Shown here piece by piece: positions 1 to 64,000 of a stretch of 64,000 nt of DNA. Made by a program: the position numbers and the translations under genes. Location of the stretch: NCBI GenBank assembly GCA_965644295.1, contig CBFFRP010000141.1, positions 124,001-188,000 of the forward strand, read 5' to 3'. The notes under the pieces are model-generated. The model had not been told where the DNA came from and searched no databases. It worked only from the letters and a program-made list of their open reading frames with translations. The stretch's first letter is position 1; the number at the start of each line of letters is the position of its first letter. The DNA comes from Paraphysomonas bandaiensis. Lineage: Eukaryota > Protista > Chrysophyceae.

Positions 1-3000
1 CATCCCAATTCTACAATACATACGCCGAATATGAGCACCGTACCCGATTACTCTGAAGTATTGAGGATTGCACAGAGGGTGCCCAAATGGACACCTGGGT
101 CTGAGAGTGTGTTCCTTGTGAGCTCCATACCAGTGAAAAGTTTGAAACAGGCTGAACCTTAACCTTAAAATTTTGACACATTTCCGGCTTGATTTCAATT
201 CTTTCGCTTTCTTGGTTGCCCTGAAACAAGTACACACGACATTAACAACATATCATCATAAGTATATATCTGCATCACCTTGTTGGAATCATAGAGCTCC
301 GGGATATTTTTCGGTGGAACTTGACCGAAGCTGTCTGCTGTTACACCACGACTTTCAATCTCATCCTCCTCTGATTGAAATACTCGCTTGAAGTCTACAT
401 AACTGATCAATCCTTCATTGTCCACAGCCACTCGACGGACAAGATCGTATACTTGATTCGGAGTGAAGCGAATGCCAAGCCATTCCAGCGCACCATATAG
501 TTCCGAACAGGTGAGAAGGCCAGTGTGAGACGAATTAAATGCACGAAAGGCGTCAAATACGTACATCCCTTTCTCTTTTATTGCGATTTTGATCCGTTCC
601 ACAACAGCCTTATACTCTAGGAACATGTACTCATCTGATATAGTAAACAATTTTCCAACAGGAACCGAGCCATCCCATGGCATTTGAACTCGCCGCCGAC
701 ATGCCCGAATATCTCCCCACCAGGCCTCTCGCTCCTCGCATGTATTGTTATGAAGCACACGGAATAAGGCCATCAACCCCTTGTCATCGAAATACATGGA
801 AGAATTCATGAATAGAAAAGAGTTGATCATAGCTTTGTGTTGTGCCTCCGGTGGAGCAATGCGCATTTTTCCAGAACTGGCAAGAAGAACACTGTCGTTA
901 TCATACATACACCCATTATCGTTCAAGCACCAGAGTGATGCAATGGTTTGTGAAGGCCCAGCATGATCTCCTTTGCCCAATGCAGATACGATATCCGTAT
1001 TAATCAGACCATCGCCAGTCGTTAAACACCTACCGGTGCGTTGGTGCAGAACACTACGCATATGTTCGGCCTCATCCAAGCATAACAACACGTAAAACCT
1101 CCCATCTTGTCGCTTAAATAAGGCAGCTTGATTCTCAATAAGAGATTTAAAGCCATCAAAGTCTATACCTTTCGCAAAAAATGTCAACTCTTCTGAAGAT
1201 AATGTCACGTCGAAAAGAGTCAATAGCTGATTAATTTCAGATCAGATCAAGTATGCGCATATTATAACCTTACCTGCTTTAATTCGTCAATCTGTAAGAT
1301 ACCATCTTCATCGAAATCAAACAACTGAAATGAGCGCCTGAGGCGGGTTTCCTGATCGGGGTTTAGTCTAATCGCCTCATTCCAAGTCATAATATTACTC
1401 TTGATGTATGATAAAATACCACCCTCTTGATTAGGACACGCAGGAGTGTATTCCATTATAACAATAACATTCTTGAGTCTACGAAGACTGCGCAATAGAG
1501 TCCACTGAAGCTTAAAAAAGTTTCTACTGGCCCACAAGAAATCTGGGAATTTTAGCACTAAATTCGACCGCAAAACATTTTTGAACACAGAAAACTTTGA
1601 AAGAGGGTAGAAGCCAGTGGAACCACTGTTTTCCCCAGGAGTCTCAGCCAGCGCATCCACTTTCCATGGAACTGGGTCTTCATCATCTCGAGAGTACTTC
1701 AGCTTTTCGAACTCCTCTTCTTCAAGCTCTGCAACTTTTTCTTCTTCTTTTTCCTTCTCCTTCTCTTGTTCTTGTTCTTGCTCCTACAAAAAGAAAGAGC
1801 TATGAGAATGATGAATATTATGTCGCCAACAATTCCCCAATTTTCTCCACCCTCAGTACACTTCATGTGTTAGTTTCTAGATCGTACCTGTTCTTGCTCT
1901 TGTTCCTGTACTTGTTCTCTATTGAAAGATTGCTCTTTTGCAGCCCCTTCGGGCCCTCCGCTTGTCAACTCATCAGACCCAGAAGTAATAGTGGCTACAG
2001 AAATCGCTGCTTGAGAGCGCTTGACCTTAGCCAGGCGCTTTATTTCATCATTCATTGCCTCTTCTTCGCGTATTAGAGAGAGAATGTACTGTGCAGGCTT
2101 CCAGCAATGCTCTTGAGTTAGTAAATCCCTGTTAAGACACATTTGTCAATCGGCAGAACAAACAGTGAATACTACAACATAACATGGTGTGGCTATCATC
2201 ACACAACCGTACTTGTGACTATCGATCATCTTAGATATCTTGTCACTATACTTCTCAACCGTTGGAACAGAGTTTTCTATCTCGAAATCGATCCGTTCTC
2301 TAAAGATGCGCAACGCCTTGCTAATTTCGGGAGAAATACGGGCCTTCGCGAGCTCTTCAGTGTTAGTGTTAGCAAGCAGTGCAGCAAAGCAACCCTTGCG
2401 CCATATGTTCGCCACATTCTGCTCACAGAGTAGATTGAATTGTATTCCATCAACGCGCATGCTGTTGATCACCAGCCAGGCGATCACATCATTCAAAAAC
2501 TGTTGTATTTGCTCCCTAGATTCAAGTGACAGCTCGTTGGAATTATCCGGTACCGGAAGACCCTTTCCAACAGCTACCTGGGTGCGGATTCTCACCAGTA
2601 TTTCTGGGACGACCAAGAGCTTTATCGTTTGCCCTTTACCAATTCCTCTCATACGGAAAGCCCCCTGTGCATAGTCTCGGAATACCTAGAGTTTCTAAAG
2701 TTAAAGCAGCGACAGTGTTCAACTGCAGCTTCGACAAAAACAGAAGTTTACGTGAACATATACAAGAATCAACAGTCATTCAGTTTACTTGCGTCGTATA
2801 TGAATACCCAGACATGACACAAAACGCACCATATCCTTTCCTAGTGTTAAAACAGCACATGCATCAACGGCCTGTTTTATATCCATTCCCGTTGTATGCA
2901 CTTGATCATAAAAAGTAAACCGTTCTCCCCACGCCAAGCCACTCTCAGCTAATATCACAGTTTGCATTCCCTTTCGTAAAAGTACCATCTGCCTATCCAA

Positions 3001-6000
3001 CTCATCTAGATACACGACACCCTTCATTGTGGGCAGCCCAGCGCGTAACAGATACGCCGCCACTTCTTTGTTTGACATCCCCGTAATTAGCGCTCCCGTA
3101 TCAATTAAGGCATGAACTGGAGGATCTGCCTGTAAGAATGATTAACGCGTGTACAGTACAATTCTCATGATAGAGAATATGTCGTTACGACATGTCTAAC
3201 TACATTGCATGTCACATACAGCATGAATGAACATATTCATCGCTCATTGCTCGCTTTTTATTTACCCAAGTTGTACTTACATTAGCAATATAATCCAATA
3301 TTGATTTCGCGCTCCAATTCATTGGCATAGGTGTACACTCCACTATATCTGGTGAAGTAAGATAGTGAACAACTCTACCGTCAGAGCCGCGCTCGTATTG
3401 ACAACTCCCAAGTTCAAGTGGAAGGATATCACTTGGTGTTCCCGAAAATCCTATTCTGCGACCAAATAACATATCACCACCTAATTCTTGTCCACAAGTG
3501 GTCAATTTTAATCCCTGGTGTGCCAACATTTCTGGGAATATGAGGTCGTTTAAGTAGTGCATTACGGGATGTGGAAGTTTATATAAAAGTGGATACAAAA
3601 CTTTAAACTGTTCGGCATCACGTACATCTACCAGTTGTAGAGGCCAAACTGCGTCATCCACAGCACAGAAAATATCAGAAAATATATCTACCCCATTTAC
3701 GTCTTTTTGTGTCTTAGATATTTCAGAGGACTGGGAATGCGCTCGACGTTTCCCTTTTTCTTTCTTTCTCTTGCTGCCTCGAATAGTTTTACCAGTGCTC
3801 AGAACCCACTGCTCAAACTTTTGGCAGGAAGGACGCTGGTGGTACGGACCAACCTCCTCGTCAAGACAATCTTGTAGATGAGTTAATACCAAACGGAAAT
3901 CATTCTCACGCAGGCCTTCGTATCTATATATCATGAATGAGTTTTCAGCTAGCTGATAACAAGTGAATCGCAAGCACATTTCATTGACAAAACGTTATAA
4001 TAAACACCGAATTTTCAGTATTTCATGAGTTATTATGCCCTTCAGTACCTGAAAGCCAAAATGGATAAACCGATTAGTATATCTGGGTGAGCGAATTCTG
4101 ACGCTCTACTGGGCACATCCTTGCCTACAAAAGGAACAGCAAGAAACTTTCTAGTGGTCGGAATCTTAACGCCATCATCTTCAAGCTGTTTAATATCTGC
4201 TGGTTGGAGGAGACCGAAATGCACACGGTTAATCTTTTGCAGGACGAACGGTAAGAAAGAAGATAGCCAAGAGTGACTCAAATTCAGCATCTTCACATGA
4301 TCATCCACAAGATTGCGGTGTATTTTGGTTGTGACTTCGGAAGAGCTGTTTGTGCCTTTCAAAAGATACTCAAGTATCTCAGAGTCTTGTAGAGAGGTCA
4401 TCTTTTTTGCTCGCAGCCAAAGAATCATCCACCGAGCCAGAATTGATTTCAAACGACGACTGTTACATAAGTTAAGCATGGCGTCAAGCTATAGTTAATT
4501 TTAAAGTAGACACAATATACTTACTCATAAAATGTTGTCGACAATAAGGCAATATGAGGAGTTTTTTGAATCAATAGGTTCTCAAATCCCTCTTCAAGTG
4601 CAGCAGATAGGTCATCTAAAATCTCTTCTGCCTCACGAGAGTCAGCCATCTCAGCAAGCACTGGATACCCACGACAGCTAAAAATAGCATCCAGTAGGTG
4701 AGCGGGAATGTTCCATCTCAGCCCATTTCCGAAGGACGACCTTGAGAAATCTAGCGGTTCTTTGATTCCAAGTGGCCAGTTTAATTCACTCTTCAATGGA
4801 TGCAGCAGAAGATCAACTTCGTCCATGATTTCTATACTACCCCGCAACACATCAAATATTTCGCGACAATAATTGGCCTGATCTTTAAGATCTTGAACCT
4901 CTTCTGGCGTCATATCACCGCTGTAGTCTAACCGAGGCGAAAGGCCCAGTAAGGATGAAAGTATTGTTTTAACAGCCACATTCTCACTCTTCTCAGCATC
5001 TAGATTACTTTGTTTGTCTAACAAATGGCATATCTCCATATACTTCAGAACAAACGATTTCACAGATGTTGGAGTTGAGACTACAACAGCTCGAAGGTTT
5101 CGAGCAATTCGAAGTTTACACAGCAACCGCAACGTAACCTGTAGACAAATAAGCCCGATACACACCAAAGTATAGCCAGAAAACCTTCTGGTATCGGTCA
5201 AAAGTAAAAGTGAAAACGGGCTTTCGGACGACAGTACTGAATCTCTCACGTAATACTCCAGCAGAGAAATCTAATAGTGGGTTTGGTACCACCTATATAT
5301 CAAAACACCATGATTAAACAAAGATGTAATGTACAAAGAGGTCGCAGTACCTCAACCATGAGAGTGTTACTGTCGGCCAAAAGCATTGCGAGCAAAGGCC
5401 CGACGACAGTAGTCTTGCCCGCACCCATGATCATCTAACAATGCATTCGAAACTCAGCCAATATCTTTCCTCAACTGCACCTAGCTTCCTTACCTGATGA
5501 CACACAGATTTTCCATTGTGCATTTCGCCAATGAGTTTGCTAACCAGCTTCACCTGAGGCTGCCGAAGCAATATATTGTGGCAAAATTCGAATATCATGA
5601 AACGTGGGTCGATTTCATACGTGGACGAACTGGCTGAGCATTTCCTGACAAATTGTCTCTTGGCTGCCAACGTACTGGCTAAGTTAGTGCTCGACGATAA
5701 GAGCTCTTTGCACAACACTTCCACAGAAGTACTACCAGTGCCCTTGAAATGATTAACCAGGGCTTTCAGAGATTTGCATACACTAGACACTTGATGTAAT
5801 GCTAAGTTCGTTTGGCTGATCCGATTCGCACACATCATCACAATTAACACTGCAGCAATAATATCGGCAGCTTCTTCGTCTGTTAAAAATGGGTTGTACA
5901 TTTGCAAATTTCCAGTCCAGTCTTTGTTGCCTGTGCACAGAACAAGGAAATCGAATCCCTAAAACACAGTTAAAAATTAACATGAGGCATGTAAGATAAT

Positions 6001-9000
6001 CTACCAAGACAGTCTCTGTCCCTCCTTGTTGATAAAACTGATGCCGCAGGATACGAAGATCATTGGGGCGATTAGAACCTATAAAGCCCTTACCATTGGC
6101 AGATTCGACAATCTCTTTGATGGCTGATCTAACGAATTGAGAATCACGCTTCTTCAGATTGTCAAGTGACTGTTCAAGAGCTGTCATTGCAGCCAAAGAT
6201 GCCTGCGCCTCACTCGCACTGCTTATTCGAGCCTCTCCGATGGATGAAATCATCGGCACAATACTCTGATTCTCATCATTCGCAAAGTTTCGTATGTCTT
6301 CTTCAAGGCGTGATACAGATGTGCGGGCAATATGGGATCGAGATGATGGATGGTCTAGCACATGAAGTGGAGAGGTTGCACTAACTGCAACTAATTTTCT
6401 GTCCGCCAAACTTTTAAACTCAATAAATCTTGAAAGATCCAATACTTCCAATGGGGTGGAACTGAATGCTTTTATGTCTGAGGCTGACATACTTACTGGG
6501 AGACAAGAAAGTAGACCCGGTAATGTTTCAGAGTACACCCGATTATCACAGTTTATATCCGTAACTTTCGGAACAATCCAGCTACGACCTGTACAAAACG
6601 ATCCCATGTCTATCTCAAAAGCGCCGCCACAGGATAACTCAGTGCTAGGTTTGAAAGATGTTGGCGTTGTGTATCCTAGTCGGCTTACATATAACTGTGA
6701 AGTGTGCTTCTTGATGTAGGCAGCGGCGTTTTTGATATGAGATTGAAAGATATCCAAGCCCGCAAGCGAGGGAAGTTTGAGCTTCCTCTTATCTTCAAAA
6801 TGCGGCATACTACTAGATATCTGTCGGTGTTCTGCCATCACGCGAAGAATGGCTAGTGGTTGTGCTTGACCGGTAACCCCCTTCGCTGCGGCAAGTGCGT
6901 CATCAGTAATCATTCTAAACAACGCACTGCCGACTTCATGTCCATGGTCATCGGGGGTTATTTTCATATTTAACGTGCTGTTCATTAACTCGTACAAAAA
7001 GAAAAAACCCAACCCATTTTTTCCTCTTAAGTCGATCATATTATCTTCCAGGGCAGTCATGACAAATTGAACGGCCGGAGGACCAATCATACCATCTTCA
7101 GGGCGGTTATACTTCACCACTGCAAACTTTCCAACGATTGTTTTGAACTGCGGTTTCGATGTGTCAAGAACTTCAAGATCAATGGGGTCAGTGATAAGGC
7201 AGGACCCACTAGGTACGGGTGGAAAAACCACAGTATACTTCCGATCCGGAGATTTGGGAGAAAACTTGTCGAGAAATAGGTCAAAAGATGCCTGGACTAA
7301 ATTCAATCTGTTTTTGAAGATATAATCCCGTCCATCACAATTTAGTACCTCAGCAGCTATTCGATTCAATATAAAACTCTCTTCTTCTGGTGATAGCCTG
7401 CAGGTTGAAGATATTCTGTGCAGGCGTGTAATGTACCCAAGCATTTCAGCTCTTACATCAAAAGGGTATGGCATAATATCACTAAACCCATAGGTCACAA
7501 AAAAAAGTTTCAATCGCATTGCATGCGTTTCTGGACATAGGGTGTCTTTGACGGCTCCAAACGCTTCGTATATTTGCCTCTCTTGTGGGCTTAACTCAGT
7601 ATCACACACACATGTTTCCACAAGATGAAAAGCTTCGTTGAAATTTCGAGTAAGGGTTCGGAATAGTAGCAAATACAATGTGGATGCAACCGATTTGGAG
7701 GACAGAAACCCACCAGATGAGTGAACCGGATATATGAAATATGGCATATGAATATTTCTTAGCCACTCTTCATCCATTCTATTCAGTGATAGTTGATATG
7801 AGTATTTATCACCTTTTACTTTGATCATTGTTGGTTTCGACGTTGCAGGAAGCAGAACGAACTGCTCATTCTCAACGTTACTTAATAAAATCGCATGAGG
7901 TAACCCATCCATGATATGTTCCGAACCAGGTGGAATGTCCTTACTTGCAAGAAAGAGACCACTTTGTTCAACTAAGAAGTACCGAACCTTTCCGTCACGA
8001 TCCACTTTTTTCTCAAATGTCATGTGTAAGCGAGGAAGCTCCACATAATCAATTGATACATCCACTTGCTTTCTCTGTGAAGGATCACTTTTCGTCCACA
8101 CAAGAATATTTGATAGCGAATCTAATCGCAACAATAGTCTTGCAAAATCATACACAGCTTGCCAGGCTGGTGACACGGACTTTTCAGCACCTAAACTTAA
8201 TATATGCAATAGGTTCACCATATACAGCACAGGCTTTTCATCGTCTCTGGTAAAACTAATTCCTGTGTCAATCTTTTCTTCTGCACTCTGAATGATTTTC
8301 AGCGTAGGGACTTCAGTCGCTTCCATAACCGGAATACGGCAAATTAAAGCGTTTGCCACAGAATTTCCATAGCCGGACTTGTCTGCAGTTCCCGCTTCCT
8401 GCATCAATTTTATGTTCAAAACACATTTTTCAGCAGAACTATCATGCTGTGGAATAAGATATCCGGTCAAACTGTCATCAGGGTTCTGCCAGAACAAGTA
8501 GCGCTCAAGCAGAGCAGATGGAATAAGTCCCTTCAGCAAATACCATGGTACATATGTTTGAAAAGAACCTACTTCAAAATCCTGTGATTCTTCTCCTGAA
8601 AAATATCGAGTAATATTGAGTGACGGTGAAGGCAATACTGGAGCTTTTACATTCCCGCAACTCTCGCGGAATTCATCACCTACATATTCTCCGTCATTCA
8701 AAGGTAGATCATGAAGGGTATAATTCGGATCAGAGGAGAAAATTTGGGTGCGATAAAACCGGCGCCCATGGGATACCACATTGAATACGTGAAATACTCT
8801 CAAATGGCGATACACAACAACTTCTTTCAGAGTCTTCCACGGAGTTTCTGACTTTGATTCCACGGATACAATATCCTCAACTGCATAGCCATAAAAAGTC
8901 ACGACGTTATCTGACCTACAACTAATCTTAGAGGTACACAATTCAATGTCTGCAAAGACTTTAGGAATCCACGGATCAAGAATTTCTTTCACCCATTTTC

Positions 9001-12000
9001 CCAACGGACATAAGCTGTATGGAATCAAGCATCCATGCTCTGGAATCCGGGTGTCGGGCGTCCATTGTTGTACATCATACCCCATACCAATGAGGCGTAC
9101 CCATCTCCTATTTGTAGTGTGCATAACTTCTGCACATTGAATAACATCCCCTGCCATGATATCAGAAAGCACAGTTCGGAAGGAGTCGCTGTTAACAATA
9201 TCTTCGTCTAATGGGGCGATAGAGTGTTTCTTAATTGTGAACTCGCCCAACTGAGTGTTCATTTCTGTCTCAATTACAGTGGTGGTAGTTTCTCGCAGCC
9301 ACGCCTCAAAGTCCTCTTTGGCAAGGGCAGATAAATCTTTCTCAAAGTCAGGGACCTCTTGATCTGGAACAAATTTTCCTAGAAATTCGGGTCGATCAAT
9401 GGAGACCCAATCTTTTGGCGAGTGGTCCGTCACAGGATCTTTCCTATTATTTCCCTCCTCGACAAGACGAACCACGGCATCCATCACCTATTTGCAAGAA
9501 TTACAAGAATTAACACACTATGTATTACAAAATCATGCTCACCTCATTTCTGCCTTGAGGGTTATTCATAAGCCACTCCACAATCATTACACGATTTCTC
9601 TGATACATATCAAACAGCTCCACTTGGGGAATACCTAAGTCATCCTTTGAAACTTCTACACTCTTTCTGGAGAAAAACCCCTTTTCAGCAATAGTAGTAT
9701 TATCAAACTCCAAATCATATACGTAATTGTTCGCCAAGAATATTTGACTAGCAAGCTGTGAGAAGACAACTTTGGCATTCAAGCCGTTTTTGTCAATATT
9801 TTTGAAAATGTAAGCCAAATGAGCATGTAGCTTACATGCTAGTGCAAGCTTTCCATCCGACTTAGCACGAACAATCCATCGGGCAATTATTTTGAATATC
9901 TTAGTTTCCAGAGTGGTACGAACAGCATGTTGACATTCAACGGCTTCCTTTATAATATCTTCAGAACACTGAAGTCCACGTACGTACGCAGTTTCATATG
10001 CTCCATTCAAAACTGCAGTGTGTTCTTCAGCGCCACCTGGGTTATGATGCTCGTGATTTTTTACCAAAAATAACATATAACCCTCCACACGAACTGCTAA
10101 TCTCATAACATACAGAATAGCCTCACTCAGATCACTGAATTTGCCAGTGTCCATATCTGCAACTCGTTCCAGCATAATTTGAATCGAAGACATAATAATA
10201 TGCGGTGCAGTGAGAATTTCATTGAAGAGAAGACCAACTGGAGTGCTTAGATGGTCACGATTCGGAGCGGGTATGATCTCAGGAGGCTCCTTGGTGTACT
10301 CCTCTTGCCAACGTCCTGGTTCAAATAACGCCGCATCAACAACCTCTTGCACTTCAACACAACGGAAGCACTTCAGGCGTTTTTCATTAGCAAAAAAATT
10401 AAGCAACAAAGGTATCCGAAGGTAAGGTGCTGTTAGGTACTGTAATATTAACTCTGCGTCACTTGCCCCTAGAGTGCCATCAAAATCTGGTAAGTGTCGT
10501 ATATGAAGCACGTCGTCCTCATTGTCTATCCGTTCCCCGACCAATACGCTAGGGTTGGCTTTAGACGGAGACGCTCTTGGCTTAGATGTAAGACCCATGT
10601 AATGCCAGAGCTTCGAAAATAGCCCTCCTCTCACTTTCGCTTGACCAAATTTTCCATCATCTTCTTCTTCCATGGGAGGATAAGTACACTCCAGTCGCCG
10701 GTTAAACCCATTGACAGCATAATCCCCTTTATTCATGGCCCAGCGTAGCTTGGCATCAGCTGGCTCCCATAACTTCAACTCCGGTAATGCATCCGAAGAC
10801 GGCACCATTACCAGCTTAAACATGAAAATCATATCTCTGAAGTATCCAATTTCTGGGTAGTTATCAAGTATCTCAGATTTCTCTCCAACAATGTAAAGCT
10901 CTTCACTTTCAGCACTAAAACCAAGCTGCACACATATCTGGTGAATAAATCTAATTTCAGCAGGATTTACGGTGTTTCCTTGGTCAAATCTGAACATCAT
11001 ATGATCATCTTGTACGCTTGATTTCATCTGCGTAAAATAGTCAAGCACTTGAGTGCGGGCAGCCACTGTTTCGGGAGTATTGAATTGCAAGTATTCACTC
11101 TCGAAGGCAAACTGTCCCATTGTAAAACCAAAAGGCTTGACAGGCCCCATCGCCCGGCCGGAGTAGTGAAGAGATGTCTGAGACGGTATATCCGTGGCTA
11201 CTTTTCTGAGTACGGCATCGCATATGGCTGCCATGCAGGAAATTGTGAGTATGCGAATAGCATCGCCCGACCTAGTGTACTTCACTGACAATGACGCAGC
11301 AACAAAGTGACGGCATAATAAGTTAAGTAACTTTAATATATCAAACTGAGTGTCATTCAAGATATCTTGCGAATGCCAAAAACATTTCCTCTCTCGAAGA
11401 GGATGGTTAATCGGTAGAGGTAACGGGATTACACGCACAAATAAGTGCTCAATAAGACATACTCGTAGTGTATAGCTATTCCGTATGAGGGTGCGTTGAT
11501 TCGCCAGCAAGACACATAAGTTGAGAGCATGACGCATTGCACACGATACATCATGAAATGTGGCGACCCTATCTGGGACTTTGGTCAATTCAACGGGCCT
11601 CAATATCGGAGGAATGGGAGCACTACCAGCTAAGCTCTCCACACTGGCATCTCTACAAAAACGACCAAAGAAGGACCACTGCGTGTTTTCCGGATCAACA
11701 CCAATCCTATCCGTAATATTACACAAAAGCGGTTGTGTCGTTACACCTTTATCCAATTCTGCCAGTCTGGCCTGTACGCTACTTACTAAACTATTCACAT
11801 GAGTCAGAAACTCAATTGACACAAGAGAGTCATCATGTGCGTGATATGCAGCCTCCAGAGATATGGTTTCAACAGAGACCCGTAGTAAGTCGAGCTCTCC
11901 AGCTGCGATCGAGGATACGACTTTCAGATCATTGTCAACAAAAGAAAACAAGCTGGACTTGATATATAGCCCAAAGCATTTGGAGTGAGCCTCCGTGAAA

Positions 12001-14017
12001 CCCTCGGCTCTCGCGATATGACACACTGCCTCAACCACGCAATTCACGAATGACGCATCACCCCCCACAGGAGCCGCAGAGAATACCGCAGTGTCAGAGT
12101 CAAATGCAGATAATAATGGATCAACAGATAGGTAGGTCAGCAAACGCTCGTAGAAATATGCCATTCCCCGCTCAGAAGAAGGCTGACAAGTGCTCATGTA
12201 CACAAGCAACCTAATAAAATACGGATGAAGCAGTTAACAAAGGGACTCATTAACACTGTATACCGAATACTGTAAACACCATAAATATTACATTTCCTTT
12301 TCCGTACATTTCATATACTTACCAGAACGTTGTGTTCAACACTCTGTTAGTCTGTACTGCGGGGAGAGTGAGAGCCATGTTATGGTAGATAGCTGCATCT
12401 TCATCGTTCCCTCGCATGGCGTGATAGCACAGTCCTTCGTCAGCAGACGTATTAATCACTGTTACAGTGAAATCATTGTCTGTGCCTTTCTCTATCCGTT
12501 GTACAAGTATTAGCACGCAATGATCAGCTGTCTTGTCGGAATGCTTCAGAAAAGACGTGTTTTGCCAAGTCACGGGAAACATCATATAATCCCCTGCTGA
12601 CAACCTTCGCAGACGCATAGACAATGTAGCCAGATAAGAAAACATCTTATTGGCATCTCCCGCATGGTACGGCAAGCGACCAGTGATATCAATAGCATCA
12701 TGAAGAATCCTCTTGGTTTCATCAAGTACTGTGGTAATCAAATCAGTGTGCCGCGCTGGTGGGAACTTTATGATGTCAATACTCGCTATGGACTTGCTAA
12801 CCAGATCAAGGGCGCGCATAATTCTGGACATTGCTGACGATCCCACAGCATGAGTGACAGGGGAAGCCATTTGACGCACATGACAGTCAGCAAAGAGGTC
12901 CATGAACAAGTATTGTCTCCAAACTGCGTTTCCGCTCTGTCCATCGGAAGACAAAGCAAACTTTGAACCGTCCAATGAAGCACACGTTGTTGCAGTGACT
13001 TCTTCAGTGACAGACTTTTTTCTAGGTGATCTCTTTGGAATGGTCACCGACTTCGGTTTGCTTTCAACTTTGATACTCGCTTTGTTTTCAACTTCAGTGG
13101 CAACTGGATTCTCATTTGAACTTGAGGGTGCGGGTACAACATCATTACCAATCGAAGCTGACTGGGCAGGGGTAAAGACAGACTGATAAGATTCTTTATG
13201 TGTTACTGACTGTAAATTATTTCCTGAGGACGCTTCAGATTCGGTATGCTGCTGATTATTGGATAGCTCCATTGGAATGGAAGACTGAGTGAGCCTTGTA
13301 GTATCTGCAATTCGTGTCTGAATATTGTTCACACCACTTATACTTGTGCCGCTGGTACTAGAATCCACCGAAGCCATCGCACCTTCTAACCCTCCCACCA
13401 CATCAGCGGGGTCGGGCAGCACACTTGCTGATAAAAATTCCACGTAGTCGGTTGGGAACGCACCATTTTCTCCCACACTCCAACCCCCCGGTTCGCCTTT
13501 TGTAACAACAGTTACTATTTCTCCCTGACTGAGTGCCATGCTGGTAGGGTCAGAGGGAGTATAGTCAAATAGCACGCGAGCTTTGAGGGGTTGTGTCTGG
13601 CTCGCTTTTACACGGGGTGGGGGAGGTGGGATATTCTGAGTTGTCTCTTGTCGAGGTATAACTTTCACATAATCGGTAGGATAAAAACCAACGTTACCTA
13701 AAACAAAGGTAAAGTTTATGCTAGCAACATTCGACAGCGACATTACCATACGAATCGGCTGCCTTCGACCATCCACCAGATTCCCCTACTGTTACAACTT
13801 TAATTTTGTCATCCTTTCTCAAAGAAATTTGGTCGGGAGACTGTGCAGTGTAGTCATACAGAACAATGCCCATGACTTCATCAGAGCCACCTGGACTCAA
13901 TACATGTGTTTCCATCGCATCAAAAGGAGAGGAAGCGGATGTCTGCACTGATTGAGGCTGAAGAACAGAGTTGGATAAATCAGCAAACGGGTCAAAACTG
14001 TTGCCCGTGTTATTCAT
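1..14017 (-). CDS. Giant multi-exon protein (>4000 aa): 2x SH3, papain-like region, DUF3638/DUF3645 SF2-helicase-like P-loop module, EF-hands, Vps62-like C-terminal region; probably runs off the left edge
   Basis: Chain of same-strand ORFs joined by short GT-AG introns (e.g. 13698-13746). SH3 motifs: VLYDYTAQSPDQISLRKDD..GGWS..GFYPTDYV and VLFDYTPSDPTSMALSQGE..GGWS..AFPTDYV. Walker A MIMGAGKT in a small exon at about 5350-5434; Walker B IMDEVD; DUF3645-type LAVPFVGKDVPSRASEFAHPD; FYDQVHTTGMDIKQ. EF-hands FDFDEDGILQIDE and FNSSHTGLLTCSE. VWSSQG..VSIWAP near the 3' end. Confidence 0.85.
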
Positions 14018-14205
14018 TGGAGTCTCACCTATCTATCTCTATATATATTAGGTCAAACAGCAAACAGTACGCGATATCGAGGGGAAAAATACTACATGAC
14101 AAGCACTTGTCTTTGTATGCAACTTTACAAATACTTTAGATTCAAGTGGAAATATCATAATACAGCAGCAAAGGCGACGTGTCATACCTCTCCTCACAAG
14201 GATAC

Positions 14206-14315
14206 ACATACATACATACATACATACATACATACATACATACATACATACATACATACATACATACATACATACATACATACATACATACATACATACA
14301 TACATACATACATAC
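14206..14315. repeat. (CATA)n microsatellite
   Basis: About 27 tandem CATA units between the divergent giant gene and the kinesin gene. Confidence 0.98.
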
Positions 14316-14622
14316 GCGGGTTTTTGGGGTGTAAAAAACAAAGGTATAATGGTATTCCATCATTTCTGTTTTTGATGTGTGTTTGTCGGGCAGAGTGGAG
14401 TGTGTTCTAGCTCGTATGAGTTCCTTCTCGGTGAGTGGATTTCTATCAAACAAGGATGGAGGTATTCTATGGCACCTCATCACAGTCTCTGTGTGCATCA
14501 TCCCCATGAACAAGTGAACTGTACAGGATAGATATACTTATATATATCTTTCATAGGCGTTGATCAGCTGCTGTGTTGTTTTCTATTTAGAGTTTATAAT
14601 TCACCGTATAAAGTCTATTCAC

Positions 14623-18140
<3,518 letters not shown>

Positions 18141-18635
18141 AGGAATATGAAAGGCTTTCGGGACTATATATTCGTTTCAATATACTTCTATTTGTTCATA
18201 TGGAATCAACACCAATCAACGTTTCGGGCGCGGTGTTCTGTACCGTGTACAGTACGTATGTTGACGTAACTCAATATATTATGCCTTATTTTCGACTGTA
18301 TCATTTTAAAACTGCCAGTAGTTGTCACAGTCGTTTCGTCTTGCAGTTGTGTATTGTATGCGCATAAAATTTAGTTAGGATCACTAAAAGTCGATGATAG
18401 TGCGTTCAGTATGGATGTAAGAGTTTTATAGGGAAGTTATTATAGGATGTTAGATACAATAGCTCATGACTCATGACTGTCTTTGCATCCTGTAATGCGG
18501 TATGAAGACCTTTCCATCATGATGAACGATGTACTGCTAAGTACGAAATATATAAACTTTCATATACGTACTAACACGGTTTGGTAACAATATATTGAAA
18601 TACAACATAATATTGTAAAATGTCATATTATTATT

Positions 18636-19115
18636 AGGCGCTGAGAGTCAGTACTATTTCCGTGCTTGACTCTGATATCCTACTATTTAGCGCTACGAAG
18701 AAAGCTGCTTGTGCGTCACCTTAAGAACTAAGGTGCAACCACGTTCGCTCCATCACTCAAAGTAAACGCAGTGGGTAGTGAAAAAGCAGAATTGATATAC
18801 CTGATATATACCTGACATCTGCTAACTTCAGAATTTTTGAGTCCTTAAGGTGAACAGCCCGGATGCTTAACTTCAGCAGGCAGCCCAATACCCCGGATGC
18901 TTTGAGGTGGGAGGTGAACCCATTCCCATATGCCTGTTTATTAGTCAAGGCCCAATGAAGTCTACGCAAGTGACACTTATTAGTGTCTCTTGCACCACAC
19001 AAACATTAGCTTATGAGTGGGCAGAAATTATCTGCTGAATATATATGGTATATGCGGCGCATGTTACTTATCCCCCAAAAAACCACGAAAAGGTGCAAGT
19101 CCGAGTTTGTTGAGG
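18636..19115 (-). mobile_element. Dispersed repeat copy 1 (SINE or LINE-3'-end-like), homologous to 50240-50734
   Basis: Collinear similarity over about 480 bp, with shared blocks ACTCTGATATCCTACTAT, AAGGTGCAACCAC, ATTTTTGAGTCCTTAAG, CAGCCCAATACCC, TATGAGTGGGCAGAA, ACGAAAAGGTGC. Ends in (TAA)3 on the minus strand. Confidence 0.7.
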
Positions 19116-19349
19116 GTTGTTAATGACTACTGCATACTGTATTCTTCTAGTAACGGTCATAATTTGCTCTTATGTTCAGAAATCCTAAAACCTAGTAGCG
19201 TATGCAGTACTTCAGCATTAAACAATGACGTATAAGCCGTGAAATTCATCATAAGCGCAAAGTGCTGTTGAATTATGTAGTAATGGCATATATATAACAC
19301 ATGTTAAGTATTTTAATCGATCTAGTCAAGTACAATAATCTAAATTTTT

Positions 19350-22300
19350 CTAGCAAGAGCATGTAGAACTTTCTGAGCAGCTTCTAGGGCTGTCTTTGAG
19401 CCGAAATGAGGTCCTCTCATTTCCTGGCGACGATAAATATTCAAGTCGGCCCTGTTGTATCACATTACAATATTATATAGTAATTTTAAATACTTCATAT
19501 ATACATATATACAGATATTGATAATCAGTTCCACATCACATATTTAATTTCGAGGTTAACACGCAATACCGTACATACAGCCCCACCTGTTCACTCTTCA
19601 AAAGAGCATTTGATAACGCTTCCTTTATATTATACCCAGTCTTTGCAGATGTCTCAAAGAACGATGCGCACATATTCTGGCGAGCAAATATCAAACCGTC
19701 CTCGAGAGATACCTGTTGAACCATCTTCAAAACAGAAGGCAGTCGATGTGGAGTATTACATTGATAAAGCAGTGGGTATACAACGCATACATTGAAATTT
19801 ATCCAGGCAAAAGTAGTGCAGACATATACGACATATATTACGACGGATACGAAATGGTATTCGTGTCATAGTACAACAACGCACCTGTCTCAAATTGTCC
19901 GATATATCGGCTTTGTTTCCTAGCAAGACCACAGATGTCCAAGGTTGCATTCCTGCATGCACCAACGTAACGTACATATACACACAACCAAATAATAAAT
20001 AATATAAGATGAAATCAAAATAGTGTGATCTCCAGACAACTGTAATAAAGCTAAATTGAGCTGACATTCCGAAATTTGGTCCATGTCAGCATATTACATA
20101 CTTACCACCATGGTGCAAATCTGCAAGTATGGATTGAAGAGCATCAAGACTCTCCCTATTCGAAACATCGTACACCGCGAACAAAATATCGGCTCGTCTA
20201 CAAAACATACTTAATACACACTTCTCGGATAATAATCAGAAATAAATGACCGTCATATATTTCTCATCTAGATAATGCTTCAAAATGGATAAATGATAAA
20301 ACAGTGTGATACAGATCATGAAACAATGACCTACTTGGCTTTCGCTTTGACGCTACCAAACTGAGACTTTTGGCCGGCAACATCCCATATATCAATAACG
20401 AGCTTACCTACAAACACAATAGCTATTATACACGAATTTCAACACATGAGTATATATATCATAATCATACACCATGCAGTCGCGTCTAAACATAGTATAC
20501 CCAATGGATGTTGAATCAACTGCGTGCCCATTGTGGGTCGCTCTGTTGGGTTAAACCCCCTTTCGCATAATCGGTTCATGATACTAGTCTTTCCTACAGC
20601 ACCCTCTGCGTAAACCAAAGAATTACAAATTGAATCCACACATATAACTACATCGTTGACTAATGGTCCCCTACACGATTGGCTATAGCAATCAATACAT
20701 GATATATAACACCACGACTCTACCTCCACACATAACAAGCTCATATATGCCCTCTATAAACATGACTTGTGATGCATCGAATTCTACGTTTCCCACTTTA
20801 CTGGTTCCTATTGGCGATGTCTCTCGTGATGATACTGCTGACGAAATCTTCACGGGTGTTGAATTTGCAGTGCTAGCGGCGACCATTAGAGCTATTTTCC
20901 TGTCATACTCGGCGCGTACACGACACTCTTCATTATGCACTTGCTGCATAAGAGATACCATGTCTGGTCTGCCTAACTGGTTCAATTGTTTATTGAGGTC
21001 ATCAAAATCTTTTGAGCTAATATTAAGTCCATTCGCACTCGATCCTACAGTTGCGGTGCCCTCTCGAGTTGTGTTCAGTAGAAGAAGTCTCCGACCATCG
21101 ATGTCTTTATCAAAAAATACTTTCTCCAAGTGTGACATAGATATTACTCGCAGGTACGCGGACACATGAAATGTCGACCAATTAACAGATATCCATTCTC
21201 GGTTGAAGTCCTGGTAATCTTGTACGCTGAAAAAAGATACCGTCACATGGACACGTACTGCACGGAATACATCGATAACAGAAGCAGGCGACTTAGATGG
21301 AGATTCCTCATGAAAAAAATCTTTTATAGAGTGATATGAAGTGTTGTCAATATGATACGAAAAAAGGTCCTTCTTTGTGTCTTTATCAATATTCATCTTT
21401 GCAATAACCTGGTTACACCACGAATCAGACTTAAAAATCACCGACTTTAGCAGTACTATTCATGAATACTTATAAACAATGATGCGGTCATATTTTACAC
21501 CAAGTATCCTAACTACGAATATATCGGCCACGGTATTGATTCCTGTGGTTCCACTTACCTTCTCTAGTAGGTCATTATTTACATTGAAGTCATTTGTATA
21601 ACTAAACTGGAAGCTGTAGCTGTCACACCACTCATCCAGCCTCCGCCTAACCATTTCAGTATATTCTGGTATATGGTGAAGATACGTGTAAGTGCTTGCA
21701 TGGTCTATGTAGGGAGCCATATATTGGGGACAAGGCACGGTAGTTCCCATTCGGGGATGTCCATTGAACGTGATCGCTTTCGCTCCAAGCAGCATACATA
21801 AGCACTGGAATTCGGATCTAGAATAACATACCCAGTGATTTTACAACAGTCATAAACAAAGTAAGTAGATATGGACGAGCATTCATTCATACTTATATCC
21901 AGTAACATCCGCTATTCTGTTTTCTTACATCATTTCATCGATAATAGTCCAGTGAAACACATCCACCCCAATGAACCTCACTTTCATGCTGAATGGATGT
22001 TTTCGATATATCATGTATTCAGTTGGTCCTATTGAATAATATTTTATCATGCTTCATCAGTATCATAATGTACAATACGTCATGAGAAATACATACAAAA
22101 AAGATTTTACAGCTCGATCTACGATGGTGAGCTGATATACCTGGTTGCATAACACGTATCCAGGTATCATTCTGAGCATCAGAGAGGGACAGTACATCAG
22201 TGGGTCCAAATTTCCGACAAAATTTTCCCTTCATATATTCCGACCGCGCCACTCCCCTGTGCACAACCCCTCCTGTCCTCGTCACAAAGTCTTCATCGGG

Positions 22301-22564
22301 TAAAATGACAATAAAATCTTCCCATTTTCTCAAGGATAGTTCCTCATTATCTTCGTGGTGGCTGTCAAGGGTCGACGACGGATCAGAGGTCACTTCTGGA
22401 GGCATTAGGGACTGAATATTGCGATGCATTAGTGTACTGGAGTCCATCGACATGTGCTGTACAGGAAATCCAATATCAAGTAGGTAGCGCCGATATCCTA
22501 AAAATACTAGGAAAGAATTCAATCTCGTTAATTATACTACACCACACGAGAGATTCTTGCCCAT
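19350..22564 (-). CDS. Multidomain Rab-like small GTPase: MGxxxS N-terminus, uncharacterised domain, SAM domain, Rab domain, CSC C-terminus; multi-exon
   Basis: Spliced G-boxes: YELVMCGEGAVGKT (G1), PTMG (G2), IWDVAGQ (G3), LLGNKAD (G4), FETSAK (G5). Last exon ends ..SSTCSC-stop (19350). SAM motif WSTFHVSAYLRVISMSHLEKVFFDKDIDGRRLLLL lies in the same open exon (20692-21441 ORF) as the start of G1. Proposed first exon ATGGGCAAGAATCTCTCGTGTG followed by a 45-nt intron. Confidence 0.78.
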
Positions 22565-22596
22565 ATCTCAGCTGAAATTATTCTTCTACTTTTCCT

Positions 22597-22897
22597 CATA
22601 CATGCATACATACATACATACATACATACATACATACATACATACATACATACATACATACATACATACATGCATACATACATACATACATACATACATA
22701 CATACATACATACATACATACATACATACATACATACATACATACATACATACATACATACATACATACATACATACATACATACATACATACATACATA
22801 CATACATACATACATACACATACATACATACATACATACATACATACATACATACATACATACATACATACATACATACATACATACACATACATAC
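22597..22897. repeat. (CATA)n microsatellite, about 300 bp
   Basis: About 75 CATA units with a few CATG/CACA variants, beginning about 30 bp upstream of the proposed Rab-gene ATG. Confidence 0.98.
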
Positions 22898-23812
22898 CCA
22901 CATGGACGTATAGATAGATAGGTTCACAGGCCAATGATATAGCACTGCAATGGCCGCGTAATGTTTGATATGATGAAATGACGTAAAATCTGTGACTGTA
23001 TCAACATCTACCGTCTTGCTACCTGCAGTTCACGTGTACACAGAATGCCACGAGCTATAGCACATATGAAATATGTGGACATGGCTGAAGGGCATTTCGT
23101 CAAGGATTGGGCACACTGGATTACGAATGGAAAATATTGATACTAACCATGAATATGATTGAGCATTACGCATTCTGAATCCTGAATGGATGAAAAAATC
23201 ACCTTCTTTGAGCCGAAACCTGGTCTGGTGTTCTTCGTCTTGAATTTACCGTTTGCAATCAGCAAGTCCACAGGTTAGTTAGATATATAATGAACATATT
23301 ACAGGCTATCGTCTAATATTTTGCTTCATGGTGCTACAGTAATTAAATATATTGATTGGGGAACCGGCCAAAAATGCCATCAATATAGTTTTTGTTAAAG
23401 CAGCTCAAAATATATTGCAATCAACATTTTCTTCAGTCAGCTCTAATATTAAGAAACGAAAAGTTGAAACATCTGAGTACAGGTGCACGATATGTGCCGT
23501 GTGAACTTCCAATACATGTGAATGCCTGCCCAGCGCAGCAAATTTATTTTACCAGTGTTGGAAAAACATATGCATCGCATTGCACTAAATATGATGTTGT
23601 TTCTGAAGCCAATTCGACAGCTGCGGCCGGATGCATGCGTATTTTAATTAATTTTGGAATGAATGATGACTCAGAGGACGAGGAAAATAGTGAATAGCTA
23701 AGCAGTAGACTCATGTGATCTCAGTGAATAGTACGAAAAATAGAATATATGGATGTGTTTACTTACTGATCAATAATACTACTATATATTTGCAATCTAT
23801 TGTACAATATAT

Positions 23813-24687
23813 CAGGGCTGCGTATCAACTATTTTTTAATTAGTTGAAGAAGATTGTAGTCAATTATAATTGCAATTATTACTTGCTGTCTCAATTTCAG
23901 TTATTGCAATTAACTGCAATTAATTGCAATTATTTAGCACTAAACTACAATAGCTGCCAATATAGCTACCTTCACTGCCATTTTATTCCAGAGGCGACAG
24001 TTCATGCTTAAAAGCATAAGTAATACTCTTGGAGCATATCAGTCGTTTGAATCTTAGTTATACTGAACAACCTTTCAACCCTATTGGTTGTGGCATGCAA
24101 TTGCTTCATGCTGCGGTAACGAGTTTGCTAATTAAGATGTGCTCGCTTCTTTACCTGCTACCATCCATCTAACGTTGCGCGGCGCCGTCATTCTGAACTA
24201 GACTCTCACTGTCATTAACTTCTTCATCAAAAATATTTCAATTTTAATGTCCTTTGCTGCACGTCCACCCATCAACAATCAAACCGAAATGCATTGGAAG
24301 CATTGCAACCACTTCGTTATTATCATTTGTTTTCTCGAAAAACACTCGTGCATTGACTTCAGGTACCAATCTATCGCTCATATCACCACTTATTTAAATG
24401 AATTATTATGCGAGTACATTTTATGACTAGGTTTATAACTAAAATTGACTAGGTTGAATCATTTATTGCTTTGACTAGTAGGTTATTCCACAAAAAATAA
24501 TGTGGCTAGGTAATTCAACCAATTTGACTAGGTTGAATAATATTTCCCATCAATTTTTCGGTATAAAAAATGGTATTTTATATCAATTAAATAAAGCTAG
24601 CTGTAGTCAATTATAATTGCGATTATGATTTGATGTCCCAACTTCAATAAATGACAATTAATTGCAATTAATTGATACGCAGCCCTG
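23813..24687. mobile_element. Non-autonomous hAT-type DNA transposon (875 bp)
   Basis: Perfect 16-bp TIR CAGGGCTGCGTATCAA (23813-23828) / TTGATACGCAGCCCTG (24672-24687). Flanks CAATATAT and CAGTATAA match 6/8 (decayed 8-bp TSD). Subterminal CAATTA repeats. Minus-strand remnant LPMHFGLIVDGWT at about 24260-24300 resembles the first catalytic Asp region of hAT transposases. Confidence 0.88.
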
Positions 24688-25334
24688 CAGTATAATGCAA
24701 TAGTATTATATAGGGGAAGGTGAATAGAATTTACGGATTTTTCGAGGACGTGGAACTGATGTTCGGGCAGTGCGCTGGATATGTGGCGTCCGAATGCGTC
24801 GGAAAATTGTGTGGCAGTAATGTGGCCGGTCTAGTAGTGCTCAACCTGAGGTGTGTGTGGATGATGGAACACTATCTAACAATAGATTGCAATATATTAT
24901 TACCGAGCCCTGGTTAAAACAGGGTCGTTGCGATTTTTCAATCGATTAATATATATCAGTATACGAGATTCTGGAATTCATGAATTCCTCAATTAAATTG
25001 TGTATTAGGTAGTATGCCAATCTTTCTGTGGGTCTTACGCTATAACTCTCAATCTCTCAATGATCACATTTTATTCAGAATACTAAGTATTAAGAGACTA
25101 CGGAATAATGTCTATATAATATATATCGTCATTTAACGTGATTAAATTACGGAATATTCACAAATGCCTACACCAATGCCCTACATAGATGAAATGAATA
25201 TGGTCATAGTAAACAACATAGCCTCTAACAAAAAAAATGGAGGTGTATAGACTACTAGCATGATAAAGGAATGTAATAAGTCAGTCATGCAACCTTCCAG
25301 AGGTGAATATAATGTCCATCTGTTGTATAGTACG

Positions 25335-26603
25335 CTATGAGAATGGGCAATCCCGAATGATGCTACCATCAATGTCATGTATATCACGATGACCACACAG
25401 TGCCATGGTCAAATCCAACTCCTTGTGTATAATATCTAAACTCTGCTTTACCCCATTTTTCCCATCTGCCCCCAGCCCGTAAGCGTACGCGCGTCCCAGT
25501 AAAACTCCCCGTGCACCTAATGCAATAGCTTTCAAAACATCTTGTCCAGATCGTATCCCGCCATCCAGCCATATTTCGGTTCGGGGCGTTGCTTTGGGTC
25601 GCTTTAAGTTACCACTATTGAGCTGACCTAATACAGACTCCAGATCATGACACTCTTCATTTTCTCCATTGATATTATCCAATGACCCAGAAGACTGATG
25701 GAGATCTAGCTGATTCAAAGCCCGAACAATTTCAGGCAATATCGCTATAGAACTGTCAGCGTCATCTAACTGCCTCCCCCCATGATTAGACACGACAATC
25801 GCATCTGCACCAGCCTTAACTGCCAAAACAGCATCCTCAGGGTCCATAATGCCCTTGAGAATTAACTTTCCTCCCCACCAGTCTTTTATACGTGCCACGT
25901 CATCCCAGTTGAGTGTTAAATCAAATTGCTCACTCGACCATGCAGACAACGATGACGTATCGGACACACCTTCCACATGACCGACTATGTTGCCAAATGT
26001 GTGATTTCTAGTTTGAAGCATTTCAAAACACCATTGCGGTTTTGTAGCCATATTCAGAATATTTCTGAATACAGGTTTAGGAGGAGCAGAGAGACCATTT
26101 TTGATATCTTTATGCCTCTGTCCCATAACCTGGAGATCTAAGGTGATAACAAGGGCAGAGCATTCTGCAGCTTTGGCACGCTGTATTAGACGTTTCGAGT
26201 ACTCATGGTCTCGCATAACGTATAACTGAAACCAAAACGGAGCTGATGATTGTCGGGCAACTTCTTCGATTGAACAAATTGACATAGTAGACAGCGTAAA
26301 AGGAATACCGAATTCTGCCGCAGCTTGGGCTGCTAACACCTCGCCATTTGCTCTCTGCATTCCTAATAATCCAATTGGAGCTAACGCTACAGGCATCGAG
26401 ACAGAATGGCCAATCATAGAAGTTTTAGTGCTGCGATTAGACATATCACGAGCAATACGCTGGCGAAACTTTATTCGTTGAAAATCAGACTCATTTCGTC
26501 GATAAGTGGATTCCGTCCACGATCCAGAGTCCACATAATCATAAAACATTCTAGGAACCCGACGTTGAGCAAGAAGTCTCAGCTCTTCTATAGTTGTGAT
26601 CAT
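25335..26603 (-). CDS. lldD: FMN-dependent alpha-hydroxy acid dehydrogenase (L-lactate dehydrogenase LldD-like), intronless
   Basis: RRVPRMFYDYVDSGSWTESTY, PFWFQLYVMRD, LKGI, VSNHGGRQLD signature, DGGIRSGQDVLKA. Confidence 0.9.
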   Translation of the reverse strand: MITTIEELRLLAQRRVPRMFYDYVDSGSWTESTYRRNESDFQRIKFRQRIARDMSNRSTKTSMIGHSVSMPVALAPIGLLGMQRANGEVLAAQAAAEFGIPFTLSTMSICSIEEVARQSSAPFWFQLYVMRDHEYSKRLIQRAKAAECSALVITLDLQVMGQRHKDIKNGLSAPPKPVFRNILNMATKPQWCFEMLQTRNHTFGNIVGHVEGVSDTSSLSAWSSEQFDLTLNWDDVARIKDWWGGKLILKGIMDPEDAVLAVKAGADAIVVSNHGGRQLDDADSSIAILPEIVRALNQLDLHQSSGSLDNINGENEECHDLESVLGQLNSGNLKRPKATPRTEIWLDGGIRSGQDVLKAIALGARGVLLGRAYAYGLGADGKNGVKQSLDIIHKELDLTMALCGHRDIHDIDGSIIRDCPFS

Positions 26604-26785
26604 ACTCTCGAGATGCTGATGCTACAGGTGAATAAAAGAGCTACTCAACCAAACGAAAACGAGACAAATCAAATGTTGTGCTACGAAATGCACACACACA
26701 TAGCGTTGTAAATATATCCATCGAAGTCGCAGCTATATGGACGACAGACAGCACACTTGCATAGATAGTTCATGATTGTCAGCCA

Positions 26786-26885
26786 GCAGGTACAGGTACA
26801 CGTACACGTGCAGATGCAGGTACAGATACAAGTACACCAGACACAGGTATGTACAGGTACACTGGATACAGGTACACCTACAGGT
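26786..26885. repeat. Degenerate (CAGGTA/GTACA)n low-complexity repeat
   Basis: Imperfect 6-mer repeats between the divergent lldD-like and nucleotidyltransferase genes. Confidence 0.7.
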
Positions 26886-27149
26886 GGTTCGTACTACGGT
26901 GGTGTATACCATACAGTATGGCACAGCTGTGTGTAGTGTTGGTGTGGTGGTGTGTTGAGGTGTATATGTACCGGTACATGGATATTGTGCGGCAGACAAG
27001 AGCAGAGGTGTGTGTGTCAGCAAAAACACCCCCCTGCTAACAATCTTGACATGAGGCTACAGGCATACCACAACACCCACTACGCCCTGTGCACAAGTTT
27101 CCTTTATTCGATAGGCTCTATCGTTCCCTGAACAGTGTAAAGTATCAAT

Positions 27150-30100
27150 ATGAGTAAGAAGTCAGGCTGGGCCCCCTCTCAGTCTGCAGGGGGAGGGACG
27201 ATGAAGCAGAGCGAGCCCACTGAACAAGAGATGCTGTCGTTCTCATCGCTATTGAAGGAAAATAATGCCGAAGCGAAGAGGGCTCTTGATTTGTACTCAC
27301 AGACTCAAGATAAGATTCAGTTTTACTCTCAGATCATAGGGCTCTGTCGCAGGACTGCTCCGGAGAAAAAATCTACAGATACCAGCAAATCCTTCGAGCA
27401 GAAGCACCACGCAGAGGTTCCACCGACTGCACCAAAAGAACCGCGGAGAGGTGTGTGCTTCAAGTTTCGCCAGGGAACATGCAATCGCGGTAGCAGCTGT
27501 CGTTTTGAGCACACTGCGGAACAGCCCCCAGCGTCGGTCTCGTCCACAACTGATACTGAAACGAAGACACAACCTATGCAATCAGTGAAGTCTGAGGTCC
27601 TTTCTTCTGGAGAATCTAAGGCGTGTCAATTCTATTTAACTAATGGAACTTGCCGCAAAGGAGACAAGTGCAAGTTTGTTCATCCTGGCAGTGTCAGAGA
27701 AGGACAGAATTGGGTGGACATAGCCAGGCGCCCTGTCTCTGGGGTAGTTAGCGTTGTATCGAAAGAGCGACCAAGTGTGGACAACTCTACGGCTAGTGAT
27801 AGTGTGGCTGAGGTGGCGGCTCCTGTCTCTGCATCAGCCCCAGAAGATGTGAAGGCGAATGAGGCACGTGCGAAGAAGCTAAAGGCAAAGAAGAAATCCA
27901 AATCGGAAAATAAAAAATCCCGCGATGCGAGCTCGACTTCGGAGCCGAGTCCAAAACAGTTGGAGGTGACCATTGGTAGAAGTACCGACCAAGAATCCCA
28001 AGCCACCGGGTCGTCTTCGGTCGACCAGGAGGACTCTCTTTGGATGACACTAAACTTGGCGAAGCTTAGTACACCGTCCCCTGTCCTCTCTGGTGTGGAC
28101 AGTGCTGAGTCTGAGAAACGGAATATGACTGCCGATGAAGTTGTTGCCCCTGCCTTGCCCCCCGGGATTCCTATTGAAACTTCTCCACGTTCTCCGGCTA
28201 TAATCGATCGGACACAACCACAGCCACAAGTTAAAGATTTGACTCCTCTCAATGGTCAAAGGACAGAAGCAAGCGAGTCAACAACTGTTTCTTCAGGCTC
28301 TAATGCTCGCTCCGAACCTCCTGTACCCCCTTTTATGGGAATGGGATGTCCTCCCCCCTATATGATGGGTATGTATCCTCCTCACCCCCATCATCCCATG
28401 GCTATGCAACCACCGTATGGACCCATGCCATATGGCTACTTCCCGCCGCCTCCACAACACCAGCTTTCGGACAGGCCTGTTGGTGAGAGAGAGAGGTCTG
28501 GTGGAAGCGAGCAAGGAGATGGTGAGGGGAGAGGACCAAATCCCCCCTATCCCTATCCGTACATGGGCTTTCCGTATCCTCCATATGGTCTGCCCCCATT
28601 CATGCCGCCATATCGAGAACCTCCTTACCCTATGCCACAGCACATGATGCCCCCCTACATGCAGCAGAATCGACCGCAGAACGATAGCCCTAAGCCTGAA
28701 GACACTAGGCTTCCCCAGCCTCTACCAACCCCAACTGTGAGTGCCAATTCACCCGAAAGCAATCCTAGTGCCGTAGTCACTCCCGTTCAAACTCAAGAAC
28801 AGTCTCCTACGGATGAAGAGGCCTTATTGAAAAGGCTGGAGCATCTCTCTCCCGCGCGTGTTCTTGGTGGTTCTAGCACTGAATCCCCTTCGATCTACTC
28901 TCACTCCCCTGTGGACCCGCAGCCACAGTCTATCGCGTCTGTCGGGCAGAGGGGCGCTGGTGTTATTGGACCAGGCCCTGCAACTGCCCCTACTGTCTCT
29001 AGTGAGGATGGCAACCGCCCTCAAATGCCCTCCCCTTCCCATGGCAAAGTTGTGGGATTACAGCGCAAGGATGAGGATGGAGGTAAGAGCTCAGCTCTGC
29101 TGTCATTTCTCAAATCCAAAGGGTCAACTGTCCATACTCCCATGCAGCCTGCTCCGCCCCAGGATACTCAACCCCGCGGTCCACCTGCCGGAAATATTGG
29201 AAAGCAAACCCAGGCCAATGTACAGGTTGAACCTCCCTCTTCAACTAAGGAGGACGATAAACTGTTGCAAGTTAAAAAGGCGCACCGCACCACGAGGAAC
29301 CAACGTGGCCGGGTTAGGATATGCATTAACCCTTCTAGAAGAGACCCTGACAGTTATTACGACATGCCTGTGGATGGATTGGCTTCAGGACCTGTACTCG
29401 CTATTGACACAGGAAAACAGATTATGGTGACCTGGGAGATCCCAGCGGAGCAGTACTCTGAGGGACTAGTAGTTTCCCTCACACGTCTGGGCTCTATGAA
29501 TAATTCTAACTGCATTGTCTCGAAGGCGCTAAGGAACTCACTGCGAAGAGGTGAACATGAAGTCCGGATTTCTCCCGAGTCCCCTTTGTCCAGAGGACTC
29601 GTGGGTGAAGATGTTTTACACATGGTCAAGTTTGGGGACATTAACTTCCACACTCCGAAGGCAGGTGGTCATTATGTGTTCCGTATGTTCGACCCGACTT
29701 CAGAGGAAGCAAATGTCACTCTTGGAACCTCACCAGAGTTTGTGGTTCAGCTGCGTGGATCTGATGTGAATACTAATCTGAAGTACGCTTGTGAGGCACT
29801 GAAAAAGGCAAAAATTGATGTTGGAAGTGTAACAGCACTGCGGAGTACTTTCGAGCTGATGGCTGCAGAGGGTTTGACACATGACAAGAGGAGCCCACAT
29901 CAGCTACTTCAGCAGTGCGTACAACTTTTGTTGGACGCAGTTCAGAAGAACATGGATGCACTCAGCGAGCGTGATAAGGCTCTGATACAGCAGCCTGTCG
30001 AGAAGGAAGATGGTAACAACGGAGGGATGGATGGTGTAGACAAGGCTGAGAGTACTGTGTGGACAAAGGCACGCAATGCTCAGAGAATTCACGCGGCTGT

Positions 30101-31800
30101 GTACGATTGCTTGGTAGAGCTGAGAGACAACAAAATCCCCTGGAGTATGCTTACACCCGCTCAGAAGGAGACCGTTTTGTCTGTAATGAGTCTTTTCTGT
30201 CCTATCCTGCGTAGGTTTTTCAACCATGGGACTGAGCTCGAAGCAGCCCGTCAAATGGATCTTGGGTTCAATCCCTCGCCACCCATGCAGACTAAATTTG
30301 CCGCTCGTGCCATCTCTCATCTTAATGACACCATAGCCTCTCGTTTGCGTGAATTCTTGCCGTCTCGGGACTTCTACGAAATTAGAGAAGCTGTACGATG
30401 TCGTTTACAAGAAATTCTTCACCGCGGTGGCGTCATCCCGAGGTCGGCATGTGTTGAGGTGTTTGGGTCGTCGCGCAATAACTTCGGCAGCGATGGGGCA
30501 GATTTGGACATGTGCCTTCAGTACATCCCTGGATCACATGTGCCCGCTGGTGATGATAGAGGTCAGTATACAAATTGTGGTCACATTTTTGTATGACAAT
30601 TTGCAGTGAAAGTTATGGATCACCTGGGCGAAGTTCTTATCGCTGCAGGAATGGAAGATGTAGAGGTACGCAGTACTGCACGAATCCCGATAGTCTTATT
30701 CAAAGATCCTTCATCTGGTGAGTCGTATGTCACTCCATCCACGACATCTCATATTAGTTCTCTATTATATAGGTCTAGCATGTGATATTTCGTTCAGCAA
30801 CCCGTTGGCCATACAAAACACTCTTCTGTTGGCAGCATACAGTATGGTGGACCCACGCGTGCGGGAAATCGCCTATGTCGTCAAACACTGGGCGAAGCAG
30901 CGCAGAATAAACTCTCCACAGGAGGGAACATTGAGCAGTTATGGATACATTTTATGTATAATCCACTTCCTACAAACCAGGAGCCCACCCTTGCTGCCGA
31001 ACTTGCAGAAGCTTCACCCCTCTTGGCATCCCCGGGCCCCGTATGACCCGTCACCCCTTCCAAAGAGATGGTACAAACACCCTGTCGACGATTGCTACTG
31101 CAATACATATTTCTTCGACGTTGCCCCATTTCCGAGTGCACAGCAACCCGGTGGGCCCGCTCCTCTTCAAAAACTACAGGTGCCTTCTGTGATTTATATC
31201 TGAGTAATACCCATAACTCCTCGTTGTGTGTAGGCGTGGAGTGCTTGTAACGGACAGAGCAGTGGAGAATTAATTGTTGAATTCTTCCGTTACTTCGCAT
31301 ACGAGTTTGATTATCATAGCGACGTGGTATCAGTGCGGCGAGGAGGTCTAGGCCGAGTAAAGAAGATCGCCAAGATGGAAGCAGACGGGTGGGGATCCCA
31401 CGATCGCATCAGGTGATAATTGCTAGCCCCTCGTTCTTCGTATTTTTACCATATGTGGTAATGTAGTATTGAGGATCCCTTCGAGACCTGGTACGACGTT
31501 GCCCACGTCGTCAAGGGGGCGCAGATGAGTTATATCAGAAGAGAATTTTTGGTGAGCATTGGGAACACGCTTATTATATGGCTTGACTGACTCGTTGAAC
31601 CGCAGAGAGCGTACACCATGATCTGCCGCTCCCAGCCAGATGGTAGTAATCACGAACAAGTTGACTGCCTTCCGACATCACCTAGTGTATCTGGGCTGTT
31701 CGACTTGCTTTGTGAAGAGGCCGAGGAGCCCAAATTTGTAACGAAACGCCAAGAAGCAAGGAGTAGATCGAACACCTTGGCGTCTGATGCATGCAATTAG
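27150..31800 (+). CDS. Cid1/TUT-family terminal nucleotidyltransferase (non-canonical poly(A)/(U) polymerase) with two CCCH zinc fingers, multi-exon
   Basis: CCCH fingers CFKFRQGTCNRGSSCRFEH and CQFYLTNGTCRKGDKCKFVH; Pro-rich region; catalytic VFGSSRNNFGSDGADLDMC; ARIPIV; CDISFSNPLAIQNT; VKHWAKQRRIN..GTLSSYGY; PAP-associated IEDPFETWYDVAH. Introns e.g. 30562-30606. Confidence 0.92.
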
Positions 31801-32529
31801 ACGATTATTTTCGGTGTGATGTGTGTGCCTGCTCTATTGGGATAAATCTGTCAGAGTAATCAGTTACTTAGGCATGGACAAATTATCTTCTAGGTGCGAG
31901 TTATTCACGATTATTGCACTCATGCAATGCGTTAATAATATCGAATAGATGAACAATCCTTGTTGACGTAATGTTTTAATATATTCCACCGGCAATATTA
32001 CTTGTATCTACTATATAATATGTAGAAGATTGAAATAAGCGAGGGGGGACTAAGCTTACAAAATTGACTTGTCTGCGTATTTTGTATGTGATAAAATGTG
32101 ATATATATATCTTCGGACTAGACCACTGTAGTTATTGCGTCATCACCAGCACCCAGTTGACATAACTTTTCAAACATCTTTCATCTGAAACTAGTTTCAT
32201 CAAAACTTGCGTTTGACATTGATTCGTGTTTTATCTGCGTAAAGAGAGGGTATTGAATTAGCAGTATCTCATTAAACAATCTGCAAATGCATTCCTGTCC
32301 CGTACCACTCTCGACTCCTACATACTGCATACTGTGCTTAAAGATTATTGAATGATCTTGGACTACTGCTCCAACAAACAACAACCCGACAGTAACCCGC
32401 ATATGAGAAAATTTGAGCACTTCCAGATTTAAATCCTTCAGCTCACCACCCAGATTTAAAAGACACAGATTGTAGCCGTATATCAAGAACAGCAGTAAAC
32501 TGAGGAAACGAGGGACCAAGGGGGCTCTT

Positions 32530-33200
32530 CTCAGCAGCATAAAATGGGGTTCTTTATTTCCTATGGTCGATCGCTACGTGGAGATTGAAGAGAAGCTGTC
32601 CGACTGCGCAACGTGGATGAAGTTTTGCTGCTGATCCCTACGAGAGTGGAGCTGCGGGAAGAATTGAAGGAATTTAACTGTGAGTCTATATGCTGCTACA
32701 ACAAGAGGGTGAACTGCAGTTGGACATGAGTGAGGTTCGCCATCAGTTTGATGTGTTCATTGAAAAATTCCCTGTCACAGCTTCCCACCTCTCAGTAGAT
32801 GCTGATATCGTTCAAAACCCTACCTTCGAAAAGGCCATTGTGAAGATTCAGAATGCACACAAGGAATCTCTGACTCGTCAAGAGAGAGCAGCGGTTGCAA
32901 GATTTCGAATAAATGCAGAAGAAGATGATTCACTGGATAGTGCCGTCGAAGTGGCAAATGTAAGAAACGCTGCTGCTACTGCTTTTGAAAGCCATAGAGC
33001 CAGCAAAAAGTTACGACGACAGCTTGACACCAAAAGTATCGATCAACAAAACACAAATACAGTACAACAAATGTTGTGGAGCGTTTGTTCAGCAGAGCCA
33101 AGATTATCATGACACAATTGCGACAAGGAATGACCCCACGACGCCTTGAACTGCTGCTTTTCTGCGCTTCAACAAACACTTGTGGACCGCAATCACTGCG
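32530..33200 (+). pseudogene. Degraded hAT-family transposase (C-terminal half)
   Basis: Frameshifted fragments KWGSLFPMVDRY, EVRHQFDVFIEKFP..HLSVDADIVQNPTFEKAIVKI and VERLFSRAKIIMTQLRQGMTPRRLELLLF (hAT dimerisation-like ERLFS motif). Confidence 0.8.
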
Positions 33201-33746
33201 CAACAGGTCAGCGATCATGGACCGTCTGCTCAGGATGAGAATAAGGACGACAGTGACAAATAGTACTAGTTGCTGCATTGTTATTGGGTATTCATCATTA
33301 TGTATTGTATCCTCTACTAAAAGTAGTTACTGCCGATCGAGCTGATTTCTTCTTCGTAGCGCCCAATATATATCAAAATGTTGCAACATATTTAATAATT
33401 ATTATTGGTCTTTAAAATATTATTAGCATCTGACTGACACTCCGCGAATCAATTACAAAGTCGTAGACGCATGAGAATAGGTGAGGCATTCTCATGAAGT
33501 CATAGGACGAAGGGGTATTTCTAGGGATTAGAGAGTATGTGTGGTGGTGTTATATTTATCTAATGTAAATACTTACTAATTAGTATGCAATATAATATTC
33601 CACTTAGAATCATTTGCAAGAATATACAAGTGTGAGGTAGGAAGCATACGATATTTACTTTCACCCAACTAGTTAGCGTTTACGTCTAAGCTCATGCAGC
33701 AGATAACAAACCAGAAATTAACTCAAAAATAATTGAAAATGAGGAT

Positions 33747-35180
33747 TTAAGAATACAAGGGCAACACTTTATGAACTGCACGCACAAACGAACCGACCAC
33801 AAGAGATCTATTATAAAGGGTGTCGATGCAGTGAAGTACCGGAATAGAAAACATTGGCAACATCATTAAAACACTTCCAACTGCCCACAGCCATCCCAAG
33901 GCCACTCCGAGTGCGCGAGTAGAAGAAAGACTGCCTTCGGCTTGATAGTGAATACCCAACACCGCTATTATACAGGCGCTGACTAATGAAACTAGAAAGG
34001 TCCAATCCTGCAGAGTGTGTGGGCCAATTTCGTAGTAGTAGTAGTACCCGCACGTAATAGCCCCAACGACCATAAGCTCAGCTGCCCACTGAAACTTTGC
34101 ACGAGTATGGGCGCCACCTGTATGTAGTCAGTAAAAAATGCTGGTTCATCATACGAATATAAACTCACCAGGTGTAGGCACATGTACCACATTACTCCAC
34201 CCCATTATGCTAAGAACCCCCTGCTCAAGGAGTAGCAGACCTCCTTGTCCTAAAAAAAAACTCCCCATCATTGCAGCATCCGATAGGTCTCTAGTTCCCG
34301 CGTACAAAGGCCAAGCATGTAAGATAGCACTTCCTATACGATACAGCTGTTTCTTAAACTAGCGAAAGAAGCATTTGTCGATATCAATTAAGTCCAAGCT
34401 ATGTATGACATTCCTACACAGACGGGGCAGTATAGACATACCTATAAAACACGTAGCAATACACACTCCTCTTGGCGCGCCAATTCGTCTGAAGGGTTTA
34501 TAGAAAGCATCTTGAAGAAGTTTGCCAATGATTGGATTCCATCTCACGCCCCAAAACTCAGCAAGGGTAGTCGACAAAAGCGGGTGTCTGTGTCGCATTT
34601 CAAAAGGGAGAGGGCACCCATCCATGTCTAGAAATACAATGCTGTTGCTGTAGTTCCAGTCCATGCAAATCAAAATCCATATACCGGCAACAAGTGCGGA
34701 CCCTATGTATCTGGACGACTCACTCAGGTGTATAGGAATCACCTCGTGGATGAGATATACACAGCCGTCAGCTATAAGCCCCAACACGATGGTATACAGA
34801 ATTCGCTTGCAAGATGGGAACTTTGAGTTTGCAGACTCAAGTCTGTGCTGAATATTGCAGAAATAGGTCTGCAGAAGTTCCGTTCGGAACGATCTCTTTT
34901 GTTTCTTGTCTACAAGTGTTCGTGTGCTGACAGAGCAGTCAGTTGTGCGGCATTGCAGCAGACAGAGTATTCTAGAGTGGATCGACATGAAGCACGCGAA
35001 CGCAAGCAGGCCTGTGAAGAATCTGAGAGCCTTCCACGGGAGAACCACAGGAGTGACCGCAATGAGTACCGCACACAGCTCTGCCAGTAATAGAGCCCAA
35101 TTGGATGAGCAGTTTACGAGCAGAGCGGATGAGGCGGCACCGCACACCGCCCATACACACACTGCCACAGACACAGACAT
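33747..35180 (-). CDS. Membrane-bound O-acyltransferase (wax synthase-like, MBOAT_2), 3 exons
   Basis: Multiple hydrophobic helices; HPLLSTTLAEFWGVRWN motif; spliced FIGSAILHAW carries the conserved His; FFLGQG. Start codon uncertain. Confidence 0.85.
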
Positions 35181-36732
35181 AGCCCCATCGCTGTATGCGG
35201 GATCGATACAGGTCTCCATGTGATGGTTAGTGTGTCTGTATGTGTATATGTCTGTGTGATGTATATCGTGATGTGTATCTGTATGTATATACAGGTCTGT
35301 ATGTGCACTGTGAGCAGTCACATATGGATATCACACACTAAACATCGAGACATCACTTCACTCTTCTTTCCACTGATTCACTTCTAGACTTCTTCTGCTA
35401 CACTCTGACATTACTTCATTTTCACAACACAGAACACGCGCACACTGACAGGGACACAGGCCACCATTGATTGGCTGCATTCCTGTGTAATCGTCCATAC
35501 GCAAATCATGGTATGATGAAATACAGCACCACCCTGCAATACAAGTACTTCATGAAAAATGCCGTTTTATCGTCGCGAGCTTGAAAAAAACGTGGAAAAC
35601 ATTCATTCTTAGAAATTAAAATTGGGGATATCTTCGTACGACGTGGATATCTTCGTGTTTCGTGTGAGGTCAATGCACACAGCAGTGCGCCCCGTTTGAA
35701 CAAGAGCAATGAGCAAATTTCACCCCTCGCAGACGTGTATAGAGAACTGGCAGATAGCCTTACACCTTTAGAAAGCAGTTATATTTGTAGGGTATGAAAG
35801 ACTCTTTATCATTGTTGACGTATATGTATAACCCAGCATGTGATCTGACACATGCAACTCTAACTTGTACCACAGTCTGAATATCTGGTTAACTTGGACC
35901 ACTGATGACTTGGAGCTGTTGATTAGGGTTGAAGCAAACGTATGCATAAGAGGGATAAACACTTCCATGATAACGAGGTTGGGTGTACATATATATAAAT
36001 ATATCAGTTATGCCTCCTCATCGACCTTGAAACAACTGAAGATATTTTTCTATATAGAAATGTATTCCTTTCAGAGGAATCGTTTGGAATGTCAGCTGTA
36101 TATAATAAAATCACTTTAAGCTCATTGTGATGTACCTACAATTGCAAGACACTTTGAATGCGATACAGAGTGCTGTTGGCTGTAGTGATTATATATTATA
36201 CAGTCGGTCGTGGTCTTGTTAACCAGTCCTTACTTAAGTATTCTTGATTTTACTGAAGGCTTTGTTGAGTTAATTAATGACGTAAGCAAAAGGTGTGGCA
36301 TAAGTATGAGATTATTCGATAGTGAGATTTAAGAAAGTATTCCTTCTAGTGCACTTTCTTGTTCTCCACTACGTAAACTTGTTGTGCATCGCGAAAGCAG
36401 AAGAATTTAGTTTTTACCTGTTAGTGATTGACTATTATCCATTGAATTCACATCAAGTTGGATGGGAGTATGGTGTAGCTCTGGTGATGACTAAAGTAGA
36501 ATTGAGTGTATTGTGAAAAATACAAGAGAAGAGGATAACAAGATCACTTGATTATTACGCAAAACACCAACAATTTTCTTTTGTTTTCGAAATAGCACTT
36601 GTCCAATGACACATGATACTTAACACGTCTACAATAATTAATTCGTATATAGATGCCTCCAACCGATCCACTGTCCCCTAACAACGCAGACTATCAGCGA
36701 AACAGGTTTGGTATATGTGGAAGGAAGTTGGG

Positions 36733-37947
36733 CTATTTCGCGTCCGTACGAGCGGCCCTTCTCCTTTCTCTGTGATGTGCGTAATGGTCTTCCAAGACTT
36801 CAACCATCTTGAGTTCGGTCTCATCCACAAGGCCATGTGTCATGTCGAGAAATATCGCTGCCGTGCGCTCTACATCTTCTGAAGTCTCAATAGCATCTAT
36901 CTGAGGTAGAAAATCTGTAAGAGCCTGCCTGACAGTCATCTGCTGGGCCATAGAGACGAGATTCCAGAGGCACATACAGACACTCATCGTTAAACGCCGA
37001 AATATCATTTTGAACTTGTCTTCCACAATTGCATTGTCACTACCAGCAGTGAGCAGTTCTTTCCAGGCGTTAACATCGAGCTGTTTACGTATTTCAGTGT
37101 GTAACATCTTCTGGTGCGGTGTCAATCCACATAGACGATCCACAAGTTCTTCGAACACATCAACGAGATCAACGCGGGCATCCAGTTGCCTCTGTCTTCG
37201 AGACCTCTCTCTAGGCTGGCGCTCGACGTTACTCTGGAGAATTTGCAGTAGCTGTCGCTGACGAACTTTTGTACGCATGATGTGCGAAAAAGTAGTATAC
37301 TCCGTGAGTGTTAGGACATGATTAAGCATAGCCTCAAGAGAGACCGGTTGAAAAAACATCATTACTGGTGGTGGGCTTTCTTCGTGATTCACTTCGTCTG
37401 TTCCAATAACAGATTCAGAGCCTTTACTATCACTCTTGAAATCGCTTACACCAGCCGAGTGTTTTGAACCAGATGCATGCTTCTTATCGCTCTCATCATC
37501 AGCGGTCTTACCATCTGCCTTGCTATCAGCTTCAATCGCATCCTTGGAGAATTTCTTCTGCCAAGCTTCAAAACTGGCTTTCATTCGCTCTGCCATTTCT
37601 TTCATTGCAATTTTCCTCTCCTCTGCATCATCAATAACGAGATCATTTATATCCCGAAAGCAGTCCATTGAACTCTCGTACCCCTCTATCGTCGCAAACT
37701 CATCAAAGTGAATTTCCAATTCCTGCACGTACTGCTTGTACGCCTCATACTGTTCAAAGGTCTCTCCTCTCCCACTCTGTAGCTCATCAACATCTTGATC
37801 GAAAGCATCCATATTGTCCTCGAAGAAATCGTCCATGTCTTGATTCAATACTTTGAAAGCGAACTCACAGAACCTTAGCGCCAGATTCTTCTTAGGCGCC
37901 TCACCCTTCACATCCTCTCCTTTCGACTCATGATGCTTGCTTTCCAT
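36733..37947 (-). CDS. BART (ARL2/3-binding)-domain-like protein, intronless
   Basis: DFFEDNMDAFD..GETFEQYEAYKQYVQELEIHFDEF and a later LTLTEYTTFSHIMR resemble the two ends of the BART domain; clean 404-aa ORF. Confidence 0.65.
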   Translation of the reverse strand: MESKHHESKGEDVKGEAPKKNLALRFCEFAFKVLNQDMDDFFEDNMDAFDQDVDELQSGRGETFEQYEAYKQYVQELEIHFDEFATIEGYESSMDCFRDINDLVIDDAEERKIAMKEMAERMKASFEAWQKKFSKDAIEADSKADGKTADDESDKKHASGSKHSAGVSDFKSDSKGSESVIGTDEVNHEESPPPVMMFFQPVSLEAMLNHVLTLTEYTTFSHIMRTKVRQRQLLQILQSNVERQPRERSRRQRQLDARVDLVDVFEELVDRLCGLTPHQKMLHTEIRKQLDVNAWKELLTAGSDNAIVEDKFKMIFRRLTMSVCMCLWNLVSMAQQMTVRQALTDFLPQIDAIETSEDVERTAAIFLDMTHGLVDETELKMVEVLEDHYAHHRERRRAARTDAK

Positions 37948-39398
37948 GCCAGAATATAAGCAAGTAGTAACTGGGTTTAGATGGCTTGTAACTTGACCCT
38001 GAGATTGCTACTTCTGTTGTTTCCTCGTATCAGGCAATGTGTATGCTATGTTGTGCCCATAGCCCGCACTCTCCCACCATATCTGAGCGAGGCAGTATCT
38101 CAACAGCAGAGATCAACACAAAAACCCATATGTGGGATTTTTGAAGTGTCAAGGAAGCATATCGAATATTCGAAACTGTATTCCACGTGTGTGTTCAGCA
38201 GTATGTGATTGGCCGAATCAGGAAGCAGGAGGGGGACATTGTTGCGACATTCATATATTGCTAAGTGCACACCGCCCACAGTGACATGATACACCACATT
38301 GTAAAAGGGCTTTCTACGAGTGTTGCTGTTTTTGACTATGTACACTATTTCGCCAAGTGGCAGTTCGTTTGATCGCCCAGACTTTCAATAAGAGATCATA
38401 GTAAGTAAGGGGCTATCTCGATATTCCCTTGGCTACGTCTAGGAAGACTAGAGAAAGAGCGAAGCAAGAAAGATTTTGAGAATGAGAGAGAAAGGCTCCA
38501 CAGAGAGCTCAAGTGGTTAGGAGGGCAAGCCAGTGACAATAGAGGCTCCTATTGTACTCAGGAGGATATAGAAGGGCGATGTAGTTGATAGAGTCCATTC
38601 CCGAAGAAGGGAAGTTGATGCTCTGATAGGGACGAACTCTTTATATCCTTCTCCGACTCAAAGGGTTACCATCGTAGTGGCGGTAGATTTTCATGCCAGA
38701 CTATATACGATCCTGCGATGGTGTAGCTTTAGAGTTCATAGATACCTACATTGGCCGTGACACATTCAACATTTTTTTGTATAATTCATTGCATAGTACA
38801 ACTATATCGTTGTCCACATTTTCATCTACTGTGATATATTTTCCTGTTTAATTCAACTGTCATGCTAATGAACCGTGATGGGAAACAATGAAGAGATGAT
38901 AGTGTCGTCCAGTATAGGGTCATATCTGAGTGGTCACGTAATTGTAATTATTCTGCCGGAAGGGTATCATATTTATTTTCAAGGCTAGATGAATGCATTT
39001 TCGCGAATCATTGGTATCGGATATTTGCATAGCTTTACAGTAATAACAGCGTAGAATTCAGCTCCAAATAAATAATAAATAATAAATCAATACTTTTATC
39101 TTTACTTTGCAATTCATTTCACTTTATTACCTTATATAGCGATGGACATGCCATCGAAATACTACTCGAAACTAATAGTGCAATTATCGGCTATGATGCG
39201 TAATCTAATCTGTCACTTGTTATGACATTAAAGTATAATGCAAACGACACGCAACATGCTAATTTAGTCTGTAAAATAGAATACACCTAAAAAATCATTG
39301 TCATGAAGTAGTGATTAACAAATATCTTCCCACATTGGAATTTTTCCTAAAAGAGGTATGTCGTAATAGTGAAGCGTTACCAATATCCGTTTACTTGG

Positions 39399-40857
39399 CT
39401 AGTGGTTGTGCCCCAGTCCTAGTCTGTTGGCCTGAGCTATCGAGAAGCTAGTCCCAACACTTATTCTACGATAGTACGAGTCATAGGCCGGAGAATTTTC
39501 TGGGTGCTCAGTTTTGAAGTGCCCCACCCATTTATCGTGGTCATAGCGGAGTGCTATAGCCTCAACCAACGCATCACCCACTACAACTTTGTACAGAACA
39601 TCTGTCCCCAAGTCCGGCGTTTCTTCACATGATGACAGAGTACGAATACGAGTCACAACGCCACATGTTGAGTAAGATTCATCGCTGAAGTTGGGCATTC
39701 CCGCAGACCCATTATTTATAACGATTCGGCTAGTTTCAGATTTCGAACTCCTAAAATCCTGTACATACGGTAGACAGGTGTGGGTGCAAGCAATACAGTC
39801 CACTTTCATTTTGTTGAACATATCATCTATATCGGCAGGGCGGGTTATGTTTGGCAACCTTCCTGATTCAATATTTAGAGCACACTGCAAGTGCTTATCT
39901 ACAGGATACATTGACTCCACAGCTAGTCCCCAGCCTGCTAACGAATAGCCATCACCATGCAAGACAGCCACATGTACTCCGCCGATCTAGACACATACAT
40001 TCACCAGCAAAAATTACATATTTGTTTGACACTATAGCGAAGGCATATGTCATCCTATATATGATACGATGTAAAAGAGTACCTGCAATCGTAAGTACAA
40101 GGGAAGTGTACGCATCCACTGTAGTATATCTGTCACAGGTTGACATTTACTAGACTGAAGACTATTTCTGACCACTCCATGCATATTTCGCATGATCTCA
40201 TTCGATCGATTCACAACATCATCTCTCACATACATGGGGTACCCACATCCACAACCCACAGTCTCGTCGTTATGATTCCAGTGGGATGACAACTCCACTT
40301 CAACATTACCTGAGTTTAAAAGAACCATGCAATAAAAATCAATTTGTGCAGGTACATTGGTCAAAGCCACTGCATCATGTACATAATAAGTTTTACAATC
40401 GACACGTGTACAAACCTGCTGATACAAGAGCTCGACCTTCTGCTTCTAATGCACGAATTCGACTATTTATTTCTAGAAACCCCTCTATAGTTGTCCCGTT
40501 AAACCAGTTAAAATCCCCGTTGAATACCACTAAGGGTTGACGACTTGATGCACTGCTCTTGTCAGAGTTAGCACGGACCAAGTTTTCCAGTTTTTCCAAT
40601 GCAAAAGAGTTTCCTGTAACGTCAAAATAATAAAAGTGGAATAATGCGTGAAATAGTGACGAGCACTAACCGTAGAGACCACCCACAATATACACACAAT
40701 CCACCTCCTTTGATATTGGAAGGCTGGCTATGTCAGATGGCTGGTAGCGATAACTGATTGGACATATGCGTCCACTTCTTGAAAGGTACCTTCGAAGGGT
40801 GGACACGATTACCTTCCGGTAGCCAACTGTAGCGCTGGTTGCACCGATCACATTCAT
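39399..40857 (-). CDS. Atypical calcineurin-like metallophosphoesterase, 4 exons
   Basis: Spliced motifs VGGLYGN, VFNGDFNWF, GNVEVEL, VLHGD, CTHTCLP, INNGSAGMPNF follow the metallophosphoesterase motif order. Confidence 0.75.
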
Positions 40858-41009
40858 CAGGAGCGATTCATTTTATTGTTTTTACAATGGTCCAAAGTCT
40901 AGAAGTGTGTTAGGTTCGAGTTATACCACCCTTCTCAGAGCGATCATATCCTTGCCAGCACCACTACTGCTGTATTATATACAGACAGTACCTACACACG
41001 AAGGAATTC

Positions 41010-41178
41010 CATACATACATACATACATACATACATACATACATACATACATACATACATACATACATACATACATACATACATACATACATACATACAT
41101 ACATACATACATACACACATACATACATACATACATACATACATACATACATACATACATACATACATACATACATAC
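41010..41178. repeat. (CATA)n microsatellite
   Basis: About 42 CATA units between the divergent metallophosphoesterase and PP2A-A genes. Confidence 0.98.
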
Positions 41179-41450
41179 ACACTTGCATATGTACATACGA
41201 TAGATACAGTAGACGGTCTGTATGTACATACCTGTTCAATTATAAATACGCTGCGAATATACGTACCACACTGCGTCGCACTCTCGTTTGTATACAGTCG
41301 TATATGCTAGCTTGTGTAGCAACATAAGTATGCAGCATCTTTGACAGTGAGGTACACAGCATATATCACCTCTATTCCCGCCTGGATCACTGCAAACCCC
41401 TTAGTTATAGTAAGTTCATGCTGTAGGTTCGGTTGGGGGTTGATATTTCA

Positions 41451-43774
41451 ATGGAGAAAAACAAATCGGACTCAGCGGACCTGTATCAGATCTCTCTTCT
41501 GATAGATCAATTGCGCCATGACGACCCTCAGATTCGAGCCAACGCCACGAAGAATATCGGCAGTATAGGTATGTGGTGTACCGTATTTTACAGTATTCGT
41601 GCTCAGATGCCTCTATAGCTAAAGCTCTCGGCCCTGAGCGCACACGATCGGAACTGATCCCCTTCATCAACGGTGCACTATATACTATACACAACACTGG
41701 ATGAATAGCTTAACTTATGATGATGCAGAGTCAACTGATGACGACGACGATGTTCTTCTTGCTATAGCTGAAAATATTGGTTTGTGTATTATCATTTTGT
41801 GCTGTCGTAACGTTTCGCTCTAGGCGATATTCAGTCTCACGTCGGTGGAGCAGAATTTTATTATACATTATTGGAACCAATCGAACTACTCGCTATAGTG
41901 GAAGATGGATCAGTAAGGGATGCGGTGGGCATTACATATTTTAATCGACGCCCTTGATGTATTTGTATTCAGGCCGTTAAGGCTGTTATTCCAATTGTGG
42001 ATGGTATGCCTGATGACCACTTACTCACGCATTTTGTCCCGTTTGTGTCGAAATTAGCTTTAAAAGACTGGTGAGGATGCCTTTCAGGAACTGAATAGTA
42101 TGTCTAACTTTCACTTTTCTTAAATTTACGTAGGTTCACGTCCAGGATCTCTGCGACGGCCCTCTTTCACATTGCATATTCCCGCCTTCCATCTCATGTC
42201 CAGAAGGAATTCAGAGCGTTATTTTCACGTCTCTGTGCGGACGACACACCTATGGTCCGTAGAATGGCTGCGAAACACTTTGGAGACCTTGCTAGTAGAA
42301 TGTCAGCACCAGAAATCCAGGATGAGCTTTTGGCCCCATTCAAAAAACTTGCTGTTGACGAACAGGTAGTTCATCACAACGCTTTGTACTGGTTTATTTT
42401 TAGTACTGTGATATTGTTCTGCATGAATATGAATTTGTCTATACTTCTAGGACTCAGTGAGGATTCAAAGCGTTGGTATCTGTATAGCTTTAGCAGAAGC
42501 ATTGCCGGCGGAACTGCGGGTAGGTGGTGACATTATATGTTAACATTTTGAAATATGCACAGATGAGCGAGGTGCTTCCGGTAGTGCTTAGTATTGCGTC
42601 CGACAGATCATGGCGTGTTCGTTGGTCTCTCGCAGTTAAAATTGCTGAATTGGGGAATGTGATGGGCCAACAGGTTACCAATAACTCCCTCTGTGAGTGC
42701 TACGAGAATTTGCTTCGTGACCAAGAAGCTGAAGTACGCTCTGCGGCAGCAGGAAACATATCGAAGATGTGTAGTCTAGTGCGCAAGGACATCACAATAT
42801 CCCGGATCCTCCCAGTAGTGAATCACATTATCACGGATTCTTCCGATCATACCCGAGCATCCTGTGCTTTAGTTATAAACGACCTCGCTTCCCTTTTGGG
42901 ACGGGACGATACTGTCGAAAATCTACTTCCGATGCTATTGCAGCTATTGCGAGACGATTCGTCAGATGTGAGTACTTAATAAATCTATAAGTTTACCTTC
43001 ATATGACTTTGGTTTACGTAATTTAATTATCTTTACATTGTTGATATCTGATATGGAGTTGCAGGTGCGACTCAATATTATCGCGAACCTGGATGCCATC
43101 AATGCAGTAATAGGTGTGGAACTTTTGAGTCAGTCTTTATTACCAGCGATCGTTGACCTTGCTGAAGACTCGAAATGGCGTGTGCGTTTTGCTATAATCG
43201 AACATATTCCTCGCATTGCCAACCAACTGGGGTGCTCATTCTTTAACGATAAACTGAATAATCTTTGTATGACTTGGCTGGGGGACGATGTCTACTCCAT
43301 CCGAAGGGCTGCTGCGAATAATCTTTGCAAATTAAGCGCACAGTTTGGTGAGGAGTGGGCGAAGGAGCAAATCATTCCCCGCATTGAGCGCATGCATACT
43401 CATACCAACTACCTGCAACGTATGACAGCACTTTATGGCATTCAGGTCCTAGCTACGAGCCTCTCCCAGACGACCGTTGAAGAGGTCATCGTTCCTCTCA
43501 TACTGCATATGGCTTCAGATGCGGTGCCCAATGTACGGCTGACTGTTGCCAGAACGTTAAACGATATCGTGTCGTCGAAAGGGGAAAAATTCCGTTCAAG
43601 TTTTTTGACCTCCTGTATTCAGCCCGCCCTCATGACACTCCTTGATGACTCTGATCGCGACGTGAGGTTCTACGCTAGACAAGTGCGTGTGCGGCCCTAA
43701 GTTTTATATTTTATTAACAGATATTGATGTAGGCCTCTGATGGAGTGACGGCTGTGGTTGGTGGAGCGCAGTAA
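41451..43774 (+). CDS. PPP2R1A: Protein phosphatase 2A scaffold subunit A (PR65, HEAT repeats), multi-exon
   Basis: LYQISLLIDQLRHDDPQIR, ALGPERTRSELIPF, DDTPMVRR, DRSWRVRW, LLRDQEAEVR, SQSLLPAIVDLAEDSKWRVR, DAVPNVR, DSDRDVRFYA. Confidence 0.95.
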
Positions 43775-44469
43775 TTGCTGATATGCCGCAGGACAAAGGT
43801 GATAGATAGTTTTCATGACAACGAAGGCCGTGGTGTCCGTTGCTAAAGTATACCTGTTATACATACTAGTTACTTTTGCGGTCTCATATTTTGTAACCAA
43901 TAATGGGTTTGATAATGTTAAATATCACAAGATTAGTTGTGTGAAGTGAAATGCATATATAGCGACATTTGTAGTATTCTTGTATACTTCAAACTTCAAA
44001 AGGTGTGCCTCTTGAAACAAACACATGTCTCTTGAAGTTAAAACATTTCAGGATTCAGTAGTGTTTAATGTCGAGACAAATCTCTGCAGGCGAAAATTGA
44101 ATGCTCTTTTTTGACATTTCTCTTGAGTTAACCTCGGATAACATAAACTGTTGTTTTGTACATCAAAATGCTGAATTCTTAGAATTGTGTGTCAGACAGC
44201 AAATTCAAGATAATACTCGCGCAATATCTAAACACTTCACGTAATATTCATCCGGTTAACATCTGTTCTCCTTCACAGCAGGGTGTCGTAGATCGTAGGT
44301 TCACCCATTATAGATATACTTAATCACGGGCAATAAGGATGCTATATCATCCCGCGCTCAAAATTGAAACGATTGAAATGTTGAAATCTATTGGTAGCTT
44401 GTTTGCTCTTAGAAGAAATTAAGATTAGGAAAAAACAAAAGTATTGTTTCCTATCAAAATGGCAGCTAC

Positions 44470-45419
44470 AAGTCGACCTGGGCATCATAAAACCTGGTGA
44501 AACGGTCGAAACCTGGGAAAATTTTACAAATGATACTGCTGACTAAAATTAGACAACGTTTTGTTTAAACTAGTGTAGTAGGTGTTGCATTGACGCGTTT
44601 TTAATGCATTTTGATTATATTTTAAAGTCATTAGAGTGGTTATAATAACCTAAACATGTAACGGATATACATATATATGTTGCTATATAGTATACTATAT
44701 ATACACAACCACATTCTACACACGGTAATCTGCAACAGTTCTGGTGCGCTTGCCAGATACCATAGGAGCAGCACCAACTGCGCCAGTATCTACCCACTCT
44801 TGAGCAGGTTCTTGAACGTAATCCCATGTCTTGACACGTTTTCTCCTATTGGAAGGTGCTGGAGTTTTCTGTGGGGCTGTTGTCGTAAAAATGTATAAGA
44901 AAAATATAACAAACGAATCGATACACATACCAGGTGCAAGGGAGAAGTGCTTGAGGAGCACGGACTTGTCCTCTCTGCTAGCAGCTTTCTTATTGCTGTT
45001 CTTGTAAACAAGATGGTAAGTACCATCATCATTTATAGCATGTATAGTGTCACGCATTTTGGTGACAGTAATAATTTCATCACCAACAGAGTTAGTGGTC
45101 AAAGGGTCACTATCATGATATGAAGTCTCCTGCTGAATATCCTCTTCATCAGAACTGTTTATTCGTGTGTTGACCTTTTGTTTGTTCCCTGGGGTCCGCT
45201 TCTTCAACATGTCAACGGTTATCTCGAAATGTTTTTTCTTTTCTCAGAGCATGTTACTGACAAGCAAAACTTTGAACAACAATGTTCAAAGTAGTTACTA
45301 TAAACACTGCAATTGATGCATATGGCTCCAGAAGAATTCATATGACATCTGAACGATATGCATTTTCATATGCAAACCTGGTCAAATTCACTTCCCAGGT
45401 TTCATGCCCAGGTCGACTT
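44470..45419. mobile_element. 950-bp TIR element with 3-bp TSD (TAC), non-autonomous
   Basis: Perfect 16-bp TIR AAGTCGACCTGGGCAT (44470-44485) / ATGCCCAGGTCGACTT (45404-45419). Additional internal inverted match GAAACCTGGGAA / TTCCCAGGTTTC. TAC on both flanks. Confidence 0.85.
44716..45210 (-). CDS. Short ORF inside the TIR element; possible Tudor-like fragment
   Basis: 164-aa ORF with IHAINDDGTYHLVY and basic NLS-like stretches; possible intron starting GTATGT at about 44930. Confidence 0.35.
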   Translation of the reverse strand: MLKKRTPGNKQKVNTRINSSDEEDIQQETSYHDSDPLTTNSVGDEIITVTKMRDTIHAINDDGTYHLVYKNSNKKAASREDKSVLLKHFSLAPGMCIDSFVIFFLYIFTTTAPQKTPAPSNRRKRVKTWDYVQEPAQEWVDTGAVGAAPMVSGKRTRTVADYRV

Positions 45420-46196
45420 TACATAAGGAAATGACATTTGGACTAGAGACTTACTCAAGCCAATACACCCCCGAATTTTAATAATAGCTACAACAAATAT
45501 AACTCTATCATAGAAGAATACTGAGGGAAGAGTAAGTCACAAGTGTGATGATGAATGCAAATAATTGTAGCTTCCTGTTGTTATTGGCCTCATTATCACA
45601 TGTATGTAGTATGTACAATACACTTAACCTCTGTTAGTGAAACTGACTCGAGTGCTGTGTGTTTATTTTTATGATCTTCTACAGCAGACGAAGAATGGAA
45701 GATGACTTGAAGTGTTTGGTGCTCTGCTTTTGATAGTTGGCTCAACACATAAAATCATATGATATATGACTGTAAATACAACAATTAGTTTCTGTTGAAC
45801 CGAATATTGAAGTTGAATGTACAATATGAGCGTTCTGTTGAGTCCAATTCAGGTCAAGAAAAGCTTTTTTCAGGCAAAATGGGGAAATATTATAATCATA
45901 ATTGTCTTCCTTCGTTACTAAATTCTAAAAAATTGCACATGTGATACAGCAGAGTACAGAAGTATATAGACTTTTCCCTTATGTCTTTTAATAATTATCC
46001 ATCTTTGGATATGGCTAGTGCTGTAAAAAAAGATGTCTATACACTACTATACAACGCATGTTGGATGACAAGCCATAACAAATGCACTGTGTAATCCATT
46101 GCAGCGCATTTACAAGAATGCGCTATGATATATATTTTGCTGAAAACAGTAATCAGCACTCAATGAGCAACAACATCATTTCTATACCATATAATG

Positions 46197-47459
46197 TTAT
46201 GGTTTGAAGTGCTGGGAATCATCAGGTCCACTTCCTTTGTCAGGGTACACGTAAGTAGTGAGTGCTATAGCAAAAGCTTGTATAGGGGAGAGAGGGTACT
46301 GAAAATCCAGAACATATTCATCCTCAGAAGACTTTCCAAATTGTAATATGGCTTGGTCCGCATTCACTGCACGCACATAAAATTCTTAACAACTGCTGCT
46401 ACGTACAAACATAGTATCTTACACTCATCACTTGCACTTTTTTGCAAAGAATTCTTAATGTCCTGCTCCTCAAACAGCAAAATATTTCTAGCTGATGGAC
46501 ACAAAATGCGATTTCCCTGGAACTTGAGCACTAGGCACTCTAAAGAATCATCCCACTGTGGAAGACGATTCAAAAGTCGCATTCCCACAGGCTTCGAGAG
46601 TGACCGGCTGTTAATATAGCCACTAATATCAGGCGCATTTATACCATGCGCCCTAAATGAACGTGGACTGTAGTCAAATTACAATTAAAAATCACACTAA
46701 TAATTAATAATTTGATAACTGAATAGCGTTACTTACCACCATACCAGCCTTGACCCAGCTTCCACCGTAGGTACAGTAATCAAAGAGCATCGCATGTCCA
46801 CATTTGCAACCTTGTGACGACGATTCATCTATTCATATACAATTACCCGATGCTCTGTTAATGCAGCCTGATAGATGCCACTTACATGAGTAATTTTTGC
46901 CAGAATCTCTCTCTGAGAGCTTCCCCATGAACACGTGTACTGGCCAAGGTAGTCGTCACAGTACCGACATTGATTCGAGCAAAGTAAAAACGAGGAGTCA
47001 GGCATTTTCCTACAGACGTTTATAAGTCTGGCATACTAAGTAACTACATTCACAAAACATACATTAGTTTTGCAACATAATGTCCTCGAACTTTTTCGTT
47101 TATGATGTCGAAGTGTTCATACAGGGATATGTAAAACGTTTTCTCCACAAGAATTGCTTTCAAAAGAAATCTATCAGAGCCTTCAAGGAAAATACTACAA
47201 CACATTAAAACAATACACAAGCAATTTATGGCAATACCTGAACGAGTTTCCATATGCACAGAAGTAACACCTCACCCATCCTCTGGACCTGTGACAGGGC
47301 ATATACACTTCATTCGACATTAGCTCATAGCACATGCCTAACTCCTGCAATATAACATCAGATCAGCTTCATTGGACGCATACTGATGATAGAGGGAGCA
47401 CTCACCATGTCCTCCGCTTGACCCACAGCCGTCTCCTTGCACTCACTGTGCCTGGACAT
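46197..47459 (-). CDS. Tubby C-terminal domain protein, multi-exon
   Basis: LLNRLPQWDDSLECLVLKFQGNRILCPSARNILL and terminal exon ILQFGKSSEDEYVLDFQYPLSPIQAFAIAL. Start codon uncertain. Confidence 0.85.
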
Positions 47460-47736
47460 AAGCACCAACTGCTACTGCTACTGCTACTGATCTAGTATCC
47501 CCCTACTCATAGCAGATCATTGTGTCTGAAAGTCAAACCTTTGTTGCTATTAGTACGAGGCGGTATACTTAACTGCCTCACCAGTCCAGCAGTGCCTGAG
47601 CATCAGAGCGAGGGGCGGCTGCATGTATACACTGCTGGACATATCTAGATATACGGGGAATACACACTGTATACCACATTGCTACAGAGCGTATTCCATT
47701 CATACAGGCCTCAGAATACGTTCACACCTAAAGCAG

Positions 47737-48033
47737 TGTCGTGGTGTACGGCACCAGTGTGAAGGTACAGCAGCAGTGTGAAGGTACGGTGCAGCAGTGT
47801 GAAGGTACAGCAGCAGTGTGGAGGTACGGTACAGCAGTATCGTGGTGTACAGTGTGAAGGTACGGTACAGCAGTATCGTGGTGTACAGTGTGAAGGTACG
47901 GTACAGCAGTATCGTGGTGTACAGTGTGAAGGTACGGTACAGCAGTATCGTGGTGTACAGTGTGAAGGTACGGTACAGCAGTATCGTGGTGTACAGTGTG
48001 AAGGTACGGTACAGCAGCAGTGTGGAGGTACGG
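47737..48033. repeat. 36-bp minisatellite (GTGTGAAGGTACGGTACAGCAGTATCGTGGTGTACA)n
   Basis: About 5 near-perfect units plus degenerate flanking units; produces spurious repeat ORFs on both strands. Confidence 0.95.
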
Positions 48034-48314
48034 TAAGAATTCCTAGTAGTACGAAACCCGGTTACTGAGTACGTCAACTGCCGCACTGCTCACTCAAGCT
48101 GATATGACGCGAGCAATCGGAAGCAGATCAAGACAGACGTCGATCCTCGCTGCGCTTTCATTTATCGGTAGTTCCTTCACTGCATTATGAGTCCAGAGTC
48201 GTTCAGAGTCATTTAGATTGACCAGGAGCCTATAGCTTATAGCTTATAGCCACAGGCCGCAGCACTTATGAACGACTCAGGTAGGACTAACCGCTCACAT
48301 AACTCATGTATTAA

Positions 48315-49436
48315 TTGGGGACATGTACAGACAATGGCCCTATTGTCCGAACTCCATCGTCCTCCTCACCTTCTTTCCATTCTCCAAGGAAAACAAAACT
48401 CTGCCGACAGAGGGAGCCGGTTGGACAGGTCTCTGATAAGACTGAATCCAGTGTTCGTCAGCGTCAGTCCTCTCAATCACATCAGAATAGCAGATTTATT
48501 CGTCTCCAGTCATATCCAGGAAGAAGTGGAGAGAGACACTGTCGCAAACGAAAAATACCTCTTGTAAAACCCAAGCAGCTTGAGTGTGTTCCTCCCTGTG
48601 TGTATAAGGTTCAGTGCCACGAAGCTCGAATTCAACACGCCCAGGAGATGGAGCGTAAAGCTCTAGAAGTAAGTTTTGACAGTTGTGAAGGTAATAATAT
48701 AATTACTCGTATTACTAGGCCTCTATTCATCGAAATTATAAGAATCAACTGAGGTTACAAGTGAAATCTGAACGCAAGGAAGAAAAGCAGGCTTCACTTC
48801 GCGAATTACACGCCAAGAATATAAGTCTACGAACAGTACAGTGGATATTAGTGGAAGGTGTGCGCAGTGTAGCACGTCGGTAAGCTTTTATTCCATAGCG
48901 TTGAAGTATGTAACCCAGACGATATCAGAATTGCTGACGCAGCTCGAGAGAGATATAGACTAAATAAAAAAAAATGCGAGAGTGCGAGCAAAATCTCTCG
49001 AGCTTGGAAGCAGCACCGCCGTGCTCGGATGCAAGCAGTATTCTGGGCTAGTATGCTAAAAGCCCGAGAGAAAGTAATACAGCTGAGGAGAGATGAGGAA
49101 GAAGCATTTCAACGACGTGTACAAAAAAGACAAATTAAAGAAGCATGTATACTGGCTGATATCCAACGAAATATATCACAAAATCATGAGATGAATTCCG
49201 TGAAGTGTCCGAAACAATACAGATTGGAGTGTGCTACTAGGAAAGGGGAGGTTGTTGATATATTTTCGTACGTGTATCCTCTTGACCTGGGACCCTCGGA
49301 TAGTTACTCCGAAACCATTAGATTGCTCAAGCAAGACATGAACCGCCGTCGATTGGAGTGTCTTGGAAATAGACTGGAAGCAGAGGAGAATGTCGATAGA
49401 ACAGAAGCAACTACACCATATTCCATGAATGACTAA
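48315..49436 (+). CDS. Hypothetical coiled-coil protein with IQ-like motif, multi-exon (5' end uncertain)
   Basis: Open exons at about 48315-48668, 48718-48879 and 48929-49436 with GT-AG boundaries; SASKISRAWKQHR IQ-like segment. Confidence 0.5.
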
Positions 49437-50239
49437 CGCAAAATCCTTTTTATGTAACCATAAATTATTGACTCCATTCTACAACCTAGAATTTACATCG
49501 CCTCGTAAAGAGATCAGGCAATTTAGAATTCATCTCACATGAGCAATCGATGGTTTATTCTTTATATTGAAGCTTGAGACGCGACCAGAGGTGTCATGTT
49601 AAGTCTTTTCTGGAGTAGCACAACGATTTAGCCCGAAACATAAAATATTTTACTTTCCCTATAAAATATAATAAAACGTCTCCCAGGTTCTCGTCCTACA
49701 ATTCCTACTATACTACTATAACTAATATCCACCATAAAGATATTACTATCAATACATTAATAATTAATAGTAATGCATTAGCTTTCCAACAATAATATTT
49801 CAATACTGTTCTAACAATGTGCAGACTACCACAATACACAACACCATATAGGATGTAGGCTACTATTAGCTACTATTAACGTCTGTAGCGGATACAAGTA
49901 ACCACAAGTCGTGCTTAATACCTGAATATGGACGCTGCACAGGCTTGCGTAACAATGAATTGACAACTAATGGAGTAGTAGTGAGAGGTATCCTAAATAG
50001 TTATTGATATATATGATATATTAATGAGATATTAATAACCAAGCATCCGATTTTTGGCGTTTCAACTATAATCGCCCTTTAATTCTATTTCTGGCTTTTA
50101 CCATTATTTCAAGGTGCCTAGGTGTCATTCACTTGCGAAATACTTCAAGGTGCATCTTCCTTATAATAATATTTTGTCAATCGTTTTCAAATATTTTCGT
50201 TAGTAATAGTCATAGGAGCAGGAGCAGGAGCAGGAGCAA

Positions 50240-50734
50240 TAGGCGCTTGAGAGTCAAAACTAATGTGCGTAGCATTTTTCAATTTAACTTAACTAGTGCT
50301 TAACTCTGATATCCTACTATATTTAACGCTACTAAAGCTGCTTGTGCATCACCACAAGAGCCAAGGTGCAACCACTTTCGCTTTATTTCCCTCATCACTC
50401 AATCCAAACGCAGTTAGAAACAAGCAGAATGTTGATATAGCTGAAATCTGCTAATTTCAGGATTTTTGAGTCCTTAAGAAGGTGAGCCGCCCAGGTGCTT
50501 GACTTCAACTGACAGCCCAATACCCGGAAGCCTTCGAGGTGGGCCTATTCCCGAATGCCTGTTTATTCGTCAGGGCTCAAAGACGTCTCTACACAAGTGA
50601 CACATGTATTAGTGTCCCTTGTACTACACAAGCATTTGGCTATGAGTGGGCAGAATAATGTCTCCCGGAAAAATCTCTCCGGTACTTATCCCTCATAACA
50701 TAACGAAAAGGTGCGAGTCCGACTTTGTTTAGGG
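50240..50734 (-). mobile_element. Dispersed repeat copy 2, homologous to 18636-19115
   Basis: Same orientation and block order as copy 1; adjacent (GGAGCA)n simple repeat at the inferred 3' end. Confidence 0.7.
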
Positions 50735-51637
50735 AAATATTTCATTGACGTTGTTCAGAATATATTTCCTAAGTTGGAGTATTTCCTTATGGTACTTGAA
50801 AAAGATAAATGGCCTATCTAGTTGATCCAGTGATACACATTTAAAAACCCCGCGCATTCTAGGGGGAAGGGGGCCCGGCCAATGTCACTATAGGCCTATA
50901 CTGAGTCACGAGAAGCTACGCGTACTCTTTATTAGGTAATAGGAAGGTAAACATGGTCCTACTAGAATTTGAGCGAATTACATATATAAGTCATGCATAG
51001 GTATGAGAAATTCTGCGTAATCTTTTAGCAAAGGTGAACACGGGTTGGGCGGCAACAGAATCTGCGCGTGATCTAGTATGTCGTCAGCTACATTGGTGGA
51101 CGGTACACGGGTAGGCGGGTATTAGAATCAGTACAAATCTTGGTATTATATGTGGTATACCAGCGAGTATAAAATATGACCACGCCCTCGGAATGGGGCA
51201 ACATTCCAGGAATAAGGCCGATACCTTTCGTTTGACAGAACCGTATGTAAACGACCGTTTCCAGATATACTGCACTCAAACCTTCAACCCGCAAGGGAAC
51301 TAGCATTGTTAATGAAATACGTCCATCCATTATTTTGCTTCAATAGGCCCTTCTTTGCATTGACAAACATCGTTTGGCTGTTCCTCCTTCGGTTCGAAAA
51401 ATACCCATATATTTTCGTTACGCGAATACGCTTCCTGCTCCTATAACTATTACCTAAACGTAACTCAATAAAGCTTGCCTGGAAGAGCTCTAGCAACGTT
51501 TTCCTTTCTATACGATATTTACACCACATTCCAAACTGGTATATGAAATTTTCGTTATTACAAAACGTGCTACATGTCGTAGAAAAACAATGTAATTAGT
51601 AGATATAGATAACCCTATCTTAATCTACAACTGCTTC

Positions 51638-52517
51638 TTAATCCTGTCTACACTTCAGAGTTCGCTTATGTACTCCTTCAGGAGTGCTAAAATAATACAC
51701 ATCAGACATCTACAAGCCATTGAAATTATTACTCACATAATGATAACTTCTGCGCCCCACCCACTAAGCGCGTCCCTGTCGACAGCGGAGAGCAAACACT
51801 GGGAGAGAACCTCAAACAGTTCATCGGGGTTCTTCATAAAGGATAAACCATAAGCTTAAATATAATTCGTCAAACACGTGTATCCTTACCATGTCAGGGC
51901 GATAGAGAGCCTCACACATTCCGTGCAGATTGGCAGTACATGTGCCAGATACCACGAAATCGTCAGTGAAAACAGGAGCACCAATCAGGTCCATGCCAGA
52001 CAGAAATGGTTTATTGTCATTTGTCAAACCAGCTACCACCGGCTCACAAAACCAAGGCCCAAACCTAGAAATTTTGAATCGTGTTACACTTACTTCGAGA
52101 TTTCACACATGACGTACGCACCTCTTCTCGTACAATAGCGTTGACAATAAAGCAGAGAATGTCTCCGGTTTTATCTCTCTATGCTCGCGAAATCTATACA
52201 AGTTACACTGGAACTGTAGCAGTTGATGCAAGGATATCACGTCGGTGGCTAGACCAGCCAAACCCACATATGTTTTTTCACCCATTTCGAACACTTTCTT
52301 GAAATCTTTCGCAACAGTTTGCGCCTGAACACCTAAACGAGTGTCGCTAGAGCAAGCATTAAACTCATATTTATAACAGACAGGCTGGTAGTACCTGCAT
52401 ATTCCTACACAATTTTTACCGGCCATGCCGATGATGGCAGCTCCATTATACTGTAGAATCGACTACAACAAGAAAGAGTTATATGAGCATATGAAACACA
52501 GTGGCGAGGAGTACCAT
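51638..52517 (-). CDS. PSMB3: 20S proteasome subunit beta type-3, multi-exon
   Basis: MSILQYNGAAIIGMAGKNCVGI, GLAGLATDV, LYEKRFGPWFCEPVVAGL, MDLIGA, FVVSGT, AVDRDALSGWG, ending LKCRQD. Confidence 0.96.
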
Positions 52518-53220
52518 TTGTGTTGCACTTATTTAAAATATTGTTATCTTGAAATCCTAAGTGAGGGGAGTCACGGAGTTGTACGATCTGTATGGCTTGG
52601 TCAGACCTCGACACACATATATATATATATATGCATGTATGTATACCTTATACAGACACACCTCTACGAGTATGCTGGTATCTCTCCCACACTGCACAGC
52701 ACACACAACAATACGATGCACGTACCGGAATACCTTAGAATACCGGGAATACGTATATAATCATGAAGTGAAGCAAAAAAAGTGAACCCTGCCGTATGAG
52801 GTGATGATGATGGTGTTGTGAGGGAGACGAGGCACTGGGCTTGAGATCAAGTCAATCTATCATCTATTTGGCGATTGGCTCAGACGAATAGCACTTGATC
52901 GTAGCTATTCAAGTATAAGGCTGATCCTGTGTACTTCACACTTCAAATTGGAAGTCAGTGATTGGTTAGTGTGCTCACTTTTCCAGTCGAAGTGAAAGCT
53001 GTGCATTCCAGTGAAGTCGAAGAGGAGTCTGCGTCATCGAATAATTCGCTTAGTGATAGAGTCAAAGAGTGTCCTGTCCTTACATAGTAGTCAGCGGACG
53101 GGTCAATAGATACACTTAAATATAGTTAATCATATACGTGCATCTGCGCACGCTGTTGCTGTTGCCATTTCCGCATTTGTTGTTATCATTTTTGTTATTG
53201 CTCAAAAGAAATAGCGAAGC

Positions 53221-55595
53221 ATGTTTTATTCTCAGTTGATACTAGCGAAGAAGGGGCCGCTGGGGAAGATTTGGCTGGCTGCTCATTGGGACAAAAAATT
53301 AACCAAGAATCAAATATTTTCTACCGACATCACCGACTCTGTAGGTGGGTGTATATTCACAACAGCTCATCGCTCCCCCTCACCCCTTACCTCTCGCACA
53401 TGTCCTTTACAGATAGCATACTGAACCCCTCAACACCTCTCGCTCTGCGTGTATCTGGACACCTCATGCTCGGTGTGGTCAGAATATACTCCAGAAAAGT
53501 GAAGTACCTGATGTCGGACTGTACGGAGGCGATGTGGAAGATAAAAATGGTTGGAACTATTGCGTAGTTGCCGAAAGTAGATTGATGTGCTGTGTTAGGC
53601 TTTTCGACCCGGTGATGTTGATCTCTCTGCTGCAGCCAGTCTTGCTGCCGCTGCGACAACTGATGACCCCCGCTACTTCGGTTACGTTCCGGAAGACGTT
53701 GAGTTTCCTGAGCTCGCTGATACTGCTTATGCTGAAAGGTTTTGGTTGTATCTGTCAAAGGTGTTATAATTTCTTTCCTCGTAGTATGTTGACTCAGTAT
53801 GATGAGTTGCGGGCTGCTCGCGGTCGCACTCTTGCGCAAGAGCAAGACACTACCACCGAGGACGTTGATATGTTGATGCGAACAGATACATCTCTGGGTA
53901 CAGGATTTCCTTCCATTACAACCCGCACTGTAGAGGGCACACCAGGCATAGCATCCCCGTTAGCAACTGATATGCAAGCGGCACCTAGTGCTGGGACTGC
54001 ATCTGGTACAGGACGAGTTAGTGATATTGAGCTGATGAGAGGGGACCGGCGGGCGTCCGTTAGATCGTCATTGCTGTCACGTACAAGACCGTCCATGTCG
54101 TCTGCGGGGATAGGAATAGAAGATGAAATTCCGGCCTTTGAGGACTCGGTGCGATATGTCTGACATAGTATACTTGTCGTGTATCTAAAACACGTTCTGT
54201 ATATACAGGAGGTATATGGTGGTGCGGATATGTCACTGCCCCCATTAGACGATTTCGAAAGTAAGATGTTTCGTCCAGATATGGAACCCGAAGGTTTTTT
54301 ACTGTCTGAAGTATGGTATTATGATGTAATGATATTTTGATGTGTAGGTGAAATGGGCGAAGGAGAAGACGAAATGGCTCTCATTAGAGCCCGTGCTGGA
54401 GAAGAATTTAGGTTATCTCTTGCGACAGAGGAAGGTGTGGTGTATTCGTGTGGACACTTGGCTTTGGTGATACTGTATTTTCAGCTCCTGCTGTGGAAGA
54501 AGAGCCCGCTGCTGTCAAGCGCTCCACTGCCCGTCGCAAACGGCGCAGGGAGGATGAGGATGTAGAACTCTCAAGTCGCGCAATGAAGGAGTATCTCAAT
54601 AATACCGCTCCTACCCTCCGCCGCCGTGTAGGAGACCCATTACCTTCTCTTTTGGAAGGAAGAGCACCAATGGTTGAGGTGCCTGGAGTGAGCGAATGGG
54701 ATAGAGACTTACACAGGGAGATCCTTTCTTCGGAAGAGTTGCTCAGCATGCCCAATGCAAGAGGTACTGCTTTGTGTGGAGCGTGTACAATTTTCATATG
54801 GCGTTATCGAATTTTTAGGTCTATGCCCAGAGCTGCGGGAGGTATTCTCCATGACCATGACTCTTGGCACCCTTCCTTTTCCCTTGTCGAAGAAATCCCG
54901 AAGTGAAAAGTCACAGGATGTTGAGAGTGTTGATGATGTTGAAGTGGCACGAGAAAGGGACGAGTCACGCAGGCGATCTTCTCTCCTGGAAGATGTAGAG
55001 GACGAGATAGGGAGGTATACGTATGATGATGCTTCAAAAGAGCTGCAAGGACAGATTGAGAAAGAAGTACGCGAGGAAGAAGAAACTGTTGATTTTACAG
55101 AGCGAATGGATGAGAGCTATATTCAACAGGAAGGAGTGTTCCCTCAGGAGCTCTCGGTGTCTTTTCCAAGCTTGGAGGAGGCATTATTGCCACCAGATGG
55201 CGGAGGCGAACCAGAGGTGGAGGGTGTTCGGGAAGTGAGTGGTGTGTCAGTAGGTAGATTCAAACCCGCGGGTGAGAGTCAAGCACCGGTCAACAAGAAG
55301 AATTGGAGCTCTAGAACTGCAACGGTCTATAAAGCGCTGGAGAGAAAGCTGGAAAGTCAGGTATTCTTATAAACAGACACTACATAGAACTGCGTTTTAC
55401 ATATATATATCTTACTCTACTACACTACAGGACTTCGTGTCATTTGAAGAACTTTCAAGTGGTTTTTCTCGACGCACAGCAGCGTCATGCTTTCTTGAGG
55501 TCTTACAGCTAAAGACGTGGGGGGCTATTGAGGCTACACAGCAGGATCCTCTTGGAGATATATATGTAGGCTTTCCCGCCACGGCAGAAGTCTAA
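53221..55595 (+). CDS. RAD21: Cohesin alpha-kleisin Rad21/Scc1, multi-exon
   Basis: [47 protein letters not shown], acidic linker, C-terminal winged helix [25 protein letters not shown]. Confidence 0.95.
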
Positions 55596-55981
55596 TTCTA
55601 CATGTTATTGAACTAATATGATGGGGTGTCAAGCCAATACATGCACTTTGTATATCGTGCTGCTGTTAAGTATAAGTGGCCCGTTATGTGGTATACGATA
55701 TGGGATTTAGTAGTTTGTGTACGCAGGTATAGATCTCAACGGTAGGCGTTTTTGCCTATTGTTCAATGGTTGTGACGATAATGAATGGTACAATATTTTA
55801 GTTTCTTGTAATAATATGACAGTGCAGCTTTACACGTATAATATGATTTTCTAGTAAAGTGTGCTGCGATTTCGACACCACCAATGGTCGATATTTTCAT
55901 AATGTTCATAACGTGTGGCTTGACGTGCTTTACTTATTGAACCAAACTACTCCTAATATTCCTCTAAATATATAAAAAATG

Positions 55982-56067
55982 TGTAACAAGGTAAATTTCA
56001 AGTTATGTTGAGACCAATGAAAGTAATGTAACAAGGTAAATTTCAAGTTATATTGAGACCAGTGAAA
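55982..56067. repeat. 45-bp-period tandem duplication
   Basis: TGTAACAAGGTAAATTTCAAGTTAT(G/A)TTGAGACCA(A/G)TGAAA occurs at 55982 and 56027. Confidence 0.9.
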
Positions 56068-57020
56068 ATGGGACGTAATATATAACTATATAACATAGTG
56101 AAAGTGATATACGATATACGATTTTGTTGTGAAAGCTGAAAATCGCCCTATTCTAAGGCCTTTATTTATAACCGCTTCTTAATTAATATATTATGCAATA
56201 GTTGACTTGTCATTGTGGCTTCCCTCAAATTGAGTAATATACTAGAATATGGATCTTATTCTAGTATATTCAGATATTCAGTATGTCCCTTGTCACTTGA
56301 AGAAAATGTATGGGAATACAGTGAAATATTGTGATGTACAAATGCTGTGATGATATTGAGAAATTGAAATAGTTTGATCTTTCAAGATATGTTTAATGTT
56401 TCGTAACGAAAGGTTCGCATATATATTATGCGTGGAACAAAATGAGTTTATCACAACATCCAACATCTTCGTGTAAACGATATTAATAAATCTATCTAGT
56501 CTAGCGACAAATTCTCTTTGAGATCTAGTTAAGAATGAGCAATTTCCAACATAATATAATGAAAAAGGAGATTCTTACACGCGAGAATATAGTACATATT
56601 TTCCCGGTGCTAATATGAGATATGAGCATTCTGTTGAACCCAATTCTGGTAAAATAACCCTTTTTTCAGACGAAATGGGCGATAACACCATATCTGAATA
56701 ATTTCACTGACGTAGTACTAGCTTCAAATGTATGACATGTTAATGCAAAGCTGCGGTAGTAAATCTTTTTCTATCACGAGCGAGATATTGTAGTAGCCAA
56801 AAAAATACTTGGTATTTGGCATGAAACATTCTCGATACTATATTAAAAATAACTTAGGGATGGGATTTTCTTGTCCGATACACCACAAGCACAGTATGGC
56901 TAGCAAATTTTACTACGAAATAATACAATACGATATTCAGAAAACAAATGACCGTGTTTCATACGGATCACACCATCGATGTTCAAAATCAACAGCATAA
57001 AAACGTAGAGCATGATTCTC

Positions 57021-57919
57021 CTAAGAGCTAATACTCCTAAACGCACTCATTTCTGATTCGTACCTGCCACACAATAAAATTATAACATCAAATAAATCTG
57101 ATGCACTATGACCTCATTTTATCTCTCGCACTCATTTCTTCGAATGGGAGCTTATCTTCAGCTGACATGGCGCGCCAGCGCTCCCCAATTATTCTCATGA
57201 CCTCGGTAACAGGTGTTTCTGGGTTTTCCGCTTTGATCTACCAGACTCAAATTACACTAATTCTTATCAATGAAGTACTCAAACCTCATTTCTGGCAACA
57301 TTTGAAAATATGATATAAGATGAGAGGGCTCCTTTGGGAGCATTGGGGTCTTTCTTAGCACGTTTCCTCTTAATGTTGTCAAGTTCTGGGGGCCTAACAT
57401 ACCCAACCATCTCGTCTTTATACCTAGCAATCTCAAGAATAAATTTCTAAAACATTGTATGGTATCATCACCTTTGTTTGTCCTGTAGAGCCTGAGCCTC
57501 ATAAGGAGCCTTCTCTTCCGGAGTCATAATTTTCCACTTATCAGCGATGAGACGACTTAATGTCCCGAAACTAGCATCCGGATTAGCGGCTCTAAAGTCG
57601 TTCCGATTCTATTACCAGAGTAGCAAAGTGAGTAATAACGACGACAGTGTCCCTCGGCAGGGACGGAGGCAGTGAGGAGTCCCATTAAGGGATACATATA
57701 CTAAACTATACATGTCCCATACACACAGATATATACATATATATCGCGTTACACATGAACAGAACGCAGAGCCATAGCTATACAGGTAACTGCTAGTTAC
57801 ACAGAGACATATGCAGGTACCTCTTCCATGAAGAACATGTACGCAGTCCTCGCATGCTTAGGGGCATTCTTATCCTTCTTAGGCTTCACATGATCGTGGT
57901 TACTTCTCTTGGGCGGCAT
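57021..57919 (-). CDS. Two-HMG-box protein (HMGB/NHP6-like), 5 exons, absent from the ORF track
   Basis: Spliced: MPPKR..KKDKNAPKHARTAYMFFMEE|NRNDFRAANPDASFGTLSRLIADKWKIMTPEEKAPYE..DKQR|YKDEM..KKDPNAPKGALSSYIIFSNVARNE|IKAENPETPVTEVMRIIGERWRAMSAEDKLPFEE..DKMR|YESEMSAFRSISS-stop. Confidence 0.93.
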
Positions 57920-58330
57920 TGTCTGGTATGGTTAACAAGGAGGTTAGGTCTGTTAGTATCTCCAGTCGTTGCTCTATATGCCATATTCAAAAGTACGGAG
58001 TTTATTTATTTCCTTATTGGCGTATCCACAGCGGTCTTTTCGAGCATCTTCAAAAAGTTTTTTCGGTAACTTCACCTCTGTAACAAGTTGTCAATTTTTG
58101 AAAATAAAAGCTGAAAATCCAAACTTCTATATAAATATCAGAATATCTAGATGCCATTATACAGTGTTGTACAGTGCAGTATTCCTTTGCCAAAAACCAA
58201 CGTATGCGACAACTTCCGTATATGTACGTACAGCTGTACAGTACTGCTGTGTGTTATGCGCAGATTTAGCGAGCAATTGAATTGAAAGGATCGAATATAT
58301 CTCTTAGTACTTGTTTGGTCAACAGCAATC

Positions 58331-59170
58331 ATGAGTGCATCTAAGTCTGATGATACGTCGAGCAGCTCAGCGCTAAGTATTAGAGGTATTGCGGGTGGTC
58401 TGGCGAAGGTAACCGCCGCTATTACTCTGATCATGACAATTGTTTGGGCAAAAAAGAGCGATACGGATGAGAAGTACTTAGGGGGGCTGGACTGGGACGA
58501 TAAAGTGTTTAATTGGCACCCAGTTCTTATGGTTGCCGGTCTATTATTTTCTTTCGGGTGTGGCATAACTTCTTTCCAAAATACTTATCTTTCCAAACCT
58601 ATAAATAAAGCCCTTCACGTAACATCCTATGTTGCTGCAATTATTTGTTTTGGTGTTGGCTTGAAAGCAGTCTGGAAAAGCCATGACAATAATGACTTCG
58701 GGTATATTGCTAATCTTTACTCACTGCATTCCTGGTTGGGGTTAGCTACTGTCGTCATGTTCGGACAAAATTTTATTCTAGGCGCTCTTCATTTCTTGGG
58801 ACCAGTAACTTCACAGGCAATCAAAGAAAAATACTTGCCAAGCCATGTTCTTTTGGGTACACTTACCATAATCAGCGCGGTAATAGCAATTGAAACAGGT
58901 ATAGTGTGACATACTCTGTCTCAGTGACCTGATGATATTGTCACAGGAATCCTGGAGAAGAATACGTTTTTGGGATGCAACTACAGTGTAGACAGTCGGG
59001 ATACCAACCCAGCTGAGCACTACGATGATATTCCGGATGGATGCAAACTTTCAAACGGCATTGGATTGATGACATATGTCACTCTCTTTTTAATCATCTG
59101 CTCACTATGGCATGATAAACCCCGCACCGCGTCAAACACTGATGGACTTCTAGGTGGAGGACGTGTGTGA
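58331..59170 (+). CDS. Cytochrome b561 (transmembrane ascorbate-dependent reductase), 2 exons
   Basis: FNWHPVLMVAG, KALH, NLYSLHSWLG and PSHVLLG supply the four heme-ligand histidines. Confidence 0.93.
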
Positions 59171-60405
59171 CTGAGTGCCATTCGCTCCAAAAACTTTTGT
59201 GTAGACTGTTGTAAACTCATTGTAATGGAGTAATGGAGTTGATGTAGTCTAGTATAACCGGGATATGGAATATGGAGCCAGAAAACCATATTCGGATGCC
59301 ATCGTTATGCCTATTAAATTATAATTCGAATATCGACAACTCTCTCAGCTTATGTAATACATGTTGACACCCCAAACGAAGATGTTATTATACTATACAT
59401 AATGCAATACTGTTGCCATGTCTTCGCCTGATGGAATTGTGTGCATCTGGGGGTTGTAAGATGTTAGAACTAGAACCAATAAAACTAGAAAGGCAGTGGT
59501 GTTCACCTTTCTCGTCTAGACAGAACTTTCTTTACTCTAGTCGTCTTGCATCTAATATATTTTCTGCAGACGTAATAGTTCACATTTAGATTATATATTA
59601 ACAATAACAACAAGAAAATAAAACATGAGGCATCTTACTGCCAATTACAACAAGGCCTAACAGTATATTTTGCATGCCGCGACTAAAATAGACTAATGTT
59701 TCCATTTACTAGCAACCTATTTACGATACCTAATTCAGTTGTATGTATTTCAATGTCTTCTATCACTGTAGCCCTACAAAAGTCAGAAAGTATGCGCTCT
59801 AAAACCTTTCATCAGGTGGTATGCCTCATGTTTTTCTGTGTCACAGAATCGATTAAATTAGACACTTTTGCAGACGCAATCATGAAAGTCGAAAGTAGTG
59901 AACCAGTTTAGATGGTGTCTAATTCATAAGGAATAAGGAAGTGGGCTGGCATGATTGGAGAAAATATAAGTTAATCACGGGCTTTGACTTGCTTTGTTGC
60001 ACACAACGTACTTACAAGAAAGTTAGCTTTTGTAGTACGACACTGCTATAAAGGTACTGTGTTGGTGTGGTATCATAGATGACAGTATAGCTATGTCCTG
60101 TAGCTACATGATACTTAAGTTCCTCTCAGAAGCAAGAACCGTATGATTGGAGCAGCGCATTATACCGTCATGTATTCTGTAGTGGCACAGATAGCTTTGT
60201 ATTGGACCGCACCAGTACGATCCATCCCGGCCCGTAGCTAGGATAGTCTACGATATCTAGATATCCGGATATGTGTTGCGATCTATTCAACTGCAATATC
60301 TATCATATCTTATCATACTCACACGCATCATTCTCCGCCTCAAAACACATCATATCTCGTCGACAAACCCTTTAGAGCGAGTTAAGTAATACTCAGTCGA
60401 TTATT

Positions 60406-61156
60406 ATGGCTGAGGAATCTCTTGCTGTGCTTGCTAAAATATCATCCAATGTGTATTACATTGGCGATGTCGCAAAAATGAACGCAGGTATGTGCATCTC
60501 GAAGAGCACGGCGCGCACTTAGTCTATATACAGGTTGCCCGTACCAAGTCATCCCTGCCTCTATTAATGATGATGTTGGATTGTGTGCAATGGCTGTGTA
60601 CGAGAAAGGGCGAAATCGCGTACTCGCTATTAAGGGTACTTCTCTTCGTGGAACTGATATCGGGCAAGATATTTCAATGGTTCTCGGGGGAACAGGGTCA
60701 TATACACTTGTTCAACCCACACTTGATCTTGGCAGGCGAGTAATATCTCAGTACAATGTCAATCTTATAACTGGTCATTCTCTCGGTGGATACATTGCTG
60801 AGATATTGGCGACAACAGTGCGCATTGCTGGGGCCTCGTTTTGTGGTCCAGATAGGTATCTTGAAAGATAGGCGTGTATGTATTGCTAATTTCAATTGAT
60901 AGGAGTTAATGGCCCAGTCATTAAACTAGGAGGAAAAGAAACTTCGGGATTTCAGAATATTCAATACGAACATGATGCCCTGGGGAACTTTAATTGTGCT
61001 GTATACCAACATGTACAGTGGAGCGTTTACTGCGACATGAGTGGACATTCAATTGATGGTATGGTGGAGTACTTCAAAGCAAGACCAGGAGTTACAAACC
61101 GAAATGTTGTCTCCAGGAGCTCTAGTCATATGACTGGATACTACTATCCCAATTGA
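60406..61156 (+). CDS. Small alpha/beta hydrolase (lipase class 3-like), 3 exons
   Basis: VLAIKGT, ITGHSLGG nucleophile elbow, ASFCGP, HDALG, GHSI (Ser-Asp-His triad candidates). Confidence 0.82.
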
Positions 61157-61585
61157 GAGTGCATGGTATTGAAGTATTTGTTATTCAAAATTCCTTACAA
61201 GTTGGAGATGTAATTGTAACCCTAATTAACTTTTTTTTAAATTTACTTATTAGCAATTGTCGCTGTCCTTTGTCGATATGATCTAACACACAGCAGTTTA
61301 GCTAAACGTTTGTAGAATATAGAATAGATAATAGATAAGACACTCAGAGCAATCATAGCAGAGGAATAACGTTGACGATAGCATTACACTTTATAAACAT
61401 CGTGTAAAAATGACAAGAATGTCGATTTCTTCTATCACACGATATCAGAAAAAAGCTTAACCATCGTAATGATATGGTATACTGATGCTACATCCAGTGG
61501 TTATTTCAAGTTACAGGTAATGCTATATTTCTTATTATATATACATCCTTATAATTCGCATAATAATTTAACACAAGGTAGAACA

Positions 61586-62476
61586 CTATCCATAATATGA
61601 ACAGTGAAAAGAAAAAGGAAAACTGAATTCCTGACTGTTCCACTCTGACAACGCGCTACGATCGTGCTCAAATACATGCATTTGACCTTCTCTACACTTG
61701 CTGGGCGGGTCAGAATCACTTGTTACGGGGATTCCAATTGCGATAGTGATGGTTCTAGTACCATACATTTCTCCTTTCAGTCGCATTGGCTCAACGTTCG
61801 CGGCTGACAGCTGCATCAGGTCAGAGATTCGAGTTCCATATGTCGCATCCGGTAGAGGAGTACTGTCCTGCATAACCTCCAACAGCGACTTGGCGAGGCA
61901 CCTTGCACTGTGGTGTTCACCGACTAAATTTTCTTCCTCAAAAATTTTTTCAATAGCTGTCTTACTGCGCAACACTTTCATCCAGGTATCGTCAAGCCGA
62001 CCGTTTGTTATACCATGTACAGTATTGGGTTGGAGATAAGTGGGAACACGACCGGGACAGCAGTTGGAAACATAGTAGCACCCATCGCAATCACCGATGA
62101 TGAGATTGTAGCCACTGTATCCCACCCCGTGTATACATTCCGTCGCAAACATTTTTGCGGATATGTGTTCAGGGGATTCAATGAACAGTTTCGGCAAGAG
62201 TCCTCTAGAACGCTTTTGCAGTCCAGACGTTGCGCTCCCATTGACTGGAGCGCTGTATCTCCACTCATGAAAGTTTAGAATGACTGCGAAGCGCCCATTA
62301 CTCTTGCTGGAGAACGCTATCCAAGTCCCTCCTGCCTCCATGTCAACAGGGCTATAGCACGCGGCGGCAGAGTCATAGACCCCTCTTGAGGTCTCCCTAT
62401 CGAAAAACTCATCTCTGTTATTGCACAGAATGAAACGTCCATCGGGGCCTCCATACGCAAAAACTAGAAGACACAT
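61586..62476 (-). CDS. TANGO2: TANGO2/NRDE family protein, intronless
   Basis: MCLLVF N-terminus, NNRDEF, GGTWI, SRGLL, GYNLI, YGTRT. Confidence 0.92.
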   Translation of the reverse strand: MCLLVFAYGGPDGRFILCNNRDEFFDRETSRGVYDSAAACYSPVDMEAGGTWIAFSSKSNGRFAVILNFHEWRYSAPVNGSATSGLQKRSRGLLPKLFIESPEHISAKMFATECIHGVGYSGYNLIIGDCDGCYYVSNCCPGRVPTYLQPNTVHGITNGRLDDTWMKVLRSKTAIEKIFEEENLVGEHHSARCLAKSLLEVMQDSTPLPDATYGTRISDLMQLSAANVEPMRLKGEMYGTRTITIAIGIPVTSDSDPPSKCREGQMHVFEHDRSALSEWNSQEFSFPFSFHCSYYG

Positions 62477-62829
62477 AATAGGCTTCTCCTCCTGTCTCCT
62501 ATCTCTCAGTCCTGTGCTGTCTCCTATAGCTACATGGTGTGATCTTACTGTGAGGATCATGATCACACAAGTGGAATACTGGAATACTGTCCTATCCTCT
62601 GTATGCATGCGTATGTGTGTATTCGGTCGACGTATGTATTACTGTATATCAGTATACAGATAGAGGCAATGCGGAATGTGGCTGCATATGGTGTCATGCT
62701 TTTGAAGTTTGAATTCTGTGGAAAGACAGGCAGCATCACATATCAGATCGAAGACGAAGAGCAGGTGACCCTTTAAGGTGCACTTCTCCCCATACCCATC
62801 CATCTCTGCTGGTATACCATATACCACTA

Positions 62830-63087
62830 ATACAGACAGCACTGATACAGACAGCACTGATACAGACAGCACTGATACAGACAGCACTGATACAGACAGC
62901 ACTGATACAGACAGCACTGATACAGACAGCACTGATACAGACAGCACTGATACAGACAGCACTGATACAGACAGCACTGATACAGACAGCACTGATACAG
63001 ACAGCACTGATACAGACAGCACTGATACAGACAGCACTGATACAGACAGCACTGATACAGACAGCACTGATACAGACAGCACTGATA
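62830..63087. repeat. 15-bp minisatellite (ATACAGACAGCACTG)n
   Basis: About 17 perfect tandem units between the divergent TANGO2 and coiled-coil genes. Confidence 0.98.
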
Positions 63088-63165
63088 TCACGCTACTGAT
63101 ATTACTCACCCCATCGAGTGTGCTCACTCCTGTCATCCCACTCTCTGTGACTATCAGTGTTTGAT

Positions 63166-64000
63166 ATGGATGCGTTGACTTATTTCAATCAACTTGTCGA
63201 TAACTTCAAAAGAGAGCGTGAGCTGCAGCGCTCCTACTCAAAGATGGTATCTCCTGACCACAGTGCTATCCACTCCCTTCGATGGAGTGAGAGAGACAGA
63301 GCTGAAGAAGAGGAGGCAATGAGAGGAGATATGTTGAGATTAGAGGAACAGATTCAACAACTGCGGCATGATTATCAGATCAAACAACAGGAGATCACTA
63401 ATGCTAAAGTATCACAGTCTATGCGCCGGTCTCAGATAGCTCGATTAAATGGTCTCTCGCAGCCGATAGAGCTCGATCACACTTATTTCTTCGTGGACAG
63501 GTACCCCTCATCCAACTCCCAGTTATCTGCTAGTAGTCTTGAGAAAACTCATCCCACTCTATCCTCCACTAAGATGGGTCATATGCGTACTGGAGAAGCA
63601 GCTATGCTCGAAGGTCGTCTGGCAGACGTATCTAAACTTGCTGAGGGCCATTTGCATGCGTTTTCATCGAAGATTTCGTCTGTTAGTACTTCATCGGAGA
63701 CTGTGTTGTCGTCTGTGGAAGGTACGAATTTGAAACGTGAAGCGGAGTTGCTTGTTAAGGACTTAGACAATTCGGAACAGAAGTTGTATGCGACTATTTT
63801 TGAGATACTAAATCTTCGTCTCAGAATGATAATAGCACAGAGACAAGAGGTGGAGGAACGAGAAGCCTTGGCTGCTGAGAAAATAAAATATGAGAGGGAA
63901 GAAGTGGCAATTCGTAAAAAATTAGATAAAGATATGACAAGGATAAAATCTCAATTCGAGACAGACTTATTAGCCCGAATGAAACAGTATGAACGCCAGG
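63166..64000 (+). CDS. Coiled-coil protein, CCDC77-like N-terminus (partial, runs off the right edge)
   Basis: Open frame from ATG 63166: MDALTYFNQLVDNFKRERELQ..HSLRWSERDR..IARLNGLSQPIELDHTYFF. The pattern recalls CCDC77 from memory only. Confidence 0.6.
   Translation, partial: MDALTYFNQLVDNFKRERELQRSYSKMVSPDHSAIHSLRWSERDRAEEEEAMRGDMLRLEEQIQQLRHDYQIKQQEITNAKVSQSMRRSQIARLNGLSQPIELDHTYFFVDRYPSSNSQLSASSLEKTHPTLSSTKMGHMRTGEAAMLEGRLADVSKLAEGHLHAFSSKISSVSTSSETVLSSVEGTNLKREAELLVKDLDNSEQKLYATIFEILNLRLRMIIAQRQEVEEREALAAEKIKYEREEVAIRKKLDKDMTRIKSQFETDLLARMKQYERQ

Follow-up and report, generated by a model that had tools for sequence, protein, structure and literature searches.

The locus studied here lies on the minus strand of a 64,000-nucleotide stretch of DNA (the window) from Paraphysomonas bandaiensis, a eukaryote of the marine plankton, and raises the question whether one gene joins an unmatched domain, a SAM domain and a Rab-like GTPase in a single protein, and how this protein might be held at a membrane. 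Among about 1,400 verified Rab sequences surveyed, only 3 Rab types had an additional domain (PMC3425129), and the large Rabs of animals carry EF-hands and coiled coils (PMC8303950, PMC3425129). An earlier reading of the letters, here called the original prediction, had proposed a protein with these three domains, an N-myristoylation motif at its start and a CXC tail. Our analysis indicates that the locus probably encodes a 640-residue multidomain Rab-like GTPase of a rare, undescribed eukaryotic family. Its parts follow each other in the order of an N-terminal tail of about 45 residues, an alpha/beta domain, a SAM domain with a long helix, a Ser/Thr-rich linker, the G domain and a CSC tail.

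Exon structure and the start of the protein

The gene (19350-22453, minus strand) is multi-exon and every intron is GT-AG. The splicing was read from assembled contigs of the public runs X1, X3, X5 and X9. Spliced contigs from these 4 runs, which belong to 4 studies and include polyA metatranscriptomes, supported 9 GT-AG introns, and with this splicing the open reading frame from the AUG at 22453 encodes 640 residues. The features are as follows.

19265..22537, minus strand: extent of the mRNA seen, giving minimum 5' and 3' ends (X1 record 1; X3 record 5 reaches 22537)
22141..22453, minus strand: coding exon 1, residues 1-104, ATG at 22453-22451 (MSMDSSTLMH...; RNA contigs)
21929..22028, minus strand: coding exon 2, residues 105-137 (joints 22027/22140 and 21817/21929, 4 of 4 runs)
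21559..21817, minus strand: coding exon 3, residues 138-224 (RNA joints; match to profile A1 at 5.3e-39)
20724..21408, minus strand: coding exon 4, residues 225-452 (joint 21406/21557, cut +2, X1 and X3)
20501..20605, minus strand: coding exon 5, P-loop GEGAVGKT (across the intron) and switch I (joint in 4 of 4 runs)
20335..20407, minus strand: coding exon 6, G3 DVAGQ (20370-20384) and the divergent switch II (sequence, RNA contigs)
20106..20197, minus strand: coding exon 7, RADILFAVYDVSN..., with a RabF5-like stretch (RNA contigs, alignment)
19885..19952, minus strand: coding exon 8, G4 NKAD (19906-19917) (sequence, RNA contigs)
19587..19712, minus strand: coding exon 9, G5 ETSAK (19641-19655) (joint 19710/19883, cut +2, 4 of 4 runs)
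19350..19451, minus strand: coding exon 10, hypervariable tail, CSC (19353-19361) and TAG stop (19350-19352) (sequence, RNA contigs)
19953..20039, minus strand: alternative acceptor that leaves 87 nt in a second form of the mRNA (joint 20027/20106, 13 letters in between; X3, X5 and X9)
22498..22564, minus strand: originally proposed exon 1 (22543-22564) and 45-nt intron (22498-22542), unsupported (contigs unspliced through 22498-22537)

Record 1 of X1 is a single spliced contig of 2083 nt that runs from 22528 to 19265 with 9 joints and connects the N-terminal domain, the SAM region and all exons of the GTPase. Since one spliced contig spans these domains, they belong to a single protein with a CXC tail, as had been proposed, and transcription of the Rab exons apart from the SAM and upstream exons, which the original prediction had named as the outcome that would speak against it, is contradicted. 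Coding exon 4 holds the end of the N-terminal domain, the SAM domain, the long helix, the Ser/Thr-rich linker and the first strand of the G domain, and the predicted passage from YELVMCG to EGAVGKT across a 118-nt intron was exact. Nine of the ten introns proposed earlier were confirmed by RNA, two of them with moved acceptors. The acceptor of coding exon 4 lies at 21408 and not at 21429, which removes 7 residues, and that of coding exon 9 at 19712 and not at 19724, which removes 4; the junction sequence at 19712 is identical in the relative P0001. The tenth, the 45-nt intron 1, was not spliced.

Translated, the second mRNA form places 29 further hydrophobic residues within the G domain without a change of frame, and some transcripts may thus encode a protein without an active GTPase. 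Four of the six strain differences in the gene are synonymous. The gene is single-copy with ordinary neighbours, and no paralogues of the large exon or of the N-terminal domain were found in the genome. Rfam gave no match across 17500-25500. A (TGTA)n repeat lies at 22607-22888.

The 45-nt intron decides where the protein begins. According to the original prediction, translation starts at ATG 22564 with MGKNLSCG, so that a protein with an N-myristoyl/palmitoyl start and a geranylgeranylated CSC end would carry two lipid anchors and act as a membrane tether. The letters permit this, as the GKNLSC after the ATG fits the MGxxxS consensus and a GT..AG pair 45 nt apart would restore the frame. However, the contigs of X1, X3 and X5 keep the 45 nt while every other intron is removed, and this length is half that of the smallest confirmed intron of the gene (93 nt). 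The same contigs end at 22528, 22537 and 22503, downstream of ATG 22564, which, if transcribed and read unspliced, opens only an upstream frame of 10 codons (MGKNLSCGVV-stop). Further upstream the frame is stopped by an in-frame TAA at 22534-22532, and the mRNA as observed has its first AUG at 22453 (MSMDSS...). The nearest relatives agree: L007 has a stop and then MSDTFNRRSLSSLIPSE, L005 has MAGLSSFQKRELSAVLPSS, and both starts align with the Met at 22453. Gly2 was absent from the N-termini of all 8 relatives examined, so its expected conservation among homologues was not found. Because the 45 nt are unspliced, the first AUG is at 22453 and the relatives start there without Gly2, we reject N-myristoylation; the first exon given by the RNA contigs and the relatives' N-termini lacks Gly2, an outcome that the original prediction had itself listed as contrary. 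With this start the second, N-terminal lipid anchor falls, and a protein anchored in this double manner is hardly credible. A plausible first exon, drawn by eye and bearing a textbook lipidation motif, was here overturned by RNA and homologues.

A rare family with an unmatched N-terminal domain and a SAM domain

Relatives were sought by an exhaustive protein search with the large coding exon 4 (20724..21408) as the query. Only 12 representatives with the same architecture were found. A word-index protein search with this exon gave no match; its length window leaves out full-length relatives. The architecture is present in P0001, P0003, P0004, P0006 and P0012 and at the loci L003-L007, with intron positions in common, and the family is conserved in several unrelated-looking eukaryotic genomes with a G+C content of 22% to 44%. 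The relatives P0005 and P0009 retain the N-terminal domain and the SAM domain, their G motifs are degenerate and the terminal cysteines are absent. In the literature, of which the coverage is incomplete, no paper was found on a SAM-Rab, on a large Rab with SAM, or on protist or diatom Rab-like proteins that carry SAM. The family is rare, eukaryotic and apparently undescribed.

Ahead of the G domain, three parts were delimited.

21196..22321, minus strand: N-terminal alpha/beta domain, residues about 45-295, across 3 introns (conserved in 13 relatives)
20965..21195, minus strand: SAM domain, residues about 296-372 (family profile, AF2 model, Foldseek)
20863..20967, minus strand: long helix after SAM, residues about 372-406 (AF2 model, residues 90-124 of a 130-residue stretch)

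The alpha/beta domain comprises about 250 residues and follows the N-terminal tail, which is probably disordered. Its invariant polar residues are D53, Y112-R113-x-H115-P116, H130, E140, K151, R197 and D203. The upstream domain, called unknown in the original prediction, was likewise without a match here. Pfam (E up to 10) and PADLOC gave no match with the N-terminal domain of 4 relatives and the exons of the window, Foldseek of the N-terminal model against the PDB returned only E above 0.2, and the searches of the viral fold library BFVD with the model and of the ESM Atlas by features were without a match. A thioredoxin-like arrangement of model residues 4-101 (VIA-align wide) was considered and rejected, its best Z of 4.0 being below the noise level stated for the tool. 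When the model was compared with four ESM Atlas clusters of bacterial hypothetical proteins, TM values of 0.51-0.53 were obtained over about 200 residues; a TM near 0.5 is borderline, and both sides are predicted models. The sequence searches returned no bacterial protein.

The SAM domain, predicted at about 20975-21180, was found at about 20965-21195. On the window's own sequence Pfam SAM_2 reached only 0.066; Pfam SAM_1/SAM_2 were above the cut-off in relatives, and the family profile matched the SAM domains of Sfmbt (8.7e-7) and SARM1 (1.7e-6) in the PDB. An AF2 model of the window's 130-residue SAM stretch had a pLDDT of 87.9, and with this model the top 50 of 50 Foldseek rows were SAM domains, the TM by target reaching 0.82. 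The profile match and the five-helix fold identify the domain as SAM. It shares both with the SAM domains of Sfmbt/Scm/Ph, SARM1, Shank and DGK-delta and differs from them by about 18 additional loop residues between helices 4 and 5, modelled at low confidence. The homodimer prediction score of 0.01 carries no weight for or against self-association.

The G domain and its relation to Rabs

In the RNA-supported frame the Ras superfamily G boxes GEGAVGKT, T477 (20532-20534), DVAGQ, NKAD and ETSAK follow in order, all five as originally claimed, and the catalytic Gln is intact. The divergent switch II (DVAGQKSQFGSVKAK) that had been described is also present; it is lineage-specific and unlike that of any Rab after the Gln. 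When single exons were scanned with Pfam, the P-loop exon (coding exon 5) matched Roc at 5.5e-6 and Ras at 0.0058, and coding exon 9 matched Ras at 3.9e-5. With the full-length relative P0006, Ras scored 1.9e-32 versus 9.4e-19 for Roc. In the PDB, the family profile A3 had nothing but Rabs among its best 60 solved chains, which is a ranking and not a phylogeny, and RASEF was at the top (4.8e-22). The best solved chains were likewise all Rabs with P0001 as the query, and with P0006 the first non-Rab appeared at rank 42. Scores to Rabs were 72-83 bits, and a Rac-like chain scored 65 bits.

The RabF1-RabF5 motifs of Pereira-Leal and Seabra were read from an alignment to Rab2A, and the full set was not found. 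Of RabF1 and RabF2 only parts remain (IG and WD), RabF3 is altered (QFGSVK) and RabF4, YYRG, is replaced by AKRA here and by AKRA/TRRA in the family, whereas RabF5 is kept (VYDVS). The T-[IM]-G of switch I and VYD[VI][ST] are Rab-like, and the beta2-beta3 hairpin is 4 residues shorter than in Rab2A. Judged by the profile rankings, the G domain is closest to Rabs and not to Ras, Rho, Ran, Arf or Roc. With canonical Rabs (Rab2, Rab5, Rab6, Rab11, Rab14 and Rab21) it has in common G1-G5, the catalytic Gln, the switch I motif, the RabF5-like motif, the hypervariable tail and the CXC end. It differs from them by an identity of about 30%, the shorter hairpin, the replaced RabF3/RabF4 and 440 extra N-terminal residues.

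The protein ends 33 residues past the G domain with TCSC-stop, as predicted. CXC and CC di-cysteine ends are a Rab signature. The di-cysteine geranylgeranylation motif expected among homologues is conserved, as CSC here, CPC in L004, CNCA in L006 and CCK in P0006. However, RabF4 is replaced, switch II is unlike that of Rabs and the beta2-beta3 hairpin is shorter, so that REP, GDI and RabGGTase may not recognise the protein and the predicted prenylation is not assured.

Three known groups were compared with the locus and rejected. Rab44, Rab45/RASEF and Rab46/CRACR2A also have a long N-terminal module, a helical region, a C-terminal Rab-type G domain and a prenylation tail. Here, SAM and the unmatched 250-residue domain stand in place of EF-hands, RabF4 and switch II are not conserved, and Pfam scans of the exons and 9 relatives found no EF-hand, which agrees with the proposed distinction from the EF-hand large Rabs. 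Plant ARA6/RABF1 shares the Rab-type GTPase and had served as the analogy for an N-terminal acyl group. It has Gly2/Cys3 but no cysteines at the C-terminus; the arrangement here is the reverse, with no Gly2 in the expressed frame and a C-terminal CSC. ROCO (Roc-COR) proteins are likewise large and multidomain with a Ras-like G domain within, and Pfam reports Roc on the P-loop exon, but no COR was matched in the Pfam scans of exons and relatives, and when whole G domains are scored, Ras is ahead of Roc by many orders of magnitude, as in P0006. To our knowledge, ROCO proteins lack a prenylation tail.

Possible function and competing explanations

We propose that both C-terminal cysteines are geranylgeranylated and would hold the protein on a membrane, with no N-terminal lipid anchor. 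The G domain would cycle between the GTP and GDP states, and the SAM-plus-helix and the N-terminal domain may form a built-in scaffold or effector that this cycle brings to partners or releases from them. Such a design would parallel the animal large Rabs, in which EF-hand and coiled-coil modules precede the Rab domain.

It is unlikely that the family is instead a separate Ras-superfamily lineage and no functional Rab. Its Rab likeness would then be ancestral, the GTPase would mainly gate the N-terminal module in cis and not recruit trafficking effectors as its main role, and the cysteines would be handled otherwise, for example by palmitoylation. The lost RabF4, the altered RabF3, the family-specific switch II and the modest scores to Rabs, next to that of a Rac-like chain, are consistent with such an origin. 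So are P0005 and P0009, whose pattern suggests that the family is built around the N-terminal module. Against it stand the 60 best solved chains of the family profile, all of them Rabs, the Rab-like motifs of switch I and RabF5, and the CXC/CC ends, which the relatives with intact G motifs retain.

Another explanation starts from the N-terminal half. The protein could be an oligomerising signalling or defence switch, in which SAM assembles an enzyme or effector of bacterial ancestry, as in SARM1, and the GTPase gates it. The nearest SAM domains, of Sfmbt/Scm, SARM1, Shank, DGK-delta and tankyrase, do oligomerise, and the invariant polar residues and the likeness of the model to the four bacterial clusters point the same way. 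However, that likeness is borderline between two predicted models, neither sequence nor Atlas features led to a bacterial protein, PADLOC had no match, and the gene is single-copy among ordinary neighbours, so that we consider such a switch very unlikely. A wider claim, that the N-terminal domain has a new fold, of an effector or enzyme, which uncharacterised bacterial proteins may share, and that the family is a new class of membrane-anchored, SAM-assembled, GTP-gated switch, is quite unlikely; if true, the protein would be a protist counterpart of SARM1-like oligomerising signalling proteins on a Rab chassis.

As a multidomain Rab-like GTPase, which we regard as the probable identity of the protein, the locus adds to a very rare group. 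Rabs with extra domains are few, and it represents a fourth kind of large Rab-like protein that is expressed and conserved. It offers a handle on how protists connect GTPase switches to new output modules, and on the role of an orphan domain with an invariant Tyr-Arg-x-His-Pro, His and Glu.

One mRNA and its translation start

The original prediction had described a minus-strand gene spliced by eye, and its exon model was rebuilt by script from the minus strand of window 19000-23000. The model has eleven exons from 22564 to 19350 with GT-AG introns throughout, and an open frame of 673 codons that ends in TCSC-stop. The P-loop is interrupted by an intron exactly where it had been read (YELVMCG/EGAVGKT) and is followed in order by DVAGQ, NKAD and ETSAK, so that all the listed sequence features are present.

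Nineteen public runs contain the gene stretch wholly or partly, polyA marine metatranscriptomes among them. When the run was RNA or guessed to be RNA, about half of the sampled words of the stretch were present, as expected for a spliced mRNA. RNA contigs from four runs, each of a different study (X1, X3, X5 and X9), were aligned to window 18800-22600. One X1 contig of 2083 nt spans 22528..19265 with nine joints. Since all GTPase exons are joined in this contig to the SAM region and the N-terminal part, separate transcription of the Rab exons is ruled against and the predicted single gene with a single transcript stands. Seven of the nine joints were as drawn. At the other two, the acceptor is shifted with the frame kept: the large exon begins at 21408, removing SDSWCNQ from the predicted protein, and the exon with the G5 box begins at 19712, removing MVQQ. 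The junction sequence of the latter, RQV..EEG, also occurs in the closest relative. X3, X5 and X9 also contain a second mRNA form with the acceptor at 20040/20039, about as deeply covered as the canonical joint. Here, 87 nt of intron (window 19953-20039, minus strand) are retained in frame, so that the G domain gains a hydrophobic stretch of 29 residues (VVWRSHYFDF...) between alpha3 and beta5. RNA contigs and assembly differ at six coding positions (21013, 21598, 22307, 21736, 21057 and 22390). Four differences are synonymous and two change Thr to Ala, both only in X3 (organism B), which points to strain or species variation under purifying selection.

The protein had been proposed to start with an N-myristoyl and palmitoyl motif, MGKNLSCG at 22564, followed by a 45-nt intron at 22498-22542. 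The contigs of X1, X3 and X5 cross this stretch unspliced, terminating at 22528, 22537 and 22503, respectively, and all other introns are absent from the same contigs. Since the 45 nt are unspliced, an in-frame TAA lies at 22534-22532 and no ATG occurs between 22537 and 22453, the expressed frame is 640 codons long, beginning with MSMDSSTLMH at 22453. Even in an mRNA with a more upstream start, translation from the ATG at 22564 would yield no more than MGKNLSCGVV before a stop codon. The N-termini of the homologues are independent support for the start at 22453. At the locus of the closest relative (L007), a stop codon lies five codons ahead of MSDTFNRRSLSSLIPSE, and another relative (L005) begins MAGLSSFQKRELSAVLPSS; both starts align with MSMDSSTLMHRNIQSLMPPE of the window protein. 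More distant members begin with MSSEGSD, MSKLTEN, MAKFTEN and MSAPTED, and Gly2 is absent from all the relatives' N-termini compared. The myristoyl/palmitoyl start was rejected on the unspliced contigs and the relatives without Gly2, and with it falls the dual-anchor idea, the finding's most striking element. Because rare forms can hide in contigs, a minor mRNA with the 45-nt intron spliced may exist.

The family and the genomic surroundings

With the large exon as the query, a word-index protein search gave no match, as proteins of full length fall outside its length window. An exhaustive HMMER search returned 12 representatives among 1.84 billion sequences (best 3.4e-29, 37% identity), in which Pfam found SAM_1/SAM_2 and then Ras. 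A full-length relative of 592 aa from a transcript contig (P0006) aligned with the window protein from end to end (2.5e-129, tblastn), including the N-terminal domain. At the genomic loci of P0001, P0003, P0004 and P0012, the missing N- and C-terminal exons flank the predicted fragments, and intron positions are common with the window gene. P0001, the closest relative (NCBI CAE7445532.1), is alone in having a name in any source, the automatically assigned "Rab26, partial [Symbiodinium microadriaticum]". This prediction lacks the N-terminal exons, though they were found upstream on the same 4.9-kb contig of the S. microadriaticum assembly (L007), which stops short of the last exon. Searching with a profile of the N-terminal domain added four fragments.

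Two members, P0005 (locus L002) and P0009, keep the N-terminal and SAM domains, have a degenerate P-loop (G..GVGK[KR]) and lack both DxxG and the C-terminal cysteines. Both probably represent pseudo-GTPase branches within the family, and P0005 has in addition a low-complexity tail of ~300 residues.

The 62.6-Mb genome that contains the window has a single copy of this gene. Ras-family exon matches across this genome number about 80. The following features surround the gene:

14916-17505, plus strand: kinesin motor gene in two ORF pieces, upstream
18700-19120: dispersed repeat of ~420 bp, ~150 bp past the 3' end
22607-22888: (TGTA)n/(TACA)n microsatellite of ~280 bp with a few interruptions, ~70 bp upstream of the observed mRNA 5' end
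25335-26603, minus strand: FMN-dependent alpha-hydroxy-acid dehydrogenase (2.1e-130), on the other side
27150-30596, plus strand: CCCH zinc-finger protein with a poly(A)-polymerase-like palm domain, on the other side

No signs of an island or cluster were seen among the neighbours, and Rfam had no match over 17500-25500. The microsatellite produces long spurious ORFs in several frames. A first look across the genome gave over 2500 candidate copies of the repeat, and 40 scored copies show 74-80% identity; the repeat's RNA-contig depth is very high (up to ~17,000 in X1), with numerous divergent contigs and loose ends.

SAM, orphan and Rab-like domains

On the window sequence alone, SAM_2 reached only E = 0.066 in Pfam. 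A profile of the window's 130 residues and 12 relatives was compared with solved structures, and the top matches were exclusively SAM domains (Sfmbt 8.7e-7, SARM1 1.7e-6, then neurabin and polyhomeotic). The AlphaFold2 model of the window's own stretch had a pLDDT of 87.9, and its 50 best Foldseek rows were all SAM domains (TM by target 0.6-0.82). A SAM fold is present. In the model, a low-confidence loop of ~18 residues separates helices 4 and 5, and the domain is followed by a helix of 35 residues.

Residues ~45-295 are conserved across the family, with invariant residues that include D53, K77, Y112-R113-x-H115-P116, H130, E140, K151, R197, D203 and N293. The model of P0006:1-258 is alpha/beta with two lobes (pLDDT 74, pTM 0.65). 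It had no significant PDB match in Foldseek, no BFVD match and a best, non-significant Z of 4.0 in an exhaustive structural aligner; Pfam and PADLOC had no match to the domain. In the ESM Atlas, the model reached a TM of 0.51-0.53 over ~200 residues with four clusters of hypothetical proteins from bacteria, none with a Pfam family. Exhaustive HMMER, the N-terminal-domain profile and Atlas features gave no sequence support for this link, and we keep the modelled resemblance as a borderline lead.

For the relatives' whole G domains, the Pfam Ras model clearly beat Roc, Arf and others. The best solved chains for P0001 and P0006 were nearly all Rabs (72-83 bits), with the first non-Rab for P0006 at rank 42. 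For the family profile, in which the window exons are included, all of the best 60 chains were Rabs, RASEF/Rab45 first. Aligned with Rab2A, the family shares T-I/M-G in switch I, WD..GQ and VYDV[ST], whereas its hairpin is four residues shorter, RabF3 is replaced by QFGSVK and RabF4 YYRG by AKRA/TRRA. Since these alterations stand beside the Rab matches, we call the domain Rab-like from its sequence rather than treat it as an established Rab. Switch II, Q[FY]G[ST]xKA[KR], is family-specific and conserved among the nearest relatives, which argues for dedicated partners.

The window protein ends in CSC, the last exons of the L004 and L006 loci in CPC and CNCA, and P0006 in CCK. All four of these last exons begin with GRL after a common intron. 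Since P0005 and P0009 have degenerate G motifs and no cysteines, intact G motifs and the di-cysteine tail go together. The tail pattern fits Rab-type geranylgeranylation, a putative modification here.

A new large Rab-like architecture

One mRNA thus encodes one protein with a SAM fold, a Rab-like G domain containing the catalytic Gln, a conserved di-cysteine tail and a conserved orphan domain. No SAM-Rab was found in the full-text literature searched. An extra domain was reported in only three Rab types (Kloepper et al., PMC3425129), and the modules described in a large-Rab review are EF-hands and coiled coils only (PMC8303950), whereas the window protein has a SAM and an orphan domain. In conclusion, this is a large Rab-like protein of new architecture that includes an orphan domain. 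C-terminal geranylgeranyl groups would anchor the protein at a membrane, where the GTP/GDP cycle would control the activity of the N-terminal domain and the SAM-plus-helix module. By analogy, such a nucleotide-controlled N-terminal module would resemble the animal large Rabs.
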